Virus record (IMG/VR): IMGVR_UViG_3300003322_000414
Location: 6,855 to 70,854 of that record
DNA from: a virus
Strand: one strand, 5' to 3'
DNA length: 64,000 bases
Below the pieces are notes generated by a model that was not told the DNA's origin, searched no databases, and saw only the letters and a list, made by a program, of their open reading frames with translations. Position 1 is the stretch's first letter. Each line of letters starts with the position of its first letter. The position numbers and the translations under genes are program-made. Below are positions 1 to 64,000 of the stretch, one piece after another.

Positions 1-1965
1 CTCAATCAGGTCCCCGGCATCGTTCTGGACTATTCGGCCGGTCTCATCAGTCCGCCGTTCCAGCCGGTTGACGACGACAAGCTGACCAAGAACAGCGTGG
101 TCGTCAAGGTGGACGGCGGCTCCAGCAGCTCTCCGCAGATGCTGACGAGCGGGCCGATGTCGACGCAGGACCCGCCCGAGGGTGTCGGACTGTACGATGT
201 CGAGTACACGTACAGCCTGGAGAACGTGGCCATCGCAGAGAGCCTCGCCTCGTGGCTGCTGCGGACGGGCACCTTCGACGGTCTGCGCTACACGCGCATC
301 ACACTGGATCTCGCCAACGATCGTGTGTACCAGTACGCAGAGGACATCCTCAGTCTGGACATTGGCGACCTCATGGTGCTGAAGAACCTGCCGAGCGACC
401 TCCCGCCGGACGATGTGCCGCTGATCATCATCGGCTACAGCGAGAGCATGGGACCGGACGAGTGGAAGATCACGTTCGTCTGCATCCCCGGCGAGCCATA
501 CAATGTTGGATCTCTGCCGGGCACGGGTGCCTCTGACGACTTCGCCACGAACGCCGACAACCGGGCCGACCTCACCGGCTCTGTTGTTCTCACGGCAGCC
601 GACTCGGACGACACGTCCGTGGAGGTTGTCCTGGCTGACGACTCGGGTATCCCCTGGGCGAGCGCCTATCCGGTCATCAGCACCAACGCGGCTCTGCGAG
701 CGGGCATCACCAACTGGTCCGCTCAGGGCGGAACGCTGGCTTGGGCCGACGCTCCCGGCAACCCGCCGTTCGACGCGGACAAGGCGGCCAAGTTCACCAG
801 CGACGGTGTGGCGACGATCCAGTCCATCCTCAACGCCTCATCCGCCTCTGGCACGGTGACGCCTGGTCTGGCGTACTACGCCAACGGCTGGATCTACTCG
901 GACGTGGCCATCCGTGCCCGCATCGCGATCAACTGGGCAACCTCGGGCAACGTCTACATCTCGACGTCGAGCGGGTCCACGATCAACATCCAGCCGAACG
1001 TGTGGACTTACCTGTCCAGCTCGATGATTGCTCCGGCGACAGCCGCTCGTGGTGCCATCCACTTCAGCCTGGACGACTCGACCGGAGCTGCGACGGTTCC
1101 GGTGAACGCCAATGTGTACGGCACCGAGGCTCGTCTCCGGCGAGACGGCTCCTCTGTGTACCAGCAGTTCAGCGAGGACGACTTCCCTCTCGCCCTGCGC
1201 ATCGACGGCGAGGTGGTCCGGGCGGACTCCTGTGTGCCCAAGCTGCATGACTCCTTCTTCCGCACGACCGCGAGTGGATGGGGCACGGCCGACTCGGGTC
1301 AGGCCTGGTCCACCGGTGGCGGAGCCGCGAGCGACTACAGCACGGATGCGACCGCGCTGGAAGGCCGACACCTGCTCACGAGTGTCAACGTCTCCAGGCG
1401 AACGTTCATCAGCGACTTCGCGGACGACCTGGACACGACTGTGTTCATCGGTACCGACCAGCTCGCAACCGGAGCCGCCATCACCGGGGCGATCACAGGC
1501 CGGTACGCCGACAGCGACAATATGTACATGGCTCGCATCGAGTTCCTCACGACCGGCTTCCTCACGCTCGGCATTCGTAAGCGCGTTGGCGGAGTCGAGA
1601 CGTCGCTCGGAAGCGTGACCAAGCAGATCGCGCATGTCGTGAATCGTGGATATGGACTTCGCTTCTACATTCGCGGATCGAGTCTCAAGGCTCAACTGTG
1701 GGACAGCACCAATGGTCAGGCTCTTCAGAGGCCGTGGGACCTGGAAGTAACCGACACAGATCTCACGAGCGGAACGCTCCAGGGATTCAGGTCTATCCTG
1801 ATCACAGGCAACACCAATGCGAGTCCGACCGTAGCGTACGCTTTCGCGAAGAACAACTATCCGCAGGTGTTCAACGTGGAGCGTTCCAGGAACGGAGCTG
1901 TCAAGTCGATTCCGGTCGGGGCAGCCGTCAATGTCAACGAGCCGCTGACCACCACCATTCGGTAA
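1..1965 (+). CDS. minor tail protein (5' end lies before the window)
   Basis: Frame is open from base 1 to the stop at 1965; T/G/S/A-rich with beta-type modules; sits in the tail module ahead of lysis genes. Confidence 0.7.
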   Translation, partial: LNQVPGIVLDYSAGLISPPFQPVDDDKLTKNSVVVKVDGGSSSSPQMLTSGPMSTQDPPEGVGLYDVEYTYSLENVAIAESLASWLLRTGTFDGLRYTRITLDLANDRVYQYAEDILSLDIGDLMVLKNLPSDLPPDDVPLIIIGYSESMGPDEWKITFVCIPGEPYNVGSLPGTGASDDFATNADNRADLTGSVVLTAADSDDTSVEVVLADDSGIPWASAYPVISTNAALRAGITNWSAQGGTLAWADAPGNPPFDADKAAKFTSDGVATIQSILNASSASGTVTPGLAYYANGWIYSDVAIRARIAINWATSGNVYISTSSGSTINIQPNVWTYLSSSMIAPATAARGAIHFSLDDSTGAATVPVNANVYGTEARLRRDGSSVYQQFSEDDFPLALRIDGEVVRADSCVPKLHDSFFRTTASGWGTADSGQAWSTGGGAASDYSTDATALEGRHLLTSVNVSRRTFISDFADDLDTTVFIGTDQLATGAAITGAITGRYADSDNMYMARIEFLTTGFLTLGIRKRVGGVETSLGSVTKQIAHVVNRGYGLRFYIRGSSLKAQLWDSTNGQALQRPWDLEVTDTDLTSGTLQGFRSILITGNTNASPTVAYAFAKNNYPQVFNVERSRNGAVKSIPVGAAVNVNEPLTTTIR

Positions 1966-1975
1966 CGGAGGAACT

Positions 1976-2464
1976 GTGTCTGTAGCCCAGTGGCTCGGCG
2001 GCCAGCGTGTCACCGCCGAGCGCCTTCAGGAAATGCTCAACAAGTTCTCGGACTTCACGCCGACGCTGGCTCTGTCCGCCGCCGGAACTCCGCCGTCCTA
2101 CGGCAATGCGACAGTCCTGTGCCGTTGGTCGCAGTCCGGAGACCTCGTCACTGCTCACTACAACATTGTCTGGGGTAGCACCTCGACGTTCGGATCCACT
2201 GGCGTCAACTGGCGCATCGGATTGCCCGTGCCCGCTGCCGCCACGACTCAGGCGACCGGCGTCATCTTCGTGGAGAAGAGCACGGCCAAGCGCTATCCGT
2301 GCCGAGCACGATTCACGACGACGACCGCAATGGAGCTGGAGCTCGCGGGTGGAGCTCCCGACTCCGTCGCAGCCGCTGCAACCGGCATCGTGGACTCGGA
2401 GACTCCGTTCACATGGGCGTCCGGAGACACGTTCAAGGGTGTCATCCGGTACGAGGCTGCGTGA
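1976..2464 (+). CDS. minor tail protein, paralog of the next gene
   Basis: GTG start after GGAGG; N-terminus SVAQWLGGQRVTAERLQEML matches SASNWAGGQLLSAERMENML of 2474-2989; both end in ..YEAA/..YETA. Confidence 0.65.
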   Translation: MSVAQWLGGQRVTAERLQEMLNKFSDFTPTLALSAAGTPPSYGNATVLCRWSQSGDLVTAHYNIVWGSTSTFGSTGVNWRIGLPVPAAATTQATGVIFVEKSTAKRYPCRARFTTTTAMELELAGGAPDSVAAAATGIVDSETPFTWASGDTFKGVIRYEAA

Positions 2465-2473
2465 GGAGGGGCG

Positions 2474-2989
2474 ATGTCTGCAAGTAACTGGGCAGGAGGA
2501 CAGCTGCTCTCCGCAGAGCGCATGGAGAACATGCTCTCGCGCATGGTCGACTTCGTACCCACGTGGGACACCGTCACTGGCAACAACAGGCCGTCGTTCG
2601 GAAACGCAGTGATCAACTGTCGCTTCTCCGTTTCCGGCGACCTGGCCACGGTGCACTACGACATCACATTCGGATCAACTACGAACTTCGGTGCAGCTCC
2701 GACCAATGCCGATGACTGGATCTTCAGCCTTCCGGTAGAGGCTCTTGACGGAGCCGTGATCGTCCAGGCTGTCGGCGAGCTCGTCATCGGAACGACGGCC
2801 GGTGGTGCGCGAGTCACCGGTCGCGCTCGGCTGCACGACAAGAACAACGTCAAGATCGACATCTCAAACGGTCGCCTTGACGCTGGTGCTATCGGAGTGA
2901 ACAACCGAGGCACAACAGACTCGATTTCCCCCTTCACATTCAATGCAGGCTCGTCCGTGAAGGGCGTCATCGAATACGAAACCGCATAG
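2474..2989 (+). CDS. minor tail protein, paralog of the previous gene
   Basis: GAGGAGG RBS; similar to 1976-2464 over its full length. Confidence 0.65.
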   Translation: MSASNWAGGQLLSAERMENMLSRMVDFVPTWDTVTGNNRPSFGNAVINCRFSVSGDLATVHYDITFGSTTNFGAAPTNADDWIFSLPVEALDGAVIVQAVGELVIGTTAGGARVTGRARLHDKNNVKIDISNGRLDAGAIGVNNRGTTDSISPFTFNAGSSVKGVIEYETA

Positions 2990-3006
2990 AGAGGCTCGTA
3001 GGAATT

Positions 3007-3243
3007 ATGGCGAAAGAGATTTACGGATACACGATGTCGCTCCGCAGCACATGGGGCGAGGACGCGTTCGTCGCGAACACCAGCGGAGTCATGATCGCTG
3101 TCGACGCGGACTACGAGCAGGGGCTCTGGGACATGCTGGATGTCATGGACGCGAACATGACCACCAACCAGCCCGGCGGAGCTCCTTACACGCCCAAGCT
3201 CGTCCGTCACGAGCGCGAGGACATCGAGCTGACGCACCCGTAG
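3007..3243 (+). CDS. hypothetical protein
   Basis: RBS, GC3-biased codons, in the tail operon. Confidence 0.6.
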   Translation: MAKEIYGYTMSLRSTWGEDAFVANTSGVMIAVDADYEQGLWDMLDVMDANMTTNQPGGAPYTPKLVRHEREDIELTHP

Positions 3244-3313
3244 CCACCCCAGTAGAACGCGCTTTCGGTCCATTGGGTAAGATTCCTTAGGTCAGCTGAA
3301 AGGAGCCTACGCG

Positions 3314-3514
3314 ATGACAACCCCCGAGGACACGGTCCCCGAGCGTCTCGCTCGTATCGAGACCAAGGTGGACCAGCTCTTGGAGCGCACCAAGGAGGAC
3401 CGGACGGACTTCCGGTCGAGGATCAGAGCGCTGGAGTACTGGCGGTACGGGACAGGAGCGGCGGTGATCGCCTCGGTCGTCAACCTGATTCCTGGTTCGA
3501 CGCCGAAGGGCTGA
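3314..3514 (+). CDS. small protein with coiled coil and C-terminal transmembrane helix (lysis-cassette associated)
   Basis: AAGGAG RBS; ERLARIETKVDQLL coiled coil followed by a hydrophobic C-terminus; directly before the endolysin. Confidence 0.6.
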   Translation: MTTPEDTVPERLARIETKVDQLLERTKEDRTDFRSRIRALEYWRYGTGAAVIASVVNLIPGSTPKG

Positions 3515-3681
3515 GAGCCCGCGTAAGGCCCGAACGGCTGCCCTTGAGGCCCGCGTACCGACTCGGACGCCCCGTGTCGCTACGCGGGCCTCTGCGTCGG
3601 TTTACGAGCCCTCTCCGGAGGCACGCTTCGGGTAGGATTGACAGCGGAACACAATCCGGGGGAGAAAGCAGGGAGCACAAT

Positions 3682-4599
3682 ATGGCAACACCGCTCAGTG
3701 CAGACACGATCCTCACGGTCCTCCGGGCCGAGGGCGTCGAGGTCTTCGAGCACTCCGGATGGAAGACGCACAACCGCGACGCGGCCACGGGCAAGACCTT
3801 CGGCCCTGTCCACGGCGTTCTCATCCACCACACGGCTGGACACAACGACAAGGAGTACTGCTACAACGGCAGCTCCGCCCTTCCGGGTCCGCTGTGCCAC
3901 TCCTGGCTCGGCAAGACCGCCGGTCTCTGGATGATCGGTCACGGCCGAGCCAATCATGCCGGTCTCGTCGACGGCGACGTGCTCAACGCGCTCATCGCCG
4001 AGTCCAGCCCGCTGCCCAAGGACGACTACGCCAACGTCGACGGCAACGACGCTCTGTACGGACTGGAGATGGAGAACTACGGGGACGGCGTGGACCCGTG
4101 GCCGCAGGAGCAGTACGCCATCGCGGTCAAGTGGGCGGCGGCTCTGTGCCGCAAGCACGGCTGGACCGAGCGCTCTGTCGCCGGTCACAAGGAGATGCAG
4201 CCGGGCAAGATCGACCCGACGTTCGACATGGACGACTTCCGGCAGGCCGTCAAGGTCCAGCTCGCGAAGCAGCCCGGCGACGTCATCGTCACGCCGACCC
4301 CGAGCAAGCCGAAGGTGGACCTGTCGCGCCTCGTGTCGGCTGCCAAGACCGACCCCGGTGCCGCTCAGGGCCACGTCACGTACATGGCGGGCACCAACAT
4401 CGTCGAGTGGGCTCTCGTCAAGGAGGGCCTGATGTCCAAGACCTACGCGGGTGACGGCTCGTTCGGTTCGACGACGGTCTCCGCGTACGCGGCCTGGCAG
4501 CGTCGGCTCGGCTACACCGGCTCGGACGCCGACGGCATCCCCGGATCCACGAGCCTGAAGAAGCTCGGAGCCAAGTACGGCTTCGACGTCGTCGCCTAA
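3682..4599 (+). CDS. endolysin: N-acetylmuramoyl-L-alanine amidase (Amidase_2 type) with C-terminal peptidoglycan-binding domain
   Basis: Zn-amidase motifs VLIHHTAG, ANHAG, GHKE..KIDP; C-terminal DGSFGSTT..WQRRLG and DGIPG; start placed at ATG 3682 after GGGAG. Confidence 0.9.
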   Translation: MATPLSADTILTVLRAEGVEVFEHSGWKTHNRDAATGKTFGPVHGVLIHHTAGHNDKEYCYNGSSALPGPLCHSWLGKTAGLWMIGHGRANHAGLVDGDVLNALIAESSPLPKDDYANVDGNDALYGLEMENYGDGVDPWPQEQYAIAVKWAAALCRKHGWTERSVAGHKEMQPGKIDPTFDMDDFRQAVKVQLAKQPGDVIVTPTPSKPKVDLSRLVSAAKTDPGAAQGHVTYMAGTNIVEWALVKEGLMSKTYAGDGSFGSTTVSAYAAWQRRLGYTGSDADGIPGSTSLKKLGAKYGFDVVA

Positions 4600-4608
4600 G
4601 GAGGCAGC

Positions 4609-4842
4609 ATGGCTCTCAGTCACAAGACCAAGGTCACCATCAGAACGGTCATCCAGACGGTCGTGTCCGTCGCTCTCGTCGCCCCGCTGGTCATCGACCA
4701 GGTCGGCGGCACGGAGGCGGCTGGCTGGCTCGCAGGTGTGGCCGCCGTGTCCGCTGTCGTCACTCGGTTCATGGCGTCCGCCGTCGGCCAGAAGCTGATG
4801 GGTGCCCTGAACACCAGCATCGAGAACGACAACAAGAAGTAG
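4609..4842 (+). CDS. holin
   Basis: 77 aa, two hydrophobic helices, charged C-terminus, immediately after the endolysin. Confidence 0.75.
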   Translation: MALSHKTKVTIRTVIQTVVSVALVAPLVIDQVGGTEAAGWLAGVAAVSAVVTRFMASAVGQKLMGALNTSIENDNKK

Positions 4843-4861
4843 AACCTGGAGGAGCTCAGCC

Positions 4862-7800
4862 GTGGCAATCCCCGAAGGAGTCGAGACAGTCACGATCAGC
4901 AGCTGCACGCCGCTGACGCTGCCCGACGGAACCCTCATCCGTGGCCACATCAGGTTCGTGGCCCCTGACCTCAACCTGATCGCGGACGAGGACTACATCT
5001 TCGGTGGTGAGTCTGCGGCTGAGCTCTGCCACGGCGAGTTCAGCATCACGCTGGTCCCACCGGACGCCACGGGCATCACGCCCACTGGCTGGACCTACAC
5101 CGCGATCGCCGAGTTCGTCAACGCGCCCGGATGGACGCGATACGTCGACATCACCAAGGACAACCCGACGGTGTGCTTCGACGACGTGATCGTCCTCACT
5201 CCTGGCGACGTCACCAACCCCGACACGACGTTCGTCCGCAAGGCGGGCGACACCATGACCGGAGCGCTCATCCTCTCCGGCGACCCGGTCGCTCCGCTCC
5301 AGGCGGTGACCAAGCAGTATGTGGACAACGCCTTCGACCCGGACCAGTTCGTAGAGATCACCGGCGACACCATGACCGGTCCGCTGGTCCTGTCGGGCGA
5401 TCCCTCGATTGCTCTTGGCGCTTCCACCAAGCAGTACACCGATGCACAGGCCGCAGCTGCACAGTCTGCAGCCGAAGCGACGGCAGCGGCCGAATCGGTC
5501 TCGTTGACCGGCGACACCATGACCGGTCTCCTCGTGCTCAGCGGGGATCCGGTCGCTGCACTCGGAGCGGCTCCCAAGCAGTACGTTGACCAGGCGGAGG
5601 CGGACGCCGTATCGTCCGCTACGGCCATCGCGGCGGCCGAGTCGGTCAGCCTCTCAGGCGACACGATGACAGGCCCGCTCGTTCTGAGCGGAGCCCCGGC
5701 AATCGGCAACGGAGCGGCGACGAAGGATTACGTCGACGCGCAGGCGGCTGCGGCACAGGCTGCGGCCGAGGCAACGGCGGCTGCGGAGAGCGTCTCCATC
5801 TCCGGTGACACGATGACCGGTGCACTGGTTCTGAACGCGGATCCGCTCGTTGCCCTGGGAGCCGCCACGAAGCAGTATGTGGACCAGGCTCAGGCCGACG
5901 CGGAAGCCAACGCCGCTGCCGAATCGGTGTCCATCGCTGGCGACACGATGACTGGACAGCTCGTTCTCTTCGGCGATCCCAACACCGCGCTCGGTGCCGC
6001 TCCCAAGCAGTATGTCGACGCGGGAGACGCGGCCACCCTCGCGGCGGCTGCTGCCGAGTCGGTGAGCCTGTCCGGCGACACCATGACGGGCGAGCTGGTG
6101 CTCTTCGGAGACCCGACCGTTGCCCTCGGAGCCACGCCGAAGCAGTACGTGGACGGCCTGGACTCGGAGAATGTCAAGCTGACCGGAGACCAGACGATCT
6201 CCGGAATCAAGACGTTCACCAGCATCCCGGTCGGACCCGCCTCCGATCCGGTCTCGAACGACCAGCTCACGCGCAAGTTCTACGTGGACGCGCTGGATGC
6301 CCAGAACGTGAAGCTCACTGGTGACCAGACGGTTGCTGGGATCAAGACCTTCTCCTCCATCCCCGTGCTCCCCGGCTCCGACCCGGTCGCCGCCAACGAG
6401 GCGGTCCGCAAGGCGTATGTGGACACGCTCGATGCACAGAACGTCAAGATCACCGGCAACCAGTCAATCGCCGGGCTGAAGACCTTCACGGACGCACTCG
6501 CCATCACGGACGGGTCCGACGTCAATCTGCTGACCGTCACGCAGACCAACGTGGCGGCGACGGCGGGCGTAATGAAGCTCGTGGCCGGTAACGCCGCGCA
6601 GCAGGCTTTCCTCGGCTCTTACCAGGGAGCGGCGGCCAACTCCTGGGCCATCCGGGCGGACGGCCGCTACGAGGCCGGAGACGGCACCGGAGCGCGGGAC
6701 ACGCTGCTGGCTCGCATCGCTGCTGGCGTCTGGCAGGCCACATCTCAGATCCGCGTCACTGGCTCGGCTCCCAGCAACGCGGCCGACCTGACGCGCAAGG
6801 ACTATGTCGACGGTCTCGACGCGCAGAACGTCAAGCTGACTGGCGACCAGTCCATCGGCGGGATCAAGACGTTCACGTCGTCGCCGATCGTGCCCGATCC
6901 GACCACCGATCAGCAGGCTGCCAGCAAGGCATACGTCGACACCGGAGACGACGCCCGCGTCGCTGTCGCCGGAGACACCATGACGGGTGCTCTCGTTCTG
7001 TACGGCGACCCGATGGCTCCGCTGGAGGCGGCCACACAGCAGTACGTGGACCAGCAGGCCGACGCAGCCCAGGCTGCTGCTGAAGCGACCGCAGCTGCAG
7101 AGTCCGTCTCGGTCACTGGCGACACGATGACGGGGCCGCTCGTCCTGTCCGGCGACCCGGCCACGGACCTCGAAGCCGCACCCAAGCAGTACGTGGACAA
7201 CACGATCGATGCGGAGCTGCTCGCACAGCTCGGACTCTCGACCGGCATCCTGCTCGGCGGCGAGCTCAACGTCAACGTTGGCGACGACACGATGGTCGAC
7301 ATCGGAGACACCTACGGCGTCGTCGTCGACTACGTGGACACGCCGACCGCTCCGACCGTGACCAAGGTGACGTTCGCTGCGACGACCGTGACCATCACCA
7401 ACCTGTCCGAGCCGATCACCTGGCTGCTCATCGACGACACGGGCACTCTCTCGCAGCAGACGACTCGGCCGACCAACACTCAGCGCAGGACGCACCTGGT
7501 CCTCGGCGGCGTCCTGGTCGCGGGTGGCGGCATCATCCAGGACCAGAGCCTGCCCAACTACCCGCCTCAGGCCCTGAACCAGCTGTACGACCTGATGGAC
7601 GCGCTCGGTCCGTTCAACGTCACCGGCAACCTGCTCACTCCTGCTGGTGCGAATCTGCAGCTTGCCAAGACTGCTGGCACCGTGTTCAACCGAGGCTTCA
7701 ACCACTTCGCCGGGGCAACGCTGACGCGGGATCCGCACATCTCGTCCACGGCCGCTCAGAACCCGGTCACGATGCGGTATGTGACGCAGGTTCCGGCTGC

Positions 7801-9358
7801 ACCTGTGGCGACCGTGACAGTCGTGGACCCGACGATGTACGATGTTGCCGGCACGATCACGGCCGTGCCCGGCGGCTCAGCCACGTCTACCATCCAGCGG
7901 GTGTACATCACTCCGCTCAACGAGGTCACGCAGCAGGTCGTCATCCAGTACGGCCAGACGGCGTACGCGAGCCTGGACGCGGCCATCGCTGCGATCGGCA
8001 ACCAGACGTTCGTCAAGAACCCCAACCTGGCCGACGCAACGCTCCTCGGTTACGTCGTCACCAAGAAGAGCTGCACCAACCTGTCGGTCGCTGCCGATGC
8101 GCGAGTGATCCAGGCGGCGAGGCTCAGCGGGAACTCCGCCGGTTCGGGAGACAGCCTCTCGCTGGCTCTCCTGCTCACGGGCGGGACGATGACGGGCGAC
8201 CTCGTCCTCGCTGCGGACCCCGACCAGCCCCTGGAGGCGGCGACAAAGCAGTACGTTGACGCGGGCGACGCCACGGCCGTCAAGTTGACCGGTGACCAGA
8301 CTGTCGCTGGGATCAAGACGTTCTCGTCCATCCCTGTCCTCCCGGCCTCGGACCCGACGACCGCGAACCAGGCGACGCGCAAGTCGTATGTCGACACTCT
8401 CGACGGTGCGAACGTCAAGCTGACCGGAGCACAGACCGTGGCCGGTGTCAAGACGTTCTCGTCTATCCCGGTCGGTCCGGCGACGAACCCCACGACTGCC
8501 AACCAGCTGACCCGCAAGGACTACGTCGACACGGGCGACGCGACGAACGCCTCTGCCATCACGACCCTCGACGGACAGGTCGTCAAGCTCACCGGAGACC
8601 AGTCGGTTGCCGGCATCAAGACGTTCAGCTCGATCCCTGTGGGACCGGCGAGCGATCCGACCACCGACAACCAGCTCACCAGGAAGCTGTATGTCGACAG
8701 CGGCATCGCCGTCGTCTCGGGCGACCTGGCCACGCTCGACGGCGAAGTCGTCAAGCTCACGGGTGACCAGAGCGTCGCGGGCATCAAGACCTTCTCCAGC
8801 ATCCCGGTCCTGCCGGCAAGCAACCCCACGACAGACAACCAGGCCACTCGCAAGCTGTACGTCGACACGCTTGATGGCGCCAACGTCAAGCTGACCGGCA
8901 ACCAGAGCATCTCCGGCGTCAAGACATTCTCCAGCGGAATCAGTGTCACAGCCGGTCTCGGATCCGACCGGTTCGCCAGGAAGACGGCGAACACCTCTCG
9001 TTCGAGCACGACCACGACCACTGTCGACCCGCATCTCGTGATCGCCGTCGAGGCGAATGCGACATACAACGTATTGGCCAACTTGGTTTGGCGTCCGTCC
9101 GGATCTGGCGGATTCCGATTCAAGTTCACCGGCCCCTCTGGAGCCGAGATGATTTATGTCGACAACGACAGCGGATCGGTTCTGACGATCAACTCCGAGC
9201 TGACGTTCAACGTCACCACCGGAGCCAGCGTTGGAGGAATCCTTGTTACCGGAGGAACGGCCGGTAACCTGTCCCTGTTCTGGGCTCAGAATGTCTCGAA
9301 CGCCACCGCCACCGTTCTCAACGAGCACTCCTCCGTCTGGGCTCGTCGGGTAGCATAA
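4862..9358 (+). CDS. large repeat-rich tail fibre / virion appendage protein
   Basis: 1498 aa; 10 GDTMTGxLxLxxDP..KxYVD repeats and 9 VKLTGxQxxxGxKTF repeats, motif types typical of phage fibre shafts. Confidence 0.75.
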   Translation: MAIPEGVETVTISSCTPLTLPDGTLIRGHIRFVAPDLNLIADEDYIFGGESAAELCHGEFSITLVPPDATGITPTGWTYTAIAEFVNAPGWTRYVDITKDNPTVCFDDVIVLTPGDVTNPDTTFVRKAGDTMTGALILSGDPVAPLQAVTKQYVDNAFDPDQFVEITGDTMTGPLVLSGDPSIALGASTKQYTDAQAAAAQSAAEATAAAESVSLTGDTMTGLLVLSGDPVAALGAAPKQYVDQAEADAVSSATAIAAAESVSLSGDTMTGPLVLSGAPAIGNGAATKDYVDAQAAAAQAAAEATAAAESVSISGDTMTGALVLNADPLVALGAATKQYVDQAQADAEANAAAESVSIAGDTMTGQLVLFGDPNTALGAAPKQYVDAGDAATLAAAAAESVSLSGDTMTGELVLFGDPTVALGATPKQYVDGLDSENVKLTGDQTISGIKTFTSIPVGPASDPVSNDQLTRKFYVDALDAQNVKLTGDQTVAGIKTFSSIPVLPGSDPVAANEAVRKAYVDTLDAQNVKITGNQSIAGLKTFTDALAITDGSDVNLLTVTQTNVAATAGVMKLVAGNAAQQAFLGSYQGAAANSWAIRADGRYEAGDGTGARDTLLARIAAGVWQATSQIRVTGSAPSNAADLTRKDYVDGLDAQNVKLTGDQSIGGIKTFTSSPIVPDPTTDQQAASKAYVDTGDDARVAVAGDTMTGALVLYGDPMAPLEAATQQYVDQQADAAQAAAEATAAAESVSVTGDTMTGPLVLSGDPATDLEAAPKQYVDNTIDAELLAQLGLSTGILLGGELNVNVGDDTMVDIGDTYGVVVDYVDTPTAPTVTKVTFAATTVTITNLSEPITWLLIDDTGTLSQQTTRPTNTQRRTHLVLGGVLVAGGGIIQDQSLPNYPPQALNQLYDLMDALGPFNVTGNLLTPAGANLQLAKTAGTVFNRGFNHFAGATLTRDPHISSTAAQNPVTMRYVTQVPAAPVATVTVVDPTMYDVAGTITAVPGGSATSTIQRVYITPLNEVTQQVVIQYGQTAYASLDAAIAAIGNQTFVKNPNLADATLLGYVVTKKSCTNLSVAADARVIQAARLSGNSAGSGDSLSLALLLTGGTMTGDLVLAADPDQPLEAATKQYVDAGDATAVKLTGDQTVAGIKTFSSIPVLPASDPTTANQATRKSYVDTLDGANVKLTGAQTVAGVKTFSSIPVGPATNPTTANQLTRKDYVDTGDATNASAITTLDGQVVKLTGDQSVAGIKTFSSIPVGPASDPTTDNQLTRKLYVDSGIAVVSGDLATLDGEVVKLTGDQSVAGIKTFSSIPVLPASNPTTDNQATRKLYVDTLDGANVKLTGNQSISGVKTFSSGISVTAGLGSDRFARKTANTSRSSTTTTTVDPHLVIAVEANATYNVLANLVWRPSGSGGFRFKFTGPSGAEMIYVDNDSGSVLTINSELTFNVTTGASVGGILVTGGTAGNLSLFWAQNVSNATATVLNEHSSVWARRVA

Positions 9359-9401
9359 GGTCCGAGGGCGGATGCGTGTCCGCCCAAGGAACGGAGCGAC
9401 C

Positions 9402-10340
9402 GTGTCAGAGCTGAAGCTGTACATCCTCGGCTATCCCCAGGAGTTCCGTGGGAACCACTGGAAGCGGGATGTGGAGAAGGCTGCTCGGAAGCTCGGCTGG
9501 GATGTGACCCACAGAGCCGCACAGGCGGCTCGAACGGAAGAGGTCCTGCGTGAGTGCAAAGACGCGGACCTCTTCCTGTGGTTGCGGACGCATCGCAACG
9601 ATCCACACGACGACGCATACGCGATGCTCCGCCGGATCGAGGACGCCGGGGTTCCGACTGTCGGAATGCACATGGACCTGTACTGGAACCTGCCCCAGCG
9701 AGAGCCGCTCGTGAACATCCAGCAGAATCCGTGGTGGTCGTGTCAGCGCGTCTACACGGCGGACGGAGGGCACCAGGCCGAGTTCGCCGAGCGAGGCATC
9801 AACCACTTCTGGATGCCGCCTGCTATGGGTGACGACCACTTCGGACTCGCCACGCTCCCTGTGCGGTGCAGATTCAAGAAGCGCTATGTGTTCGTGGGCA
9901 GCAACTCGCGAGGCATCCATGGTCCGCACCGTTCGGAGTTGATCCGCTGGGCTCGTCGCCGGTTCGGCCCCGGCTTCCAGCACTACGGCCAGCACAACAA
10001 GGTGTACAACGAGGATCTGAGCCAGGTGTACGCCGTGGCCAGGGTCGCGTTCGGCGACTCGGCAGAGGCGGACCGGTACTGGTCTGACCGTGTCCCAACC
10101 ACCATGGGACGCGGCGGAGTGCTGGCCTATCCCAACACGCCGGGGCTCGCTGAGCAGGGCTACAACGACGAGAACATGATTCTGTTCGACCGGTTCGACT
10201 TCGACACGCTCAGCTACAAGATCTCGGCCATGGACAACGACGACTTCGACCGGATGCGAGAGGCCGCGCTCACTGTCACGGAAGAACGACACATGTGGCG
10301 GCACAGGCTGCTGCAGATCAAGGAGGAGGTTCTGGGATGA
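9402..10340 (+). CDS. glycosyltransferase (GT-B, CgeB/Glyco_trans_1_2-like)
   Basis: C-terminal YWSDRVPTTMGRGGVL...RHMWRHR resembles this family; GTG 9402 after GGAG (ATG 9372 is an alternative start). Confidence 0.7.
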   Translation: MSELKLYILGYPQEFRGNHWKRDVEKAARKLGWDVTHRAAQAARTEEVLRECKDADLFLWLRTHRNDPHDDAYAMLRRIEDAGVPTVGMHMDLYWNLPQREPLVNIQQNPWWSCQRVYTADGGHQAEFAERGINHFWMPPAMGDDHFGLATLPVRCRFKKRYVFVGSNSRGIHGPHRSELIRWARRRFGPGFQHYGQHNKVYNEDLSQVYAVARVAFGDSAEADRYWSDRVPTTMGRGGVLAYPNTPGLAEQGYNDENMILFDRFDFDTLSYKISAMDNDDFDRMREAALTVTEERHMWRHRLLQIKEEVLG

Positions 10341-10987
10341 GGATCATCGTCGCTGCGTCTGGCAGCCAGAGCAAGTGGGGACGACATCTTGGCGTCCCGT
10401 CGCACTTCGCTCCGCTGACACGCCACGGTGGACAGCCGCTCATCGAGCGAACCCTGTCCCAGCTCTCCGCGTACGGCCACGAGGTGCACGTCCTCACACC
10501 GAACGACCCGGCTTACGTCGGACTGCCGGCAACTCGACACATCATCCAGGAGTACAAGCAGAGCGAGTTCGAGGCCAGCCGTCCGCTGTGGGACACAGAG
10601 GGCCGGACGATCCTGTTCCTGGGCGACGTGTACTTCAGCGACCAGGCCATCGAGCGCATCATGCTGTTCGCCAAGCGACAGTACATGGCGTTCGGCCGGT
10701 TCGGTCCGAGCAAGATCACGGGCACGCCGTACGGCGAGCTGTTCGCCGCCACCTGGTATGGCGAGCACATCGAGCAGATGGACAGGCATCTCCTCAACGT
10801 GCACAAGCTGCGAGCCGAGGGCAAGGTCACGCGTCCGCCGGGCTGGATGCTCCTGCGCTCCTGGCAGGGAACGCCCATCGCTCGTCACAAGGTGACGCCC
10901 AAGCACTTCATCGAGATCAACGACGAGACCGACGACATCGACTTTCCGGTGGACTACGAGCGCCACCCCGCAACGAGGAGCAACTGA
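10337..10987 (+). CDS. nucleotidyltransferase / GT-A-fold sugar enzyme
   Basis: IIVAASGSQSKWG..P...PLIERTL, ILFLGDVYF and DIDFPVDY resemble NTP-transferase motifs; ATGA overlap with the previous gene. Confidence 0.6.
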   Translation: MRIIVAASGSQSKWGRHLGVPSHFAPLTRHGGQPLIERTLSQLSAYGHEVHVLTPNDPAYVGLPATRHIIQEYKQSEFEASRPLWDTEGRTILFLGDVYFSDQAIERIMLFAKRQYMAFGRFGPSKITGTPYGELFAATWYGEHIEQMDRHLLNVHKLRAEGKVTRPPGWMLLRSWQGTPIARHKVTPKHFIEINDETDDIDFPVDYERHPATRSN

Positions 10988-11637
10988 TGGGCAGCGTGTT
11001 CGTGGACTTCCCGAGCCTGGTGACCAACCTCGGCATCGAGCCGACCCACATCATCCACGTGGGTGCACACCGGGGCGAGGAGGTGGAGTTCTACAAGCAG
11101 GCCAACGCCGGACACATCACCCTGGTCGAGCCGATCCCGGAACTGGCCGAGCTCCTGCGCGACCGGTACGAGCTGGACCCGACGGTCACGGTCGTTGAGA
11201 GCGCCTGTGGTCCCGCCCCGACCACCGCCACGCTGAACATCATGCGGAAGACGAACCTGTCAACTCTGCACGAGCCGCAGAAGTCGGACCTGCTCGACCG
11301 CGTGATCCAGGTCTCCGTGGTCCGGCTCGACTCCATCCAGGGCGACGCCAACGTGGCCGTGATCGACGCGCAGGGCCTGGAGCTCGACGTGCTCGGAGCG
11401 GCCGACCTCACCAAGTTCGACCTGATCATCGCCGAGTGCTGCACCAAGGACGACCCGACGATCGCCGTCGGCTACGACGCCATGGTGGAGTTCATGGACG
11501 TCCACGGGTTCCGCGAGGCCAACAAGTGGTCGCGGGACTATCAGTGGATCAACAAGTGGTCGCGAGGCAGCCGAGCCCGCTTCCACAAGGGCAGCGGTGC
11601 CGTGTACGACGCCGCGTTCATCAAGCAGGAGGACTGA
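10987..11637 (+). CDS. FkbM-family SAM-dependent methyltransferase
   Basis: IIHVGAHRGEE, LVEP, VIDAQGLELDVL motifs; translationally coupled to the previous gene. Confidence 0.8.
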   Translation: MGSVFVDFPSLVTNLGIEPTHIIHVGAHRGEEVEFYKQANAGHITLVEPIPELAELLRDRYELDPTVTVVESACGPAPTTATLNIMRKTNLSTLHEPQKSDLLDRVIQVSVVRLDSIQGDANVAVIDAQGLELDVLGAADLTKFDLIIAECCTKDDPTIAVGYDAMVEFMDVHGFREANKWSRDYQWINKWSRGSRARFHKGSGAVYDAAFIKQED

Positions 11638-11855
11638 TGGACAACATCACGAAGGTGGACGCCTTCTGGGCTGTTCTTCTTCTGGCCGGAGCCGCCTACG
11701 AGCTCGTGGCCATCCGGCGTCGCAAGTGGAAGGCGACCCTGTCCCAGACCACTCGGCGCTGGTTCTTCACCGACACGGTCGTCGGCCGGTGGGTGTTCGG
11801 CGTCGCCTGGGTCGGCTTCTCCGGCTGGTACCTCTGGCACATCCTGTGGCAGTAA
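11637..11855 (+). CDS. small membrane protein
   Basis: 72 aa, two hydrophobic helices, coupled TGATG start. Confidence 0.6.
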   Translation: MDNITKVDAFWAVLLLAGAAYELVAIRRRKWKATLSQTTRRWFFTDTVVGRWVFGVAWVGFSGWYLWHILWQ

Positions 11856-11868
11856 TTTCTGGAGAGAG

Positions 11869-11898
11869 GTTTTGAACGGACTGGACATGGGGTAAAGT
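11869..11898 (+). promoter_or_regulatory. early-type promoter (GTTTTG-N18-TAAAGT)
   Basis: Same -10, spacer and downstream TTCTT..GTAAG as the promoters at 42.7-47 kb; followed by the CCCCAAGGAGG RBS. Confidence 0.65.
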
Positions 11899-11940
11899 TC
11901 TTCTTGTAAGGACGACAACGAAGCCCCAAGGAGGCTCCCC

Positions 11941-12462
11941 ATGGACCGCACCGAGTTCGAGAACGCTGCTTACTCCGGCTACGTCTCTCGCGGCATCGGC
12001 GACACCGACGGCTGGTTCCACCCGATCGACCGCACCGCCTTCGTGGACGCCATGCGTCTCCGTCTCCCGGTCGCCCCGGAGGACTTCAGCCGGTACAACG
12101 ACACCGAGTTCCGCCCGACCCAGGAGCAGTGCGACGAGTACAACCGCTCCTTCGGCGGCAAGCCGAAGAGCCTGCGCCTCGCGGTCCGCACGGACAAGGG
12201 CTGGAGGACGGTCGAGGTTGCCGGCACGAAGGACGCCCACGAGGTTCTGTCCCGACTCGCCGCCACGGTCGGCTGGCTGGAGGCTCGCCTGGAGGACTAC
12301 GTGATGCTGGACACCTACACCTGGGTCCCGCAGATCCGGATGCTCTTCGGCTCCTTCTGCAAGGGCAACGTCGCCATCACGGACCGCAAGAAGCAGCGCC
12401 TGGGAGACCGGTTCGGCAAGTTCGCCGAGCTCCTCCAGTACAGCGAGACCCACGAGCTGTAA
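11941..12462 (+). CDS. hypothetical protein in a stand-alone promoter-gene-terminator cassette
   Basis: CCAAGGAGG RBS, own promoter, downstream hairpin. Confidence 0.75.
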   Translation: MDRTEFENAAYSGYVSRGIGDTDGWFHPIDRTAFVDAMRLRLPVAPEDFSRYNDTEFRPTQEQCDEYNRSFGGKPKSLRLAVRTDKGWRTVEVAGTKDAHEVLSRLAATVGWLEARLEDYVMLDTYTWVPQIRMLFGSFCKGNVAITDRKKQRLGDRFGKFAELLQYSETHEL

Positions 12463-12478
12463 GGGTCCGGAAACACAG

Positions 12479-12512
12479 AGAGCCCCGCCTCCCGGAAGGG
12501 AAGCGGGGCTCT
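12479..12512. terminator. hairpin terminator between convergent genes
   Basis: AGAGCCCCGC / GCGGGGCTCT 10-bp inverted repeat. Confidence 0.6.
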
Positions 12513-12652
12513 TCTGCGTCCGGGGTTCGGACGGTTCGCCGAGACGATGCCGGCAAGGCGGCTCGCTGGCCGCGTAACGAGAGCGCGGGGTCGGTCCGGC
12601 CCCTTGGCCCACCGACCCCGCGCCGCTCAGCGAGACGCCCAGCGAGGGATTC

Positions 12653-14488
12653 TCAGCTGTTGTTGAACACCAGAGGCAGGTGCTTGGACATCTGCGGGAT
12701 CGGTCCGCGGATCAGCACCCGACGGAACCGGCCGTCGCACACGACCACCTTGCCCCGGTCCTCGGAGGACCGCAGGAGGCGACCGATGCCCTGGACGAGC
12801 CGGGTGTGCATGCACTCGTTGCTGTACGAGAACTGTGCATCCCGCGTCTTCCCACCGATCGCGTTGTGCAGGAGCGTCGGAACGGAGTAGGGCATCTTCC
12901 AGATGGCCACCAGCGAGAGCGCCGGACCGGCGACGTCAACGCCCTTCCAGAAGCTCTCCACGCCCACGAGGATGGCGTTACCGTCGTTGCGGAACGCCTC
13001 GATGAGGGCGGGGTTCCCGGCCGTGTTGCCGGGCTCCTGGCACAGCACGAGACGCCGACCCTGGTACCGCTTGGCGGCCAGGTTGTACAGCCGATCGGCG
13101 TCCGCGTTGGACGTGGCCAGGATCAGCACGCCGCCTTCGGTGTTGTCGATGTGCTCGGCGAGGAAGTCCCAGCGCTGGTCGAACCAGCCCCGGTTCTGCC
13201 AGTCGCCGGGGTCCATGCCGGCATCCACGACGACGCCCTCGCAGTTGTTCCTCCAGTCGAACATCTGCGGGATGAAGTCCGGCTTGGCCGTGTGGTAGCC
13301 GGTCCGACGCGGCAGGGACGCCGGGACCGTCGCCGAGATCATCTTGGGCTGCCAGGTGCGACAGGCGTTCTGCACGTGGATGCCGACGTTGAGCACATCC
13401 CAGTGGATGCCACTCGGGTCGATCCAGGTCAGGCCGAAGCCGTCGTCCCACTCCTGCTTCTCGGACACCTTCATGGCGTCGATGCGCCGGTCCAGGAAGC
13501 CCATCGCGGTCTCGACCTCGTCCGGGTCCAGGTCCTCCAGCTCGGACAGCTTGGGGTCGTTCTTGACCTCCTCACGGAGCGAACGCAGGATGGCCAGCAC
13601 CTCGCCACGCTCTGCATCGTTCAGCGCCCGGTCCTTGAGACGCTTGGAGGGCTGCTTGGCGTCGGCCGACCGGCCCTCGGCGATCTCGCTCTGGATGTAC
13701 TTGTCCACGACGTCCTTGATCCCGTCCTGCAGGATCTTGGACAGGTCCGGACCCAGAGCACGGCCGGACGTCGGCGTGAGCTCCCAGCCCAGCGAGGAGC
13801 GCACCGTCTCGGGGAGCTGCTGCGCCTCGTCCACGTACGACTGGCCGAACGGGATGAGCTGGACCGCGCCATCGGTCTGGTCGTACAGCGTGGAGTTGAT
13901 CAGCCACAGCGACGTGTTGGTGAGGACGATGTCGGCCTCGTGGGAGAGCAGCCGGGCTCGCTTGGCCCAGCAGATGCCTCCGTCGTGTGCGCAGTCCTCG
14001 CGCATGCAGACGCCTTCGCCTGCACAGGAGACGCAGCGCCCACCACCGTTGCACGGGTTGATGACGCCGTCGATGGGCTTGGCCTTCTCCGGGCCACGCA
14101 TCCGCCCGGCCTCGACGCACGCCTGCATCATGGCGATGTACTCGCGGCTGTTCTCGTTGTTGGCGGACGCACACGCGTAGTGGCGACGCCCCTTGACGAC
14201 CGCGTACTCGAACCGGCCGGACTGCGCCATGCGGGGCAGGTCCTTCGCGGCGTACTGGTCGAGCAGCGTGTTGTCGGCGGCGATGATGATGCTGTGGTCG
14301 CCCGTCATCTCCGCGTTGGCCGCCGCGATGGCGATGGCGGCGAACGACTTGCCGACTCCGGTCGGAGCCTGGACGAACTTGGCTCCGGAGTCGCTGAGGA
14401 ATCCGATCAGGTCCAGCTGACGCGGCCGAGGAGTGATGCCGGCAGCCTCCATGATCTCCACAGCGGCCTCGTAGACTCCTTGGGTCAT
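12653..14488 (-). CDS. DinG/YoaA-family SF2 helicase
   Basis: QAPTGVGKS, VDEAQ, ISAT, FWKGVDV, QGIGRLLRS..DRG motifs; Cys cluster consistent with an Fe-S domain. Confidence 0.9.
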   Translation of the reverse strand: MTQGVYEAAVEIMEAAGITPRPRQLDLIGFLSDSGAKFVQAPTGVGKSFAAIAIAAANAEMTGDHSIIIAADNTLLDQYAAKDLPRMAQSGRFEYAVVKGRRHYACASANNENSREYIAMMQACVEAGRMRGPEKAKPIDGVINPCNGGGRCVSCAGEGVCMREDCAHDGGICWAKRARLLSHEADIVLTNTSLWLINSTLYDQTDGAVQLIPFGQSYVDEAQQLPETVRSSLGWELTPTSGRALGPDLSKILQDGIKDVVDKYIQSEIAEGRSADAKQPSKRLKDRALNDAERGEVLAILRSLREEVKNDPKLSELEDLDPDEVETAMGFLDRRIDAMKVSEKQEWDDGFGLTWIDPSGIHWDVLNVGIHVQNACRTWQPKMISATVPASLPRRTGYHTAKPDFIPQMFDWRNNCEGVVVDAGMDPGDWQNRGWFDQRWDFLAEHIDNTEGGVLILATSNADADRLYNLAAKRYQGRRLVLCQEPGNTAGNPALIEAFRNDGNAILVGVESFWKGVDVAGPALSLVAIWKMPYSVPTLLHNAIGGKTRDAQFSYSNECMHTRLVQGIGRLLRSSEDRGKVVVCDGRFRRVLIRGPIPQMSKHLPLVFNNS

Positions 14489-14596
14489 TTCGCTAACTCC
14501 CTGTTCTGCATTCTCGCTTGTCGGTCTTTCGGATTAACAGATTTTACCTCAAAGAGGCCGCCGAGGCAAATCACCAGGTCGGCGGCCTCCCGAGGG

Positions 14597-15199
14597 TCAG
14601 GCCGACTTCAGCAGGTCAACCCGGTGCTTGCGGAGCCACATGAGAGCGTGGCGGGTCGCGTCCCTGGCATGGTCCGGACCCGGTGTGTACATCGCCATCA
14701 GCTTCAGGCGCTCGTCGGTCATGACCGACTTGGCGTCTCCAGGCGACTGCCAGTAGGGCTCGAACTTCGCCCTCTCGCCCGATGCCAGCTTCAGGCCACG
14801 CCACAGCTGATAGTCGATCTTGTGTCCGATGCGAACCGGCGACAGGAGCTCGCGCCCCTTGATGGCCGACCGGAGGATGAAGTCCTCGATGACCATGTCG
14901 GCTCGGTCCTGTGCGAACGACCTGTTGGCGAACCATCGGAGGATCTCGAGCGTCTGCTCGTTCTCGCCGCCGCGCAGGCACTCGGCCTGCCAGGCCATCA
15001 GGCACTTCTGCATCGGGATCTTCGGGTCGGCCAGACGATGCGCCGAGTACCAGACGGTACAGATCCCGGTAGAGCCGCCGGGGTCGACGGCCGTGATGGA
15101 GGAGAACGGATCGAGCTCGTCCTCTTCCTCCGCCCTCAGCCTCTGAATCCCGTTGGAGGATCCGGCTGACGGCGCGCTAGTGGCCCAGGACCAGTCCAC
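14597..15199 (-). CDS. RuvC-like Holliday junction resolvase
   Basis: AVDPGGSTG, VIEDF and DHARDA acidic RNase H-fold motifs. Confidence 0.7.
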   Translation of the reverse strand: MDWSWATSAPSAGSSNGIQRLRAEEEDELDPFSSITAVDPGGSTGICTVWYSAHRLADPKIPMQKCLMAWQAECLRGGENEQTLEILRWFANRSFAQDRADMVIEDFILRSAIKGRELLSPVRIGHKIDYQLWRGLKLASGERAKFEPYWQSPGDAKSVMTDERLKLMAMYTPGPDHARDATRHALMWLRKHRVDLLKSA

Positions 15200-15454
15200 T
15201 TAGAGAACTCCCCTCCAGCCGGTTCGAGCGATGTAGTGCCAGCGGAAGATCCTGTCCTTGATGGACAGGTCCTTGTTGCGGTGGATGATCTCGGTCGCGG
15301 ACCCGTGTCCTCCGAGCATGGCCGCGATGGCCTTGAGCTCGCAGGCCAGCTTGGGCCACTCGCCGGGGTCGAAGTCGACGCCCTCTTCGAAGTCCCAGAC
15401 ACCGCCGTCCCAGATGACCACGGGAGCGTTCGTCGCGTTCGACACGGCCCTCAC
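15200..15454 (-). CDS. hypothetical protein
   Basis: Coupled GTG start overlapping the upstream stop. Confidence 0.5.
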   Translation of the reverse strand: MRAVSNATNAPVVIWDGGVWDFEEGVDFDPGEWPKLACELKAIAAMLGGHGSATEIIHRNKDLSIKDRIFRWHYIARTGWRGVL

Positions 15455-15657
15455 AGCGCCCGGTTCCCGATGAGCACCTGCCACATCTTGACCTCGGCGA
15501 TCGAGGCCGGACGGACCATGCCCTGACGCGGGCTGTTGTGCTCCGTGTCCTTCGCGTCGAAGACCAGGTTGACGATCCGAGCGTCCCGGCCCGAGCCGGT
15601 CACGACGAACCCCAGACCAACGCCCACAGCCTTCTCACGGTCGTTGCGCCACTGCAT
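15451..15657 (-). CDS. hypothetical protein
   Basis: AAGG RBS, overlaps the next gene. Confidence 0.5.
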   Translation of the reverse strand: MQWRNDREKAVGVGLGFVVTGSGRDARIVNLVFDAKDTEHNSPRQGMVRPASIAEVKMWQVLIGNRAL

Positions 15658-15669
15658 GATGCCTGCCTT

Positions 15670-16179
15670 TCACTCTCCGTTGAGGAGAGGGTCGTTCTTG
15701 TATATGGCCGCTCCGAACATCTCCGGCACGCCGGTCTCGGAGCGGATCCTCGCCGCCAACTCGCCGTTGCCGGCATACCCGTTGGGCATCGCGTCGATCG
15801 CTGCTGCGATGCCGACGGCCACCAGCTCGGGCATGGACATTCGCCCGCGCGATTCGAGCACCGCGCTGGCCACGCTGTCCATGGCGTCTTCCAGGCAACT
15901 TAGGGCCTGTTCCTCGGACGTCATCTTCCGCCTGTTGCAGTCGTCAATCCCGAGGCCCGACACGCCGTCCCACGAGTCGTCCTTGCTGGAGTTGCAAGGC
16001 TCGCACATGAGCTGCAGATTCCCGAGAGCTCGCGGGTGTCCTCCCTTGGAGAGCGGACGGATGTGGTCAACCGTCAACTCCTCATTGGGGAACTCCTCCT
16101 TGCATCCCTGGCATACCAGACCGAACTTGGCTACGAGCTTGCGCCTGTTCCTGGCAATCCCCTTCTTCGCCATCACCAA
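15670..16179 (-). CDS. HNH endonuclease with an extra helical C-terminal domain
   Basis: CQGC..TVDHIRPLSKGG..NLQLMCEPCNSSK. Confidence 0.85.
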   Translation of the reverse strand: MVMAKKGIARNRRKLVAKFGLVCQGCKEEFPNEELTVDHIRPLSKGGHPRALGNLQLMCEPCNSSKDDSWDGVSGLGIDDCNRRKMTSEEQALSCLEDAMDSVASAVLESRGRMSMPELVAVGIAAAIDAMPNGYAGNGELAARIRSETGVPEMFGAAIYKNDPLLNGE

Positions 16180-16185
16180 CCCTGA

Positions 16186-16386
16186 CTAGTTGTAGCCGAG
16201 GACGACGTTGTCCCCGAGCTCGACCTCGGCGTTGCCGACCTGCTCGATCATGTCGCACAGAGACGCGTGAGCCGCGCCGGTTCGCACGTTGCAGAGAGCG
16301 CAACAGTAACCGACGACGACACCCTTGACCTGCGCCACGCGCTTGCACCCGGAGGTTCGGCACTCACCCTTTTGCATTGCGGGCAT
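16186..16386 (-). CDS. small Cys-rich protein
   Basis: 66 aa with several Cys/His; packed in the operon. Confidence 0.5.
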   Translation of the reverse strand: MPAMQKGECRTSGCKRVAQVKGVVVGYCCALCNVRTGAAHASLCDMIEQVGNAEVELGDNVVLGYN

Positions 16387-16567
16387 CCTCGTTCTCCTTG
16401 TGCTCAGCGCACTCCCAGCCGCCCTCTCCGTCGGCTCGGATCAGGTCGCCCTCCTCGAAGCGCTCGTCGATGCACTCGTAGTGCGAGCACGCACCGCCGT
16501 GGCCCGCGTGGAAGGCCGGTCCCTTCTTGTTCGGCTCCTTGTAGCCGAACGCCATCGTCGGGCTCAT
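16364..16567 (-). CDS. small Zn-ribbon-like protein
   Basis: C..C and ECAEH motifs; 67 aa. Confidence 0.5.
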   Translation of the reverse strand: MSPTMAFGYKEPNKKGPAFHAGHGGACSHYECIDERFEEGDLIRADGEGGWECAEHKENEDARNAKG

Positions 16568-16691
16568 CGGCCGCGTCCGCCCTTCGAACCGGCCCAGAGC
16601 AGGATCACGGCGACTGCGAGCACCATGAGGATGCCCTTGCCCGAGATGCTGGTGCTGCTGTCCTCTGCCGCCAACAGCATGAGAACGGTGT

Positions 16692-16826
16692 TCACTTGAC
16701 TCCTCCGGATGTGATGGCCGCCACCCACATGAAGACGACCAGACCCAACACGAACACGATGCGCCGAACCCAACGTCGCGCCCGGCTGTCGTTCTCGCCG
16801 GGCTCCCAGTCGTAGTCGAACTGCAT
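16692..16826 (-). CDS. small membrane protein
   Basis: 44 aa, single hydrophobic helix; overlapping starts and stops on both sides. Confidence 0.45.
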   Translation of the reverse strand: MQFDYDWEPGENDSRARRWVRRIVFVLGLVVFMWVAAITSGGVK

Positions 16827-17156
16827 CACTGCCTCCAGATCTCTCGCCACTGAACGCGCCCGGTCATCCAGAACCAGAGCATCCGCAGCTTGGTCGGGTA
16901 CCGCCACACGCGGTCGTACGCTCCCAAGTATCCCTCGAACGCTCGGACATGGAAGTACGCCTGACAGCTGTTGCACCAGTAGAGGCCGCCCACCCTCAAG
17001 AGCTCGGGGTCGGGCAAGTGTCCACACTCCTCGTTATGCGGCTTACCAGTCACCAGCCGTTCCTTCCGTCGCACAGCCCGGCGAGCCGGACGAACCAGTG
17101 GATCGGCGACCCACGGAACCTCCAGCACGCCGGGCAGAAGAGCTTGTTGAGCACGA

Positions 17157-17624
17157 TCAGAACTGGCCGGTCGTCATGACGTGGCCGTCCTTGTCGTAGA
17201 CGGTCACGAGACCGTTCTTCGACTTGTAGCAGTCGGCGAAGGCCGAGGCGATCAGCGCGGCGTCCGGGCCGTGCCCGCCGAACGCGCCTCCGCTGTAGTC
17301 GGTCCACGCCTTGGGGTTGTCGAGGATGTCGTTCCAGTCGTCCATGCCGGACAGCTTGACGACGTGCTTGACGGCCTTGACCTCGGTCGGGGTGCCGCCC
17401 TCCTCGACGCACATCTGGAACTCCTGAAGCGGAGTCCGCTTGACCGGCGTCGGCTGCGGGTTGCTGTCGCCCTCTGACGGAGCCTTGGGAGCGGCGTTGG
17501 GAGCCGGGTTGGGCTTGGCGGTCGTACCGCCGTCGTCGGCGCTCGACACGGCGGACGCGACGACACCCAGGGCGACGATGGAGGCGAACCCGATCGCGAA
17601 CGCCTGAACCTTCTTGCTGCTCAC
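17157..17624 (-). CDS. membrane-anchored or secreted protein
   Basis: GTG start coupled to the thyX stop; N-terminal hydrophobic helix, Pro-rich linker, soluble domain. Confidence 0.6.
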   Translation of the reverse strand: MSSKKVQAFAIGFASIVALGVVASAVSSADDGGTTAKPNPAPNAAPKAPSEGDSNPQPTPVKRTPLQEFQMCVEEGGTPTEVKAVKHVVKLSGMDDWNDILDNPKAWTDYSGGAFGGHGPDAALIASAFADCYKSKNGLVTVYDKDGHVMTTGQF

Positions 17625-18673
17625 TTGTTGTCCATTCCCGGCCGACGGCCGATGGTGTGGAACAGCGGCTTGAACGACCGCTGCTCGTCCTTGGCCCAGG
17701 GCTTGTCGCACTGGCCCTCGGGGCTCTCCCAGCCCTGGAAGGTGCACTTGGCACCCATGCGGCCCTGGCCGTTGCACAGGCCGCACTTGCCCTTGGTTCC
17801 GTACACCTCGTCGATGACGACCTCGCCGTCGCCCAGGCACTCGATGCAGAGCGTGCCCGTCTTCTCGCACGAGATCTTGATGTACGGCTCCAGCCACGGG
17901 CTCTGCTCCAGGATGGCCGTGCGCATCTTGCGCATGACGTCGACCATCTCCCACATGAACATGGAGCAGCCCCGGTACGCGAACACGTTGATGAACTCGC
18001 GCACGGTGTAGGTGCACTGGATGAAGTTCACCGTGCCCTCGGGCAGGATGAAGCGCGCGTCCTGGTACGAGATGTCGCGGTCGCACGCGATCTGGTACGC
18101 GTCCCAGGCCGCCTCCGCCGCCTTCTGGAAGGCCGCACGGGCGACAGGGTCCTTCCAGACGGACAGCGGCATGCGAACGTCCGGCCGGTCGCCGTACCAC
18201 GTCGCTCGCTGGCTCTGCTGGTGGAAGGCCGCGTTGCGCGACCGGACCAGCTGATGGGTCAGAGCCCGGCTCGCGTTGAAGACCTGGAAGACGATCGACT
18301 GCGTCTCCAGCGCGGACTGGAGACCGCCCCGCATCATCTCCTCCCAGTCCCTGTCGTCGTCCCCGCCGTCCGGGGCGAGACCGACCGTGGCCCGCGTCGC
18401 GGACGACAGGACCGCCTTGAACAGTTCCTGGTCGACGCCCTGGACGAGCTTGACCTGCAGACCGGCGGTGCCCGTGTAGATGTCGCCGTTGTCCGTCGGC
18501 GAGACGTGCTCGCCGTCGTTGACCGAGTGCTTGTTGAACGCGACGTCGGCCAGCGTGATGTTGCCGTGGTCGTCCGGCTCGTGCACGTAGTGCGCGCTGG
18601 ATCCGAACGGAGCGAACGGCTGCTCCATGCGGTGGTTGTCCAGCCAGGCCGGGATGTTGTTACCGATGCTCAC
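17621..18673 (-). CDS. thyX: FAD-dependent thymidylate synthase-like protein (divergent)
   Basis: SRALTHQLVRSRNAAFHQQSQR, YQDARFILP and TVREF match the ThyX fold; the RHR motif reads RSR; CxxCxGxG Zn-finger insert near the C-terminus. Confidence 0.8.
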   Translation of the reverse strand: MSIGNNIPAWLDNHRMEQPFAPFGSSAHYVHEPDDHGNITLADVAFNKHSVNDGEHVSPTDNGDIYTGTAGLQVKLVQGVDQELFKAVLSSATRATVGLAPDGGDDDRDWEEMMRGGLQSALETQSIVFQVFNASRALTHQLVRSRNAAFHQQSQRATWYGDRPDVRMPLSVWKDPVARAAFQKAAEAAWDAYQIACDRDISYQDARFILPEGTVNFIQCTYTVREFINVFAYRGCSMFMWEMVDVMRKMRTAILEQSPWLEPYIKISCEKTGTLCIECLGDGEVVIDEVYGTKGKCGLCNGQGRMGAKCTFQGWESPEGQCDKPWAKDEQRSFKPLFHTIGRRPGMDNK

Positions 18674-19011
18674 TGATTGCCCTGCTTCCTGATCTCGTCG
18701 ATGATGGCCTCGCCCCACGCCACGAACACTGCGGCGTTCTGCACGACCTCGTCGAACAACTTGCGGAGGTCCGTCTCGGACGCGGCCTCCATGAACTCCT
18801 CGGCGGCGATGGTCAGCCAGTCGTCCTTGCCGGCAGCGTTGTTGGCGTCGCAGATCTGCTTCCACTGGTCCATCAGGACCTTGGCCGCCTCGCTGCCGGT
18901 GCCGTGCGGGTGTCGCTGGACTCCCCACTTCTCGATCTGCTGCTGACGCTCCTTGCGGACGGCCGCCATCATCACGATGTGGTTGCTGTCCAACTGCGGA
19001 GGAGTACCCAT
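18670..19011 (-). CDS. MazG-like all-alpha NTP pyrophosphohydrolase
   Basis: ERQQQIEKWG..IAAEEFMEA..DEVVQNAAV pattern. Confidence 0.65.
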   Translation of the reverse strand: MGTPPQLDSNHIVMMAAVRKERQQQIEKWGVQRHPHGTGSEAAKVLMDQWKQICDANNAAGKDDWLTIAAEEFMEAASETDLRKLFDEVVQNAAVFVAWGEAIIDEIRKQGNQ

Positions 19012-19133
19012 CTGGTTCCGTTCTCTCAGACGCCGTAGACGGCCGCGTAAGCGATCGCGGGGACGGCGTCGGTACCTTCTACCGGCCGACCGGGGTTCGG
19101 TCGGCTCGTTGGCGCGTAGGCCCCTTGCCGGGA

Positions 19134-19778
19134 TCAGCCCTTGTCCGAGGTGATCGTACCCCCGGCCGCGATGCGCTCGATGACCGCCGTCGCGTCCTGC
19201 TCGGACATGCCCACCACCTCGCCCGGGATGGTCGAGATGGGCTGCGTCTTCTCCTCGGACTTCTCCACCGGCAAGTTCACGCGCTGCTCGGGCTTGGGCG
19301 CGGTCGGCCAGGTGATCTTGATGGACTGCGTGGTCTCGCCGTCGGGCGCAACCGGCGCGACCGGGTTCACGACGCGGGCGACCTTGGCCGCCTGGAGCCC
19401 CTGTCCCGTGGCCTTGGCCCGCTCGGGGTTCGGCGGGGCAGGCGTCTCCTGCGTCTGCTCGGCGGGGCTCTCGCCGTACGGCTTGACCTGCTGCGTCCAC
19501 TTCTGCTGGAGAGCCTCGTAGTCCGGCTCCTCCCAGCGCTCCTCGGTGATGGCGACGACGTTGACGATGATCGTCTCCAGGTCGGAGGGCATGATGAACT
19601 GCGTGTGCCCGTTCACGTTGGTGAACTCGATGGCGTAGTCCCGCAGCGACAGGTCCGACTTGGCCTTGCTCTTCAGGTCGTCCAGCTCCCAGCCGGTGTG
19701 CACCTGCTTGTGCTGCGCCCGGTACTGGCGTCCGCTGTGGGCCACGTAGATCAGCTCGACGGTGGCGATCTGGCTCAT
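19134..19778 (-). CDS. hypothetical protein
   Basis: AGGAG RBS, GC3 bias. Confidence 0.65.
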   Translation of the reverse strand: MSQIATVELIYVAHSGRQYRAQHKQVHTGWELDDLKSKAKSDLSLRDYAIEFTNVNGHTQFIMPSDLETIIVNVVAITEERWEEPDYEALQQKWTQQVKPYGESPAEQTQETPAPPNPERAKATGQGLQAAKVARVVNPVAPVAPDGETTQSIKITWPTAPKPEQRVNLPVEKSEEKTQPISTIPGEVVGMSEQDATAVIERIAAGGTITSDKG

Positions 19779-20081
19779 CGGTTCTGCTCCTTCTGAATCT
19801 TGCGCGTGTTGGCCTTGCGGGACTGAACGAGGTGCACCAGCATGCTTCGCTGGAAGAGCTGGTTGGTCTTGCGTCGGCGCGTCGCCTTCTGGTACGAGCG
19901 GACCCGCCTCATCGTGTTCGTCACTTCATCACCAGGTGAACAGGGAGGAGGCCGTGGTTGACGAGCCAGGGCATGGCCTGCGTCATCAGCCACGCGCCTC
20001 CTCCGAACGAGAGCGCCAACATCAGGTTGCTCACGGTCGTCTGCATGATCCGGTCCTTGAGCCCCATGTCGGCGCTCCTTC

Positions 20082-23000
20082 CTAGTCGTCGGGGTCGATG
20101 ACCCACATGTGTGTACAGTGCACTGTCTTGCCGTAGAACGCCTTCTTCTCGACCCGCATGAGCACGAAGTCGTGGCCCAGGTTGATGCCCCAGAGGGCGT
20201 CCTTCAGCTTGGGGTACATCCACCTGTTGACCTTGACAGTCATCAGGCCGGACTCGTCCTCCATGTACAGCGTCATGCTGTCCTTGAGGTGCGGATCCTT
20301 CACGGTCGCCGGGTCGAGCTCGTCACCGGTTCGCGACCTGTGGTTCTCGTACAGGTCCTGAAGGTTGCGAGCTCGCACCGTCCCCATGATCACATGGACA
20401 GACTTCTTGGCGTCGTACGGGATGTTGTCGGCCAGGGTGTTGGGCAGCGGGACGGTTCCCAGCTGTCCGCGCCGGATGGCCTCCGTGATCGTCTCAGCGC
20501 CGTTCTTCAGCTTGTCCAGTTCGAACGGATCGTCCCTCTCGCAGAAGTCCTTGATCTTCTGCATCTTGGCCGGTCCGATGCCACGAACCTTAATCAGGTC
20601 GTCCCAACTTTGGAAACCCCCGAGTTCGTCGCGAGTCTCGAGGATGGCCCGCGAGTAGGACTCGCCGATGCCGCTGATCTGGTTGAACCCCGCCTGTACG
20701 CCACGTCCGCTCGGGTGCACCTCCCAGGTCTCTCCGGAGCTGTTGAGCTCCGGCGGGAACACCTTGAAGTCCCTGCCGTACCTCGCGTCACCGGCGTCGC
20801 GCATGATGGCGATGTCGTTGCGCTTCTTGGGGTCCGGCTTGGTCTTCCGCAGCTGAGCCGCGTAGAAGGCGAGCGGATGGTGCTGCTTGAGCCACTGGCA
20901 CCAGAATGCCAGCATGCTGTACGACACGCAGTGCGCCATGTTGAAGGCGTACGTGCCCGACGTGACCAGCTTCTTCCAGATCTTGTCGGCCAGCGCGTCG
21001 TCGATGCCCTGGGAGCGCGAGCCCTCCAGGAACGTCTGGTACAGCTTGTTGAAGGCGGCCTCGCCCTTCTTCTGCGAGATCACCTTCCGGATCTCCGACG
21101 CGTGGACCCACGGGAACTTGCCGACGTTCCGGCACAGCGCGAGGATCTGCTCCTGGTAGATGATCTGGTACTGGCTGTAGTGCGTGAGCTCGTCTACCAG
21201 TGGATGGAGATGCTCCACCTTCTGCCGTCCGTGCTTGACGGCGATGTAGTCACCCGTAGAACCAGAGTGAAGCGGCCCAGGGCGAGAGAGCGCGTTGATA
21301 TCGCAGAGCTCCAGGAACGTTGTGGGGGCCACTTCCTGGCAGACCATACGAGTCGTGCGACCCTCAAATTGGAAGATGCCCACCACATCAGCCCGCCGGA
21401 ACGCGTCGAGCGTCTTCTCGTCCTCCATGCTAATCGCATACAAGTCCTCCAGGGACATGCCGATCAGTTCGAGTGCGATTCGGATCATGCCCATTGTCTG
21501 GAGTCCGAGAGCGTCCAGCTTGAGCAGACCCAGGTACTCGCCGTCGTACTTGTCCACCGAAAGGACGGCGAGCGTCTTCTTCTCCTTTCCAACATTGTGC
21601 TTGGCGTACGTGGCCACGTACTCGTGAAGCGGCTTCGCTCCGACGACCACACCGGCCGCGTGAACTCCGAACCCCTTGAGGTTGCCCTCCAGAGCCAGCG
21701 AGTAGCGGAACTCGGGATACCGGTCGTACACCTCCTTGGCCTGTGGGAACTGGGCGATGGTGTCTTCAAGCGACGCGTCGAACCGGCTGTCACCGCCGGA
21801 ACGCTCGACCAGAACCTCCTTGATCTTGGCGGCCTCGAACACCGGGATCTCGTACACCCGAGCCACATCGTCGATCGAGTTCTTGCCCCGATACCTGGTG
21901 TAGGTTCCGATGTTGCCGACGCGGTCCTCGCCGTACCGCTTGATCATGTGCTGGCGAACGTAGTCTCGCTGCTCGTCATCGAAGTCCAGGTCAACGTCCG
22001 GAAGGTCGTGGCGGTTGGGGTCGATGAAGCGCTCGAACATCATCTGCGGGTACAGCATCGGGTCGATCTCGGTGATGCGCAGCAGATAGCAGACCAGCGA
22101 TGCGGCGGCGGACCCTCGGGCCGGACCGACCGGGATGCCCGCGTCCTTGGTGTGGCGGACGGCGTCCGACAGCATCAGGAAGTAGTCGACAAAGTCCTTG
22201 CTCACGATCAGGTCGAGCTCGTACTCGGCACGCGCCTTGTAGTTGAGCTGCCTGTCGCGCGGGAACTTGTTGAAGCCTCGGTACTTCCAGCCGTCGTTCA
22301 TCCACTTGCGGATCATGTCGACGGAGGACATGCCCTCCTTGTATCCCGGCTCGTCCTGAATCGGATAGCGAACCCGGTCCATGGTCGGGAGCAGGACCTC
22401 GCATCGGTCTGCGATCTCCGCCGTGGACGCGATGGCCTCCTCGGCTCCGCGCTTCGAGAGCCCGGTACCTCGCAGCCGGTCGTACACCATCTTGTCCGAC
22501 GTGGGGAACGTCAGTCGGATGTCGTACTCCCAGCCCGCCTCCGCTGCGGCCACGGTACCGATGTTGCGACCAGCCGCATGCAGAATCTTCTGAATCTCAT
22601 TGTCGTCCGGGAATGGATAATGGCAGTCCGATGTTGCAGCAAGCTTGATTCCGTACTTCTTCCCGACCTGCTCGTACCACTGATTGAGCTGGCCAGAGCG
22701 CGACAGTTCGGGGAACTGCTGCGTCTCCAGGTAGTAGCGATCTCCGAACAGCTTCTGGAAGCTGCGGAGCGTCTTGATGGCCGCGCGCTCGTCGCCCTTG
22801 CGGACCCACTTGCCTCCGAGGAGGTTGTTGGCCAACATGGAGTCGGCACAGCCCGAGAGGCAGATGAGCCCCTCATGGTGGTCCTTGAGCATCTCGCCGG
22901 TCACGGTCGGCCAGCGGTAGAACCCCTCGGACCAGGACCGCGTCACGATCTGGTTCAGGTTGTGCAGCCCGGTCTCGTTCATGGCCAGCAGCGTCAGGTG

Positions 23001-23282
23001 CGCCTTCTGGGACATGCCGACACGGACCTTGCCCATCTTGTCGACCCACTCCATCTCCCGCATGTTAGACGGAGCGGTGTACGCCTCCAGGCCGAACAGC
23101 GGTCGGACGCCGTACTTCTGGCACGACAGCATGTGCTTGACGTGCGACGAGATGTTGCCGTGCTCGGTCAGAGCCAGAGCCGACATGCCGAGGTCCGCCG
23201 CGCGCTTGGCGTGCGTGTCAGGCGAACCGTACCCGTCCATGTACGAATACGTCGTGTGATGGTGAAGCGAGACATACTTCAT
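20082..23282 (-). CDS. dnaE: DNA polymerase III alpha subunit (family C)
   Basis: PHP domain (LHHHTTYSYMDG, LTEHGN, ATSDCHY), GPARGSAAASLV, PDVDLDF, LLKLDALG, AFNMAH; ATGA overlap fixes the start at 23282. Confidence 0.95.
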   Translation of the reverse strand: MKYVSLHHHTTYSYMDGYGSPDTHAKRAADLGMSALALTEHGNISSHVKHMLSCQKYGVRPLFGLEAYTAPSNMREMEWVDKMGKVRVGMSQKAHLTLLAMNETGLHNLNQIVTRSWSEGFYRWPTVTGEMLKDHHEGLICLSGCADSMLANNLLGGKWVRKGDERAAIKTLRSFQKLFGDRYYLETQQFPELSRSGQLNQWYEQVGKKYGIKLAATSDCHYPFPDDNEIQKILHAAGRNIGTVAAAEAGWEYDIRLTFPTSDKMVYDRLRGTGLSKRGAEEAIASTAEIADRCEVLLPTMDRVRYPIQDEPGYKEGMSSVDMIRKWMNDGWKYRGFNKFPRDRQLNYKARAEYELDLIVSKDFVDYFLMLSDAVRHTKDAGIPVGPARGSAAASLVCYLLRITEIDPMLYPQMMFERFIDPNRHDLPDVDLDFDDEQRDYVRQHMIKRYGEDRVGNIGTYTRYRGKNSIDDVARVYEIPVFEAAKIKEVLVERSGGDSRFDASLEDTIAQFPQAKEVYDRYPEFRYSLALEGNLKGFGVHAAGVVVGAKPLHEYVATYAKHNVGKEKKTLAVLSVDKYDGEYLGLLKLDALGLQTMGMIRIALELIGMSLEDLYAISMEDEKTLDAFRRADVVGIFQFEGRTTRMVCQEVAPTTFLELCDINALSRPGPLHSGSTGDYIAVKHGRQKVEHLHPLVDELTHYSQYQIIYQEQILALCRNVGKFPWVHASEIRKVISQKKGEAAFNKLYQTFLEGSRSQGIDDALADKIWKKLVTSGTYAFNMAHCVSYSMLAFWCQWLKQHHPLAFYAAQLRKTKPDPKKRNDIAIMRDAGDARYGRDFKVFPPELNSSGETWEVHPSGRGVQAGFNQISGIGESYSRAILETRDELGGFQSWDDLIKVRGIGPAKMQKIKDFCERDDPFELDKLKNGAETITEAIRRGQLGTVPLPNTLADNIPYDAKKSVHVIMGTVRARNLQDLYENHRSRTGDELDPATVKDPHLKDSMTLYMEDESGLMTVKVNRWMYPKLKDALWGINLGHDFVLMRVEKKAFYGKTVHCTHMWVIDPDD

Positions 23283-23542
23283 TTGCAGTTTATCCTCACC
23301 CATGGGGAAGGCTCCAGCACAGCGCCTATCCGATTGCCCTCGGCGACTTGTGCCTCAAGCCATTCCAGGTATTTGTCCAGGTCGTTCCTCGTCACCTGGC
23401 ATATGCGACTTGTCGTCGCCTTCAGCGCCACGTGCCATCCCTGAATATACCGGTCCTTGTTGCCGGCATCGATCTCCCGTTTGGCTTTCAGGATCTCGTC
23501 CAACAACCATGTGATAGTCGATCTGCTGGGGGCTCCCGACAT
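23279..23542 (-). CDS. hypothetical protein
   Basis: AAGGA RBS, coupled to dnaE. Confidence 0.6.
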   Translation of the reverse strand: MSGAPSRSTITWLLDEILKAKREIDAGNKDRYIQGWHVALKATTSRICQVTRNDLDKYLEWLEAQVAEGNRIGAVLEPSPWVRINCK

Positions 23543-23618
23543 GTGTTGTCCTTTCGTGCAGAGACCGGTCCGTCCGCCGGAGGGGAGGCAGACGGGCCGG
23601 TCGGTCCTGCGGTGTGTG

Positions 23619-24623
23619 CTAGCTGCGGTCGAGCCACGAGGCGAGCGTGTTCAGCCCGGCCTCCTGCTCCTTCGCCATGACGTGCTGGTCCTTCTGCGCC
23701 CGCTCGATGAGAGCCTTGGGCACGAGGGCGAGCGGCTCACGGTCCGCGCCGGGGTAGGCCTCGTGGTAGTACCGAACCTTGCCGTCCACCTGCTCTGTGA
23801 CGACGCGGGCCGGACCGACCTTCAGCTCGGCGCTGTAGGGGTAGTGGTTGTGGTGCTGGAGGAAGTCGCCCTCGGCGAACTCCTCGCTGGCGAATCCGTC
23901 GGCTCCGTCGTTCCGGACCTTGAAGCCGTACGCGCCGTTCTCGCTGAGCGCCCGGAGCGAGGCTTCCCCCGGCGACCCGTCGGCCGCCCCGATCAGCCGA
24001 GCGCCCTCGTAGGCCTCACGCCGGGTCGCTCCGTCCCGCCGCATCCCGGCGACGACCTCGTGCAGGATGACGGACGCCCTCCGCGGAACGTCCTCGCCGT
24101 CTCCGAGCGACGCGGCGTGCTCGGCCTCGGATTGCTGCTCCTCCAGCATCTGCGTGGCGCGGGCGGCGACGAGCTCGCGGAAGGGCGGGTTCAGCAGGTG
24201 CGACATGTTGAGCGCCGCACGCGGGTCTCCGCCGGTCATCCGGAAGAACGCGTCCACAGCGGCGTCGTCCTCGGTGTAGGCGTACAGCCGGTCGGCCTCG
24301 TCCTTGACGCGCATCATCTGGAGCGTCAGGAACAGGTGGCCGATCAGGTCCGAGATGACCTCCTCGGTCTTCTCGAACTCCAGCTTCTCGTCGTCCCACA
24401 TGGCCCGCTTCAGCTTGGACATCTTCCTCCAGATGTCCGCGTACTGGCCCTTGATGCCGAGGACGCTGGCGTTGCCGTCGTCGCCCCCGCCGTACTCCGC
24501 GTTCTTCCGGGCGAACAGGAGCGCCCACTCGGGCACCAGGTGCTCGATGATGTCGCGGAGCTGCTGGCTGTCGTCGGGCTGGAGGCCGTACTTGACCTGA
24601 TCGCCTTCGCGGCTGACGTACAT
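23619..24623 (-). CDS. protein with N-terminal DUF1599/Nmad1-like (nucleotide-modification-associated, all-alpha NTP-PPase-like) domain
   Basis: LFARKNAEYG..YADIWRKMSKL..EEVISDLIGH resembles the KKNxDYG..DK..R..EDTLxD pattern of that family, judged by eye. Confidence 0.55.
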   Translation of the reverse strand: MYVSREGDQVKYGLQPDDSQQLRDIIEHLVPEWALLFARKNAEYGGGDDGNASVLGIKGQYADIWRKMSKLKRAMWDDEKLEFEKTEEVISDLIGHLFLTLQMMRVKDEADRLYAYTEDDAAVDAFFRMTGGDPRAALNMSHLLNPPFRELVAARATQMLEEQQSEAEHAASLGDGEDVPRRASVILHEVVAGMRRDGATRREAYEGARLIGAADGSPGEASLRALSENGAYGFKVRNDGADGFASEEFAEGDFLQHHNHYPYSAELKVGPARVVTEQVDGKVRYYHEAYPGADREPLALVPKALIERAQKDQHVMAKEQEAGLNTLASWLDRS

Positions 24624-24625
24624 GG

Positions 24626-25312
24626 TTACTTTCCTCCGGAGATCTCGACGATGGTGCCGGTCAGGTAGGTGGGGGACTGGAGCAGGTCACGCATGACCTG
24701 GGCGATCTCTGCCTTGGTGCCGCGACGTCCCATGGGGATCATGGAGCGCTCGTACTCGCTCGCCCGCTCCTGCGACCAGCCACGGATCGCCGGGACCGTG
24801 GCGTCGATGTAGGCCGTCATGTCCGTGTTGGCGATGATGCCGGGCGCAACGGCGTTGACCTGCCAGCGCGGTGCCAGCTCACGAGCCGCGCACCGGACAG
24901 CCATGTTGATGGCCGCCTTGCTGGAGCAGTACGAGATCGAGGTCCGCATTGCGATGCGGCTCGCGTCCGACGTGATGGCGACGATGGAGCCCGTGTGTTC
25001 CGGGAACCGGCTCACGTGTGCGTCCAGCATCCAGATGAAGCCCTCGACGTTGACGGCGAACGTGTCGTCCACGACGTCGTCCGTGATCTCGCCGATCCAC
25101 TGGAGCGTGTTGACGCCCGCGCAGTAGACCAGATAGTCGAACGGGCCGTTCTCGCTGATGTACTTGTGGACGGAGTACGGACTGCGAACGTCCAACTCCT
25201 CAACGCTCGGCGTGAGCCACTCGACCCCGCCGAAGCGCTCGTCCGTCTTGGCGTCCTCGACGAACTGCGCCCCGATGCCGGAGGTGCCTCCGATGACCAG
25301 GCCCTTACGCAT
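24626..25312 (-). CDS. short-chain dehydrogenase/reductase
   Basis: GGTSGIG Rossmann motif, YCAG, YCSSK (YxxxK), VNAVAPG. Confidence 0.9.
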   Translation of the reverse strand: MRKGLVIGGTSGIGAQFVEDAKTDERFGGVEWLTPSVEELDVRSPYSVHKYISENGPFDYLVYCAGVNTLQWIGEITDDVVDDTFAVNVEGFIWMLDAHVSRFPEHTGSIVAITSDASRIAMRTSISYCSSKAAINMAVRCAARELAPRWQVNAVAPGIIANTDMTAYIDATVPAIRGWSQERASEYERSMIPMGRRGTKAEIAQVMRDLLQSPTYLTGTIVEISGGK

Positions 25313-25952
25313 AGATGCCGGTTCCGTTCTTGTGCATGTTGATCAGCTCAAGGATGGTCTCCTTGGCTGCTTCCAGGGACCAGACGGCCATCTGGTCCGC
25401 TTCGGGCTCGTAGCCCTGGTTGGCCTCGTTGCGTCGCATGATGCTCGGCACACCCAGCCGGTTCGCTACTCCGATCTGGCTGAGGTCGTCGTCCAGCGCG
25501 CAGACCACACGGTCGCGGCCAACCGACTTCACGAGGTCCCTGTACTTGTGCTCGCCGTACAGGATGTGGTCGACCTTGATCCCGTTCCGGCGGAGCCAGT
25601 GCTGGGTGTCGAGGTCGATGGTGCTCATGGCGAGGTACGGCCGCGTCGTACAGGCGGCGACGCCCACACCCGCGCCACGGATCGCCCGGACCATCTCGGC
25701 GGCTCCGTCGAACACGGGGATGGAGCGCTTCATGCCGCCCATCCGATAGGCCAGCTTGCACTGGCGGTACACGGCCTTGCTCATACCGAGCTGCCTGTAG
25801 AACGGACCGACGACCTCCGGGTCCCAGGTCAGGTCGCGGCCCGTCCACATCTGCGCGAACCTCTCGAAGTGCCGGTGGTAGTCCCCCAGCGTTCCGTCAA
25901 GGTCCAGCGCCACCAGCGGAGCGCTAGGCCCCGGTCGGGTCGATCGGTACAT
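25305..25952 (-). CDS. HAD-superfamily phosphatase (5'-nucleotidase-like)
   Basis: ALDLDGTLGD, CTTR, LDDD motifs. Confidence 0.8.
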   Translation of the reverse strand: MYRSTRPGPSAPLVALDLDGTLGDYHRHFERFAQMWTGRDLTWDPEVVGPFYRQLGMSKAVYRQCKLAYRMGGMKRSIPVFDGAAEMVRAIRGAGVGVAACTTRPYLAMSTIDLDTQHWLRRNGIKVDHILYGEHKYRDLVKSVGRDRVVCALDDDLSQIGVANRLGVPSIMRRNEANQGYEPEADQMAVWSLEAAKETILELINMHKNGTGIYA

Positions 25953-26718
25953 CCGTCTGTACTCCGTCCATGATCTTGTTGGCCTCCTCCCAGGCCTGGT
26001 GCGAGAGGACGCCCTTGGTCCACTTACCGTACCGGCCCATCCGGTGAACGTCGGGGAAGCACCGGCACGACGTGCTCAGCGGCTTCTCGACTCGCCAGAT
26101 CTGGCCTTTGTACGCAAGCGGGTACTTGTTGTGCGGCCACTCCGTGTTGGTGAAGCCCTGGATCTTGCTGGCTCGGTACCAGTCGAAGCTGGCCTCGCCG
26201 TTGCACAGGACTGTGTTGTCCGAGAGCGTGCACTCAAGCTCGTTCGTGGACCACACCATCTCGGAGCGGAACTTGTGTCGGCTGTCGTAGCAGAGCACCT
26301 TGGCCGGGATGGTCGAGATGACCGCGTCCGGCTTCCAGTTGCGGATCAGGTTCGACAGAACCGACGGCGAGATGTCAACGTCCTGCACGTCGTGGCCGTA
26401 CATGGCCCACAGAGCGTCGTACGCCTCGCGGATGTCCCAGGCCAGGTGGCGGCCGAGCAGCGACTCCGGGCTGACCTCCACCCCGCTGTCCTTGCCGTAC
26501 ACCTTGTCCCGGTAACCGGCCACGTCGCCCGACAGCTCGTAGTTGATCTCGAACGGGTCGGCCAGCGACACGCCGGGGATCGGCGCGTGCAGGTACTGGG
26601 CTCCGTTCATGAACGACTTGCGAGCCTTGGACATGACGATGAAGTTCGCGCCCCGGTTGTACGCAGCATGCGCCGCGATCAGACCGGCCGGACCACATCC
26701 CAGGATCAAGACCTTCAC
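25924..26718 (-). CDS. FAD/NAD(P)-dependent oxidoreductase (remote UDP-galactopyranose mutase-like architecture)
   Basis: VLILGCGPAGLIAA dinucleotide-binding motif; C-terminal MGRYGKW. Confidence 0.7.
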   Translation of the reverse strand: MKVLILGCGPAGLIAAHAAYNRGANFIVMSKARKSFMNGAQYLHAPIPGVSLADPFEINYELSGDVAGYRDKVYGKDSGVEVSPESLLGRHLAWDIREAYDALWAMYGHDVQDVDISPSVLSNLIRNWKPDAVISTIPAKVLCYDSRHKFRSEMVWSTNELECTLSDNTVLCNGEASFDWYRASKIQGFTNTEWPHNKYPLAYKGQIWRVEKPLSTSCRCFPDVHRMGRYGKWTKGVLSHQAWEEANKIMDGVQTDVPIDPTGA

Positions 26719-26887
26719 GGGCTCTCCACTGTCTCAATCGGTTTCCTTCCGACCTCGTGGATCCGAGATCGGGTTGCTCCCGCTCGTGCGTGCGGAACGC
26801 ACTGGGAGTCTATCACGTGGACGCCGCCGCACGGCTGGAGCTTCTCGCACGTGCATCCGGGCTCTGCCGGCAGGCAGCAGACCAGGC

Positions 26888-27127
26888 TCACCGCTTCAGC
26901 ACCGAGAGGCCGGGGTGCGGCATCCTCTTGAACATGGCCAAGTCCCTGGGGTCGGCCCACCGCTTGGGGTTGAAGCCCCAAGCCTCCGCGTCGAAGTCGT
27001 CCGCCATGACCTGATGGTCGAGCCAGAGGTCCAGCAGCGCGTTCACGAGATCCATGTTGCCCTGGTCCTTAGCACTCTTGATGCGCATCTTCAGGTATTC
27101 CAGAGCCTCAGGCTGGATGTTCGGCAT
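26888..27127 (-). CDS. hypothetical protein
   Basis: Coupled TAATG start. Confidence 0.55.
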   Translation of the reverse strand: MPNIQPEALEYLKMRIKSAKDQGNMDLVNALLDLWLDHQVMADDFDAEAWGFNPKRWADPRDLAMFKRMPHPGLSVLKR

Positions 27128-27708
27128 TACAGGTTCACCACCCTCTGTCTGATGTCGTCCGGAAGCCAGAGGTCGTCAACCTCCATCGCGGCCTTGTCGG
27201 ACTTGTTCACACGCAGCTCGTAGCCATCATCCTCGGCGGGAACGGGCCACAGGGTCGGCCAGTACTCGTCTACCTCCTCCCACGGTACCTTGATGTCGAC
27301 CACGACCGCCTTGTGACGGAGCGCGGTCGACCAGTGCGACTTGATCAGGTCCTCGTCCTCGTACCATGCCGGCATCTCGAACGTGGCTCCGAGGCGGACG
27401 AGCTCCTTGCCAGCGTTGGCGAAGAGCCAGAACCAGCCGGGGTCGTCGTAGCGGTTGAGCCGCATCTCCTGGCAGGCCAGCGAGCCGTACACGCAGAGCG
27501 CGAGGTGGCTGTCTCGCCATCCCATCTCCGCTGCCGGCAACTTCTCAGCCCCGCCTTCGAGTCGGCTGTGCGCCGCTCCCAACACCCTGACCATGTCGGC
27601 CAGTTGGTCGTCCATCAGCCAGTCGAGCGTCAGCGTCGGACGCGGGTCAAGCCACCAGATGATGCGTGGCGCGTCGGTCACTTGAACCATCCTTCCACCT
27701 CGTCGCAC
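27127..27708 (-). CDS. possible pyrimidine-dimer glycosylase (T4 endonuclease V / MSMEG_6728-like) fold protein
   Basis: GWRDSHLALCVYG..C.E and MPAWYEDEDLIKSHWSTALRH..WP resemble that family, judged by eye. Confidence 0.45.
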   Translation of the reverse strand: MRRGGRMVQVTDAPRIIWWLDPRPTLTLDWLMDDQLADMVRVLGAAHSRLEGGAEKLPAAEMGWRDSHLALCVYGSLACQEMRLNRYDDPGWFWLFANAGKELVRLGATFEMPAWYEDEDLIKSHWSTALRHKAVVVDIKVPWEEVDEYWPTLWPVPAEDDGYELRVNKSDKAAMEVDDLWLPDDIRQRVVNL

Positions 27709-27878
27709 GAGACGCCGGGCTTGTGCTCCACGACGTCGATGATCTCGAAGCCCTGGTCCTCCAACTCATCAGCGCGGTCGTTGGCTCCGTCCTCGCTGTA
27801 CGAGACGACCGATGCCCGCACCTGGCCACGTTCGTCACGCCAGACCGGCTTGAAGCACCTGTACTTGGACTTGCTCAC
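27678..27878 (-). CDS. hypothetical protein
   Basis: Coupled GTGA start. Confidence 0.55.
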   Translation of the reverse strand: MSKSKYRCFKPVWRDERGQVRASVVSYSEDGANDRADELEDQGFEIIDVVEHKPGVSCDEVEGWFK

Positions 27879-28225
27879 CGCCTGTCCTCCATGCGGATCT
27901 CAAGACAGTTCGAGGACGTCGGCTTGACCAGCACGGTGGTGGCCGCGTAGATCTTCAGCGTGTCGCCCTCGACATGCACGTTGAACTCGTCGCCCCACGC
28001 CTTGCCCGTGGGGACCTTGAAGATGATGCGCGGGCTCTTGCCCAGCGCCTCGTTGTCGACCTCGTGCGGTCCCTGAAGGAAGGTGTTGCTGTCGCTCACG
28101 TCCTGTTCGAGTGCCTTCTGCAAGGTCCGGATAGATCCTCGCAGCGAGTTGATGTGGTCCTGAACCCACTTGGGCAGGCTGCCCTCTCGCGGGTCGATCT
28201 TGTAATACATGTCCACCTCCCTCAA
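27875..28225 (-). CDS. hypothetical protein
   Basis: GGAGG RBS, GC3 bias. Confidence 0.6.
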   Translation of the reverse strand: MREVDMYYKIDPREGSLPKWVQDHINSLRGSIRTLQKALEQDVSDSNTFLQGPHEVDNEALGKSPRIIFKVPTGKAWGDEFNVHVEGDTLKIYAATTVLVKPTSSNCLEIRMEDRR

Positions 28226-28288
28226 GGCCGCGCCCCGGCTGCGTCCAGCTCCCTGATGGGAGGCCGGGGCACGACGTTCAGGGGATGA

Positions 28289-28969
28289 TCAGAACTGCAT
28301 GTTCTTCACGAGGAAGTCGTCGCGGTCGCCCTGCTTGACGTCGACCGACGCGTCCAGCACCCGGAGCGTCCAGTGCTCGGGCTTCTCCGGCGTGGCGGGC
28401 TGTCGAGTCAGGACCGCGCAGCCGATGGTGTTCTTCGGACGCAGGAGCGACGGCTCGATGTACGCCACGGGCGTCTTGGTTCCGCCGGTGGAGTCGTACA
28501 GCGTGACCGTGATGTTCTTGGCCCGCTTCATGGACGAGCCCGGCTTGAACGCGGCAGCCGTCAGCACGATCTTCTTGATGCGCGGCGGCAGCTTGGCGAA
28601 CTCGATCCGGATGGTCTCGTCGTCGCCCGCTCCCTCGCCGGTCTGGTTGTCGCCCGTGTGGACGGCCGAACCGGCGTGCGCGGGCTCGTTGGCGAAGGAG
28701 TCCAGCTCGTCCCAGCCGAGGTACTTGATCGGCTTCTGCGGCGCGGTGTAGAAGACCGCGTTCCCGTCGAGGTCCGAGCCCGCCTTCCGGCTCAGCCAGC
28801 CGACGACACCACCGTGTCCGCCGGTCGACTTGTCCCAGCCCAGACCCATCTCCAGGACGTCGACGCCGGTGAGGTCGTTCTCGCTGCCGTCCGGCTCCAG
28901 GTTGGTCAGGGCGGAGTAGTCCACCTCGACGACGGGCGTGACGTACGGCTCCTTGGCGAGACTTGCCAT
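28289..28969 (-). CDS. terD: TerD/TerZ-family stress protein
   Basis: MGLGWD, SDLDG, HTGDNQTGEGAGDDETIRI signature. Confidence 0.9.
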   Translation of the reverse strand: MASLAKEPYVTPVVEVDYSALTNLEPDGSENDLTGVDVLEMGLGWDKSTGGHGGVVGWLSRKAGSDLDGNAVFYTAPQKPIKYLGWDELDSFANEPAHAGSAVHTGDNQTGEGAGDDETIRIEFAKLPPRIKKIVLTAAAFKPGSSMKRAKNITVTLYDSTGGTKTPVAYIEPSLLRPKNTIGCAVLTRQPATPEKPEHWTLRVLDASVDVKQGDRDDFLVKNMQF

Positions 28970-29138
28970 TGTGTCCAGCTCCTTCTCCGGGCCAGACAGC
29001 CCGGAATCGGTAGGAGCCCGCGTAAGGGCTCCGGGAAGCGGGGTCGGCCCCTTTGACCGACCCCGGCGTGCCAATCAGCGAGCGGCCCCAGAGAATCGCT
29101 TCTCGGGGCCGCTCTGGGTGGGACGGGACGCGCGCCGG

Positions 29139-30014
<876 letters not shown>

Positions 30015-30029
30015 GTGCTGAGTTCTCCT

Positions 30030-30812
30030 CTATCGGGTGGTGCTGCGAGCGGTGGTCTTCTTGGCCGCCGTCTTGCGGACAGGCCGTGCGGCAGGAGCCT
30101 CGATGATCTCGCGGACGCCTGCCAGCGTCGGCTTGTCGATGTACCGGGGCAGCTTGTTGAATCGGTCCTTGCCTCGGTACGGACCGGTGTTCCGGAAGTA
30201 CACACGGCGGACTTCACGACCGTTGTCGTCTTCCGCCATGATTCCGTACCCGGCCACGTTCATGTGCCCCAGGGCCTGCTGGGCTACCTCGCCACGGCCA
30301 CCGTGCACGTACGGGAGGATGTAGGGCTCGCCCTCGCCGTCCTCCAGGTGCATCGGGTGCGCGGTGAAGAGCGTGTTCATCGGCAGGTCGTTGAACTGCA
30401 TGATGAACTTGATGGTCTGGATCTGCGCCTTCTGGTGCACGTCCATGGACGGAACGTCCGGATCGCGCTTGCCGGGCTGTGCGGCGTACGAGGCGTCGAG
30501 CGCGGACCTCTGGAGGATCCGCTGGGCTCCGCCGACCGTGTCGATACACACCCACTTGAACTCGGCGTGGCCCTCGTCCCGCAGCCAGCGATATGCCTCG
30601 TCGAGGTCCTTGTAGGTCTTGATCGGCCACTCCTCGGCGGAGCTGCCCATCGCACCGGCGGAGATGGTGCCCTCGGGATCGCACGTGAGGAACAGCACGC
30701 CCTCGTCCGAACCTCCGAACACCGTCTTGCCCCAGCCCGCGTCGGCCACCAGCGCCATGTGGATGAACGCCTTCTGGCCCTTCACAGATCGGATGGCTTT
30801 AGGCCGTGCCAT
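30030..30812 (-). CDS. AAA_24/Sak4-like P-loop ATPase (recombinase)
   Basis: ADAGWGKT Walker A, CIDT Walker B; next to exonuclease and SSB. Confidence 0.8.
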   Translation of the reverse strand: MARPKAIRSVKGQKAFIHMALVADAGWGKTVFGGSDEGVLFLTCDPEGTISAGAMGSSAEEWPIKTYKDLDEAYRWLRDEGHAEFKWVCIDTVGGAQRILQRSALDASYAAQPGKRDPDVPSMDVHQKAQIQTIKFIMQFNDLPMNTLFTAHPMHLEDGEGEPYILPYVHGGRGEVAQQALGHMNVAGYGIMAEDDNGREVRRVYFRNTGPYRGKDRFNKLPRYIDKPTLAGVREIIEAPAARPVRKTAAKKTTARSTTR

Positions 30813-30975
30813 CGTCCTCCTCTTCCATGTCTCGCATTCGCTGCTCAACCTCGTCGAGCCGCGTCTGGATGTAGTCGTGGTCCTCCTGCGAGATCCGCTC
30901 CCACAGTCGCGCCCGGCCAACCCTACGCCGGATCCGGTTGACCTCCTCGGGACCAGCGTCCTTGACGCTCCTCAT
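30799..30975 (-). CDS. hypothetical protein
   Basis: GAGGAAGG RBS, coupled start. Confidence 0.5.
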   Translation of the reverse strand: MRSVKDAGPEEVNRIRRRVGRARLWERISQEDHDYIQTRLDEVEQRMRDMEEEDDGTA

Positions 30976-31970
30976 GCTGCCTTCCTCGTGTCTCGGTGGT
31001 CCCCGTACGGGTCCCGAATCCTGTAGACCGCCTCCTTGTACTCCTCTACGTCCGCACCTGCTTCGTCGAGCATGCACATCTTGTAGAACTCGCATCGCCA
31101 GGAGCAGTCCCTCTGCGGTCGCTTGTAGATGGGAAGCGTGCCGTTGCGCATCGCCTCCATGTGAAGCGCTTCGTCCTGGATCCGACGCTCCATGTTGCGC
31201 CGGTTCGCGTCCGACTTCCAGTCGACCTCTCGGACGAACAGGGGAGCCGGTTGGTTCTTGGACACCGAACCGTTCTTGTTCAGGGCCTCGCCGCGCTCGT
31301 TGGTCGGCCGGTCGTCCGGCAGCCCCTTGCGCATGAAGTTGTACTGGATGCCCGCGATGGACTCGCGTGGCCCGATGAGACCCTGCTTGCGGAGAACACG
31401 CGTCGCCACGTACCAGTATGAACCGGCCTGGTCATCGAGCGGCAGATGCGCCGTGCTGATGCCGGCAGCCGTCTTGTGCTCCATGAGGAAGATCTCGCCG
31501 GTTCGCAGGTCTCGGTACACACCGTCGAAGGTGCCCACGTACCGAACCAGCGCCTTGAGCTTGCCACCCGGCTCCGGCTTGTATCGCGGGTCGGCGATGA
31601 GGAGTCGGAACGTCTGCTCCGTGGCGATGACGTCCCAGTGCTCGTCCTCGCCGTACTTGTCGACGTAGCCCTCCATCATCGCGATGCCGAGCTCCTTGGC
31701 CTCGACGAACTTCGCTCCATCCTCGTCGTACTCGGTCGGGATGTAGCGCTCCTCGTCGGCGCAGAAGTCTTCCCAGGTGTCAGCCGGATGCGGTCCCCGT
31801 TCCGCACCCTTCCGATACCACTCGGCAAGAGCGATGTGGATACCCTGACCGAACCAGAGCGGGTTCGAGTCCCGCTTGGCTGCCAGGCCCTCGTTGGTGG
31901 ACCACTGCCACTTCTGAGGGCACTCCTTGAAGGTTCCTCGCTCAGACGTCCGCAGCATCTGAATGGGCAT
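30972..31970 (-). CDS. PD-(D/E)xK exonuclease (Cas4/RecB-like)
   Basis: FKECP, GTFDGV..LMEHKT, CSWRCEFYKMC. Confidence 0.85.
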   Translation of the reverse strand: MPIQMLRTSERGTFKECPQKWQWSTNEGLAAKRDSNPLWFGQGIHIALAEWYRKGAERGPHPADTWEDFCADEERYIPTEYDEDGAKFVEAKELGIAMMEGYVDKYGEDEHWDVIATEQTFRLLIADPRYKPEPGGKLKALVRYVGTFDGVYRDLRTGEIFLMEHKTAAGISTAHLPLDDQAGSYWYVATRVLRKQGLIGPRESIAGIQYNFMRKGLPDDRPTNERGEALNKNGSVSKNQPAPLFVREVDWKSDANRRNMERRIQDEALHMEAMRNGTLPIYKRPQRDCSWRCEFYKMCMLDEAGADVEEYKEAVYRIRDPYGDHRDTRKAA

Positions 31971-32187
31971 ACAGCTCCAGCTCCTCGTTGGCATGGGCGG
32001 GACGGACGATGTGGTGCGCGCCCGTCAGGCTGCCCCGGTTGGTCTCGTGCCAGCCCATGCTCGGGCCGGACTCCCAACCGCCCTTGAGCTCTCGGTCGTG
32101 GTTCTTGGCCTTGTCGGCCGTCGTGAACACGCCACGAACTCTGGTGCGGGGTCCTTCAGGGTCCTGTATCAGGAGGAAGATCTGCAT
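31942..32187 (-). CDS. hypothetical protein
   Basis: GGAGAG RBS. Confidence 0.45.
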   Translation of the reverse strand: MQIFLLIQDPEGPRTRVRGVFTTADKAKNHDRELKGGWESGPSMGWHETNRGSLTGAHHIVRPAHANEELELYAHSDAADV

Positions 32188-32278
32188 TGTGCTCTCCGGG
32201 GAAGTGCGAGGGGGACCGGCCGGTGTCGACTGGTCCCCCTCGGGGTTGTGCTGGTTGGTGCTGGTTGCCGGCAGACGA

Positions 32279-32848
32279 TCAGCCGAGGTCGTCCTCGTCG
32301 AAGTCGTCGTCCACGTCCGCGACCTTCTTGGCGGCGGGCTTGGCAGCGGCCGGACGGCGGCGACGGCGGGACACCGGCTTGGCGGCGGGCTCCTCGGCCT
32401 CCTCCGCCTCCTCGGCGACCGGCTCGGCCTTCTTCGCGGCGGCGGTGCTGGCACCCCGGCGACGGCGGCTGACCGGCTTCGCGGGCGGCTCCTCCGCCTC
32501 GTCCTCGTCGGCCTCGACCGGCGCGGCCTTCTTGGCCTTGGCCGCAGCCGCCTTCTTGGCCTTGGCCGCCTCCTCGTCCCGCTTCTTCTGCTCGCGAGCC
32601 TCCCGACGCGCCTCGCGCTCCTCCTCGGCCTTCTCGGCGGCGGCACGGCGCTCGGCGAGGTGCTCCTGGTTCTCGGGCGAGCGCTGGAAGTCCATGCGGA
32701 GCGCGGTGGCCAGCTGGACGGACTTGAGGTCCACGTCCTCGTAGCCGGTCTTCTCGACCAGCCAGTCGGCGAAGCGCTCGTGCAGCTCCGTCGGGTCCTT
32801 GTCGACGAGCTTCGTGTAGCGCTCGGTGTTCTCTTCGGCGTCAGCCAT
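32279..32848 (-). CDS. paralog family member 1 (PTELH..FADWL..DLK.VQL..RMDFQ.S.ENQ domain with K/A/E-rich tail)
   Basis: Shares a ~55-aa domain with 38576-39049 and 42098-42682; TATAGT upstream at 32885-32890. Confidence 0.75.
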   Translation of the reverse strand: MADAEENTERYTKLVDKDPTELHERFADWLVEKTGYEDVDLKSVQLATALRMDFQRSPENQEHLAERRAAAEKAEEEREARREAREQKKRDEEAAKAKKAAAAKAKKAAPVEADEDEAEEPPAKPVSRRRRGASTAAAKKAEPVAEEAEEAEEPAAKPVSRRRRRPAAAKPAAKKVADVDDDFDEDDLG

Positions 32849-33082
32849 GGGATTCGCTCCATATCGAATGAGTGGGCACGACCAACTATACCTGAAATTC
32901 GCCGTGCCGGGGTTGTCAACGTCGTTCTGCTGAATTGGCTCCGCTGGAGTACCTGCGACGCCTTTCCTGTCGCCTTCGCTCCTCCGTGCGTCCCTGCTGG
33001 TAGCCGACCCGGTAAGCCCGTCCCGCCATCGCGGCCGGAACTCCGGTCATGACCATGACGAACAGGATCTCACGAATGTCCA

Positions 33083-34972
33083 TCACTGCTCCTTCAGCAT
33101 TCGGAGTGCGAACTCCACTCCTCTCCGGCCATCAAGCACTCGCTTCTGGATCTGATCCTTCGAGATGTTCATCCCGGCGATCTTCTCGTCGATACTACCC
33201 TTGGCGTAGAGGTAGTGGATGGACACCTGGTGAATACGGGACACACGGTGGATGCGGTCCTCGACCTGCTCCTGGTCGTCCGGCACGAACGTCTCGTCCA
33301 TGAAGAACAACTCGTCGCAGTGGGCGTCGAGGTCGATCGCTACGCCACCAGCGATCGTGTTCAGCAGCATGATGCGTGGCCCGCCCTCGGACTGGAACGA
33401 GGCCTGTGCTGCCAGGCGCTGCTTCGGCGTGACGTCGCCCGTGATCTTGAGCGTCGGCACCTTCAGCTTGCGGAACTCTGCCTCCATGGCGTTGATGACT
33501 TGCCCGAACTGGGAGGCGATGACGTACTTGGTGCCGTTGTTGTACCGGCTTGTCCCGACCAGGCCACGTTCCTCCAACAGCTCAAGAAGGAACAGCCACT
33601 TGCAGCTCTTGGCCATGATCGGGCCGTCGGCACCCTGGTAGGCCGTGGCGATCTGTCGGAGCCGGGTAAGCTCCGCCAGGACGCCCGTTGCGCTGACCGA
33701 CTTCTCGCCGAACATCGCTTCGCCCATCAGGGCCATCTCCTCATACTGCTTAGCCTGTTGAGGAGACGGCTCGCACCAGTGTTCGATGTACTGCTTGGGC
33801 GGGAGGTCCTTGGCAACCTCGCCCTTGGTCCGACGCAGCATCACGTAGTCCAGCGATCGGTACAGAGCCTCCGCACGAGCCGGGTTCAGCCCGCCGATGC
33901 TCTGTCCGAACCGGGTCTCGTTGACCTCCAAGTATTGTTGCGCCCATGTCCACTTGGAGGAGTACTGCTTCGGGTCGAGCCAGTGGAGCACACCCCAGAA
34001 GTTGACCGGGTTGCCCTTGATGGGCGTGCCTGACAGGGCCACCTTCAGCCCGTCCTCGTCAACCTTCAGCCGACACAGGCCCTCTGCGATCTGCGTCTTG
34101 GAGTGTGCACCCTTGATCCCAGACAGGAACCGGTGCGACTCGTCGACGATGATTGAGGTCCAGCTGGGCTCGAAGAACTCCGGGAACTGGACGACGTACG
34201 GCTTGGGCGCGGTCTTGTGTCCGGCCTCTCTGTGGTCGATGTCCTCCTGAGGAGTTGCGAAGTCCTCCTCGAACGACTTGCACTTGGAGCACCAGCGCCC
34301 CATCTTGATGCGCGTCGTCTCGGGGTTGATCACGACAAACCGGGGCTCGTCCTCGGGTGCGAGGAGCGCGGCCTCGATAGCCTTCCGCTTCTGCGTGGCG
34401 GAGCCGGTGACCGGGAACACTCGGAAGTCGGTCCACTTGCGAACCTCCTTCTCCCATGTGATCCGGATCGCCGTCGCCGGGCACGCGATCAGGTGAAGGC
34501 CGACCTCAAGGCCGCGCTCAACGATGCCTCCGAGCGTCTGGATGGACTTGCCCAGACCGGGCTGGTCCGCCAGCAGGACACCGCCGTTGGGCTGGTTGGC
34601 GAGGAACGATGCACCCACACGCTGGTAGGTCCTCGTGTCCATCGCCATGGCCAGCCGGGGCAGGATCTCGTGCAGGCGGTCCAGCTCGATGTCGGCCAGC
34701 TTCCCAAGGTCCCGCATCGCCTGTTCCTCGGCGATGGCCTGCCTGGCCCATGACGACAGCCTCTTGCCGACGACGAGCATGTCGGTGAAGACGTGGCGCA
34801 TGTGGCGACATGCCTGGAGCGACACCGGGTATGTCCAACACCCCTTGGTCTTTGACCAGTTGTGGCCTGGGATCTCCTTGCACATCTCGGCCACGCCGGG
34901 GAAGAACGGGCTCCGCAGGATGATGCGTTCGCCCTTGTCGTCCAGCTCGATGTGGACCCTGGGTGCCGGCAT
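33083..34972 (-). CDS. SNF2-family helicase
   Basis: DQPGLGKS, IVDESH, ALSGTP, QVEDRIHRV. Confidence 0.9.
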   Translation of the reverse strand: MPAPRVHIELDDKGERIILRSPFFPGVAEMCKEIPGHNWSKTKGCWTYPVSLQACRHMRHVFTDMLVVGKRLSSWARQAIAEEQAMRDLGKLADIELDRLHEILPRLAMAMDTRTYQRVGASFLANQPNGGVLLADQPGLGKSIQTLGGIVERGLEVGLHLIACPATAIRITWEKEVRKWTDFRVFPVTGSATQKRKAIEAALLAPEDEPRFVVINPETTRIKMGRWCSKCKSFEEDFATPQEDIDHREAGHKTAPKPYVVQFPEFFEPSWTSIIVDESHRFLSGIKGAHSKTQIAEGLCRLKVDEDGLKVALSGTPIKGNPVNFWGVLHWLDPKQYSSKWTWAQQYLEVNETRFGQSIGGLNPARAEALYRSLDYVMLRRTKGEVAKDLPPKQYIEHWCEPSPQQAKQYEEMALMGEAMFGEKSVSATGVLAELTRLRQIATAYQGADGPIMAKSCKWLFLLELLEERGLVGTSRYNNGTKYVIASQFGQVINAMEAEFRKLKVPTLKITGDVTPKQRLAAQASFQSEGGPRIMLLNTIAGGVAIDLDAHCDELFFMDETFVPDDQEQVEDRIHRVSRIHQVSIHYLYAKGSIDEKIAGMNISKDQIQKRVLDGRRGVEFALRMLKEQ

Positions 34973-35382
34973 CAGTCCTCCCAGACGATCTGGTCACGCA
35001 TGAACCCGAAGTACTCAAGGTCCATGTCGCACTGCTCGCACGGCTTCCGCGTCGAGTACAGCATGACGTTCGGAGTCACCACACGATAGTGCTTGAGGTA
35101 CTTGCGGAGCGCGTTGATCTCCGCGTGCACCGCGTGACACTTGACGCAGCCGTTGAACGGCGACCCGTGGGGGAGCTGCTCGTTGGTGAGCTGTCCTCGC
35201 GGGCAGCCTCCCAGGTCGCAGTTCAGCTTGCCCGAGGCAGGACCGTTGTAGCCGATGTACGTGAACTCGTTGTCCACGACAAGGACCGCGCCGACCTGAT
35301 CGCGTATGCATGAGCTGCGACCCGCCACGGCGCGAGCAACGCCGAGCCAGACCTTGTTCCAGTCGTCACGAGGTGGGGCCAT
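34972..35382 (-). CDS. dCMP deaminase
   Basis: RSSC..QVGAV, GYNG, HAEINAL, PCEQC. Confidence 0.9.
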   Translation of the reverse strand: MAPPRDDWNKVWLGVARAVAGRSSCIRDQVGAVLVVDNEFTYIGYNGPASGKLNCDLGGCPRGQLTNEQLPHGSPFNGCVKCHAVHAEINALRKYLKHYRVVTPNVMLYSTRKPCEQCDMDLEYFGFMRDQIVWED

Positions 35383-35572
35383 ACGTGATCACCATCCAGA
35401 AGTAGTAGGCCGAGACGAAGAACGCTACCGTCCCCGGGATGGCGAAGGACTGGTCCTCGTCGGGGTGCAGGAAGAACCGGCGCTGGACCCAGAGGGCCGC
35501 AGATCCGGTGCTGATACCCGCGACCAGCTGGCCGAGGATAACCAGGATTCCGACGAGTCCGATCTCGCTCAT
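35366..35572 (-). CDS. small membrane protein
   Basis: Two hydrophobic helices. Confidence 0.55.
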   Translation of the reverse strand: MSEIGLVGILVILGQLVAGISTGSAALWVQRRFFLHPDEDQSFAIPGTVAFFVSAYYFWMVITYGPTS

Positions 35573-35598
35573 GATGTCGCTTGCTCGCTCTCTTGTTG

Positions 35599-35826
35599 CT
35601 AGTTGCCGGTGGTCGGCTTGTGGGGAGTGGTGACGGCCGGACCCGGCTTGGGGTCCGGCTGCTTCTTGTCCGCGTCGTCGGAGCCGCAGCTCTGGAGCAC
35701 GAGCGTCAGCACCGCGCCACAGATGATGCCAGCACCGAACGCCTTGGGCTTGCCGGCACGGAGCTCCATCGCCGTGTCCTTGGACATGGAGAAGGTGGTT
35801 CCGTCCGGGACTTCATTCCATCTCAT
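35599..35826 (-). CDS. small membrane protein or lipoprotein
   Basis: Hydrophobic helix ending LQSCG, then a Pro-rich tail. Confidence 0.5.
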   Translation of the reverse strand: MRWNEVPDGTTFSMSKDTAMELRAGKPKAFGAGIICGAVLTLVLQSCGSDDADKKQPDPKPGPAVTTPHKPTTGN

Positions 35827-35964
35827 GTTCGGCCTCCGACCGATGGGGTGAGCCGGGGCGGCTCCGAGAACCGATTCTATCTGAGCCCTCGCCGATCGCG
35901 GGGCCGCCCCGAGTACCTTTGCCCGACGCGCTCACGCCGAGCCCTTACGCGCCAACCTACGGCG

Positions 35965-36537
35965 TCACGCGGTGAGCTTGGCGTAGCAGGTGTCCCCGAT
36001 GCCGCGCTCTCGGGTGTGCTTCTGGGTCAGCGGGCTGCCGCACCGTCCACACGTCCCGACGTTCAGGCCGAACAGAGCGAACGCGGCGACCGGGTCGTCG
36101 GCGATCCGCTTGAGGATCTTCTCGGGCCTGTAGATGCGCTGCATCTTGAAGTCGCCAGGGGCACCGGTCAGCTCCCACAGGATGCGGTGTCGCGTCCCGC
36201 CGATGGCGTAGAACCGGATGTCCTCGTCGTCCTCGTTGCGCAGCGCGTACTTGCCGTTCTGCACCTTGGCGAAGAGCTCGTCCCTGCTCATGCCGGCATT
36301 CGGCTGCTTGAGCATCTTGGTCAGGAACTCTCCCATGGCCTTGCGGCCGAGCCCGGCGATGGCGAGGTGGTAGTCCTCCTCGCTCATCCCCTGGTACTCG
36401 GCCAGGCGCACCTTCTCACGACCCAGAGCCTGCGCGAGCGACATCTGCTTCTCGCTCGGCTGCCCCTCCTTCGTGGCGAAGCATCGCTTGACCTTCGCCA
36501 CGCTGTCGTGCTCACCCTTGCAGTTCCCGCATCGCAT
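35965..36537 (-). CDS. Zn-finger protein (DUF6011-like C-terminus)
   Basis: CGNC..H N-terminus; CGRCGSPLT..TRERGIGDTC C-terminus; coupled start. Confidence 0.65.
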   Translation of the reverse strand: MRCGNCKGEHDSVAKVKRCFATKEGQPSEKQMSLAQALGREKVRLAEYQGMSEEDYHLAIAGLGRKAMGEFLTKMLKQPNAGMSRDELFAKVQNGKYALRNEDDEDIRFYAIGGTRHRILWELTGAPGDFKMQRIYRPEKILKRIADDPVAAFALFGLNVGTCGRCGSPLTQKHTRERGIGDTCYAKLTA

Positions 36538-37553
36538 CAGCCGATCTCCTTCTTGCGACCACCCATGCGGTCCTGACCGATGTCCGCCGTGCGACCGTCG
36601 GCCTGGCCTCGGTAGTACGCCTCGCCGACGATGCGCTGCCGGTACCCCTTGCCGTCCTTGTGCCCCATGCTGGCCTTGAGCGCGTCCATCGCGTCCTGAA
36701 CCAGCTTGTTGCGGTCGAACAGCACGAGCTCCGCGCCGTTGGTGGACTTGATCTGGTCCTCGCGGTACTTGCGGAGCCGAGCGAACCGGTCCCGCACCTC
36801 GTTGAGGAAGCCCTGCGCGTAGGAGCGCTGGAAGGTGACCGGCGACTGCACCGCCCGGTAGGGCTCTCCGATCTCGGCAGCCCAGCGCTTGCACGCCTTG
36901 ATGAGCCTGCCACCGTCCTTGCGCTTCTCGTCCCAGGGCACCTCCTGCCAACCGGCCGTCTTCTCGTCGACGCGGAAGTTCCAGGTGTGGTCGGTGTCCT
37001 CCGGGATGCCCAGCCGGTCCAGACGACCGAGCTCCTTCTCCTCGTGGTACGCCTGGTTCATCAGGTGGGCGATGGTCTGCCACTTGATGCCCGACTCGTG
37101 GAGCAGGTAGACGTTCTCGTCGAACGACTTGCGCTTGTTGGGCTTGGGGTCGAGCTTCTGCAGGGCCTGGAGGCGGAGGGAGGTGTACACCATCTCCACC
37201 AGGTCCATGTTCGAGGGGAAGCCGACCAGGTAACCCGTGCCGGAGGTCCAGCCGAAGAACTCGCAGTCGTAGTGCTTGGCGACCGCGATGATCAGGTTGT
37301 ACCACTGGTTGCCGAGCTTGTCGTTTGCCGGCATGAACGTGATCACGCGCTGGTCGGGCTCCTCGACGATGCCCCCGGCGAGCTGCCGAGCGGCGCTCAG
37401 CATGGCCTCGTCAACGGCGTACTTCTGCATCAGCTGCTCGGCCTTGTCGAGGTATGCCTGCGCACCCTCGGGGTTGGTGTCGGTGAGCGACTGATACGTG
37501 TCGAGCAGGCCCTGGATCTTGGCCAGCATCGGGTTGGTGGTGTTGTCGGACAT
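36537..37553 (-). CDS. DUF2786-like domain protein; lies directly below hammerhead 1
   Basis: KIQGLL..AQAYLDKAEQLMQKYAVD N-terminus; SYAQGF..YYRGQADGRTADI C-terminus. Confidence 0.7.
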   Translation of the reverse strand: MSDNTTNPMLAKIQGLLDTYQSLTDTNPEGAQAYLDKAEQLMQKYAVDEAMLSAARQLAGGIVEEPDQRVITFMPANDKLGNQWYNLIIAVAKHYDCEFFGWTSGTGYLVGFPSNMDLVEMVYTSLRLQALQKLDPKPNKRKSFDENVYLLHESGIKWQTIAHLMNQAYHEEKELGRLDRLGIPEDTDHTWNFRVDEKTAGWQEVPWDEKRKDGGRLIKACKRWAAEIGEPYRAVQSPVTFQRSYAQGFLNEVRDRFARLRKYREDQIKSTNGAELVLFDRNKLVQDAMDALKASMGHKDGKGYRQRIVGEAYYRGQADGRTADIGQDRMGGRKKEIG

Positions 37554-37568
37554 GTGCGAATCTCCTCG

Positions 37569-37620
37569 GGACTCGTCAGCACCGGTACCTTACCGGCGGA
37601 CGCCTCACGGCGTTTCGTCC
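37569..37620 (-). ncRNA. type II hammerhead ribozyme HH1
   Basis: RNA: GGAC GAAA CGCC-GUGA-GGCG UC^ CGCCGGU-AAGGU-ACCGGUG CUGACGA GUCC; predicted cut between 37599 and 37598, 45 nt before the AUG at 37553. Confidence 0.9.
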
Positions 37621-37632
37621 TAGGTTGAGGGA

Positions 37633-37782
37633 TCAGAAGAAGATGGTCCACAGCAGCAGACCGACGATGATTGCACCGGCGAGGAACGCTCCGAGCAGGA
37701 CGGCCGTGGCGATCAGGCAGCAGCCCTTGCCATCGCGGTCCATGTCGTGCTTCTTCCACCAGTTGCTCATGTAGCTCGCCAT
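37633..37782 (-). CDS. small membrane protein
   Basis: 49 aa with a C-terminal hydrophobic helix. Confidence 0.5.
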   Translation of the reverse strand: MASYMSNWWKKHDMDRDGKGCCLIATAVLLGAFLAGAIIVGLLLWTIFF

Positions 37783-37966
37783 CAGCCCAGAGCCTCCCAC
37801 AGCGGCTTGACCGCCGGGTTGGTTGCCGGCATCTGTGGCGGCTCCTCGGTGACCCAGACGTCCTGCTCTTCGTTCACGTTGTGCTCCTACCTTAGCCACG
37901 TCCAGAGGATGTACACAGCCAGCAGGACGAGGCCGGTGATGACCTCGTCCCGCGACCACTTGCCCA

Positions 37967-38443
37967 TCAGTACTGCGTCGTCTCCACGAACCCGCCGTCG
38001 TCCGTCCCGAAGTCGCTCGGGGCGTTCTCGTCGGCGATGCCGAACTCGCTGCGACGACGCTGCTCGTCCTTGGAGACCAGCTTCATCTCTCGACCCTTGA
38101 AGTCGATGCCGATGCTGTACTTGGCCTTGAGCTCGTGGACCAGCCACGCCGGGTTGATCCACAGGGGCACGTACATCTTGCCGTTGTTGGCCAGCTCGAT
38201 GTAGGCCGACTTGAGCAGCTCGTCGCAGCCCATCTCGCGGAGCGTCTTGGGGAGCTCCAGCATGTCGGGCGTCGGGTCCGTGTTGCACGGCCGGAGGTTG
38301 TAGTCAACCTCGTCGTTGGCCTCGTCGCGCAGCCGGAGCCGGTTGATCGCGTCGTTGGCCTTGCCCTCGTCGGTGAAGACGGCCACGATCTCCTCGCGGT
38401 CCTCCTCGACGAGAACCTTCCAGATGATGTGCACCTGGTCCAT
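37967..38443 (-). CDS. hypothetical protein below hammerhead 2
   Basis: AUG 38443 follows CCAAGGAGG; the longer ORF-track start would run through the ribozyme. Confidence 0.7.
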   Translation of the reverse strand: MDQVHIIWKVLVEEDREEIVAVFTDEGKANDAINRLRLRDEANDEVDYNLRPCNTDPTPDMLELPKTLREMGCDELLKSAYIELANNGKMYVPLWINPAWLVHELKAKYSIGIDFKGREMKLVSKDEQRRRSEFGIADENAPSDFGTDDGGFVETTQY

Positions 38444-38456
38444 GAATCCTCCTTGG

Positions 38457-38509
38457 GGACTCCTCAGCAGCGCCATCCAGCGCCGGACGCCCGGTTGGGC
38501 GTTTCGTCC
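38457..38509 (-). ncRNA. type II hammerhead ribozyme HH2
   Basis: RNA: GGAC GAAA CGCCC-AACC-GGGCG UC^ CGGCGCU-GGAU-GGCGCUG CUGAGGA GUCC; cut 38486/38485, 42 nt before the AUG. Confidence 0.9.
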
Positions 38510-38575
38510 TTGGTCGCAGGGCACCTGGCCCGAGGGACTCGTGGTCTCCTCTGGGCCAGGGCCGTCTGTGGGGTG

Positions 38576-39049
38576 TTACTTCTTGGCGGCGGTCCGACGC
38601 GTCCGGCGCACCGGCTGCTTCGGCTTGTCCTCCGCCTTGGGCTCGTCGGCGGCCTCGGTGGCCGTCTCCGCGCCGTTCTCGGCCTCCGCCTCACCCGTGG
38701 GCTCGGCCTCCGCCGTCGGGGCCTCGGCGGGCTCCTCGGGCTTCGGCTCGTCGGCGGCGGTCTCGCCCTTGAGCTTGGCGAGCTCCGCCTCCAGCTTGGC
38801 GAGCTTCCGGGCCTTGGCCTCTTCCGCCTTCTTGGCGGCCGCAGCCTTGCGCTCGGCGAGAGCCTTCTGGTTCTCCTCGGAGGACTGGAAGTCCATCCGC
38901 ATGATGGTAACGAGCTGGACCGTCTTCAGGTCGACGTCGACGCCCGTCTTCTCCTTGAGCCAGTCCGCGAACTGCTTGTGCAGCTCGGTGGGCTCGGCAG
39001 CCGCACGCTCAGCGAAGGTCTTCTTGCTGGGGGTGTTGTTCTCGGCCAT
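38576..39049 (-). CDS. paralog family member 2, flanked by hammerheads 3 and 2
   Basis: PTELHKQFADWLKEKTGVDVDLKTVQLVTIMRMDFQSSEENQ; AUG 39049 after CCAAGGAGG. Confidence 0.8.
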   Translation of the reverse strand: MAENNTPSKKTFAERAAAEPTELHKQFADWLKEKTGVDVDLKTVQLVTIMRMDFQSSEENQKALAERKAAAAKKAEEAKARKLAKLEAELAKLKGETAADEPKPEEPAEAPTAEAEPTGEAEAENGAETATEAADEPKAEDKPKQPVRRTRRTAAKK

Positions 39050-39065
39050 GGTGTTTCCTCCTTGG

Positions 39066-39129
39066 GGACTCATCGGCACCGGCATCCACCGGCGGACGAG
39101 CAGCGCTTCCCAGCGGGCTCGTTTCGTCC
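39066..39129 (-). ncRNA. type II hammerhead ribozyme HH3 (variant core CCGAUGA)
   Basis: RNA: GGAC GAAA CGAGC-(15 nt)-GCUCG UC^ CGCCGGU-GGAU-GCCGGUG CCGAUGA GUCC; cut 39095/39094. Confidence 0.8.
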
Positions 39130-39546
39130 TTGTTTGTTGCGTGCCGGCATCTCCTCCTTGCGGAGTGCGGTTGCCGGCAGACCGGCCGCCCTTTCGACTT
39201 CCTGGCCAGAGGGTGCTCATCGGAGTTTCTCACGTGACCCAGGCTTGAAGAGGACAGCTTCCGTCGCTCGCTAGCAGCTTTCAGTACCGCCCGGCTGTGT
39301 GCGCTTCCGACGCCCGCAGTGGGTGTCGGCTGCCCGTCCTCGGGAAGTCCAGTCGCTTCGCTCGCAACTACCGGTTTTGAGGAGTCCGGCTCCTGTCTAG
39401 AGTCAGCGGCCAGGACCGAAGTCCTGTGCGCGATCGCAGCCGTCTCTCTTGGCTGTCCTGCTCGGGTTCGCGGTCTTCGGGCGGAACCTCGACCCTCGGC
39501 CAGACCGGCCATCCGGGGAGTTCGTTCCTTGCCCTCGTCGCTTCCT
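39130..39546 (-). ncRNA. candidate structured non-coding RNA B (unrecognised), paralog of RNA A
   Basis: Lies between a promoter (39554-39583) and HH3; 59/74 identity with 43338-43411 including a 1-nt indel; no RBS-led ORF. Confidence 0.65.
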
Positions 39547-39553
39547 GAGTAGA

Positions 39554-39583
39554 ACTATGCGCCAGATCCGGGCGGAAGGCAAC
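39554..39583 (-). promoter_or_regulatory. promoter GTTGCC-N18-CATAGT driving RNA B
   Basis: Aligns with the promoter of RNA A (shared AGTTCTAC..AAGCGA start region). Confidence 0.6.
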
Positions 39584-39730
39584 AACCCATCTACCTGGGC
39601 ATTCACCGCGTTTGCGCAGGTAGAAGCATGTGCGAACTTCCCAAAACTTTTTCTGACAATTTTCGAACCCTGAGGCCGGCATGAGTGCGACGCGTATCGG
39701 TGTCATGCCGGCCTCTCAGGGCGAATCGGG

Positions 39731-40129
39731 CTATTCGATCGTGCGGTAGGAGATGTTCAGCTGCTGTGCAGCCTGCTTCCGGATGATGTCCAGGACGAAC
39801 TCGTCGCGGTCCTCGGGCAGGATGGCCAGCCACTGCTGGCGCGGGATCATCAGCCAGCCCTGAGCAGTCGTGGCGGCCGGTCCGAAGCCGATCGTGTACC
39901 GCACCTCGACGGAGTCGAAGATGTCCTGGAGCGGCTCGGCCTGCTTGGGGATCCAGCAGCTCGGGCACTTGGTGACCGGCTTCCAGTCCTGCGCCTCTTC
40001 CAGCGTCATGCGGCGCGGAGGGTGCACCTCGTTGCCGTTGCGCCGTGCTGCCTCCTGTCCAGCCACGATCTGCCGGCATGCAGCCGTCTGGTGGTACGAG
40101 TCGCCTCGCGCCGTTACGTACACGTCCAT
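39731..40129 (-). CDS. hypothetical protein (Cys/His-containing N-terminal domain)
   Basis: AAGGA RBS; YH..AAC..KCPSC. Confidence 0.65.
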   Translation of the reverse strand: MDVYVTARGDSYHQTAACRQIVAGQEAARRNGNEVHPPRRMTLEEAQDWKPVTKCPSCWIPKQAEPLQDIFDSVEVRYTIGFGPAATTAQGWLMIPRQQWLAILPEDRDEFVLDIIRKQAAQQLNISYRTIE

Positions 40130-40230
40130 GGTGCTTGTCCTTGCTCGTCGTTGTATGGGCGTCTGCCGAGAGATCGGAGCCCCGGCCTCCCAAGGGGACG
40201 ACCGGGGCTCCTGCGGGCCTTACGGGGCTG

Positions 40231-40605
40231 TCAGAGCGCCTTCAGCGCGTACAGCCGGTTGTCCTCGTCGCGCACGACCAGGCTTCCGTCCTGCATCTCG
40301 CCGACCTGCTCGAAGAGGCCCAGGGACTTGCCGGCATTCGGGTTGGCCTTCTCCGAGGTGTCCGGCTTGGACAGGCTCTCCAGCCTCCAGCTGTTGCCCC
40401 GGCTGACGACGGTGATGTCCATCGCCTCGCCCTCGACCAGCCGACGCATCGCGCCACGGACGGACGCCGGGTTGGCACCGGAGGGCAGGTAGCCCATGAT
40501 GTCGTCCAGCGTGACCACGATGCCCGCGTTCATGCGCAGGAAGCTGACGACCTTCGGCTCGACCGACATGCGGGACGAACCGGTGTTGCTCTTGCCTCGA
40601 ACCAT
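40231..40605 (-). CDS. putative winged helix-turn-helix DNA-binding protein
   Basis: VVTLDDIMGYL..PASVRGAMRRLV..RGNSWRL; CCAAGGAGG RBS. Confidence 0.55.
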   Translation of the reverse strand: MVRGKSNTGSSRMSVEPKVVSFLRMNAGIVVTLDDIMGYLPSGANPASVRGAMRRLVEGEAMDITVVSRGNSWRLESLSKPDTSEKANPNAGKSLGLFEQVGEMQDGSLVVRDEDNRLYALKAL

Positions 40606-40625
40606 GGTGCTGTCCTCCTTGGGGA

Positions 40626-41030
40626 CTAGTTGTCGTACTTGACGGTGATGGACTTGTTCGTGGCGACGGGCGCGCAGCCACGCTCGGGGAACTCGACGAG
40701 GTCGTCGTCGGCCAGCTGAAGCCACAGCTCCCCGCGCTCCAGCTCGTTCAGGCGTCCGCCCTTGGCGATCTCCGCCTTGTGCTCGGCGTGGGCGAACAGG
40801 AACAGCGCGCGGAGCTCCATCAGGGAGTAGCGCGACGACAGCGCCTCGCGGACGTGCGGACGGGTCTGGTCGCGCTTGTCGCGGGAGCCCAGCCGGTACA
40901 TCGCCAGCTGGTACTCGGTGGCGAACTCCAGGTGGTCCTCGAACGTGTCGGGGTCCAGCTTGATGCCCGTCGCTTCCGCGACAGTGGCGGCGTCGAACGC
41001 CACCTGGATGCGATGCTTGCGGTCGTACAT
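40626..41030 (-). CDS. hypothetical protein below hammerhead 4
   Basis: AUG 41030 after CCAAGGAGG. Confidence 0.7.
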   Translation of the reverse strand: MYDRKHRIQVAFDAATVAEATGIKLDPDTFEDHLEFATEYQLAMYRLGSRDKRDQTRPHVREALSSRYSLMELRALFLFAHAEHKAEIAKGGRLNELERGELWLQLADDDLVEFPERGCAPVATNKSITVKYDN

Positions 41031-41046
41031 GGTGAATCCTCCTTGG

Positions 41047-41099
41047 GGACTCGTCAGGAGTGCCATCCAGCACCCGACCTCCTTTCGGAGGTTTCGTCC
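41047..41099 (-). ncRNA. type II hammerhead ribozyme HH4
   Basis: RNA: GGAC GAAA CCUCC-GAAA-GGAGG UC^ GGGUGCU-GGAU-GGCACUC CUGACGA GUCC; cut 41076/41075; begins 5 nt after the upstream stop codon. Confidence 0.92.
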
Positions 41100-41104
41100 T
41101 TGCC

Positions 41105-41293
41105 CTACAGGTCCTTGAGCACCTCGCGGATGCAGTCCTCGCTCATGAACGGGTAGTCCCGCCGGATGAGCGCGGCGATCTGCTCCTTGCGCTCTACCGA
41201 CGGCGTCGCCGCCTGGACCGGCTCGGTCGCAGCGCGTCCAGGAACGCGCCGAGCAAGTCGGCCAACAAGTCGATCAAGAACATCTCGCATCAC
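41105..41293 (-). CDS. hypothetical protein
   Basis: Coupled GTGA start. Confidence 0.5.
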   Translation of the reverse strand: MMRDVLDRLVGRLARRVPGRAATEPVQAATPSVERKEQIAALIRRDYPFMSEDCIREVLKDL

Positions 41294-41691
41294 TCGCTCT
41301 CTCGCTTGGTCACCGGGATGAGGAGCCCCTGCTCGCTCATCGACACCATCTTGCAGAAGCCGACGAGCTCTCGCACGACGCGCGGGGGCGCGCTGTGGAT
41401 GACGACGTAGTCCTTGTTGACCACACCGTCGAAGATCGCGGCGGTCGACATCTTGACGACCAGTCCGCAGTTCATCAGGTACTCGTACACGGCCTTGCGG
41501 TCGTTGTCCATCTCGTTGTCCTCCTTGGGGACTTGGTTATGCGAGGTCCATGCCGGCATCGTAGCCGCACTGTGCGTGCGCCCACACGGTCTCCGTGCGG
41601 TCGGTGGTGATGAACAGCCCCATCTCGTTGTCCGCGTCCTCGTCGCAGAGCTGGCAGCTGTCGTCGTCCATCAGGTCGCGTTCGTCGTCCA

Positions 41692-42003
41692 TTACACCGG
41701 GTCAATCTTGTCGAGGTAGCGGCGCATGGCCGCTCGGACGGACTGGGGCTTGACGCCGAAGCGCTTCGCCAGACGGCCGACCGAGTGGCAGTCGCCGCCC
41801 TCCTTCAGGTACGCCCCGTACAGCTGCGCTCCCTGGAGCGGGAGCCGCTTGTACTGTCGCGGCTTGTGGCCGTTGCGGAGCAGCACCTTCCGGATCGTGC
41901 TCTCGTTGACGCCCAAGCTGCGGGCCGTCGCCGAGTTGTTCTTGCCGTGCTCGCGCCACGCCTTGACGACCTCGTCGTCGCTAGGCAGCGGAACCAGACC
42001 CAT
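41692..42003 (-). CDS. double helix-turn-helix protein below hammerhead 5
   Basis: NNSATARSLGVNESTIRKVL and VGRLAKRFGVKPQSVRAAMRRY. Confidence 0.75.
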   Translation of the reverse strand: MGLVPLPSDDEVVKAWREHGKNNSATARSLGVNESTIRKVLLRNGHKPRQYKRLPLQGAQLYGAYLKEGGDCHSVGRLAKRFGVKPQSVRAAMRRYLDKIDPV

Positions 42004-42017
42004 GACATCCTCCTGGG

Positions 42018-42086
42018 GGACTCGTCAGTACGGCCACACAGCCGCAGACCGCCCGGTCCTGTGGTAGCGACCGGGCGGTTTCGTCC
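42018..42086 (-). ncRNA. type II hammerhead ribozyme HH5
   Basis: RNA: GGAC GAAA CCGCCCGGUC-(10 nt)-GACCGGGCGG UC^ UGCGGC-UGUGUG-GCCGUA CUGACGA GUCC; cut 42047/42046. Confidence 0.9.
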
Positions 42087-42097
42087 TGGGGTGTTGC

Positions 42098-42682
42098 TTA
42101 GCTGTCCAGCGCGGGGCAGCAGGGCTTCAGGTCGTAGCCCATGTAGTTGTCCTCCAGGCTGCTCTCACCCGAGTCGATCATGTCGCTGTAGATCAGGCGG
42201 GTCAGCTCGGTGTGGCTCCGGACCTCGGCGGTCTCCTTGGTGAAGCCCTTGGCGCGGGTGAACTTCTTGAGGTCGTTGCAGCCGAACTTGTGGACCTCGG
42301 GCTCGCCGTTGCCGTACAGGACCGTCAGCTTCTGGACCGGACCCGGCTCCTCGGTCTTGGCCTCCTCGACCGGCTCAGCCGTCTCGGTCTTGGCCTCGCC
42401 CTTGATCTCGGCGAGCATCTTCTCCAGCTTGGCCTTCTTGCGCTCGGCCGACGCCTTCTTGGCCGCCGCCGCCTTGGCCTTGCGCTCGGCCAGCGCCTGC
42501 TGGTTCTCGGGGCTCGCCTGGAAGTCGTGGCGCAGGACCGTCACCAGCTGAACCGTCTTCAGGTCAACCCGGACGCCGGTCTGGACGTACAGCCACTGGG
42601 CGAAGTCCTCGTGGAGCTGGGTCGGAGCCTTGGCGGCGATCGCCTCGTAGTTCTTCGGGGTCTTGTTCTCGTTGCGGGCCAT
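42098..42682 (-). CDS. paralog family member 3, with an additional C-terminal domain
   Basis: PTQLHEDFAQWLYVQTGVRVDLKTVQLVTVLRHDFQASPENQ; own promoter and CCAAGGAGG RBS. Confidence 0.8.
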   Translation of the reverse strand: MARNENKTPKNYEAIAAKAPTQLHEDFAQWLYVQTGVRVDLKTVQLVTVLRHDFQASPENQQALAERKAKAAAAKKASAERKKAKLEKMLAEIKGEAKTETAEPVEEAKTEEPGPVQKLTVLYGNGEPEVHKFGCNDLKKFTRAKGFTKETAEVRSHTELTRLIYSDMIDSGESSLEDNYMGYDLKPCCPALDS

Positions 42683-42727
42683 GGGGTCCTCCTTGGGGAC
42701 TCTCGTTCGGTCGGCCTTACAGTAACT

Positions 42728-42757
42728 ACTATACTCCATGTGCAGCCGTTTCGCTAC
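42728..42757 (-). promoter_or_regulatory. repeated early promoter GTAGCG-N18-TATAGT
   Basis: Exact motif and spacing, repeated seven times in 42.7-47 kb. Confidence 0.8.
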
Positions 42758-42821
42758 TCTGGAGTGCAACTTGTTTGCCGGCAAGCCGGGGGAGCTGGGG
42801 GCTCCCCCGGTGCCGTCGTGC

Positions 42822-43013
42822 TTACCGCTGGATCTCGTCCGGACCAGGCGTGCCGAGCGGGTTCTCGACCTGGATCAGGTCGCGCCCGTCGGACTCGGTC
42901 GGGAGCGGCCGGTCCACGATCGGACCGGACGCACCGCCCGTGTTGGACTGTCCCTTGGGGCCGGTTCCGTTCGGCGGGTTGCTCGCCTGCGGGGTCCGCT
43001 TGGGCAGTGCCAT
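42822..43013 (-). CDS. small P/G-rich protein below hammerhead 6
   Basis: AUG after CCAAGGAGG. Confidence 0.6.
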   Translation of the reverse strand: MALPKRTPQASNPPNGTGPKGQSNTGGASGPIVDRPLPTESDGRDLIQVENPLGTPGPDEIQR

Positions 43014-43031
43014 GGTGGTTCCTCCTTGGTG

Positions 43032-43102
43032 AGGCTCCTCAGGAGCGCCGTTCAGCGCCCGACCTGCAAGCCGGCATGTGATCCGACCTGCAGGTTTCGC
43101 CT
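43032..43102 (-). ncRNA. type II hammerhead ribozyme HH6
   Basis: RNA: AGGC GAAA CCUGCAGGUCGG-AUCACAUG-CCGGCUUGCAGG UC^ GGGCGCU-GAAC-GGCGCUC CUGAGGA GCCU; stem II covaries (GGAC/GUCC to AGGC/GCCU); cut 43061/43060. Confidence 0.9.
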
Positions 43103-43434
43103 TGATTGTGTTGCGCAGGCGTCGGTGGGACCTACCATCCGCTCCGCCTGCTCGCTCCGCCCTCGCGCCTTGCCAACCTCTCGGATGTTCTCTCGTGGGG
43201 TGGCTGGTTCCGTGTCTCCCTAGCCAGTCCCGCGTCCGTCCCCGAGGAGTTGCGCGCTACTACCTTCGCTGCCGTTTTCTTGTGGAGGGTCGGTGCCCTG
43301 TCTCCGACGCTGCATTTGCTGCTACCGACCTGTCGCCTGGCCGCCTTGCTCGGTGTTCGCGTTCTTCGGGTGGAGCCTCGACCGTCGGCTGGAGTCGCCG
43401 TCCCGGGAGTTTCGCTCGCCGCCCTCTCGCTTAC
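43103..43434 (-). ncRNA. candidate structured non-coding RNA A (unrecognised), paralog of RNA B
   Basis: Lies between promoter 43442-43471 and HH6; no - strand ORF with a start codon; homologous to 39450-39522. Confidence 0.65.
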
Positions 43435-43441
43435 AGGTAGA

Positions 43442-43471
43442 ACTTTACTCCAAGTCGCACACCTCCGCTAC
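43442..43471 (-). promoter_or_regulatory. early promoter GTAGCG-N18-TAAAGT driving RNA A
   Basis: Exact motif match. Confidence 0.8.
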
Positions 43472-43700
43472 CCTCAGCCCACCTGGTCATTCACCGTAAA
43501 CCCTCAGGTAGTTGAGCCGGCAACTTCTTCCAAGATTTTTTCAGAATTCTTAAAGCCTGAGGCCGGCATGAGTCTGGCCCGGCGCGTCGCTACGTGGCCG
43601 TCTGCGGGCCTCTCGCGGGCGAGCGCGCCCAGTTGGGCCGGTCGGGGCTGCGCGCCACGGAGACGACCAGCGAGCCACGCGCACGACCCCAGAACGCAGC

Positions 43701-43733
43701 GGAGCCCCGCTCCCTTGTCAGGGGCGGGGCTCC
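43701..43733. terminator. GC-rich hairpin terminator
   Basis: 13-bp stem just after the 43746 stop. Confidence 0.55.
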
Positions 43734-43745
43734 GGGTTGGGCCGG

Positions 43746-44105
43746 TCAGTCGCGGCAGCGAGCCAGCGCCCGGTAGGCCGCCTGCATCGCCTTGCGCTCG
43801 TAGGCCTCGCGGGTGTTCTGGATGGCGGAGGTGGAGCCGCCGACGTTGCCCTCGATCAGGGCCTCGGCCGCGTCCTCCAGCCACTCCTCGATGGCGCGCA
43901 TGCCGGCACGGTTCCAGCGGGTCTGGAGCTTGGCGGTCAGGTCGGCGTTGGCCTGCGCCTCCAGCAGGTTCTCCAGCGTCCCCGGCAGGACCAGCTCGCC
44001 AGCCGCGAAGGAGGCGGTGATCCGGCTCTGGACGGTCAGCAGGGTCTGCGCGGCGGACTGGGCGATGCGCTCGACGGTGGCGGCGGTACGCTCGGAGTTC
44101 ATCAT
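43746..44105 (-). CDS. early hypothetical protein
   Basis: Own promoter and CCAAGGAGG RBS. Confidence 0.75.
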   Translation of the reverse strand: MMNSERTAATVERIAQSAAQTLLTVQSRITASFAAGELVLPGTLENLLEAQANADLTAKLQTRWNRAGMRAIEEWLEDAAEALIEGNVGGSTSAIQNTREAYERKAMQAAYRALARCRD

Positions 44106-44159
44106 GGTGGCCTCCTTGGGGCCTCGGGGGAGAGCCTTGCGCTCTCCCTTACAGTAAGA

Positions 44160-44189
44160 ACTATACTCCATCTGCAGCGGTTTCGCTAC
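44160..44189 (-). promoter_or_regulatory. early promoter GTAGCG-N18-TATAGT
   Basis: Exact motif match. Confidence 0.8.
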
Positions 44190-44273
44190 TCTGCAGTGAA
44201 GATTTCTTGCAGTCCTTCTACTGCCTCAGGCCCGCACCCCGGTGTGGGATGCGGGCCGGTTGCCGGCAGGTGC

Positions 44274-44633
44274 TCAGCCCTCCAGGGGCAGCGCGGGCGG
44301 CGTGTATCCCGTCCGCTCGATCGCCACGATCAGCATCGCCCGCAGCGCCGGGACGTCGGGCGAGTCCGAGTTGACCACGTCTTCGTACAGCTCACGCGCG
44401 GTCGCCTCCAGGTCGGTCACCAGCTCCATGTTCTCCGGGACCATCGCGTCGTACATGTCGCAGTTGCAGTGCGAGAAGCTGCCGCAGCCGCACCCCGTCG
44501 CCTTGAGCGAGAACAGCTCGCCGGTCTCGTCCTTGATGACCAGCATCGCGACGCCCGCCAGGTCGTAGTTCTCCTGCGTGATGTCCACGTCGCCGAGGAC
44601 CGTGTAACCGGGGATCGTGTAGTCGCTGCTCAT
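44274..44633 (-). CDS. early hypothetical protein (GCGCGSFSHCNC Cys cluster)
   Basis: Own promoter and CCAAGGAGG RBS. Confidence 0.7.
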   Translation of the reverse strand: MSSDYTIPGYTVLGDVDITQENYDLAGVAMLVIKDETGELFSLKATGCGCGSFSHCNCDMYDAMVPENMELVTDLEATARELYEDVVNSDSPDVPALRAMLIVAIERTGYTPPALPLEG

Positions 44634-44671
44634 GGCTGCCTCCTTGGGGCTTCGTTCGGGCTGTTGATAGA

Positions 44672-44701
44672 ACTTTACTCCATCTGCAGTCCGGGCGCTA
44701 C
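44672..44701 (-). promoter_or_regulatory. early promoter GTAGCG-N18-TAAAGT
   Basis: Exact motif; tandem TGCCGGCA pair just upstream (44721-44736). Confidence 0.8.
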
Positions 44702-44785
44702 CCCTTTGTGCAGATTTCTTTGCCGGCATGCCGGCAAGGGCAGAGCCCCGGCTCCGCTGGGGAACCGGGGCTCGCCTGCGTGCGA

Positions 44786-45109
44786 TCAGTGCATCGTGTC
44801 GATCGGGTTGGCCGGGATGATCGCCTTGACGCCCCGGAACTCCCCGGCGTCCACGATCGCGCCGAGCTCCGTCTGGAGCAGCGTTGCCAGCCACGTGGCG
44901 TCGATGTGGTCGGGGACCTCCCAGAAGCCGTCCAGCGCGACCTGCTCCTCGATGGCGGTGAGCAGGTCCTCCCGCATCTCGACCAGCTCGTCGGTGGTCT
45001 TCTCCTTCATCAGGGTCGGCACGACCGGGTTGAGCCGGTTGAGGTCGTACGACAGCACCGACACGACGATCGCGATCTGATGCTTCTCGTGCTCGGCCGA
45101 GTGGACCAT
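44786..45109 (-). CDS. early hypothetical protein
   Basis: CCAAGGAGG RBS; promoter GTTTAC-N18-TATAGT at 45164-45193; hairpin at 44743-44773. Confidence 0.7.
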   Translation of the reverse strand: MVHSAEHEKHQIAIVVSVLSYDLNRLNPVVPTLMKEKTTDELVEMREDLLTAIEEQVALDGFWEVPDHIDATWLATLLQTELGAIVDAGEFRGVKAIIPANPIDTMH

Positions 45110-45275
45110 GGTGCCCTCCTTGGGGGCTTGGGGCCGACCCTCGCGGTCGGCCTTACACTAAGAACTATACCCCATCTGGAGTCTGGAGTAAACCCCTTCT
45201 GGGAAACTTGTTGTATGGCCATCTGCCGAGACGGCCGCCTCCCGGTGGGGGAAGCGGCCGTGGGCGTTGCCTCGG

Positions 45276-46046
45276 TCAGCAGGAGACGCAGACGCGGCGC
45301 TCCTTGACGGTCGGCATGCCGTAGTAGACCGGCTTGGGCGAGCCGTCCTCGTTCTTGTACTCGATCGGCTCCGACACGATCTTGGAGTTGGCGTAGGTCA
45401 CGGCCTTGCGGCAGTCGGAGCAGATGGCCGTCGTGTGGGTCGCCCAGACGCGGTAGTCGACCGGGACCGAGCCCGGCTTGTGCAGCTCCGAGGCGTCCGT
45501 CCCCTGGGTCGCTGCCGGCACGCCGGGGACCTGGACCACGTAGCTGAACCGGGGTGCCCAGGCGGTCGCCTGCTTGTGGTCCACGACCTTGGTGACCACC
45601 ACGTTGCCGGCAGGGATGCAGTAGCCGTGCGGGCGGGCTCCGGGCAGGAAGTACAGCTCGTCGCCGACCTGGTGCTCGGCACCCTCGACGATCTCCGGCT
45701 TGTCCTGGGTCGTGATGACCGGGGTGTCCTCGTACTTGTCCGACAGCTCCTGGTCGGCCAGGCTGTCGTAGGCCTCCGCCTCGGCGGCGATGGCGGCCAG
45801 CGCGGCCTTCTCGCAGGTCTTGCAGACCTTGCGACCGCCGGTGATGCGGGCGGCGTCCAGCGCCTCCTGGAGGCCCTCGAAGGAGGCTCCCTGGGCCAGG
45901 CGGCCACGGGTCAGGACGCCACAGGCGTTCTCGGCGTAGTAGGCCACGACCCCGGTCTCGGCCGAGCGGTCCGTCTCCGGGCCGGTGGTCTTGCAGGCGA
46001 TCCCGGCGATGTGGTTCGTGGCGCGGTTGTAACGGATGCTGAACAC
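45276..46046 (-). CDS. early hypothetical protein with Zn-ribbon motifs
   Basis: GTG after CCAGGAGG; CKTC, CSDC and CVSC motifs. Confidence 0.7.
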   Translation of the reverse strand: MFSIRYNRATNHIAGIACKTTGPETDRSAETGVVAYYAENACGVLTRGRLAQGASFEGLQEALDAARITGGRKVCKTCEKAALAAIAAEAEAYDSLADQELSDKYEDTPVITTQDKPEIVEGAEHQVGDELYFLPGARPHGYCIPAGNVVVTKVVDHKQATAWAPRFSYVVQVPGVPAATQGTDASELHKPGSVPVDYRVWATHTTAICSDCRKAVTYANSKIVSEPIEYKNEDGSPKPVYYGMPTVKERRVCVSC

Positions 46047-46091
46047 GGTTGCCTCCTGGGGGCTTCGGTCGTTCCCTGCCTTACGAGAGTA

Positions 46092-46121
46092 ACTATACTC
46101 CAGATTGGAGGTCGGCGCTAC
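46092..46121 (-). promoter_or_regulatory. early promoter GTAGCG-N18-TATAGT
   Basis: Exact motif match. Confidence 0.8.
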
Positions 46122-46287
46122 CCTCTTCTGAGGATTTGTTGAATCGGATTTGCCGGCATCTGCAGGGGGCTGGAGGGCTGAGCCGCATAGGTTAAAGCCC
46201 AGCGGACCTCCAGATGCCGGCATATGGCCATCTCCACATGCAGAGAGGCCCGCCCTCCGGAGTGGAGAGCGGGCCTCGCCGGGTCGG

Positions 46288-46560
46288 TCAGATCTCGCCG
46301 TCGAACTCGACCAGGTGGGCGTAGTCCAGGTCCATCGCGTCGGGGTCGGCGTCCAGGACCTCGATCATCTTGTAGCCGACCGGGTTGACGTCGTCCATCG
46401 CGGCCCAGTAGGCGTAGGCCTCGGACTCGCCGGGGAAGTGCTCGATGACCTCGTGCCACTGGCCACGGATCCGGCCGGTCGCCTCGACCGTGCCCTCGAT
46501 CTCCTGGGTCGCGCGGATCCGGGCGATCAGCGCCTCGTTGGTGTTCTCGGCGTCGAACAT
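46288..46560 (-). CDS. early hypothetical acidic protein
   Basis: CCAAGGAGG RBS; hairpin at 46245-46277 after the stop. Confidence 0.7.
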   Translation of the reverse strand: MFDAENTNEALIARIRATQEIEGTVEATGRIRGQWHEVIEHFPGESEAYAYWAAMDDVNPVGYKMIEVLDADPDAMDLDYAHLVEFDGEI

Positions 46561-46598
46561 CTTGGCCTCCTTGGGGCTCTCACTTGCTGACAGTAGTA

Positions 46599-46628
46599 AC
46601 TATACCCTACGCGGGGTGGAGGCGCTAC
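46599..46628 (-). promoter_or_regulatory. early promoter GTAGCG-N18-TATAGT
   Basis: Exact motif match. Confidence 0.8.
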
Positions 46629-46650
46629 CCTCCACCCCGGTTGGATTTGA

Positions 46651-46902
46651 CTACTTGGCGTCGGGCTGGAAGGTCTCGCCGATCCAGTAGCCGGTGCCCA
46701 CCGCGCCCCACAGCACCGTCTGGTAGCCCTTGCCCTTCATCTCCGTGGAGAGCTTGGCCAGGGACTCGGCGTTGTTCCGGACCTTGCGGACCTCCAGCAC
46801 CTGGCGGTCCTCGCCGTAGCCGGTCTTGAAGGCGGCGGTCGCCCAGCCGTTGCGGCCGACGCGGTACTCGATGCGGATCTTGGGGAGCTGGTTCTCGGTC
46901 AT
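46651..46902 (-). CDS. early hypothetical protein
   Basis: CCAAGGAGG RBS. Confidence 0.7.
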   Translation of the reverse strand: MTENQLPKIRIEYRVGRNGWATAAFKTGYGEDRQVLEVRKVRNNAESLAKLSTEMKGKGYQTVLWGAVGTGYWIGETFQPDAK

Positions 46903-46943
46903 TCGGGTTGCCTCCTTGGGGCGTTCTCTCGCTTACAGTAAGA

Positions 46944-46973
46944 ACTATACTCCATTCTGCAGGTCCGCGCTAC
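46944..46973 (-). promoter_or_regulatory. early promoter GTAGCG-N18-TATAGT
   Basis: Exact motif match. Confidence 0.8.
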
Positions 46974-47148
46974 CCTGCAGTGGACTTTTCTTCAAGATTC
47001 TTTTGGAGGCATGCCGGCTTCAGGCTCAGTGGATTTTGAGCATCAAACCAAGTCTACTCCAGATTGGTCCAGATGGAAACCCCTCCGGCACAACTTGTTG
47101 AAATGCCGGCAGCCCGGTCCCGAGGAGGGACCGGGCCACCGCCGCGAC

Positions 47149-47406
47149 CTAGAGGCCGAGGTCCCGGAGGTCCGCCGCGCGGGCAGCGTCCAGGTAGGCC
47201 GCCGTGGGCTCCGAGCCGTCCGACGGGTCGGCCGCGTCCAGGGTGACGTAGGAGTCGCCGTCGGGCCGCGCCCAGAAGGAGAAGCCGCACTCGGGGACGG
47301 AGGCGTCGAACTCCACCCACGGACCGGCCACGCGGCCGGTAGCAGAGGCGGGGTAGCGCGGGTCGTCGGTGGAGTCGGCGATGACCTTGGCGTTGAAGTC
47401 GGACAT
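47149..47406 (-). CDS. early hypothetical protein
   Basis: GAAGG RBS; promoter GTTGCT-N18-TATACT at 47451-47480. Confidence 0.65.
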   Translation of the reverse strand: MSDFNAKVIADSTDDPRYPASATGRVAGPWVEFDASVPECGFSFWARPDGDSYVTLDAADPSDGSEPTAAYLDAARAADLRDLGL

Positions 47407-47569
47407 TTTGCCTTCCCGGTCGGGGGACCTTCCCCCTTCCTTGTAGTTTAAGTATACCTGTTGGCGTCCAGAAAAGCAACTCTGCAACTCAGATGCCGGC
47501 AAGATTCTTTTGGAGATTTTGGACATGCCGGCAGGCCCCACCCCGAAGGGCAGGGCCACCGACCGGCGA

Positions 47570-47788
47570 CTAGCAGCCGGAGCAGTCCGGGTGGGAGAAG
47601 CAGGCGGTCCGACGGCAGGCCATCGAGTGCGGGTGCGCCATGCGGCCGCAGTCCAGGCAGACGTGGGACAGACAGAACCGGCCAGCGGGCAGCGACAGGC
47701 AGTCGACGCAGGAGTAGGTAGCCAGCGCCGTAACGGACAGCAGGCGGACGTAGAGGGCGGAGAGCGGGACGAAGACGGGAGCGGACAC
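47570..47788 (-). CDS. small Cys-rich protein
   Basis: GTG after CCAAGGAGG; several CxxC motifs. Confidence 0.5.
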   Translation of the reverse strand: MSAPVFVPLSALYVRLLSVTALATYSCVDCLSLPAGRFCLSHVCLDCGRMAHPHSMACRRTACFSHPDCSGC

Positions 47789-47897
47789 GATAGCCTCCTT
47801 GGGGCTTGTTGACTAAGAGAAGCTTACCCTACGAACTGCAAAAAGAAAAGTCTCCAAAGGGGTTTTCTTTGGACTGCAGTTGGGGTATAGTTCTAGT

Positions 47898-48050
47898 ATG
47901 GACAACGAAGAGAACACGAACCCCGAAGCTCCCTCCGACTCCTGGACCCTGTACCAGATCGAGCAGGCGACCCGCCGTCGGGAAGCGCAGATGGACGAGC
48001 TGGAGATCCTCTCCCGCCACCTGCACGACCCCGAGGGCAACCCGCTCTAG
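47898..48050 (+). CDS. 50-aa protein, probably translated from a leaderless mRNA (not in the ORF track)
   Basis: ATG 6 nt after TATAGT (47886-47891), no SD; MDNEENTNPEAPSDSWTLYQIEQ... Confidence 0.55.
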   Translation: MDNEENTNPEAPSDSWTLYQIEQATRRREAQMDELEILSRHLHDPEGNPL

Positions 48051-48195
48051 CGGGTGGGGCGGGGCCGGTCCTCCGGGGCCGGTCCTGTCCGTCCAAGTCC
48101 ATGCCGGCTGGGGGTAGCGGACTTGGTGTACAGTAGGGTAGAGTTGTTGTTGTGAGGGCGGGCAGGTGGCCCGCCCCAGTCCCCAAGGAGGACGC

Positions 48196-48393
48196 ATGAG
48201 CAAGCCCACGGCCGACATGACCAAGGCCGAGCTGGCCCAGTACCTGGCCGACAAGTGGTACCCGTCAGAGGAGGGCAACGCCAGCGCGGCCGAGTCGTAC
48301 ATGAAGTACACCAAGCACCAGCTGCTGGAGCAGGTCGAGCACGCGCGTGGTGAGAGGGCCACGTCGGACCTGACCTACAAGTACGACCACTGA
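48196..48393 (+). CDS. early hypothetical protein
   Basis: Promoter GTAGCG-N19-TAGAGT (48114-48144), CCAAGGAGG RBS, hairpin after the stop. Confidence 0.7.
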   Translation: MSKPTADMTKAELAQYLADKWYPSEEGNASAAESYMKYTKHQLLEQVEHARGERATSDLTYKYDH

Positions 48394-48719
48394 CAGACGC
48401 AGAAGAGGCCCGCTGCCCCGGTTGGGGTGGCGGGCCTCCTGCTTGCCGGCACCAGGCGACAGGGTCGCAGTGGTCGTGTGGCTCCTATGCCTTGCGTGCC
48501 GGCAACCTGGTGAGGTTGCGTCCTCAGCTGTTGGTCGCAGCCTCGTAGTCGGCAAGGTCGCGGATCACGTCCACGGTCTTGCGACTTGGGACAAGCTTAC
48601 CTCGTCCGCGCCACGCGGGGTCGCACACGCCCGCAAGCACCTCGGGCACCGGCCTGGAGTCCTGCCGGCATGCAGCCGCCTCCGGGCTTGGGCAGTCCCA
48701 CGGACACCACGCACACTGA

Positions 48720-49004
48720 CTACTTGCCGAGGGCCGAGTCATCGATCTCGAAGTCCATGTCCGAGAATCGCGGCTCACCGCAGATGTTGTGCAGGTGCTG
48801 CGAGAACACCACCGGCACGCCGTCGGGGCCGATGAACATCGGCTCGATGCGGTCGTTGCCGTCGTTGTCCACGTCGACGACGGCCCATGCCAGGACGTCG
48901 TACTCCATGAACTTCTCCTTGAAGTCTCCGCTTCCCTTCTCCCACTCAGTGCGCACGCACACCTTGAGGCCGGGCTGGACGGGCGTGATGCTGCCGATCT
49001 TCAT
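48720..49004 (-). CDS. hypothetical protein
   Basis: Starts 1 nt after the primase stop. Confidence 0.6.
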   Translation of the reverse strand: MKIGSITPVQPGLKVCVRTEWEKGSGDFKEKFMEYDVLAWAVVDVDNDGNDRIEPMFIGPDGVPVVFSQHLHNICGEPRFSDMDFEIDDSALGK

Positions 49005-49005
49005 G

Positions 49006-51837
49006 TCACTTCTCCACTGTGAGCTTGAGCTGGCCGTCCGCGCTGATGCGGAGACCGATCATGACTGCACGGCCCTTGAACGGGTCGCGCCTGTACTTGG
49101 GGTTCTTCTCGTATCCCAGCTCCTCCAGTCGGTTGCCGAACGCCTTGAGGCCGGGCACGTCACCCTTGAGGACGTGCTCCACCTTGCACCAGGCCTCGAA
49201 CATCCTGTGGAGCGGCGTGACCTGCGCCACGTAGCGATCGCCGTCCTTCTCCTCGGAGTGCTCGCCGACCTCGATGTCGCCTTCCTCGACGGCGTGGACG
49301 ATCCAGCGCTGAACGATGTCCGCGTCGGTCCTGTAGCCCATGGAGGCGTTGGCAACCTCCTCGGGCGGGAACAGCCCCTCCTCGCGGTACATGCGGAGCC
49401 CCTCGACCATCCAGGCCAGGACGCCCTCAACCTCGCCGGGGAACCCGCCTTCACCAAGAATCTTGTCCGACAGCTTCTCGTCGCGGTCGGGGTGGCCCTT
49501 GGGGAACGCCACGGTCCACGGGACGACCTGGATGCGGTTCCAGATGGCCTCGTCCTCGGCGTTGATCCGGCTGAGGTGGTTCGTGGCGACGAGCACGAGG
49601 CACTCGGGCTGCCAGCGCTTGTTGCCCTCGGCGTAGTTGCCTCGCGTGGAGACGCCGTCGCCACCCGTGAGCTGCTTGACGAAGCGCTCGTCCAGAGGCT
49701 CGTTGGGTGCGAGCTCGCTGGACACGACGAAGCGCTTGCCCTTGATGGCGTCGCGGTCCGGGTCGCGACCGCCCGTGTCGAACCGGCGCTTGCTCAACGC
49801 TCCCTCGGCCAGCGTTGCGCTGTAGGTGCTCCCGAGCACCTTCTCGATGACCTTGAGGAAGATGGACTTGCCGGTGTCGCCGACGCGGCTGTACAGGAAG
49901 GCGATCAGCTTCTGGTCGCCGTCGCCCGACATGGCGTAGCCGACCAGCTTCTGCAGATACCGGCGCGTCTCCTCGTTGGGCTGGTTCGTGGCCAGATACC
50001 CGGTCCAGATGGGCGCGGTGGCCTCGGGGTTGTAGCGCACCTGGCAGATGCGCGTGTTCATGTCTTCGAGCCGGTGCGGGCCGAGCTCCAGCGTCTGGGT
50101 GTTGATCTCGCCGTTCAGCACACAGAACGTGCCGCGCACATTGTCGAAGTCCTCCTCAGTGACCGAGATGCCCGGCTGGTGCTCCAGCTGACGGACGGCT
50201 TCCCGCATGCGCGCGCCATCCTTGCACTTCTCGATCCACTTGAGCGTCTCCTGGTACAGGCCGTCAGCCTGCTCCCACGCCAGCCGGTCGCCCAGGAAAT
50301 CGGCGTGCTCAGCGCTCTGGGCCGCATAGCCCATCGTCTGGGCCGGTGCCTGGGCGAGGGCTCCGTAGCGCCCGAGGAGCGCCTTGTAGGGCTTCCCGGA
50401 GGCGTTCAGGACGTCCCAGTCGCTCGGGAATGCCGGCATGTCCGGATCCTTGTAGTCGAACACCTCCGCGAACTCCATGTAGTCCGTCAGGTCGGAGGAG
50501 GCCGCCATGACGAGCGCGCCGGTGTCCTGCCCCCAGTGCGTGCCTGTCCAGGTGCGCCACGTTCCCTCGTTGCCCTTGGTGACGCGACGGAACACCTTGC
50601 CGTACAGGTCGAACATCCGCTTGCCGTTGCCCTTGTCGTTGGGCTCGTTGTTGGCGGTGACGCCGATGTGCCCCTCGAAGGCCGGGTGGAACGCGGGCCA
50701 GTCGGTCGGGTTGACCTGCTTCTCCGGGTCGGCCTCCAGCTTGGGCCGCTGCTTGACCTGCTTCTTGTCGTACAGGTCCTGGCCCTTGAGACCGAGATAC
50801 TCCAGGAGTGCAGCCAGGCCCGTCTCGCTCTGGTCGGTGCAAGGTCCCTGAGAGGACTCGCACCACATTCGGACGCATCCCTCGCCCTGCTCAAACTCGA
50901 AGCTGGGATTCTTGTCCTCGTGATGCGGGTTGGGGCAATTGGTCTTGTATCTGCTGCCGGCAATCTTGTCCAGATAGTGCCCCTTGGCCTCCAGCGCCTT
51001 GATGAACCGTCGCATCGCCGGTCCCTGGGGCAGGTCGGAGTCTGACAGGACCATCTTGGTGCTGCGCTTGTTGCCCGCCTCCTTGGGCGCGCGAGCCTTG
51101 AGGACGTCCAGCTTGATCTTGTTCAGATCCTCGATGGGGCTTCCGAATTCGAGGTGGTCTCGCAAGTCCTTGCCGGTCTTGGCCTCGCGGAAGAACACCT
51201 TGATGCTGGCATCCACGGCCTTGATCGATCGGAACTTGCGAATCGCGCTTGCAGCGCCCGGGAAGTCGACTCCGTCCTCATTGAAGCGCTTCTGGTGCTT
51301 CTCGTCAAGGTGGTCCCGGTCCACGATGACGTACACCGTGCCCTTGAAGCCTCGGAGATGTTCGGCAACCTCCTCGGGGAACTTGGTGCCCAGGTGCGTT
51401 GTCGTGGCGTAGACGTGGCTCAGCGCCCACGCAGCCTCGCAGTCGCCCTCTCCCTCGGGGATGTAGAGCTTGTCCGCCGGGTTGCGGCGAGCCACGAGCT
51501 CCTGAATCCTGTGCATACCGTACAGAAGGCTCTGGTGGTGCATCGACTTGCGGTCGAAGTGCGGACAGTACCGGAACGTCTTGTCGACCTTGCCGGTGAA
51601 GTCACCAGGGACGCGGATCTTGTACCGGAAGCGCGAGAACAGCCGCTTGCCGTCCGCGTTGTAGTACGGGTACAGGTGCGTCAGCTCGCCGTACACGCGC
51701 ATATCCGTGTTGCGGTCGCAGTCGCACTCGTCCGTGGGCTTGGCCGGGGGAGAGTACTTAGCCAGCTGGACACCGGGCGTGTATGTGATCAGCTTGATCC
51801 GCTCTCGCTTGCGCCGACGTGTTGGCTCTGTTGCCAA
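49006..51837 (-). CDS. DNA primase-helicase (Toprim-like N-terminus, D5-like SF3 helicase C-terminus)
   Basis: YIPEGEGDC, VIVDRD, GKDLRD; GDTGKS Walker A, FVVSSE, VATNH. Confidence 0.88.
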   Translation of the reverse strand: MATEPTRRRKRERIKLITYTPGVQLAKYSPPAKPTDECDCDRNTDMRVYGELTHLYPYYNADGKRLFSRFRYKIRVPGDFTGKVDKTFRYCPHFDRKSMHHQSLLYGMHRIQELVARRNPADKLYIPEGEGDCEAAWALSHVYATTTHLGTKFPEEVAEHLRGFKGTVYVIVDRDHLDEKHQKRFNEDGVDFPGAASAIRKFRSIKAVDASIKVFFREAKTGKDLRDHLEFGSPIEDLNKIKLDVLKARAPKEAGNKRSTKMVLSDSDLPQGPAMRRFIKALEAKGHYLDKIAGSRYKTNCPNPHHEDKNPSFEFEQGEGCVRMWCESSQGPCTDQSETGLAALLEYLGLKGQDLYDKKQVKQRPKLEADPEKQVNPTDWPAFHPAFEGHIGVTANNEPNDKGNGKRMFDLYGKVFRRVTKGNEGTWRTWTGTHWGQDTGALVMAASSDLTDYMEFAEVFDYKDPDMPAFPSDWDVLNASGKPYKALLGRYGALAQAPAQTMGYAAQSAEHADFLGDRLAWEQADGLYQETLKWIEKCKDGARMREAVRQLEHQPGISVTEEDFDNVRGTFCVLNGEINTQTLELGPHRLEDMNTRICQVRYNPEATAPIWTGYLATNQPNEETRRYLQKLVGYAMSGDGDQKLIAFLYSRVGDTGKSIFLKVIEKVLGSTYSATLAEGALSKRRFDTGGRDPDRDAIKGKRFVVSSELAPNEPLDERFVKQLTGGDGVSTRGNYAEGNKRWQPECLVLVATNHLSRINAEDEAIWNRIQVVPWTVAFPKGHPDRDEKLSDKILGEGGFPGEVEGVLAWMVEGLRMYREEGLFPPEEVANASMGYRTDADIVQRWIVHAVEEGDIEVGEHSEEKDGDRYVAQVTPLHRMFEAWCKVEHVLKGDVPGLKAFGNRLEELGYEKNPKYRRDPFKGRAVMIGLRISADGQLKLTVEK

Positions 51838-51900
51838 CGGATGCCTCCTCTGTGGTTCTGGGTCGTGCGGGTGTTACGTGCGCGTTGAGAAGGCTACGCG

Positions 51901-52263
51901 CTAGAGCTCGTCGGGCTCCAGGTCCTCGATGTCGCCGTCCTTGTCGGGCTGCGCGGTACGGGTGCGCGCGAGCGCCTCGGCGTTGGTCTCGACTGCGTCG
52001 GCGGTGTAGTCCTCGTCGTCGAGGTCGAAGAGCATGTTTGCGAGAGAGGACAGGTCCTCCTTCGTGAAGAACTGGCGACCCAGCAGGATCTCGCTCTCGA
52101 CGCGAGCGAGCGAGAGAAGGCGTCGGCCCTCGTCCTCCATGTCGGGCTTGGACTGGTTGACGCCGCGCCCGATCATCGCGATGGCGGTGGTCATGCGGCG
52201 CTGCAATTCGGGGCTTGCGACCTTCTTGGCCACTTTGCTGCTCCTTGTTGTTGGCTTCGGCAT
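51901..52263 (-). CDS. hypothetical protein
   Basis: 120-aa ORF upstream of the primase. Confidence 0.6.
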   Translation of the reverse strand: MPKPTTRSSKVAKKVASPELQRRMTTAIAMIGRGVNQSKPDMEDEGRRLLSLARVESEILLGRQFFTKEDLSSLANMLFDLDDEDYTADAVETNAEALARTRTAQPDKDGDIEDLEPDEL

Positions 52264-52746
52264 CGGGGTTGACGCCGAGGGAACTACCTTACCTTACCCG
52301 GTCTTGGGGCGTTTCGGAATTGGTGAATTGGGTGAATTCTGAGTTTATGCATGCCGGCGGTGGGTCGGAGGGCGGGAGGGGTTCAGAAGCCCCCCTCGGC
52401 CCCTCCGTGTCGAAATGTGCTCTGACCTGCGCATATATGGGAGGAGCGGGGGAAAGGGGGAAGAGGGCCCTTCTCTTTCCGGGAGATATCTTTTTAGGTC
52501 TGGTCCTCGGGGCTAAGGCCGAGGGTTACTTTTATGTTGTTTTTCTCTGGGTTACCTACCTACTCTCTCACGGAGCTCTACGTCATTTTTCCCCTCTTCC
52601 CCTCTGATTAGAGAAGAAGCGCAGGTAGACAAGGGTTTGAGTCGGAGGGGAATGGGAGGGGAAGTGGGAGGGGAACGGAGGGAAAGGAGGGATTCTGAGG
52701 GGCGGCTGATATGCAGAATGCCGGCTTGTTGGATGGCGTAAGGTAA

Positions 52747-53304
52747 GTGGACAATGACGTTCATTCAATTAAGGTGGTGTCCAGAGTGGGTCGGCTGAAG
52801 CGAAGGAGTCCGGGGAGGGGCGCAGGACGGCCCTCGGACATTACGAACACGTTCAGGGACGCCGTCACCACTCGGGCTATGGAGCTCCGCATGGAGTCCT
52901 ACACTCTGCGTGAGACCACCGAGATCGTGAACGAGGAGTTTGGTGACACGCTCTCCATCTCAACAGTTCGAGGTTGGATAGAGGAGCGCATCAAGCCCGA
53001 GCTCGAAGAGACTGCTGATGCGTATCGCCAGCATCTGCTGGACCAGATTGCCACGGCCAAGCGAGCGGTCTGGAAGCGCGTTCAGATGGGTGACGACAAG
53101 GCAGTGACTGCCTGGACTCGACTTCTGGACCGCGAGATGCGACTGACCGGGGTGGAGAAGCCGCACCAGATCGCAGTGACGACGTCGAATGCAGACTCGG
53201 ATGCGCTGGAGGTTCAGAAGATCATGGACCACTTCTTCGGTGCGCCCGACTCGGCTGCTGGCCACGTGATCCAGGGCGAAGTGGTGAGGCGTGAGGAGGG
53301 CTGA
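52747..53304 (+). CDS. terS: terminase small subunit (start uncertain; GTG 52774 or 52777 possible)
   Basis: N-terminal HTH, RLLDREMRLTGVE pattern; first gene of the late arm. Confidence 0.7.
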   Translation: MDNDVHSIKVVSRVGRLKRRSPGRGAGRPSDITNTFRDAVTTRAMELRMESYTLRETTEIVNEEFGDTLSISTVRGWIEERIKPELEETADAYRQHLLDQIATAKRAVWKRVQMGDDKAVTAWTRLLDREMRLTGVEKPHQIAVTTSNADSDALEVQKIMDHFFGAPDSAAGHVIQGEVVRREEG

Positions 53305-53440
53305 ATCGCTCGGTGGCCGTTTGCCGAGAGATCGTTTGGCGGGCGGAGCCGGGGAAGGGTCGGAGCGGGTTCGGGGCTTACGACTCAGAAAGAATCGGCG
53401 GACGGGGCTGAATCGGGGGCATTGACGAAGGGAGCGGACG

Positions 53441-53752
53441 GTGTCGGTCAGGTGCAAGGAGTGCAAGCGCCACAGATGCGGGAGGTGCGGTTGGACTGGA
53501 AGACGGAAGACTGGCGTTCAGCTTCCGTGCGCGCGCTGTGGCCACGTCGTCACCATTCATGCGGTGATGCATCGCAACGGCTACTGCTCGCTGGCTGACT
53601 CGTCGACGAAGCACAAGCGGTTCACGTGTCGTTGGTGCGAGCGGGTCCGGCGGGACGACCGCATGAGGCGGGTCGGTCGTGAGTGGGAGTGCAAGGAAGT
53701 CCACTCGTGTGGTAGGGCGCAGCGAGAGCGGGGTGGCTATGGGACTGCGTAA
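53441..53752 (+). CDS. Cys-rich Zn-finger protein
   Basis: Five CxxC pairs; similar in pattern to 53739-54092. Confidence 0.55.
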   Translation: MSVRCKECKRHRCGRCGWTGRRKTGVQLPCARCGHVVTIHAVMHRNGYCSLADSSTKHKRFTCRWCERVRRDDRMRRVGREWECKEVHSCGRAQRERGGYGTA

Positions 53753-54092
53753 GGTGTGCATGTCCTGCTATCGCCACGTGTGCCCGTGTGGTTGGTACAA
53801 GGTCCTGTCGCGTGCGTATGGTGGAGTATTGCCGTGCGGACGATGTGGGAACGCGGACCGGGTGACCGTGCGAGAGGTGGCGCACTACAGTGCGGGTGCC
53901 GATGGGCTGTGTCCGTACCGGGCCACGATGCCAGCCGCTGTTGTGGTGAAGAGGCGCTGCCAGTTCTGCGAGCGTGAGCGCGACGAGGCGTTCATGGACT
54001 ACGCAGAGGGCGAAGGATGGGAGTGTCGAGATGCTGTGCGCTGCGAGGCCACGCAACTCGGCGCTGAACTGGAGATCGGAGAGGTGGCATGA
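53739..54092 (+). CDS. Cys-rich Zn-finger protein
   Basis: CxxC pairs; shares LPCxRCG and GWEC with the previous ORF. Confidence 0.55.
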   Translation: MGLRKVCMSCYRHVCPCGWYKVLSRAYGGVLPCGRCGNADRVTVREVAHYSAGADGLCPYRATMPAAVVVKRRCQFCERERDEAFMDYAEGEGWECRDAVRCEATQLGAELEIGEVA

Positions 54093-54355
54093 GCGACAAG
54101 CTTGTCGTGGGCTATCAGGAGTTCGTGCGGACTGTGGCCGGTGGCCTAGCCACGACGGACAAGCACGACTGCGAGGGCGGGGAGCGCCCGGACTACAAGG
54201 AGATGGCCAAGGTCCTGTGGGCGAGCGGGTACAGGTTCGACCCGGAGGCGCGCAAGCAGTGGCTCGTCGTGGAGCTGCGCTCTCGGCTTGCCGGCAACAC
54301 CGAGCTGACCGACATGCTGGGCGAGCTCCTCACGCTGTCCGGGTATGATGACTGA
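54089..54355 (+). CDS. hypothetical protein
   Basis: GGAGAGG RBS, coupled start. Confidence 0.6.
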   Translation: MSDKLVVGYQEFVRTVAGGLATTDKHDCEGGERPDYKEMAKVLWASGYRFDPEARKQWLVVELRSRLAGNTELTDMLGELLTLSGYDD

Positions 54356-54375
54356 GTCGGAGGGAGGTGAGCAGC

Positions 54376-54540
54376 ATGCCCGTTCAGAAGGTGAAGAACG
54401 GCTACCGATGGGGTCCGAGCGGGACGGTGTACCCGACACGGAAGCAGGCGGAGACGCAGGGCGCAGCGATCGAGTCGAGCAAGGCGTCCTACACCCTGAA
54501 GTGGCCCGCGAGGAAGGGCAGGGAGCGCAAGCGCGTCTGA
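54376..54540 (+). CDS. 54-aa basic protein (not in the ORF track)
   Basis: GGAGG RBS; MPVQKVKNGYRWGPSGTVYPTRKQAETQG... Confidence 0.6.
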   Translation: MPVQKVKNGYRWGPSGTVYPTRKQAETQGAAIESSKASYTLKWPARKGRERKRV

Positions 54541-54864
54541 CCTGTAGCAGTTGTTGGATGGACTCGCACCACTGCGTGTCCAACAGGAAGTGTGGCTGCT
54601 GGGTATGCCGCACCGAGGAGGAGATCAACATGTTGGGCATGGCACCGAACACCATCGACCGGGACGTCCAGGAATGGCAGCGCATCGAGGAGGCCGTGGC
54701 CTTCAGGCTGCCCAACGGGGACGAGTTGTTCATCGCGCGTCGAGTGCCGTGCCCGACATGCAACAAGCCCGTGGCCCTGGTGCTCGCGGACGAGACGACG
54801 ATCGGCTACGCCCGACGCCACGGGCAGTGTGGCCTGGACAAGATCAAGCTGGGAGACGAGAACG

Positions 54865-55212
54865 ATGGCTGAAGCGAATCTGGAAGTCTCGGTGTCGAGC
54901 GAGGTGGAGTTCTCTGTCGGCGAGAAGACGGAGGCCTGGCTGGTGTCCCTGGGGTGGACGCCTCCTCCGGCCGAGGAGCCCGCAGGCTCGGACCTGGTGA
55001 ACAACACGCGCGCTCCGTACGCCTCGATGCCCGAGGCGCTGGAGGCGATGAACGGTCGCCAGGCCGCCAAGTACCAGGCGCAGCAGGACTACCAGGCCAT
55101 GAAGGCGGAGCTCTCCTCGCCGGAGCGTCTGGACAACCTGCTCAAGTTCTTCGGGGTGCAGCTGCCCCGCTTCATCCAGGTTCCGGTCACGGATGCCCCG
55201 GCTGAATCCTGA
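54865..55212 (+). CDS. hypothetical protein
   Basis: GGAG RBS, GC3 bias. Confidence 0.55.
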   Translation: MAEANLEVSVSSEVEFSVGEKTEAWLVSLGWTPPPAEEPAGSDLVNNTRAPYASMPEALEAMNGRQAAKYQAQQDYQAMKAELSSPERLDNLLKFFGVQLPRFIQVPVTDAPAES

Positions 55213-55486
55213 ACAGAAAGAGGCGTACGCGGAGCTGGAGCGCGCCATTGAGCGAGTGCTCCGGCTCCGTGGGGCCGAAGGCATCCTGACCGAGTACGTG
55301 ACGTTGGCCGGAGTCCAGACCATAGACGACGAGGGCGACACGGCCGGTTCGGTCATGATGATCCTGCCCATGGGAGGTGGACTTCCGTACCATCGGGTCA
55401 TGGGCCTTGTTGACTACACACAAACGGTGCTGCGCGCTGAAGTGGCGCGCAACGAGCTGGGAGCGCGGGAAGACGATGAGGATTAG
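55193..55486 (+). CDS. hypothetical protein (commonly seen before TerL in actinophages)
   Basis: 97 aa overlapping the terL start. Confidence 0.55.
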   Translation: MPRLNPEQKEAYAELERAIERVLRLRGAEGILTEYVTLAGVQTIDDEGDTAGSVMMILPMGGGLPYHRVMGLVDYTQTVLRAEVARNELGAREDDED

Positions 55487-57092
55487 TCGAGAGGTTGCAG
55501 ACTACCTCCAGCAGGTTGCGGACTTCTTCTGCGAGGGCGACAAGGAGCTGATGCGGCACCTGCTGGGCACATCGGCTGGACGCCGGTACCTGACGATGGA
55601 CGAGCCGCTGCTGTTCGCCCTGACGTACATGACCAACTCCCTCAAGATGCCTGCGCCCATGGAGGACCTGGCCGAAGGGGCGGAGTCCGATGTCGGCGTT
55701 ATCTCCATGTCGGAGTTCCACTGGGAGATCTGCGAGAAGGCGCGCGAGTGGAGCGAGAAGCCCGCTGGTCAGTTCGGACCGGCGGAGATGCGGGACGCCT
55801 TCATCGCGCCCCGAGATGCCGGCAAGTCCACATGGCTGTTCAAGCTCCTGCCGATGTGGGCGGCTGCACACGGGCATGTGTCGTTCGTTGCGGCGTTCGC
55901 CGACTCCGGGCCGCAGGCCAAGAAGCACCTGTCGTCGTTCAAGCGCGAGCTGGAGACCAACGCGCTACTCCAGCGCGACTTCCCTGATCTGTGCCAGCCC
56001 CTGAAGCGGCGTGGCAACGTCAACGTGTCCGACACCCAGGACTTGTACCAGGCGCAGTCGGGATTCGTGTTCGCAGCTGGAGGCGCAGACGTCTCCGTCC
56101 TGGGTATGAAGGTCGAGGACAAGCGTCCGGACCTGCTGATCCTGGACGACCTGGAGCCGGACGAGGCAAGCTACTCGGACTACCAGATGCAGCAGCGCCT
56201 GGGCACTCTGACCGACGCCATCCTGCCGCTCAACATCCGAGCTCGCGTCATCCTGGCTGGCACCGTCACCATGCCCGGCTCGATCACGCACCAGTTGATC
56301 AAGGCGCACCAGGCCCGCGAGGGGCACCTGTCCGAGGACGAGATCGAGGAGTGGATCAAGACCGAGAAGTTCAAGGTCCACCACTTCAAGCCGATCAAGG
56401 TGGACGACGAGGGCAACGAGTCCAGCCTGTGGCCGGAGAAGTGGCCGATGGACTGGCTCAACACGGTGCGCCACACCCGGTCGTTCGCCAAGAACTACGA
56501 GAACAACCCGCTCGCGATCGATGGCCAGTACTGGACGCGGGACGACTTCACGTACGGCTCTGTTGACTGCGCGATCACGGTGCTGTCCGTCGACGGTGCG
56601 GTGACCGACAACAAGAAGTCGGACTTCACAGGGCTGGCCGTCGTTGGCGCCACGCCTCACAAGCCTGGAGACCCGCGTCGGCGCTGCGAGGTCAAGTACG
56701 CCGTGGGCGTCAAGCTCCTGGGCAAGGCGCTGCGACAGCGCATCCTCAAGATCCTGGAGATGTACCCCGAGATCAAGGTGATCATGGTCGAGGCGAACCA
56801 GGGTGGCGAGCTCTGGCGCGAGGTCATGCACGACATGCCGGTCAAGGTGGTGCTGTTCAACAACTCGGAGCCCAAGGAGGTCCGGGCCGGTAAGGTCCAT
56901 GCCTACTACCAGCGCATCCCGACCCGCGTCCTGCACACGGCAAGGCACCAGCAGGCCGAGGAGAACATGGTGGGCTTCCCCAAGCTCAAGCACGACGACA
57001 TCGTGGACGCCGTGGGCAACGCCGTCCTCAAGCTCCTCGGAGCGCCCAAGGGCACGCCCAAGCCCAGGGTGAGCTCTGGGTCTTATGCATAG
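55476..57092 (+). CDS. terL: terminase large subunit
   Basis: APRDAGKS Walker A, LLILDDLE Walker B, SVDGA and HDDIVDA nuclease motifs. Confidence 0.92.
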   Translation: MRISREVADYLQQVADFFCEGDKELMRHLLGTSAGRRYLTMDEPLLFALTYMTNSLKMPAPMEDLAEGAESDVGVISMSEFHWEICEKAREWSEKPAGQFGPAEMRDAFIAPRDAGKSTWLFKLLPMWAAAHGHVSFVAAFADSGPQAKKHLSSFKRELETNALLQRDFPDLCQPLKRRGNVNVSDTQDLYQAQSGFVFAAGGADVSVLGMKVEDKRPDLLILDDLEPDEASYSDYQMQQRLGTLTDAILPLNIRARVILAGTVTMPGSITHQLIKAHQAREGHLSEDEIEEWIKTEKFKVHHFKPIKVDDEGNESSLWPEKWPMDWLNTVRHTRSFAKNYENNPLAIDGQYWTRDDFTYGSVDCAITVLSVDGAVTDNKKSDFTGLAVVGATPHKPGDPRRRCEVKYAVGVKLLGKALRQRILKILEMYPEIKVIMVEANQGGELWREVMHDMPVKVVLFNNSEPKEVRAGKVHAYYQRIPTRVLHTARHQQAEENMVGFPKLKHDDIVDAVGNAVLKLLGAPKGTPKPRVSSGSYA

Positions 57093-57218
57093 AGGCGAGA
57101 AGGGCAAGGTATCATTGGGCCCATTGCGCAGCAATGCGATGCCAGCCCTGAGTGGGGCGCTACAGCCCTGGCTTGGGGCGTCTCCCTCCCCTTGCCTGTC
57201 AACCCGTGAGGAGGGGAG

Positions 57219-58772
57219 ATGCCCAACAAGAAGCTGCTCAGGGAAGCGCTCAAGGAGCTGGACTGCGCCATCCCTGGCTACGTCGAGGCCGACCGGTTCT
57301 ACAAGGGCACGTTCGTCGAGCCGTTCCAGTCGCTGGTGATGCAGCGCCTGCTGGTCCGCAAGGAAGTCAACTACAAGGCCGTGCTGAGCGCTGTGCCGGT
57401 TGACGCCGTTGTGGAGAAGCTGGAGATCGTCGACATCCAGTCCTCGGACGAGGAGGTCACGGACTTCCTTCAGGAGGAGGTCTGGAAGGCGAACCAGCTG
57501 CAGTTCGTCCACAAGACGGCGATCCTCGCGGCCGAGAAGTTCGGCGACGCCTACATCTTCATGTGGCCGGAGTACGACTACGAAGAGCAGGTCGTCACCG
57601 AGGAGACCGCGCCCGCAGAGGGCGAAGAGGCGCAGCTGGTCATGACCGGCATCGTGGCGTCGTACCAGAGCCCCATGAAGGTACGGGTGTTCTACGACGA
57701 CATGAACCCCGCGCTCAAGACCCACGCCGTCAAGCGCAAGAAGACCGGCAAGGGCAAGCAGGAGTGCGCGTGGCTGTACCTCGCGGACGGCACAATCGAG
57801 TACTACGAGACCCCGGTCAACAAGTGCGGCATCGACGACTTCGAGTACGTCGAGGACGTGGACAACCCGACCGGCGAGATCCCGTTCATCCACCTGCGCA
57901 ACGACCTGCCTTACGGATGCCCGCTCCACAAGAACGCCTATGGGCCGCAGAACCAGATCACCAAGTTCCTCGTGAACGAGGTGTCGGGCTCGGACTTCAA
58001 CGCCTTCCCGCAGCGGTACGCGCTCGCCAAGACCCGAGGCACCAGCACGGGCGGCGACGACATCGACTGGTCGGGGCAGGACGACACCCTGCCGGACCGG
58101 GAAGAGAACGTCGTGAGCAAGCTGGTGTCCGGACCGGGGCGCATCTGGGACCTGTCGGGCTTCGACTCGGTGGGCCAGTTCGCCAGTGCGGACGTGGAGC
58201 AGTACCTCAAGCCGCTGGAGAAGGCGGTTCAGCTGATGGCCGCCGCCACGAACACGCCGGTCTACTACTTCACCGCTGACAGCACGGGCGGGGGCACGCC
58301 CACCGGCGAGTCCATCCGTCAGCGCGACGCGCGGCTGAACACGAAGACCGAGTGGCAGCAGAAGCTCCTGGACTCCCAGTTCGACGAGATGCTGACCATG
58401 GCCGTTGAGATGGCGTTCGACACGCTGCCCGACGACCTGTCCATCTCGATCAAGTGGAAGCCGATCGAGTACGTGCCCGAGTCGGAGAAGCTGGACCTCA
58501 TCCAGAAGAAGATCGACCTGGGCATCCCTGCGGCCGTGGCCTTCGCCGAGGCAGGCTACGACGAGGCCACAGTGGAGATGTGGCTGGCCGGTCAGCCCAA
58601 CGATGCCGAGCTCCTGCGTCGCGTGACGCTGCTCAACACGATGGGCGATGCCGTACAGAAGCTGGGCACTGCGGCCACGCTCGGCATCGACATGACCCAG
58701 GCCAACGAGCTCATCCAGAACCTGTTCATCGATCTCGCGGGACTCCGCGAGTCCGACACGGAAGAGGCATGA
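57219..58772 (+). CDS. portal protein
   Basis: 517 aa after terL; SPP1-type features (IPFIHLRN, PQRYA, TGESIR). Confidence 0.88.
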   Translation: MPNKKLLREALKELDCAIPGYVEADRFYKGTFVEPFQSLVMQRLLVRKEVNYKAVLSAVPVDAVVEKLEIVDIQSSDEEVTDFLQEEVWKANQLQFVHKTAILAAEKFGDAYIFMWPEYDYEEQVVTEETAPAEGEEAQLVMTGIVASYQSPMKVRVFYDDMNPALKTHAVKRKKTGKGKQECAWLYLADGTIEYYETPVNKCGIDDFEYVEDVDNPTGEIPFIHLRNDLPYGCPLHKNAYGPQNQITKFLVNEVSGSDFNAFPQRYALAKTRGTSTGGDDIDWSGQDDTLPDREENVVSKLVSGPGRIWDLSGFDSVGQFASADVEQYLKPLEKAVQLMAAATNTPVYYFTADSTGGGTPTGESIRQRDARLNTKTEWQQKLLDSQFDEMLTMAVEMAFDTLPDDLSISIKWKPIEYVPESEKLDLIQKKIDLGIPAAVAFAEAGYDEATVEMWLAGQPNDAELLRRVTLLNTMGDAVQKLGTAATLGIDMTQANELIQNLFIDLAGLRESDTEEA

Positions 58773-59224
58773 CCATGAACCCGGAGAGCATCCTGCACGA
58801 GCGGGGCAACGTGGCCGTTGTCGTCCACAAGAACCAGCTCAGCCGCGAGGAGAAGGACGCGGTGCGCTACAGCGACGACATCGTCGCCATGGGCGACTAC
58901 TTCGGCTTGCTGATCCAGGAGGAGCCGGAGGACATGGCCGCCTTCGACGCGCACCACACGCCCGAGCCGGGGCACGTCTGCGACAACAACGACGATTGCG
59001 AGTTCCACGAGTACCAGGGTCCCAAGGACGAGGAGCCGGTCGTCGAGCCGGTCATGCCGCCCAACACGCCGACGATCCCCGACGAGCTGGAGGGCCTGAC
59101 CGTCGCCCAGCTCAAGGAGATCGCGGAGACCGAGGAGATCGACATCTCCGACGTCAAGCTGAAGGCCGACATCGTCGGTCGCATCTGGGGCGCGCGGGAG
59201 ATGCGCGCCGAACAGGAGGGCTGA
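58769..59224 (+). CDS. acidic protein with C-terminal HeH/Rho-N-like motif
   Basis: LTVAQLKEIAE..ISDVKLKADIVGRI. Confidence 0.6.
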   Translation: MTMNPESILHERGNVAVVVHKNQLSREEKDAVRYSDDIVAMGDYFGLLIQEEPEDMAAFDAHHTPEPGHVCDNNDDCEFHEYQGPKDEEPVVEPVMPPNTPTIPDELEGLTVAQLKEIAETEEIDISDVKLKADIVGRIWGAREMRAEQEG

Positions 59225-59228
59225 CACC

Positions 59229-60278
59229 ATGGCCGACCCGATCAACTCTGAGGAGCTGCTGAAGCTCATCCAGGAGAAGCAGATCGCCGCGATCCAGGGC
59301 ATCGAGGACAAGGCGATCAAGGCCGCCACCGAGAAGCGCTACAAGGCGATCGACGACGCGATCGGGTCGGCCACCTCCAACTGGATCAAGGCGTTCGGCT
59401 CGCCGGGCGCAGCAGGAACGGGAGCGCCGCTGTCGGACATGATCCGAGCGGCGCTCTCCGCCAGCAACGGCGCGCTCAAGGGCCTGGAGGGCTCGGTCAT
59501 CTCCGCCCTGTCCGAAGCCGTAGGATCGGCTGTAACGACAGCGGCCGAGCAGGGGAAGGACTTCGTCCGGGCCGCCACCGGCAAGTCGGCAGCTGCCAAC
59601 GTAGCGACGCCTGCGGTGTCTCTCGCCGACGAGCGTAAGGCCGTGGCTGCCGCCGTGAAGGAGGGCGAGTCCGCTTTCAAGAAGCTGTTGCGTCGTCCTG
59701 TTGTCGAGCGGCTCGGGCTCCGAGGCATCCTGGCTGGACTCCGACAGGCGCGCAATGTCCTGGGTCGCGCCAAGGCGACAATCACCACTTCGGTTAACGC
59801 GAACGTTGAGCGCACCATGCGCGCCACGTCTACCGCCAACAAGGCTCCATTCGAGTTGTGGGTGGCAGAGCGAGACGCCTGTGTCCGGTGCTCGGCATAT
59901 GCAGGCCGACTGGTGAAGACCGGCGAGGACTTCCCCGGTGGACTGTCGTGGGATCCGAATCAGCGCGACAAGAATGCACCAGACGTCCGTCCACCGCTTC
60001 ATCCACATTGTCGTTGCAGGCTCGTACCTTGGAATCCAGCGTGGGCCAAGGAAGGCGAGGTAAGCTTGCCAGACGCGGTCGCAAGAGAGGCGCAGCGATC
60101 GGTGGCAAGGGGATTCTCGCTTCCGAGCGAATCCAATGCCTCCCGAATTCGAGCGCTGAAGGAATTGCTGCAGAACGGCAGTCCCCAACTTCCCAAGACC
60201 GTGCTCGAGAGGGCTCAACGCGATCTCAAGCGTGGAGAGTTCGCTCGGGGCCGGAGTGTTCCGACCAGTAACCCGTGA
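59229..60278 (+). CDS. MuF-like minor capsid protein
   Basis: AERDACVRC and RPPLHPHCRCRL. Confidence 0.85.
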   Translation: MADPINSEELLKLIQEKQIAAIQGIEDKAIKAATEKRYKAIDDAIGSATSNWIKAFGSPGAAGTGAPLSDMIRAALSASNGALKGLEGSVISALSEAVGSAVTTAAEQGKDFVRAATGKSAAANVATPAVSLADERKAVAAAVKEGESAFKKLLRRPVVERLGLRGILAGLRQARNVLGRAKATITTSVNANVERTMRATSTANKAPFELWVAERDACVRCSAYAGRLVKTGEDFPGGLSWDPNQRDKNAPDVRPPLHPHCRCRLVPWNPAWAKEGEVSLPDAVAREAQRSVARGFSLPSESNASRIRALKELLQNGSPQLPKTVLERAQRDLKRGEFARGRSVPTSNP

Positions 60279-61171
60279 GGTATGCACACATGATGAAGAA
60301 CCTTCTCCGTCCTGGCCTGTCGGCCGCCAAGGCTGCCAGGGCCGGTCGCGACCTCCTGGAGGCCGCCGGTCTGGACGAGTACGAGCCTGGGTGGGCTCAC
60401 CCTTACAGCTCCACCGACCCCTTCATGCCCTGGCACGCCGACGGCGGCGACGAGGACGACGACGAGGGCGACGAGGACGAGGAGGACGACAAGGGTGAGG
60501 AGGACGACGAGGAAGACGATGACGACGACGAGGACAAGGGCAAGTCGCCCGAGGAGCTCGCCGCCGAGGTCAAGCGTCTCCGTGCCGCCTACCTCAAGAA
60601 GCTGAAGAACTCCAAGAACCGGGGTACCCGGCTGCGCGAGGCGGAGACCGCCAAGGCCAAGCTGGAGGGCGACCTCGCCACTCTCCAGGAGCAGCTCGAC
60701 GAGCTCAAGAAGACTGCCGGCAAGGAGGTCGACTCCGAGGCCGCGCAGCGCCGGATCAACGAGCTCGTGGAGAAGGCCAAGGAGGAGGGGCGTGAGGCGT
60801 TCAAGCCGACCGTCATCCGCATGGCCGCCCGTGCCGAGCTCATGGCGGCCGGTGCGCGTCCGGCTCTGGTGGACCGTCTCGTCCGGATGATCGACGTCAA
60901 CGAGGTCGACATCGACGACGAGGACGGGACCATCGACGTCACCGACCAGGTCGACAGCCTCAAGAAGGACATGCCCGAGATGTTCGGGCCGAAGCGTCAG
61001 ACCACCAAGCGCACGACCCGCCGGACCTCCGGCGACGGCGACGGCAAGGGCGCGGGGACCGGCAAGGGTTCCGCCCGCAAGGCCGGTGGCGGTGGCGGGA
61101 GCGACGAGGGCGCGGGCGACGAGAAGCTCACGGCTGCACAGAAGGTCGCGAACCGACTCCGGGGCCTGTAA
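60275..61171 (+). CDS. capsid scaffolding protein (start uncertain)
   Basis: Acidic tract, coiled coil, KKDMPEMF; directly before the major capsid gene. Confidence 0.75.
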   Translation: MRYAHMMKNLLRPGLSAAKAARAGRDLLEAAGLDEYEPGWAHPYSSTDPFMPWHADGGDEDDDEGDEDEEDDKGEEDDEEDDDDDEDKGKSPEELAAEVKRLRAAYLKKLKNSKNRGTRLREAETAKAKLEGDLATLQEQLDELKKTAGKEVDSEAAQRRINELVEKAKEEGREAFKPTVIRMAARAELMAAGARPALVDRLVRMIDVNEVDIDDEDGTIDVTDQVDSLKKDMPEMFGPKRQTTKRTTRRTSGDGDGKGAGTGKGSARKAGGGGGSDEGAGDEKLTAAQKVANRLRGL

Positions 61172-61307
61172 GTCAAATCCCGGTGCATGGGGTATCATTA
61201 CCCCGAGCACGTCACGGCCAAGTGCCGAGTGCAGCAGCCCTGGGTGGGGCAACCCCTCACCTGGGGCTGTATGCATTTCTACCTACGTCTCCCGGAAGGA
61301 GCCCAGC

Positions 61308-62381
61308 ATGGATTACTCCATGGAAGAGTGGGCGGCACGCAAGGCCGAGTTCGCGGCCCAGCGCGCGGCCCAGGTCGTCTGGACCGAGTTCGAGCCCGGC
61401 GACATCGTCGGCTACCGCAAGAACGGCCAGCCGATCTACCACGTCGTCGGTGGTGCGGCCGACAACTTCGACGACTGGATCCCGGAGGAGACCGACTCCG
61501 CCGTCATCCAGCGCGTCAACCAGGTCTCGGCGGTCGAGGCGTGGGCGCGTCACACGCCCATGGCCACGGCCACCAAGAAGGAGCCGCGCTCCTCGGGCAT
61601 GGAGGTCAAGACCCTCGGCAAGTCGGGTCAGTACACCTCCAGCAACGACGAGAACGACGACGTCCTGCTCACCGCCCGCAAGCACACCGGTCTCCTGACC
61701 GTGGCGGAGGAGGACCTCAACGACTCGGCGGCCGACATCATCGCGGCCAAGGAGCGGGACTGGGCCACCAGCTACGCGAAGTACTTCGACAACGCGACGC
61801 TCGCGACCTCCGCTGCGGAGAACGCGCCGACCGTCCCGTACACGTCGGTCTACTACGCGCTGACCCAGACCAACGCCACGACCGGCTACACCGCCAACGA
61901 CAACATCGTCGGCACGGTCACGGCGGGCGAGGTCACGTACGACGAGCTCTCGGAGGCCCTGGGCCGGTACGAGGACGGCGACTACTTCGACGAGTCGATG
62001 TCCATCGTCATCGCGCACCCGACCTTCCGCAAGCAGCTCCGCCAGATCAAGGACGACCAGGGCCAGCCGATCTTCGTGCGGGGTCAGGGCGGCGACCGGG
62101 GCACCCCGGACACCGTCTTCGACATCCCCGTCCGCTGGTCGAACGGCTGCCGCCTGTCCGCCACGGCCACGGCTTCGCCCACGGGTGCGCCGATCATGGT
62201 CTTCGGCAACCGGGACTTCCTGATCGTCGGCGACCGCTCCACCGTCGAGACCCAGCCGATCCCGGCCGCGATCTCCACGACGGACGAGGCGAACGTCAAG
62301 ATCCGCGTCCGCAAGGGCTTCGCCATCGGTCACGAGAAGGCGTTCGCCATCCTCGTGGACGACGGCTCCGCCCTGAGCTGA
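61308..62381 (+). CDS. major capsid protein (HK97 fold)
   Basis: AAGGAG RBS; HPTFRKQLRQIKDDQGQPIF, FDIPV and VFGNR motifs. Confidence 0.88.
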   Translation: MDYSMEEWAARKAEFAAQRAAQVVWTEFEPGDIVGYRKNGQPIYHVVGGAADNFDDWIPEETDSAVIQRVNQVSAVEAWARHTPMATATKKEPRSSGMEVKTLGKSGQYTSSNDENDDVLLTARKHTGLLTVAEEDLNDSAADIIAAKERDWATSYAKYFDNATLATSAAENAPTVPYTSVYYALTQTNATTGYTANDNIVGTVTAGEVTYDELSEALGRYEDGDYFDESMSIVIAHPTFRKQLRQIKDDQGQPIFVRGQGGDRGTPDTVFDIPVRWSNGCRLSATATASPTGAPIMVFGNRDFLIVGDRSTVETQPIPAAISTTDEANVKIRVRKGFAIGHEKAFAILVDDGSALS

Positions 62382-62423
62382 TCCGCGTAAGGCCGCGTAC
62401 GCCCGCGTAGCGGCCTGCGAGCG

Positions 62424-62456
62424 ACGGCCCGGCCCCTTTCACCGGGACCGGGCCGT
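62424..62456 (+). terminator. hairpin terminator after the capsid gene
   Basis: ACGGCCCGG / CCGGGCCGT followed by TCGTTCGTT. Confidence 0.55.
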
Positions 62457-62507
62457 TCGTTCGTTACGCGCCCACCTAGACCGCTCTACGAGGCCGAGGA
62501 GGCCGAG

Positions 62508-62996
62508 GTGTCAACTCCCGCCGAGGACTGCGCTGAGACCTGGGCCACTCCGGCAGAGGCGTCCGCCATCACTGGTGTGGCGATCTATCAGAGCGACCTG
62601 TGCACCGCGCAGTCCATCATCGACTTGTTCACAGACCTTCACTACGGACTGCTGGACAGCCTCCAGCCGCGCACGCTGCGCATCCTGAAGCAGGCTGTCT
62701 CCTGGCAGGCCAAGTGGCAGAAGGAGCAAGGTGTCGACGACTTCGGCACCGGCACCGAGAAGCAGAGCGAGTCGCTCGGCGACTACAGCTACACCAATGG
62801 CTCCGGCGGTTCGGGGTCGGGCGGCAGCTCGGAGGATTCCGCGATGCTTGCACCGATCGCGCAGCGCTGGATCACCAAGCTCAACTGGAAGCGCACCCGC
62901 ACCATCGATCCGCTGACTCCGAGCGAGAAGGTGCTCGTCGAGAACGGTGACCTGGAGGGCGTCTTCCCCTGGATCCCGCGAGGTGATCTCGGATGA
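62508..62996 (+). CDS. head-to-tail adaptor
   Basis: SESLGDYSYT motif; position after the capsid gene. Confidence 0.75.
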   Translation: MSTPAEDCAETWATPAEASAITGVAIYQSDLCTAQSIIDLFTDLHYGLLDSLQPRTLRILKQAVSWQAKWQKEQGVDDFGTGTEKQSESLGDYSYTNGSGGSGSGGSSEDSAMLAPIAQRWITKLNWKRTRTIDPLTPSEKVLVENGDLEGVFPWIPRGDLG

Positions 62997-63334
62997 GCTT
63001 GGTGACGCACCTGCTCAAGCAGACCGCCGATGTCTATCGACGGACTGAAGTGTCGGACGGGCAAGGCGGAGTGACGTACTCCTATGCCCTGCTTGAGAGC
63101 GGACGCAGAGTCAAGATTGACCAGGCGTCCGCCAGGGAGCAGTTCGAGGCGGAGCAGGCTGGTGCATCCTTGACCCACAAGGTGTACCAAAACCATGACG
63201 ACGACATCCAGCGCGGCGATGAGTTTCGCCAGGGCTCGGATCGTTTCCGTGTGATGAACGTCGTCAAGCCCTCGACGCCCGGCGTGTACCTGCGCGCTGA
63301 CGTCGAGTTCATCCAGAGCGAGCAGGAGAGCTGA
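62993..63334 (+). CDS. head-to-tail stopper
   Basis: DGQGG, DIQRGDE, position. Confidence 0.75.
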   Translation: MSLVTHLLKQTADVYRRTEVSDGQGGVTYSYALLESGRRVKIDQASAREQFEAEQAGASLTHKVYQNHDDDIQRGDEFRQGSDRFRVMNVVKPSTPGVYLRADVEFIQSEQES

Positions 63335-63336
63335 TC

Positions 63337-63513
63337 ATGATGGATGCAGAGAAGCCCTCCCAGGAGGCGAAGCCGATCGGTCCCACAGAGGCACGAGAGC
63401 GGGCGGAAGCTGCTGCCCGTGCCGGCAAGTGGGACGAGTCCACTGCGTGGTCATTGCTCGGCCTGCTCGCTCTGGAGCGGCGAAACACAGGAGGAGGTCG
63501 ACGTGGGCATTAA
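63337..63513 (+). CDS. 58-aa hypothetical protein (not in the ORF track)
   Basis: Fills the gap between the stopper and gp10-like genes. Confidence 0.45.
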   Translation: MMDAEKPSQEAKPIGPTEARERAEAAARAGKWDESTAWSLLGLLALERRNTGGGRRGH

Positions 63514-63850
63514 CGCACGCGGCATCCGTGGCGCCCAGCAGCGCCTGCGTCGCCTGTCCGACCGGCTGGCCGGTGTGACGGACGATGCGATCAGCGAGTT
63601 CGCGGACGACGTCGCCAACCACATGAAGGGTGTCGTGCCGGTGGATACCGGCAGGCTGCGAGACTCCATCTCGAAGGAGAAGGCCGGAGACAGCTACACC
63701 GTCGGACCGCGCGGCGTGGAGTACGCCGCATACGTCGAGAACGGAACCAGCCGCTCACCGGCCCAGCCCTACGTAGCGCCGACGATCCAGTGGGCGCGTG
63801 CCAACGGTCCGAAGCGCATCGCGCGCCGCATCGAGGGAGAGATCAGCTGA
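63503..63850 (+). CDS. HK97 gp10-like tail-completion protein
   Basis: VPVDTGRLRDSI, EYAAYVENGT, AQPY. Confidence 0.85.
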   Translation: MGINARGIRGAQQRLRRLSDRLAGVTDDAISEFADDVANHMKGVVPVDTGRLRDSISKEKAGDSYTVGPRGVEYAAYVENGTSRSPAQPYVAPTIQWARANGPKRIARRIEGEIS

Positions 63851-64000
63851 TGTCGACTCCCACGGCTGCGGGACCATTCAACGAGCTTCTGGCGGGGCTG
63901 TACGCCACGCTGGATACCGGCCTGGATTCGGCCGGTGTGTACGACGACGTTCCTGAGCGAATCACCAAGCCATACGTCACGATGGGTGAGATGTTCTCCA
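63850..64000 (+). CDS. tail terminator (partial, runs off the window)
   Basis: Coupled TGATG start; GVYDDVP..PYVTMGE. Confidence 0.7.
   Translation, partial: MSTPTAAGPFNELLAGLYATLDTGLDSAGVYDDVPERITKPYVTMGEMFS

Follow-up and report, generated by a model that had tools for sequence, protein, structure and literature searches.

Evidence for a structured non-coding RNA followed by a predicted hammerhead ribozyme in Streptomyces phages of cluster BN

The DNA analysed here comes from a viral contig of 74.5 kb (IMG/VR record IMGVR_UViG_3300003322_000414), of which a stretch of 64,000 nt, called the window below, was examined. On the - strand of the window, a promoter motif is followed by several hundred nucleotides without an evident gene and then by a type II hammerhead, and the question raised by this locus is whether the sequence in between is spacer, a missed protein gene or an RNA in its own right. 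An earlier note, made without database searches, had favoured an unrecognised non-coding RNA of about 370 nt (RNA A), and had suggested a protein decoy, an anti-defence RNA or a large structured RNA as its nature. Comparison with homologues shows that the stretch is a real structured RNA, neither spacer nor a missed gene; among the options offered, a large structured RNA is the one that the data support, and no known family matches it. As a whole, the observations are best explained if RNA A is a member of a previously undescribed family of structured non-coding RNAs carried by cluster BN Streptomyces phages and related soil phages, a reading to which we assign a probability of about 0.6. What is new is the RNA; the hammerhead itself belongs to a known ribozyme type.

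Boundaries and coding capacity of the locus

A 901-nt query around RNA A matched nine GenBank Streptomyces phages at 82-87% identity, namely Lizz, PHTowN, ShakeNBake, Gibson, Rooney, phiRKBJ001, Wentworth, Dryad and Yara, all of which belong to cluster BN; this region of the window is part of a Streptomyces phage. It has been reported that cluster BN comprises lytic siphoviruses with circularly permuted genomes of ~69 kb and no tRNAs (PMC8852317). The main features of the locus and of its paralogue RNA B are as follows, where nucleotide i of the RNA corresponds to window position 43437-i.

43479-43489, - strand: upstream motif TGACCAGGTGG, conserved, ~8 nt ahead of the -35 box
43442-43471, - strand: promoter motif GTAGCG-N18-TAAAGT, a consensus match
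43061-43436, - strand: RNA A, ~375 nt, from the inferred start (43434-43436) to the predicted hammerhead cut after C43061
43101-43033, - strand: type II hammerhead HH6, predicted to cleave between C43061 and G43060
43027-43021, - strand: strong ribosome-binding site AAGGAGG, directly after HH6
43013-42822, - strand: 63-codon ORF on the predicted 3' cleavage product, with a GC3 of 0.89, typical of genes here
39067-39547, - strand: RNA B, with its own promoter and hammerhead HH3 (covariance model R1, 69 bits, E 2e-19)

The promoter lies exactly where the earlier note had placed it, and in the looser form GTAGCG-N16-20-TANAGT the motif occurs eight times in the window against 0.02 expected. The accompanying claim that other copies of the promoter soon reach a ribosome-binding site also held, since the six other - strand copies are followed, 38-54 nt past the -10 box, by a ribosome-binding site of the CCCCAAGGAGG type with a start codon; at the RNA A copy, no ribosome-binding site or start codon was found within 90 nt of the -10 box. 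Within the 64-kb window, the exact sequence TGMCCAGGTRG has just two occurrences, one ahead of the RNA A promoter and one ahead of that of RNA B (39591-39601), and a motif of this type is kept upstream of both RNA types in relatives. Most relatives carry TTGCCT-N18-CATAGT or CATGAT at the RNA A position instead of GTAGCG-N18-TAAAGT; despite this swap of promoter, the RNA starts with the same CUGUAAGCGA at an unchanged distance from the -10 box, and sequence conservation sets in at CUGUAAGCGA, immediately past that box. The transcription start is unmapped and is inferred, from the promoter geometry and the onset of conservation, to lie at ~43434-43436. Because the promoter type swaps between phages while the start of the RNA remains fixed, and two or three paralogues are present per genome, RNA A can be regarded as a modular gene. 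Both RNA copies are immediately preceded by a stretch whose richness in A+T is unusual for this genome.

RNA A fails the criteria for a protein-coding gene, which are a start codon preceded by a ribosome-binding site, a base composition that varies with codon phase, and a reading frame that homologues preserve. GC content by codon phase is flat in RNA A (0.71/0.69/0.59) and in RNA B (0.65/0.63/0.66), and in the neighbouring ORFs it is 0.89-0.97 at the third codon position and 0.39-0.57 at the second. The absence of a start-codon ORF over ~330 nt of the - strand, as claimed in the earlier note, held save for a single ORF of at least 30 aa, a 31-codon ATG ORF (43315-43220) whose ATG lies inside a hairpin loop, which has no ribosome-binding site and which is not kept in homologues. 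Some phages have a frame-breaking 2-nt insertion (AC after nt 10) amid sequence conserved at 95-100%, and some a 1-nt insertion (T near nt 164), so that no frame is shared on either strand. Searches of Pfam and PHROGs with ORF translations from both strands of the RNA A stretch gave no match. In 7/7 GenBank relatives inspected, the depositors' annotation leaves both the RNA A gap (560-860 bp) and the RNA B gap empty, and the same gaps are empty in gene calls on more distant environmental contigs. The non-coding reading is supported by the flat phase composition, the indels, the lack of a ribosome-binding site and start codon, and the lack of a protein-family match.

Folded structure, conservation and occurrence of the RNA

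Three domains can be recognised in RNA A, a 5' hairpin, an H-type pseudoknot and a long 3' hairpin, and comparison of homologous sequences shows that they are backed by compensatory base changes. From 5' to 3', the elements are as follows.

43359-43430, - strand (nt 7-78): 5' domain, a long irregular hairpin of stacked helices, with covariation
nt 94-151, - strand: pseudoknot domain, consisting of P2, the pseudoknot, P3 and P4
43326-43343, - strand (nt 94-111): P2 hairpin, stem 1 of the pseudoknot
43305-43335, - strand: H-type pseudoknot, in which the P2 loop CGAC (43335-43332) pairs with GUCG (43308-43305)
43322-43312, - strand: P3, a small hairpin between the pseudoknot halves, variable in sequence and length
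43286-43299, - strand (nt 138-151): P4 hairpin, followed by the A-rich conserved linker CCACAAGAAAAC (43285-43274)
43154-43269, - strand (nt 168-283): 3' domain, an irregular hairpin of 116 nt, with covariation
43240-43235 opposite 43193-43186, - strand: invariant internal loop of the 3' domain, GACGGA opposite AGAGAACA
43115-43151, - strand (nt 286-322): variable hairpin, then an A/C-rich linker

In the covariance model R1 alignment of 32 distinct copies, 97.5% of cells in the 5' domain are standard pairs, a share that falls to 25-45% if the 3' partners are displaced by 1-3 columns, and five pairs have changed on both sides, e.g., from G-C in A types to C-G or A-U in B types. The P2 stem occurs as CGGCC/GGUCG, CAGCC/GGCUG and GGGCC/GGUCC, all fully paired. 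Six variants of the pseudoknot were found (CGAC/GUCG, AGAG/CUCU, CAAG/CUUG, CGAG/CUCG, CGGA/UCCG and CAAC/GUUG); in a fixed-anchor parse it is fully complementary in 40/40 distinct parseable copies, against 0/40 with the partner slid by 1-2 nt, and its loops of 3, 1 and at least 17 nt are compatible with an H-type pseudoknot formed within one molecule. In P4, an A-U pair has become U-A in three A-type lineages, and the B types have AGGAG/CUCCU. For the whole 5' half of 18 A-type sequences, pairing amounts to 99.1%, with 6 two-sided pair changes against 1.2 in shuffled controls (0/500) and 0-2 in slid ones.

The 3' domain gives a similar picture, with 9 two-sided pair changes in 17 A-type sequences against 2.9 in shuffled controls (0/500) and 0-2 in slid ones; with model R2 and 26 distinct copies, 24/36 pairs covary against 12.9 shuffled (0/500) and 5-13 slid, and the covariation score of this set is 0.269 against 0.089 shuffled and 0.03-0.06 slid. 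RNAalifold and the single-sequence minimum free energy (MFE) fold agree on its helices, and its internal loop is invariant across the A-type alignment, including the most divergent member (L024). The variable hairpin behind it is replaced by unrelated hairpins in some phages, and its stem covaries where it can be aligned. Conserved G-U pairs, such as the one that all A types have in P2, would turn into A-C mismatches if the opposite strand were folded, and the fold is therefore assigned to the transcribed strand. The earlier note had stated that a lack of significant covariation among homologues would refute the RNA; this is clearly not the case, as both the helices and the pseudoknot lie well above the shuffled and slid controls.

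Several limits apply to this evidence. Sequence diversity is low (effective sequence number 1.0-1.3), so that many covarying cells reflect shared ancestry and not separate events, and in two alignments the sequences had been fitted by covariance models to the very structure under test. The MFE is no better than that of shuffled sequences, with z values of +0.40 for the whole RNA, +0.33 for the opposite strand and -0.21 for the 3' domain, and it is not counted as support. MAFFT misaligned the B types at P1b, P2 and the pseudoknot, and the covariance-model alignments and the anchor-based parse were used in its place. RNAalifold performed poorly in the 3' half of the full 20-sequence alignment, where Yara and L039 are not alignable, and gave an implausible global fold with ribosum scoring; domain-wise alignments were used instead. 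Two candidate interactions were rejected: a tertiary contact between the P1 loop (CUCC) and a GGAG beside the pseudoknot, seen by eye, whose partner is absent in the natural A/B hybrid L039; and pairing of CUCCUCGGGG in RNA A with the shared CCCCAAGGAGG leaders, ruled out because Rooney has CUCUCCGGGG with the internal RNA A partner co-changed.

Among seven phages, mean pairwise identity is 94.3% for nt 1-285 of RNA A, 62% for the variable hairpin plus linker, 78% for the hammerhead, 72% for the 63-codon ORF and 82% for the ORF after it. The first 180 nt, i.e., the 5' and pseudoknot module, score 159-188 bits in phages whose neighbouring protein is only ~50% identical to that of the window, these scores being obtained against a model built on close relatives. 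The comparison shows that selection acts on the RNA, and more strongly than on the genes around it.

The homology of the 5' part of RNA A to RNA B, which had been claimed in the earlier note, was confirmed: positions 43452-43338 and 39564-39450 are 77% identical over 117 nt, the covariance model extends the homology to ~165-180 nt, and the 5' domain, P2, the pseudoknot and P4 are common to both. When membership of the proposed family is defined by the 5' hairpin domain, P2, the 4-bp pseudoknot and P4 (model R1), both RNAs meet the definition, RNA A with 220 bits and RNA B with 69 bits. A BLAST search of RNA A against the window for antisense targets found nothing significant. Basic proteins with Lys/Ala-rich tails (PHROG 20596/34140) are encoded beside both RNA A and RNA B.

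In total, 45 copies of the family, 41 of them distinct, were gathered from GenBank phages, IMG/VR and metagenome or run assemblies. Phage genomes covered over both sites have 2-3 copies each, among them one A-like and one B-like; a third variant with an insertion within the 5' domain is found on some contigs, and Yara carries an additional copy of the 3' domain at another place in its genome. An exact 27-nt degenerate core motif had no match in the representative genomes of 185,579 prokaryotic species, a search that does not cover remote look-alikes, and the RNA is absent from two integrative elements of Streptomyces in which a homologue of the neighbouring protein is encoded. Loose DNA patterns returned 14 metagenome loci, which on inspection were chance matches in coding DNA, and 6 viral loci, none of which was found by the covariance model; all were dropped.

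The hammerhead, the downstream gene and RNA libraries

HH6 was found at the 3' end of RNA A as the earlier note had proposed, and the nucleotide before its predicted cut, C17 = 43061, is the coordinate given there for the end of the RNA. It has the order GGC, GAAA, a 34-nt stem III hairpin closed by A-U, GUC, an 18-nt stem I hairpin, CUGAGGA and GCC, which meets the core requirements of the motif (CUGANGA, GAAA, H17 other than G, and U16.1) with CUGAGGA, GAAA and GUC. A hammerhead stands at the 3' end of 21/21 distinct full-length units with enough downstream sequence, and of these, 17 have C and 4 have A as the cleavage-site base H17. In all 21, the 7/7 positions of stem I form canonical pairs, three of which swap between GC and CG; the 3/3 positions of stem II are likewise canonical, as AU, GC or GU pairs; and stem III is represented by at least five unrelated sequences. 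The requirement of three helices in the order II-III-I-II, with stem II open and with compensatory changes, is thus met by the HH6 family. The Rfam model Hammerhead_II (RF02276) did not report HH6 in the 426 nt searched even at E<=10, and HH3 and HH5 score 23-24 bits against a gathering threshold of 37; since the model misses HH6, its membership rests on the core motifs and on stem covariation in homologues, not on a curated score. HH6 differs from the Rfam model in its 34-nt stem III and in the stem I loop UGAACG, where the model has UGG. The claim of self-cleavage is neither supported nor contradicted by the present data. It is likely that the 3' end of RNA A is cut by HH6 after C43061, cleavage being inferred and not shown. 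Six hammerheads lie within 5.5 kb on one strand.

In every homologue, a type II hammerhead follows the RNA and is fused to the ribosome-binding site of the next gene. The gene itself varies: here it is the 63-codon ORF, whereas behind RNA B, as in Yara, it is of the PHROG 20596/34140 type. Homologues of the 63-codon ORF in relatives are annotated as a hypothetical protein, and the ORF has no match in Pfam or PHROGs. A terminator-like hairpin is present past the 63-codon ORF (42811-42769), and replication genes lie downstream on the same strand.

RNA-library contigs from several studies contain RNA A sequence. Among four RNA-library runs compared over 14 kb, two have no long phage piece besides RNA A, namely X19 (43154-43320, 100% identical) and X20 (43118-43452). 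In other runs, the contig X18 runs past the presumed start of RNA A, to 43469, and the contig X16 (42673-43289) spans the predicted cleavage site; DNA carry-over or read-through may possibly account for these crossings of the predicted ends. Since RNA A served as the query by which the RNA runs were selected, its presence in them is biased evidence. The description of RNA A in the earlier note as a discrete, abundant and early RNA is neither supported nor contradicted, the RNA-library contigs running across both presumed ends.

Possible roles and relation to known RNAs

Scanning of the whole window with Rfam 15 at the gathering threshold gave 0 matches, and RNA A alone at E<=10 gave just a 15-bit chance match to CC3552; no match to RNA A was found among RNase P, 6S, tmRNA, SRP, riboswitches, GOLLD and ROOL, all of which are within the scope of Rfam 15. 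ARAGORN found 0 tRNA or tmRNA genes in the window. In the earlier note, RNA A could not be matched by eye to tRNA, tmRNA, RNase P, 6S or intron motifs, and the Rfam and ARAGORN searches likewise gave no known family. Neither hammerheads nor structured RNAs are reported for these phages in the literature searched; a catalogue of >10,000 candidate phage RNAs has been published (PMC10690425), and an unnamed listing of this motif there is not excluded.

In the mechanism proposed here, the hammerhead would cut after C43061. The 3' end of the released RNA A would then consist of the stem III hairpin and a terminal 2',3'-cyclic phosphate, and the downstream mRNA would start with a 5'-OH and carry the stem I hairpin. 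Once free, the RNA may act in trans by binding a highly conserved partner, for which a host machine appears likelier than a protein of the phage itself; the module made up of the 5' domain and the pseudoknot would serve as the common binding platform, and the 3' domain as a swappable second module. Action in trans is suggested because the downstream genes differ between phages and because an unstructured linker and the ribozyme separate RNA A from the mRNA, and contact with a conserved partner is suggested because unpaired nucleotides are near-invariant across phages of several Streptomyces hosts. That RNA A is a trans-acting RNA bound to a conserved host or phage factor is our best guess at its role; it is an inference only, for which there are no binding data.

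One rival to this reading is a cis-acting leader, in which RNA A would work only while attached to its own transcript, e.g., as a put-like antiterminator that modifies the transcribing RNA polymerase and so lets it pass downstream hairpins, or as a riboswitch-like ligand sensor, and the hammerhead would merely trim it off afterwards. RNA A does stand at the very 5' end of a transcription unit with conservation from +1, two copies per genome each head a gene block, recalling putL and putR, the terminator-like hairpin at 42811-42769 follows the 63-codon ORF, and the conserved internal loops and pseudoknot would suit contact with a ligand or polymerase. RNA A also resembles the put RNA of phage HK022 in being folded, in starting near +1 and in having two copies per genome. 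However, put RNA is ~70 nt long, consists of two stem-loops and must remain tethered to polymerase, whereas RNA A is four times larger, bears a pseudoknot and has a self-cleaving ribozyme directly behind it that would sever such a tether; its conserved core of ~285 nt is far above the size of known antiterminator RNAs. Moreover, no alternative pairing that could act as an expression platform was seen between RNA A and the hammerhead or ribosome-binding site, from which it is separated by the variable hairpin and the unstructured linker, the downstream genes vary among phages, and no riboswitch family in Rfam matches. A cis-acting leader is accordingly regarded as unlikely.

A function at the level of DNA or an R-loop, as a transcription-activated origin or a primer RNA in the manner of ColE1 RNA II or of the RNA-based origins known from some prophages of mycobacteriophages, is considered very unlikely. 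In its favour, a strong promoter drives a non-coding transcript with 62% purines, the A+T-rich stretch is found just upstream of both copies, the replication genes are downstream on the same strand, and non-coding RNAs required for prophage replication are known in actinophages (PMC7157519). Against it, the 2',3'-cyclic phosphate left by a hammerhead is not extendable by polymerase; the compensatory changes, G-U pairs and pseudoknot indicate a folded free RNA; an origin would hardly be expected in two or three diverged copies per genome; BN phages are, by the published description, lytic with circularly permuted genomes (PMC8852317); and strand composition differs little from the remainder of the arm. 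A missed protein gene, with an unusual start or on the + strand, or a decaying pseudogene is all but excluded. All homologues do have stop-free frames of 100-114 codons on the two strands, and + strand ORFs are listed at 43078-43440 and 43106-44020, but the sense strand has only 8% U, so that stop-free runs are expected by chance; the flat phase composition, the 1- and 2-nt indels, the missing start codon and ribosome-binding site, the missing family match and the occurrence of substitutions as compensatory pairs all speak against a gene, and a conservation of 94%, which exceeds that of real genes nearby, speaks against decay.

Starting again from the preferred reading of a trans-acting RNA, a bolder version can be put forward, in which RNA A and RNA B would take over a universal machine of the host at an early stage of infection; this is unlikely on present knowledge and without binding data. 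In one form, the 3' hairpin with its bubble would trap the host RNA polymerase holoenzyme and so favour phage promoters of the GTAGCG type; in the other, the RNAs would be subunits of a new ribonucleoprotein together with the adjacent Lys/Ala-tailed PHROG 20596/34140 proteins. If true, either form would represent a new class of trans-acting viral RNA with a ribozyme-made 3' end. If cleavage is confirmed, the hammerhead would make the 3' end of a non-coding RNA and the 5' end of the next mRNA at once, for which, to our knowledge, there is no earlier report. Large structured RNAs of unknown function are rare and have repeatedly been a route to new biology; RNA A has a well-defined architecture of three domains with covariation and a pseudoknot, is present in duplicate in each genome of the phage group, and occurs in cultivable, lytic Streptomyces phages, in which deletion, mutation and pull-down are possible by ordinary methods.

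Several known systems resemble RNA A in part. Type II hammerheads arrayed between phage or prophage genes have been reported (Perreault et al. 2011, PMC3088659), and HH6 is like them in its type II order, its core, its three covarying stems and its position just upstream of a start codon; unlike in those arrays, the piece upstream of the HH6 cut is a conserved structured RNA and not mRNA, and the ribozyme would therefore define the 3' end of a non-coding RNA gene. RNA A is similar to GOLLD, ROOL and other orphan 'ornate' RNAs, which are frequent in phages and prophages (PMC12286853), in being phage-borne, multi-domain, covarying, highly conserved and of unknown function, but its conserved core is much smaller (~285 nt), it has no Rfam match, it is confined to one Streptomyces phage group, and it has its own promoter and a predicted ribozyme-made end. 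Like the prohead RNA (pRNA) of phi29, it is a phage-encoded structured RNA with a 4-bp loop pairing backed by covariation; phi29 pRNA is transcribed early, and a likeness in timing is without transcript data for RNA A. Unlike phi29 pRNA, RNA A has no link to packaging genes and belongs to a different phage type, and its pseudoknot fits an intramolecular one. RNA anti-CRISPRs and pseudo-ToxI are small phage non-coding RNAs that act in trans by mimicry (PMC10651486, PMC3475682); these anti-defence decoys mimic short host repeats, whereas RNA A has no repeat structure. RNA A falls into a size range similar to that of 6S RNA and the actinobacterial Ms1, which are decoys that bind RNA polymerase, and its 3' domain is a long irregular hairpin with a conserved internal bubble between helices. 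The resemblance of its 3' domain to the open-promoter mimic of 6S RNA is a loose lead and not a finding. A decoy of the 6S kind is characterised by a rod-like fold around a large central bubble and by binding to the RNA polymerase holoenzyme. Unlike 6S RNA, RNA A has a bubble of 6 nt opposite 8 nt, an extra 5' hairpin domain and a pseudoknot, and it has no match to 6S in Rfam; the rod-like shape is confined to the 3' domain with this 6/8-nt loop, and the RNA as a whole is a three-domain molecule with a pseudoknot.

Recombination and additional copies in the RNA family

The domains of RNA A, a structured non-coding RNA, and of its paralogue RNA B recombine, as is shown by natural A/B hybrids (L033 and L039:7170-7348). 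A third RNA type was found at three sites:

L039:3921-4107, L048:8312-8498 and L050:6990-7176, third RNA type with altered 5' hairpin

In this type, a replacement of about 26 nt within the 5' hairpin changes the helix P1b to GGAAGC/GCUUCC, and the pseudoknot joined to it, CAAG/CUUG, resembles that of the phage Yara. In Yara itself, R2 (the covariance model of the RNA A 3' domain) matches this domain once more at L008:1170-1335, in an unannotated gap far from the A-type RNA; Yara, too, therefore probably has two RNA genes.

Promoters and upstream motif

43479-43489 and 39591-39601, - strand, TGMCCAGGTRG motif just upstream of the RNA A and RNA B promoters, respectively

In the window, exact TGMCCAGGTRG is confined to these sites; it is preceded by an A+T-rich stretch, atypical for a genome of 64–68% GC, and is kept upstream of RNA promoters in relatives. 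It might be a regulator site common to both RNA genes. The promoter type before RNA A varies among phages (window 43442-43471 versus L001, L002 and L005-L009): GTAGCG-N18-TAAAGT is present in the window, L011 and L014, whereas TTGCCT-N18-CATAGT or CATGAT is used in most GenBank relatives, and the breakpoint of this switch lies exactly at the inferred RNA A start.

The hammerhead behind RNA B

39061-39129, - strand, RNA B hammerhead with C, not U, at core position 4

This substitution (CCGAUGA or CCGAAGA) is carried by 5 of the 21 distinct hammerheads of the RNA A/B family, namely that of RNA B in the window and those of L005, L006, L007 and L020, from several phages; the B-type copy L010 has a normal core, CUGAGGA. 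Conservation of the variant suggests tuned or slow cleavage rather than decay, with cleavage itself inferred from sequence alone.

Probable unit end, adjoining genes and distribution

42769-42811, - strand, GC-rich hairpin CCGGGGGAGC...GCUCCCCCGG, no U-run
38576-39049, 42098-42682 and 32279-32848, - strand, paralogous PHROG 20596/34140 proteins of unknown function

The hairpin, located between the 63-codon ORF downstream of RNA A and the next promoter, probably terminates the RNA A unit; the sole Rfam match there was Corio-PBP, at chance level and on the opposite (+) strand. The paralogous proteins have basic, Lys/Ala-rich tails; one is encoded directly 3' of RNA B and its hammerhead HH3, and another one gene beyond RNA A. 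In Yara, the gene 3' of the RNA has the same N-terminal sequence as that 3' of RNA B. Small Streptomyces integrative elements (Prim-Pol, D5_N, HNH, integrase) encode homologues of the paralogous proteins as well, but are without RNA A/B-type RNA.

Sequence nearly identical to window 42800-43700 (0.76–0.81 of sampled 31-mers) was found in metagenome runs of soil and roots, which come from at least nine studies, and in RNA libraries from four studies; BN-like phages therefore appear to be common in soil.
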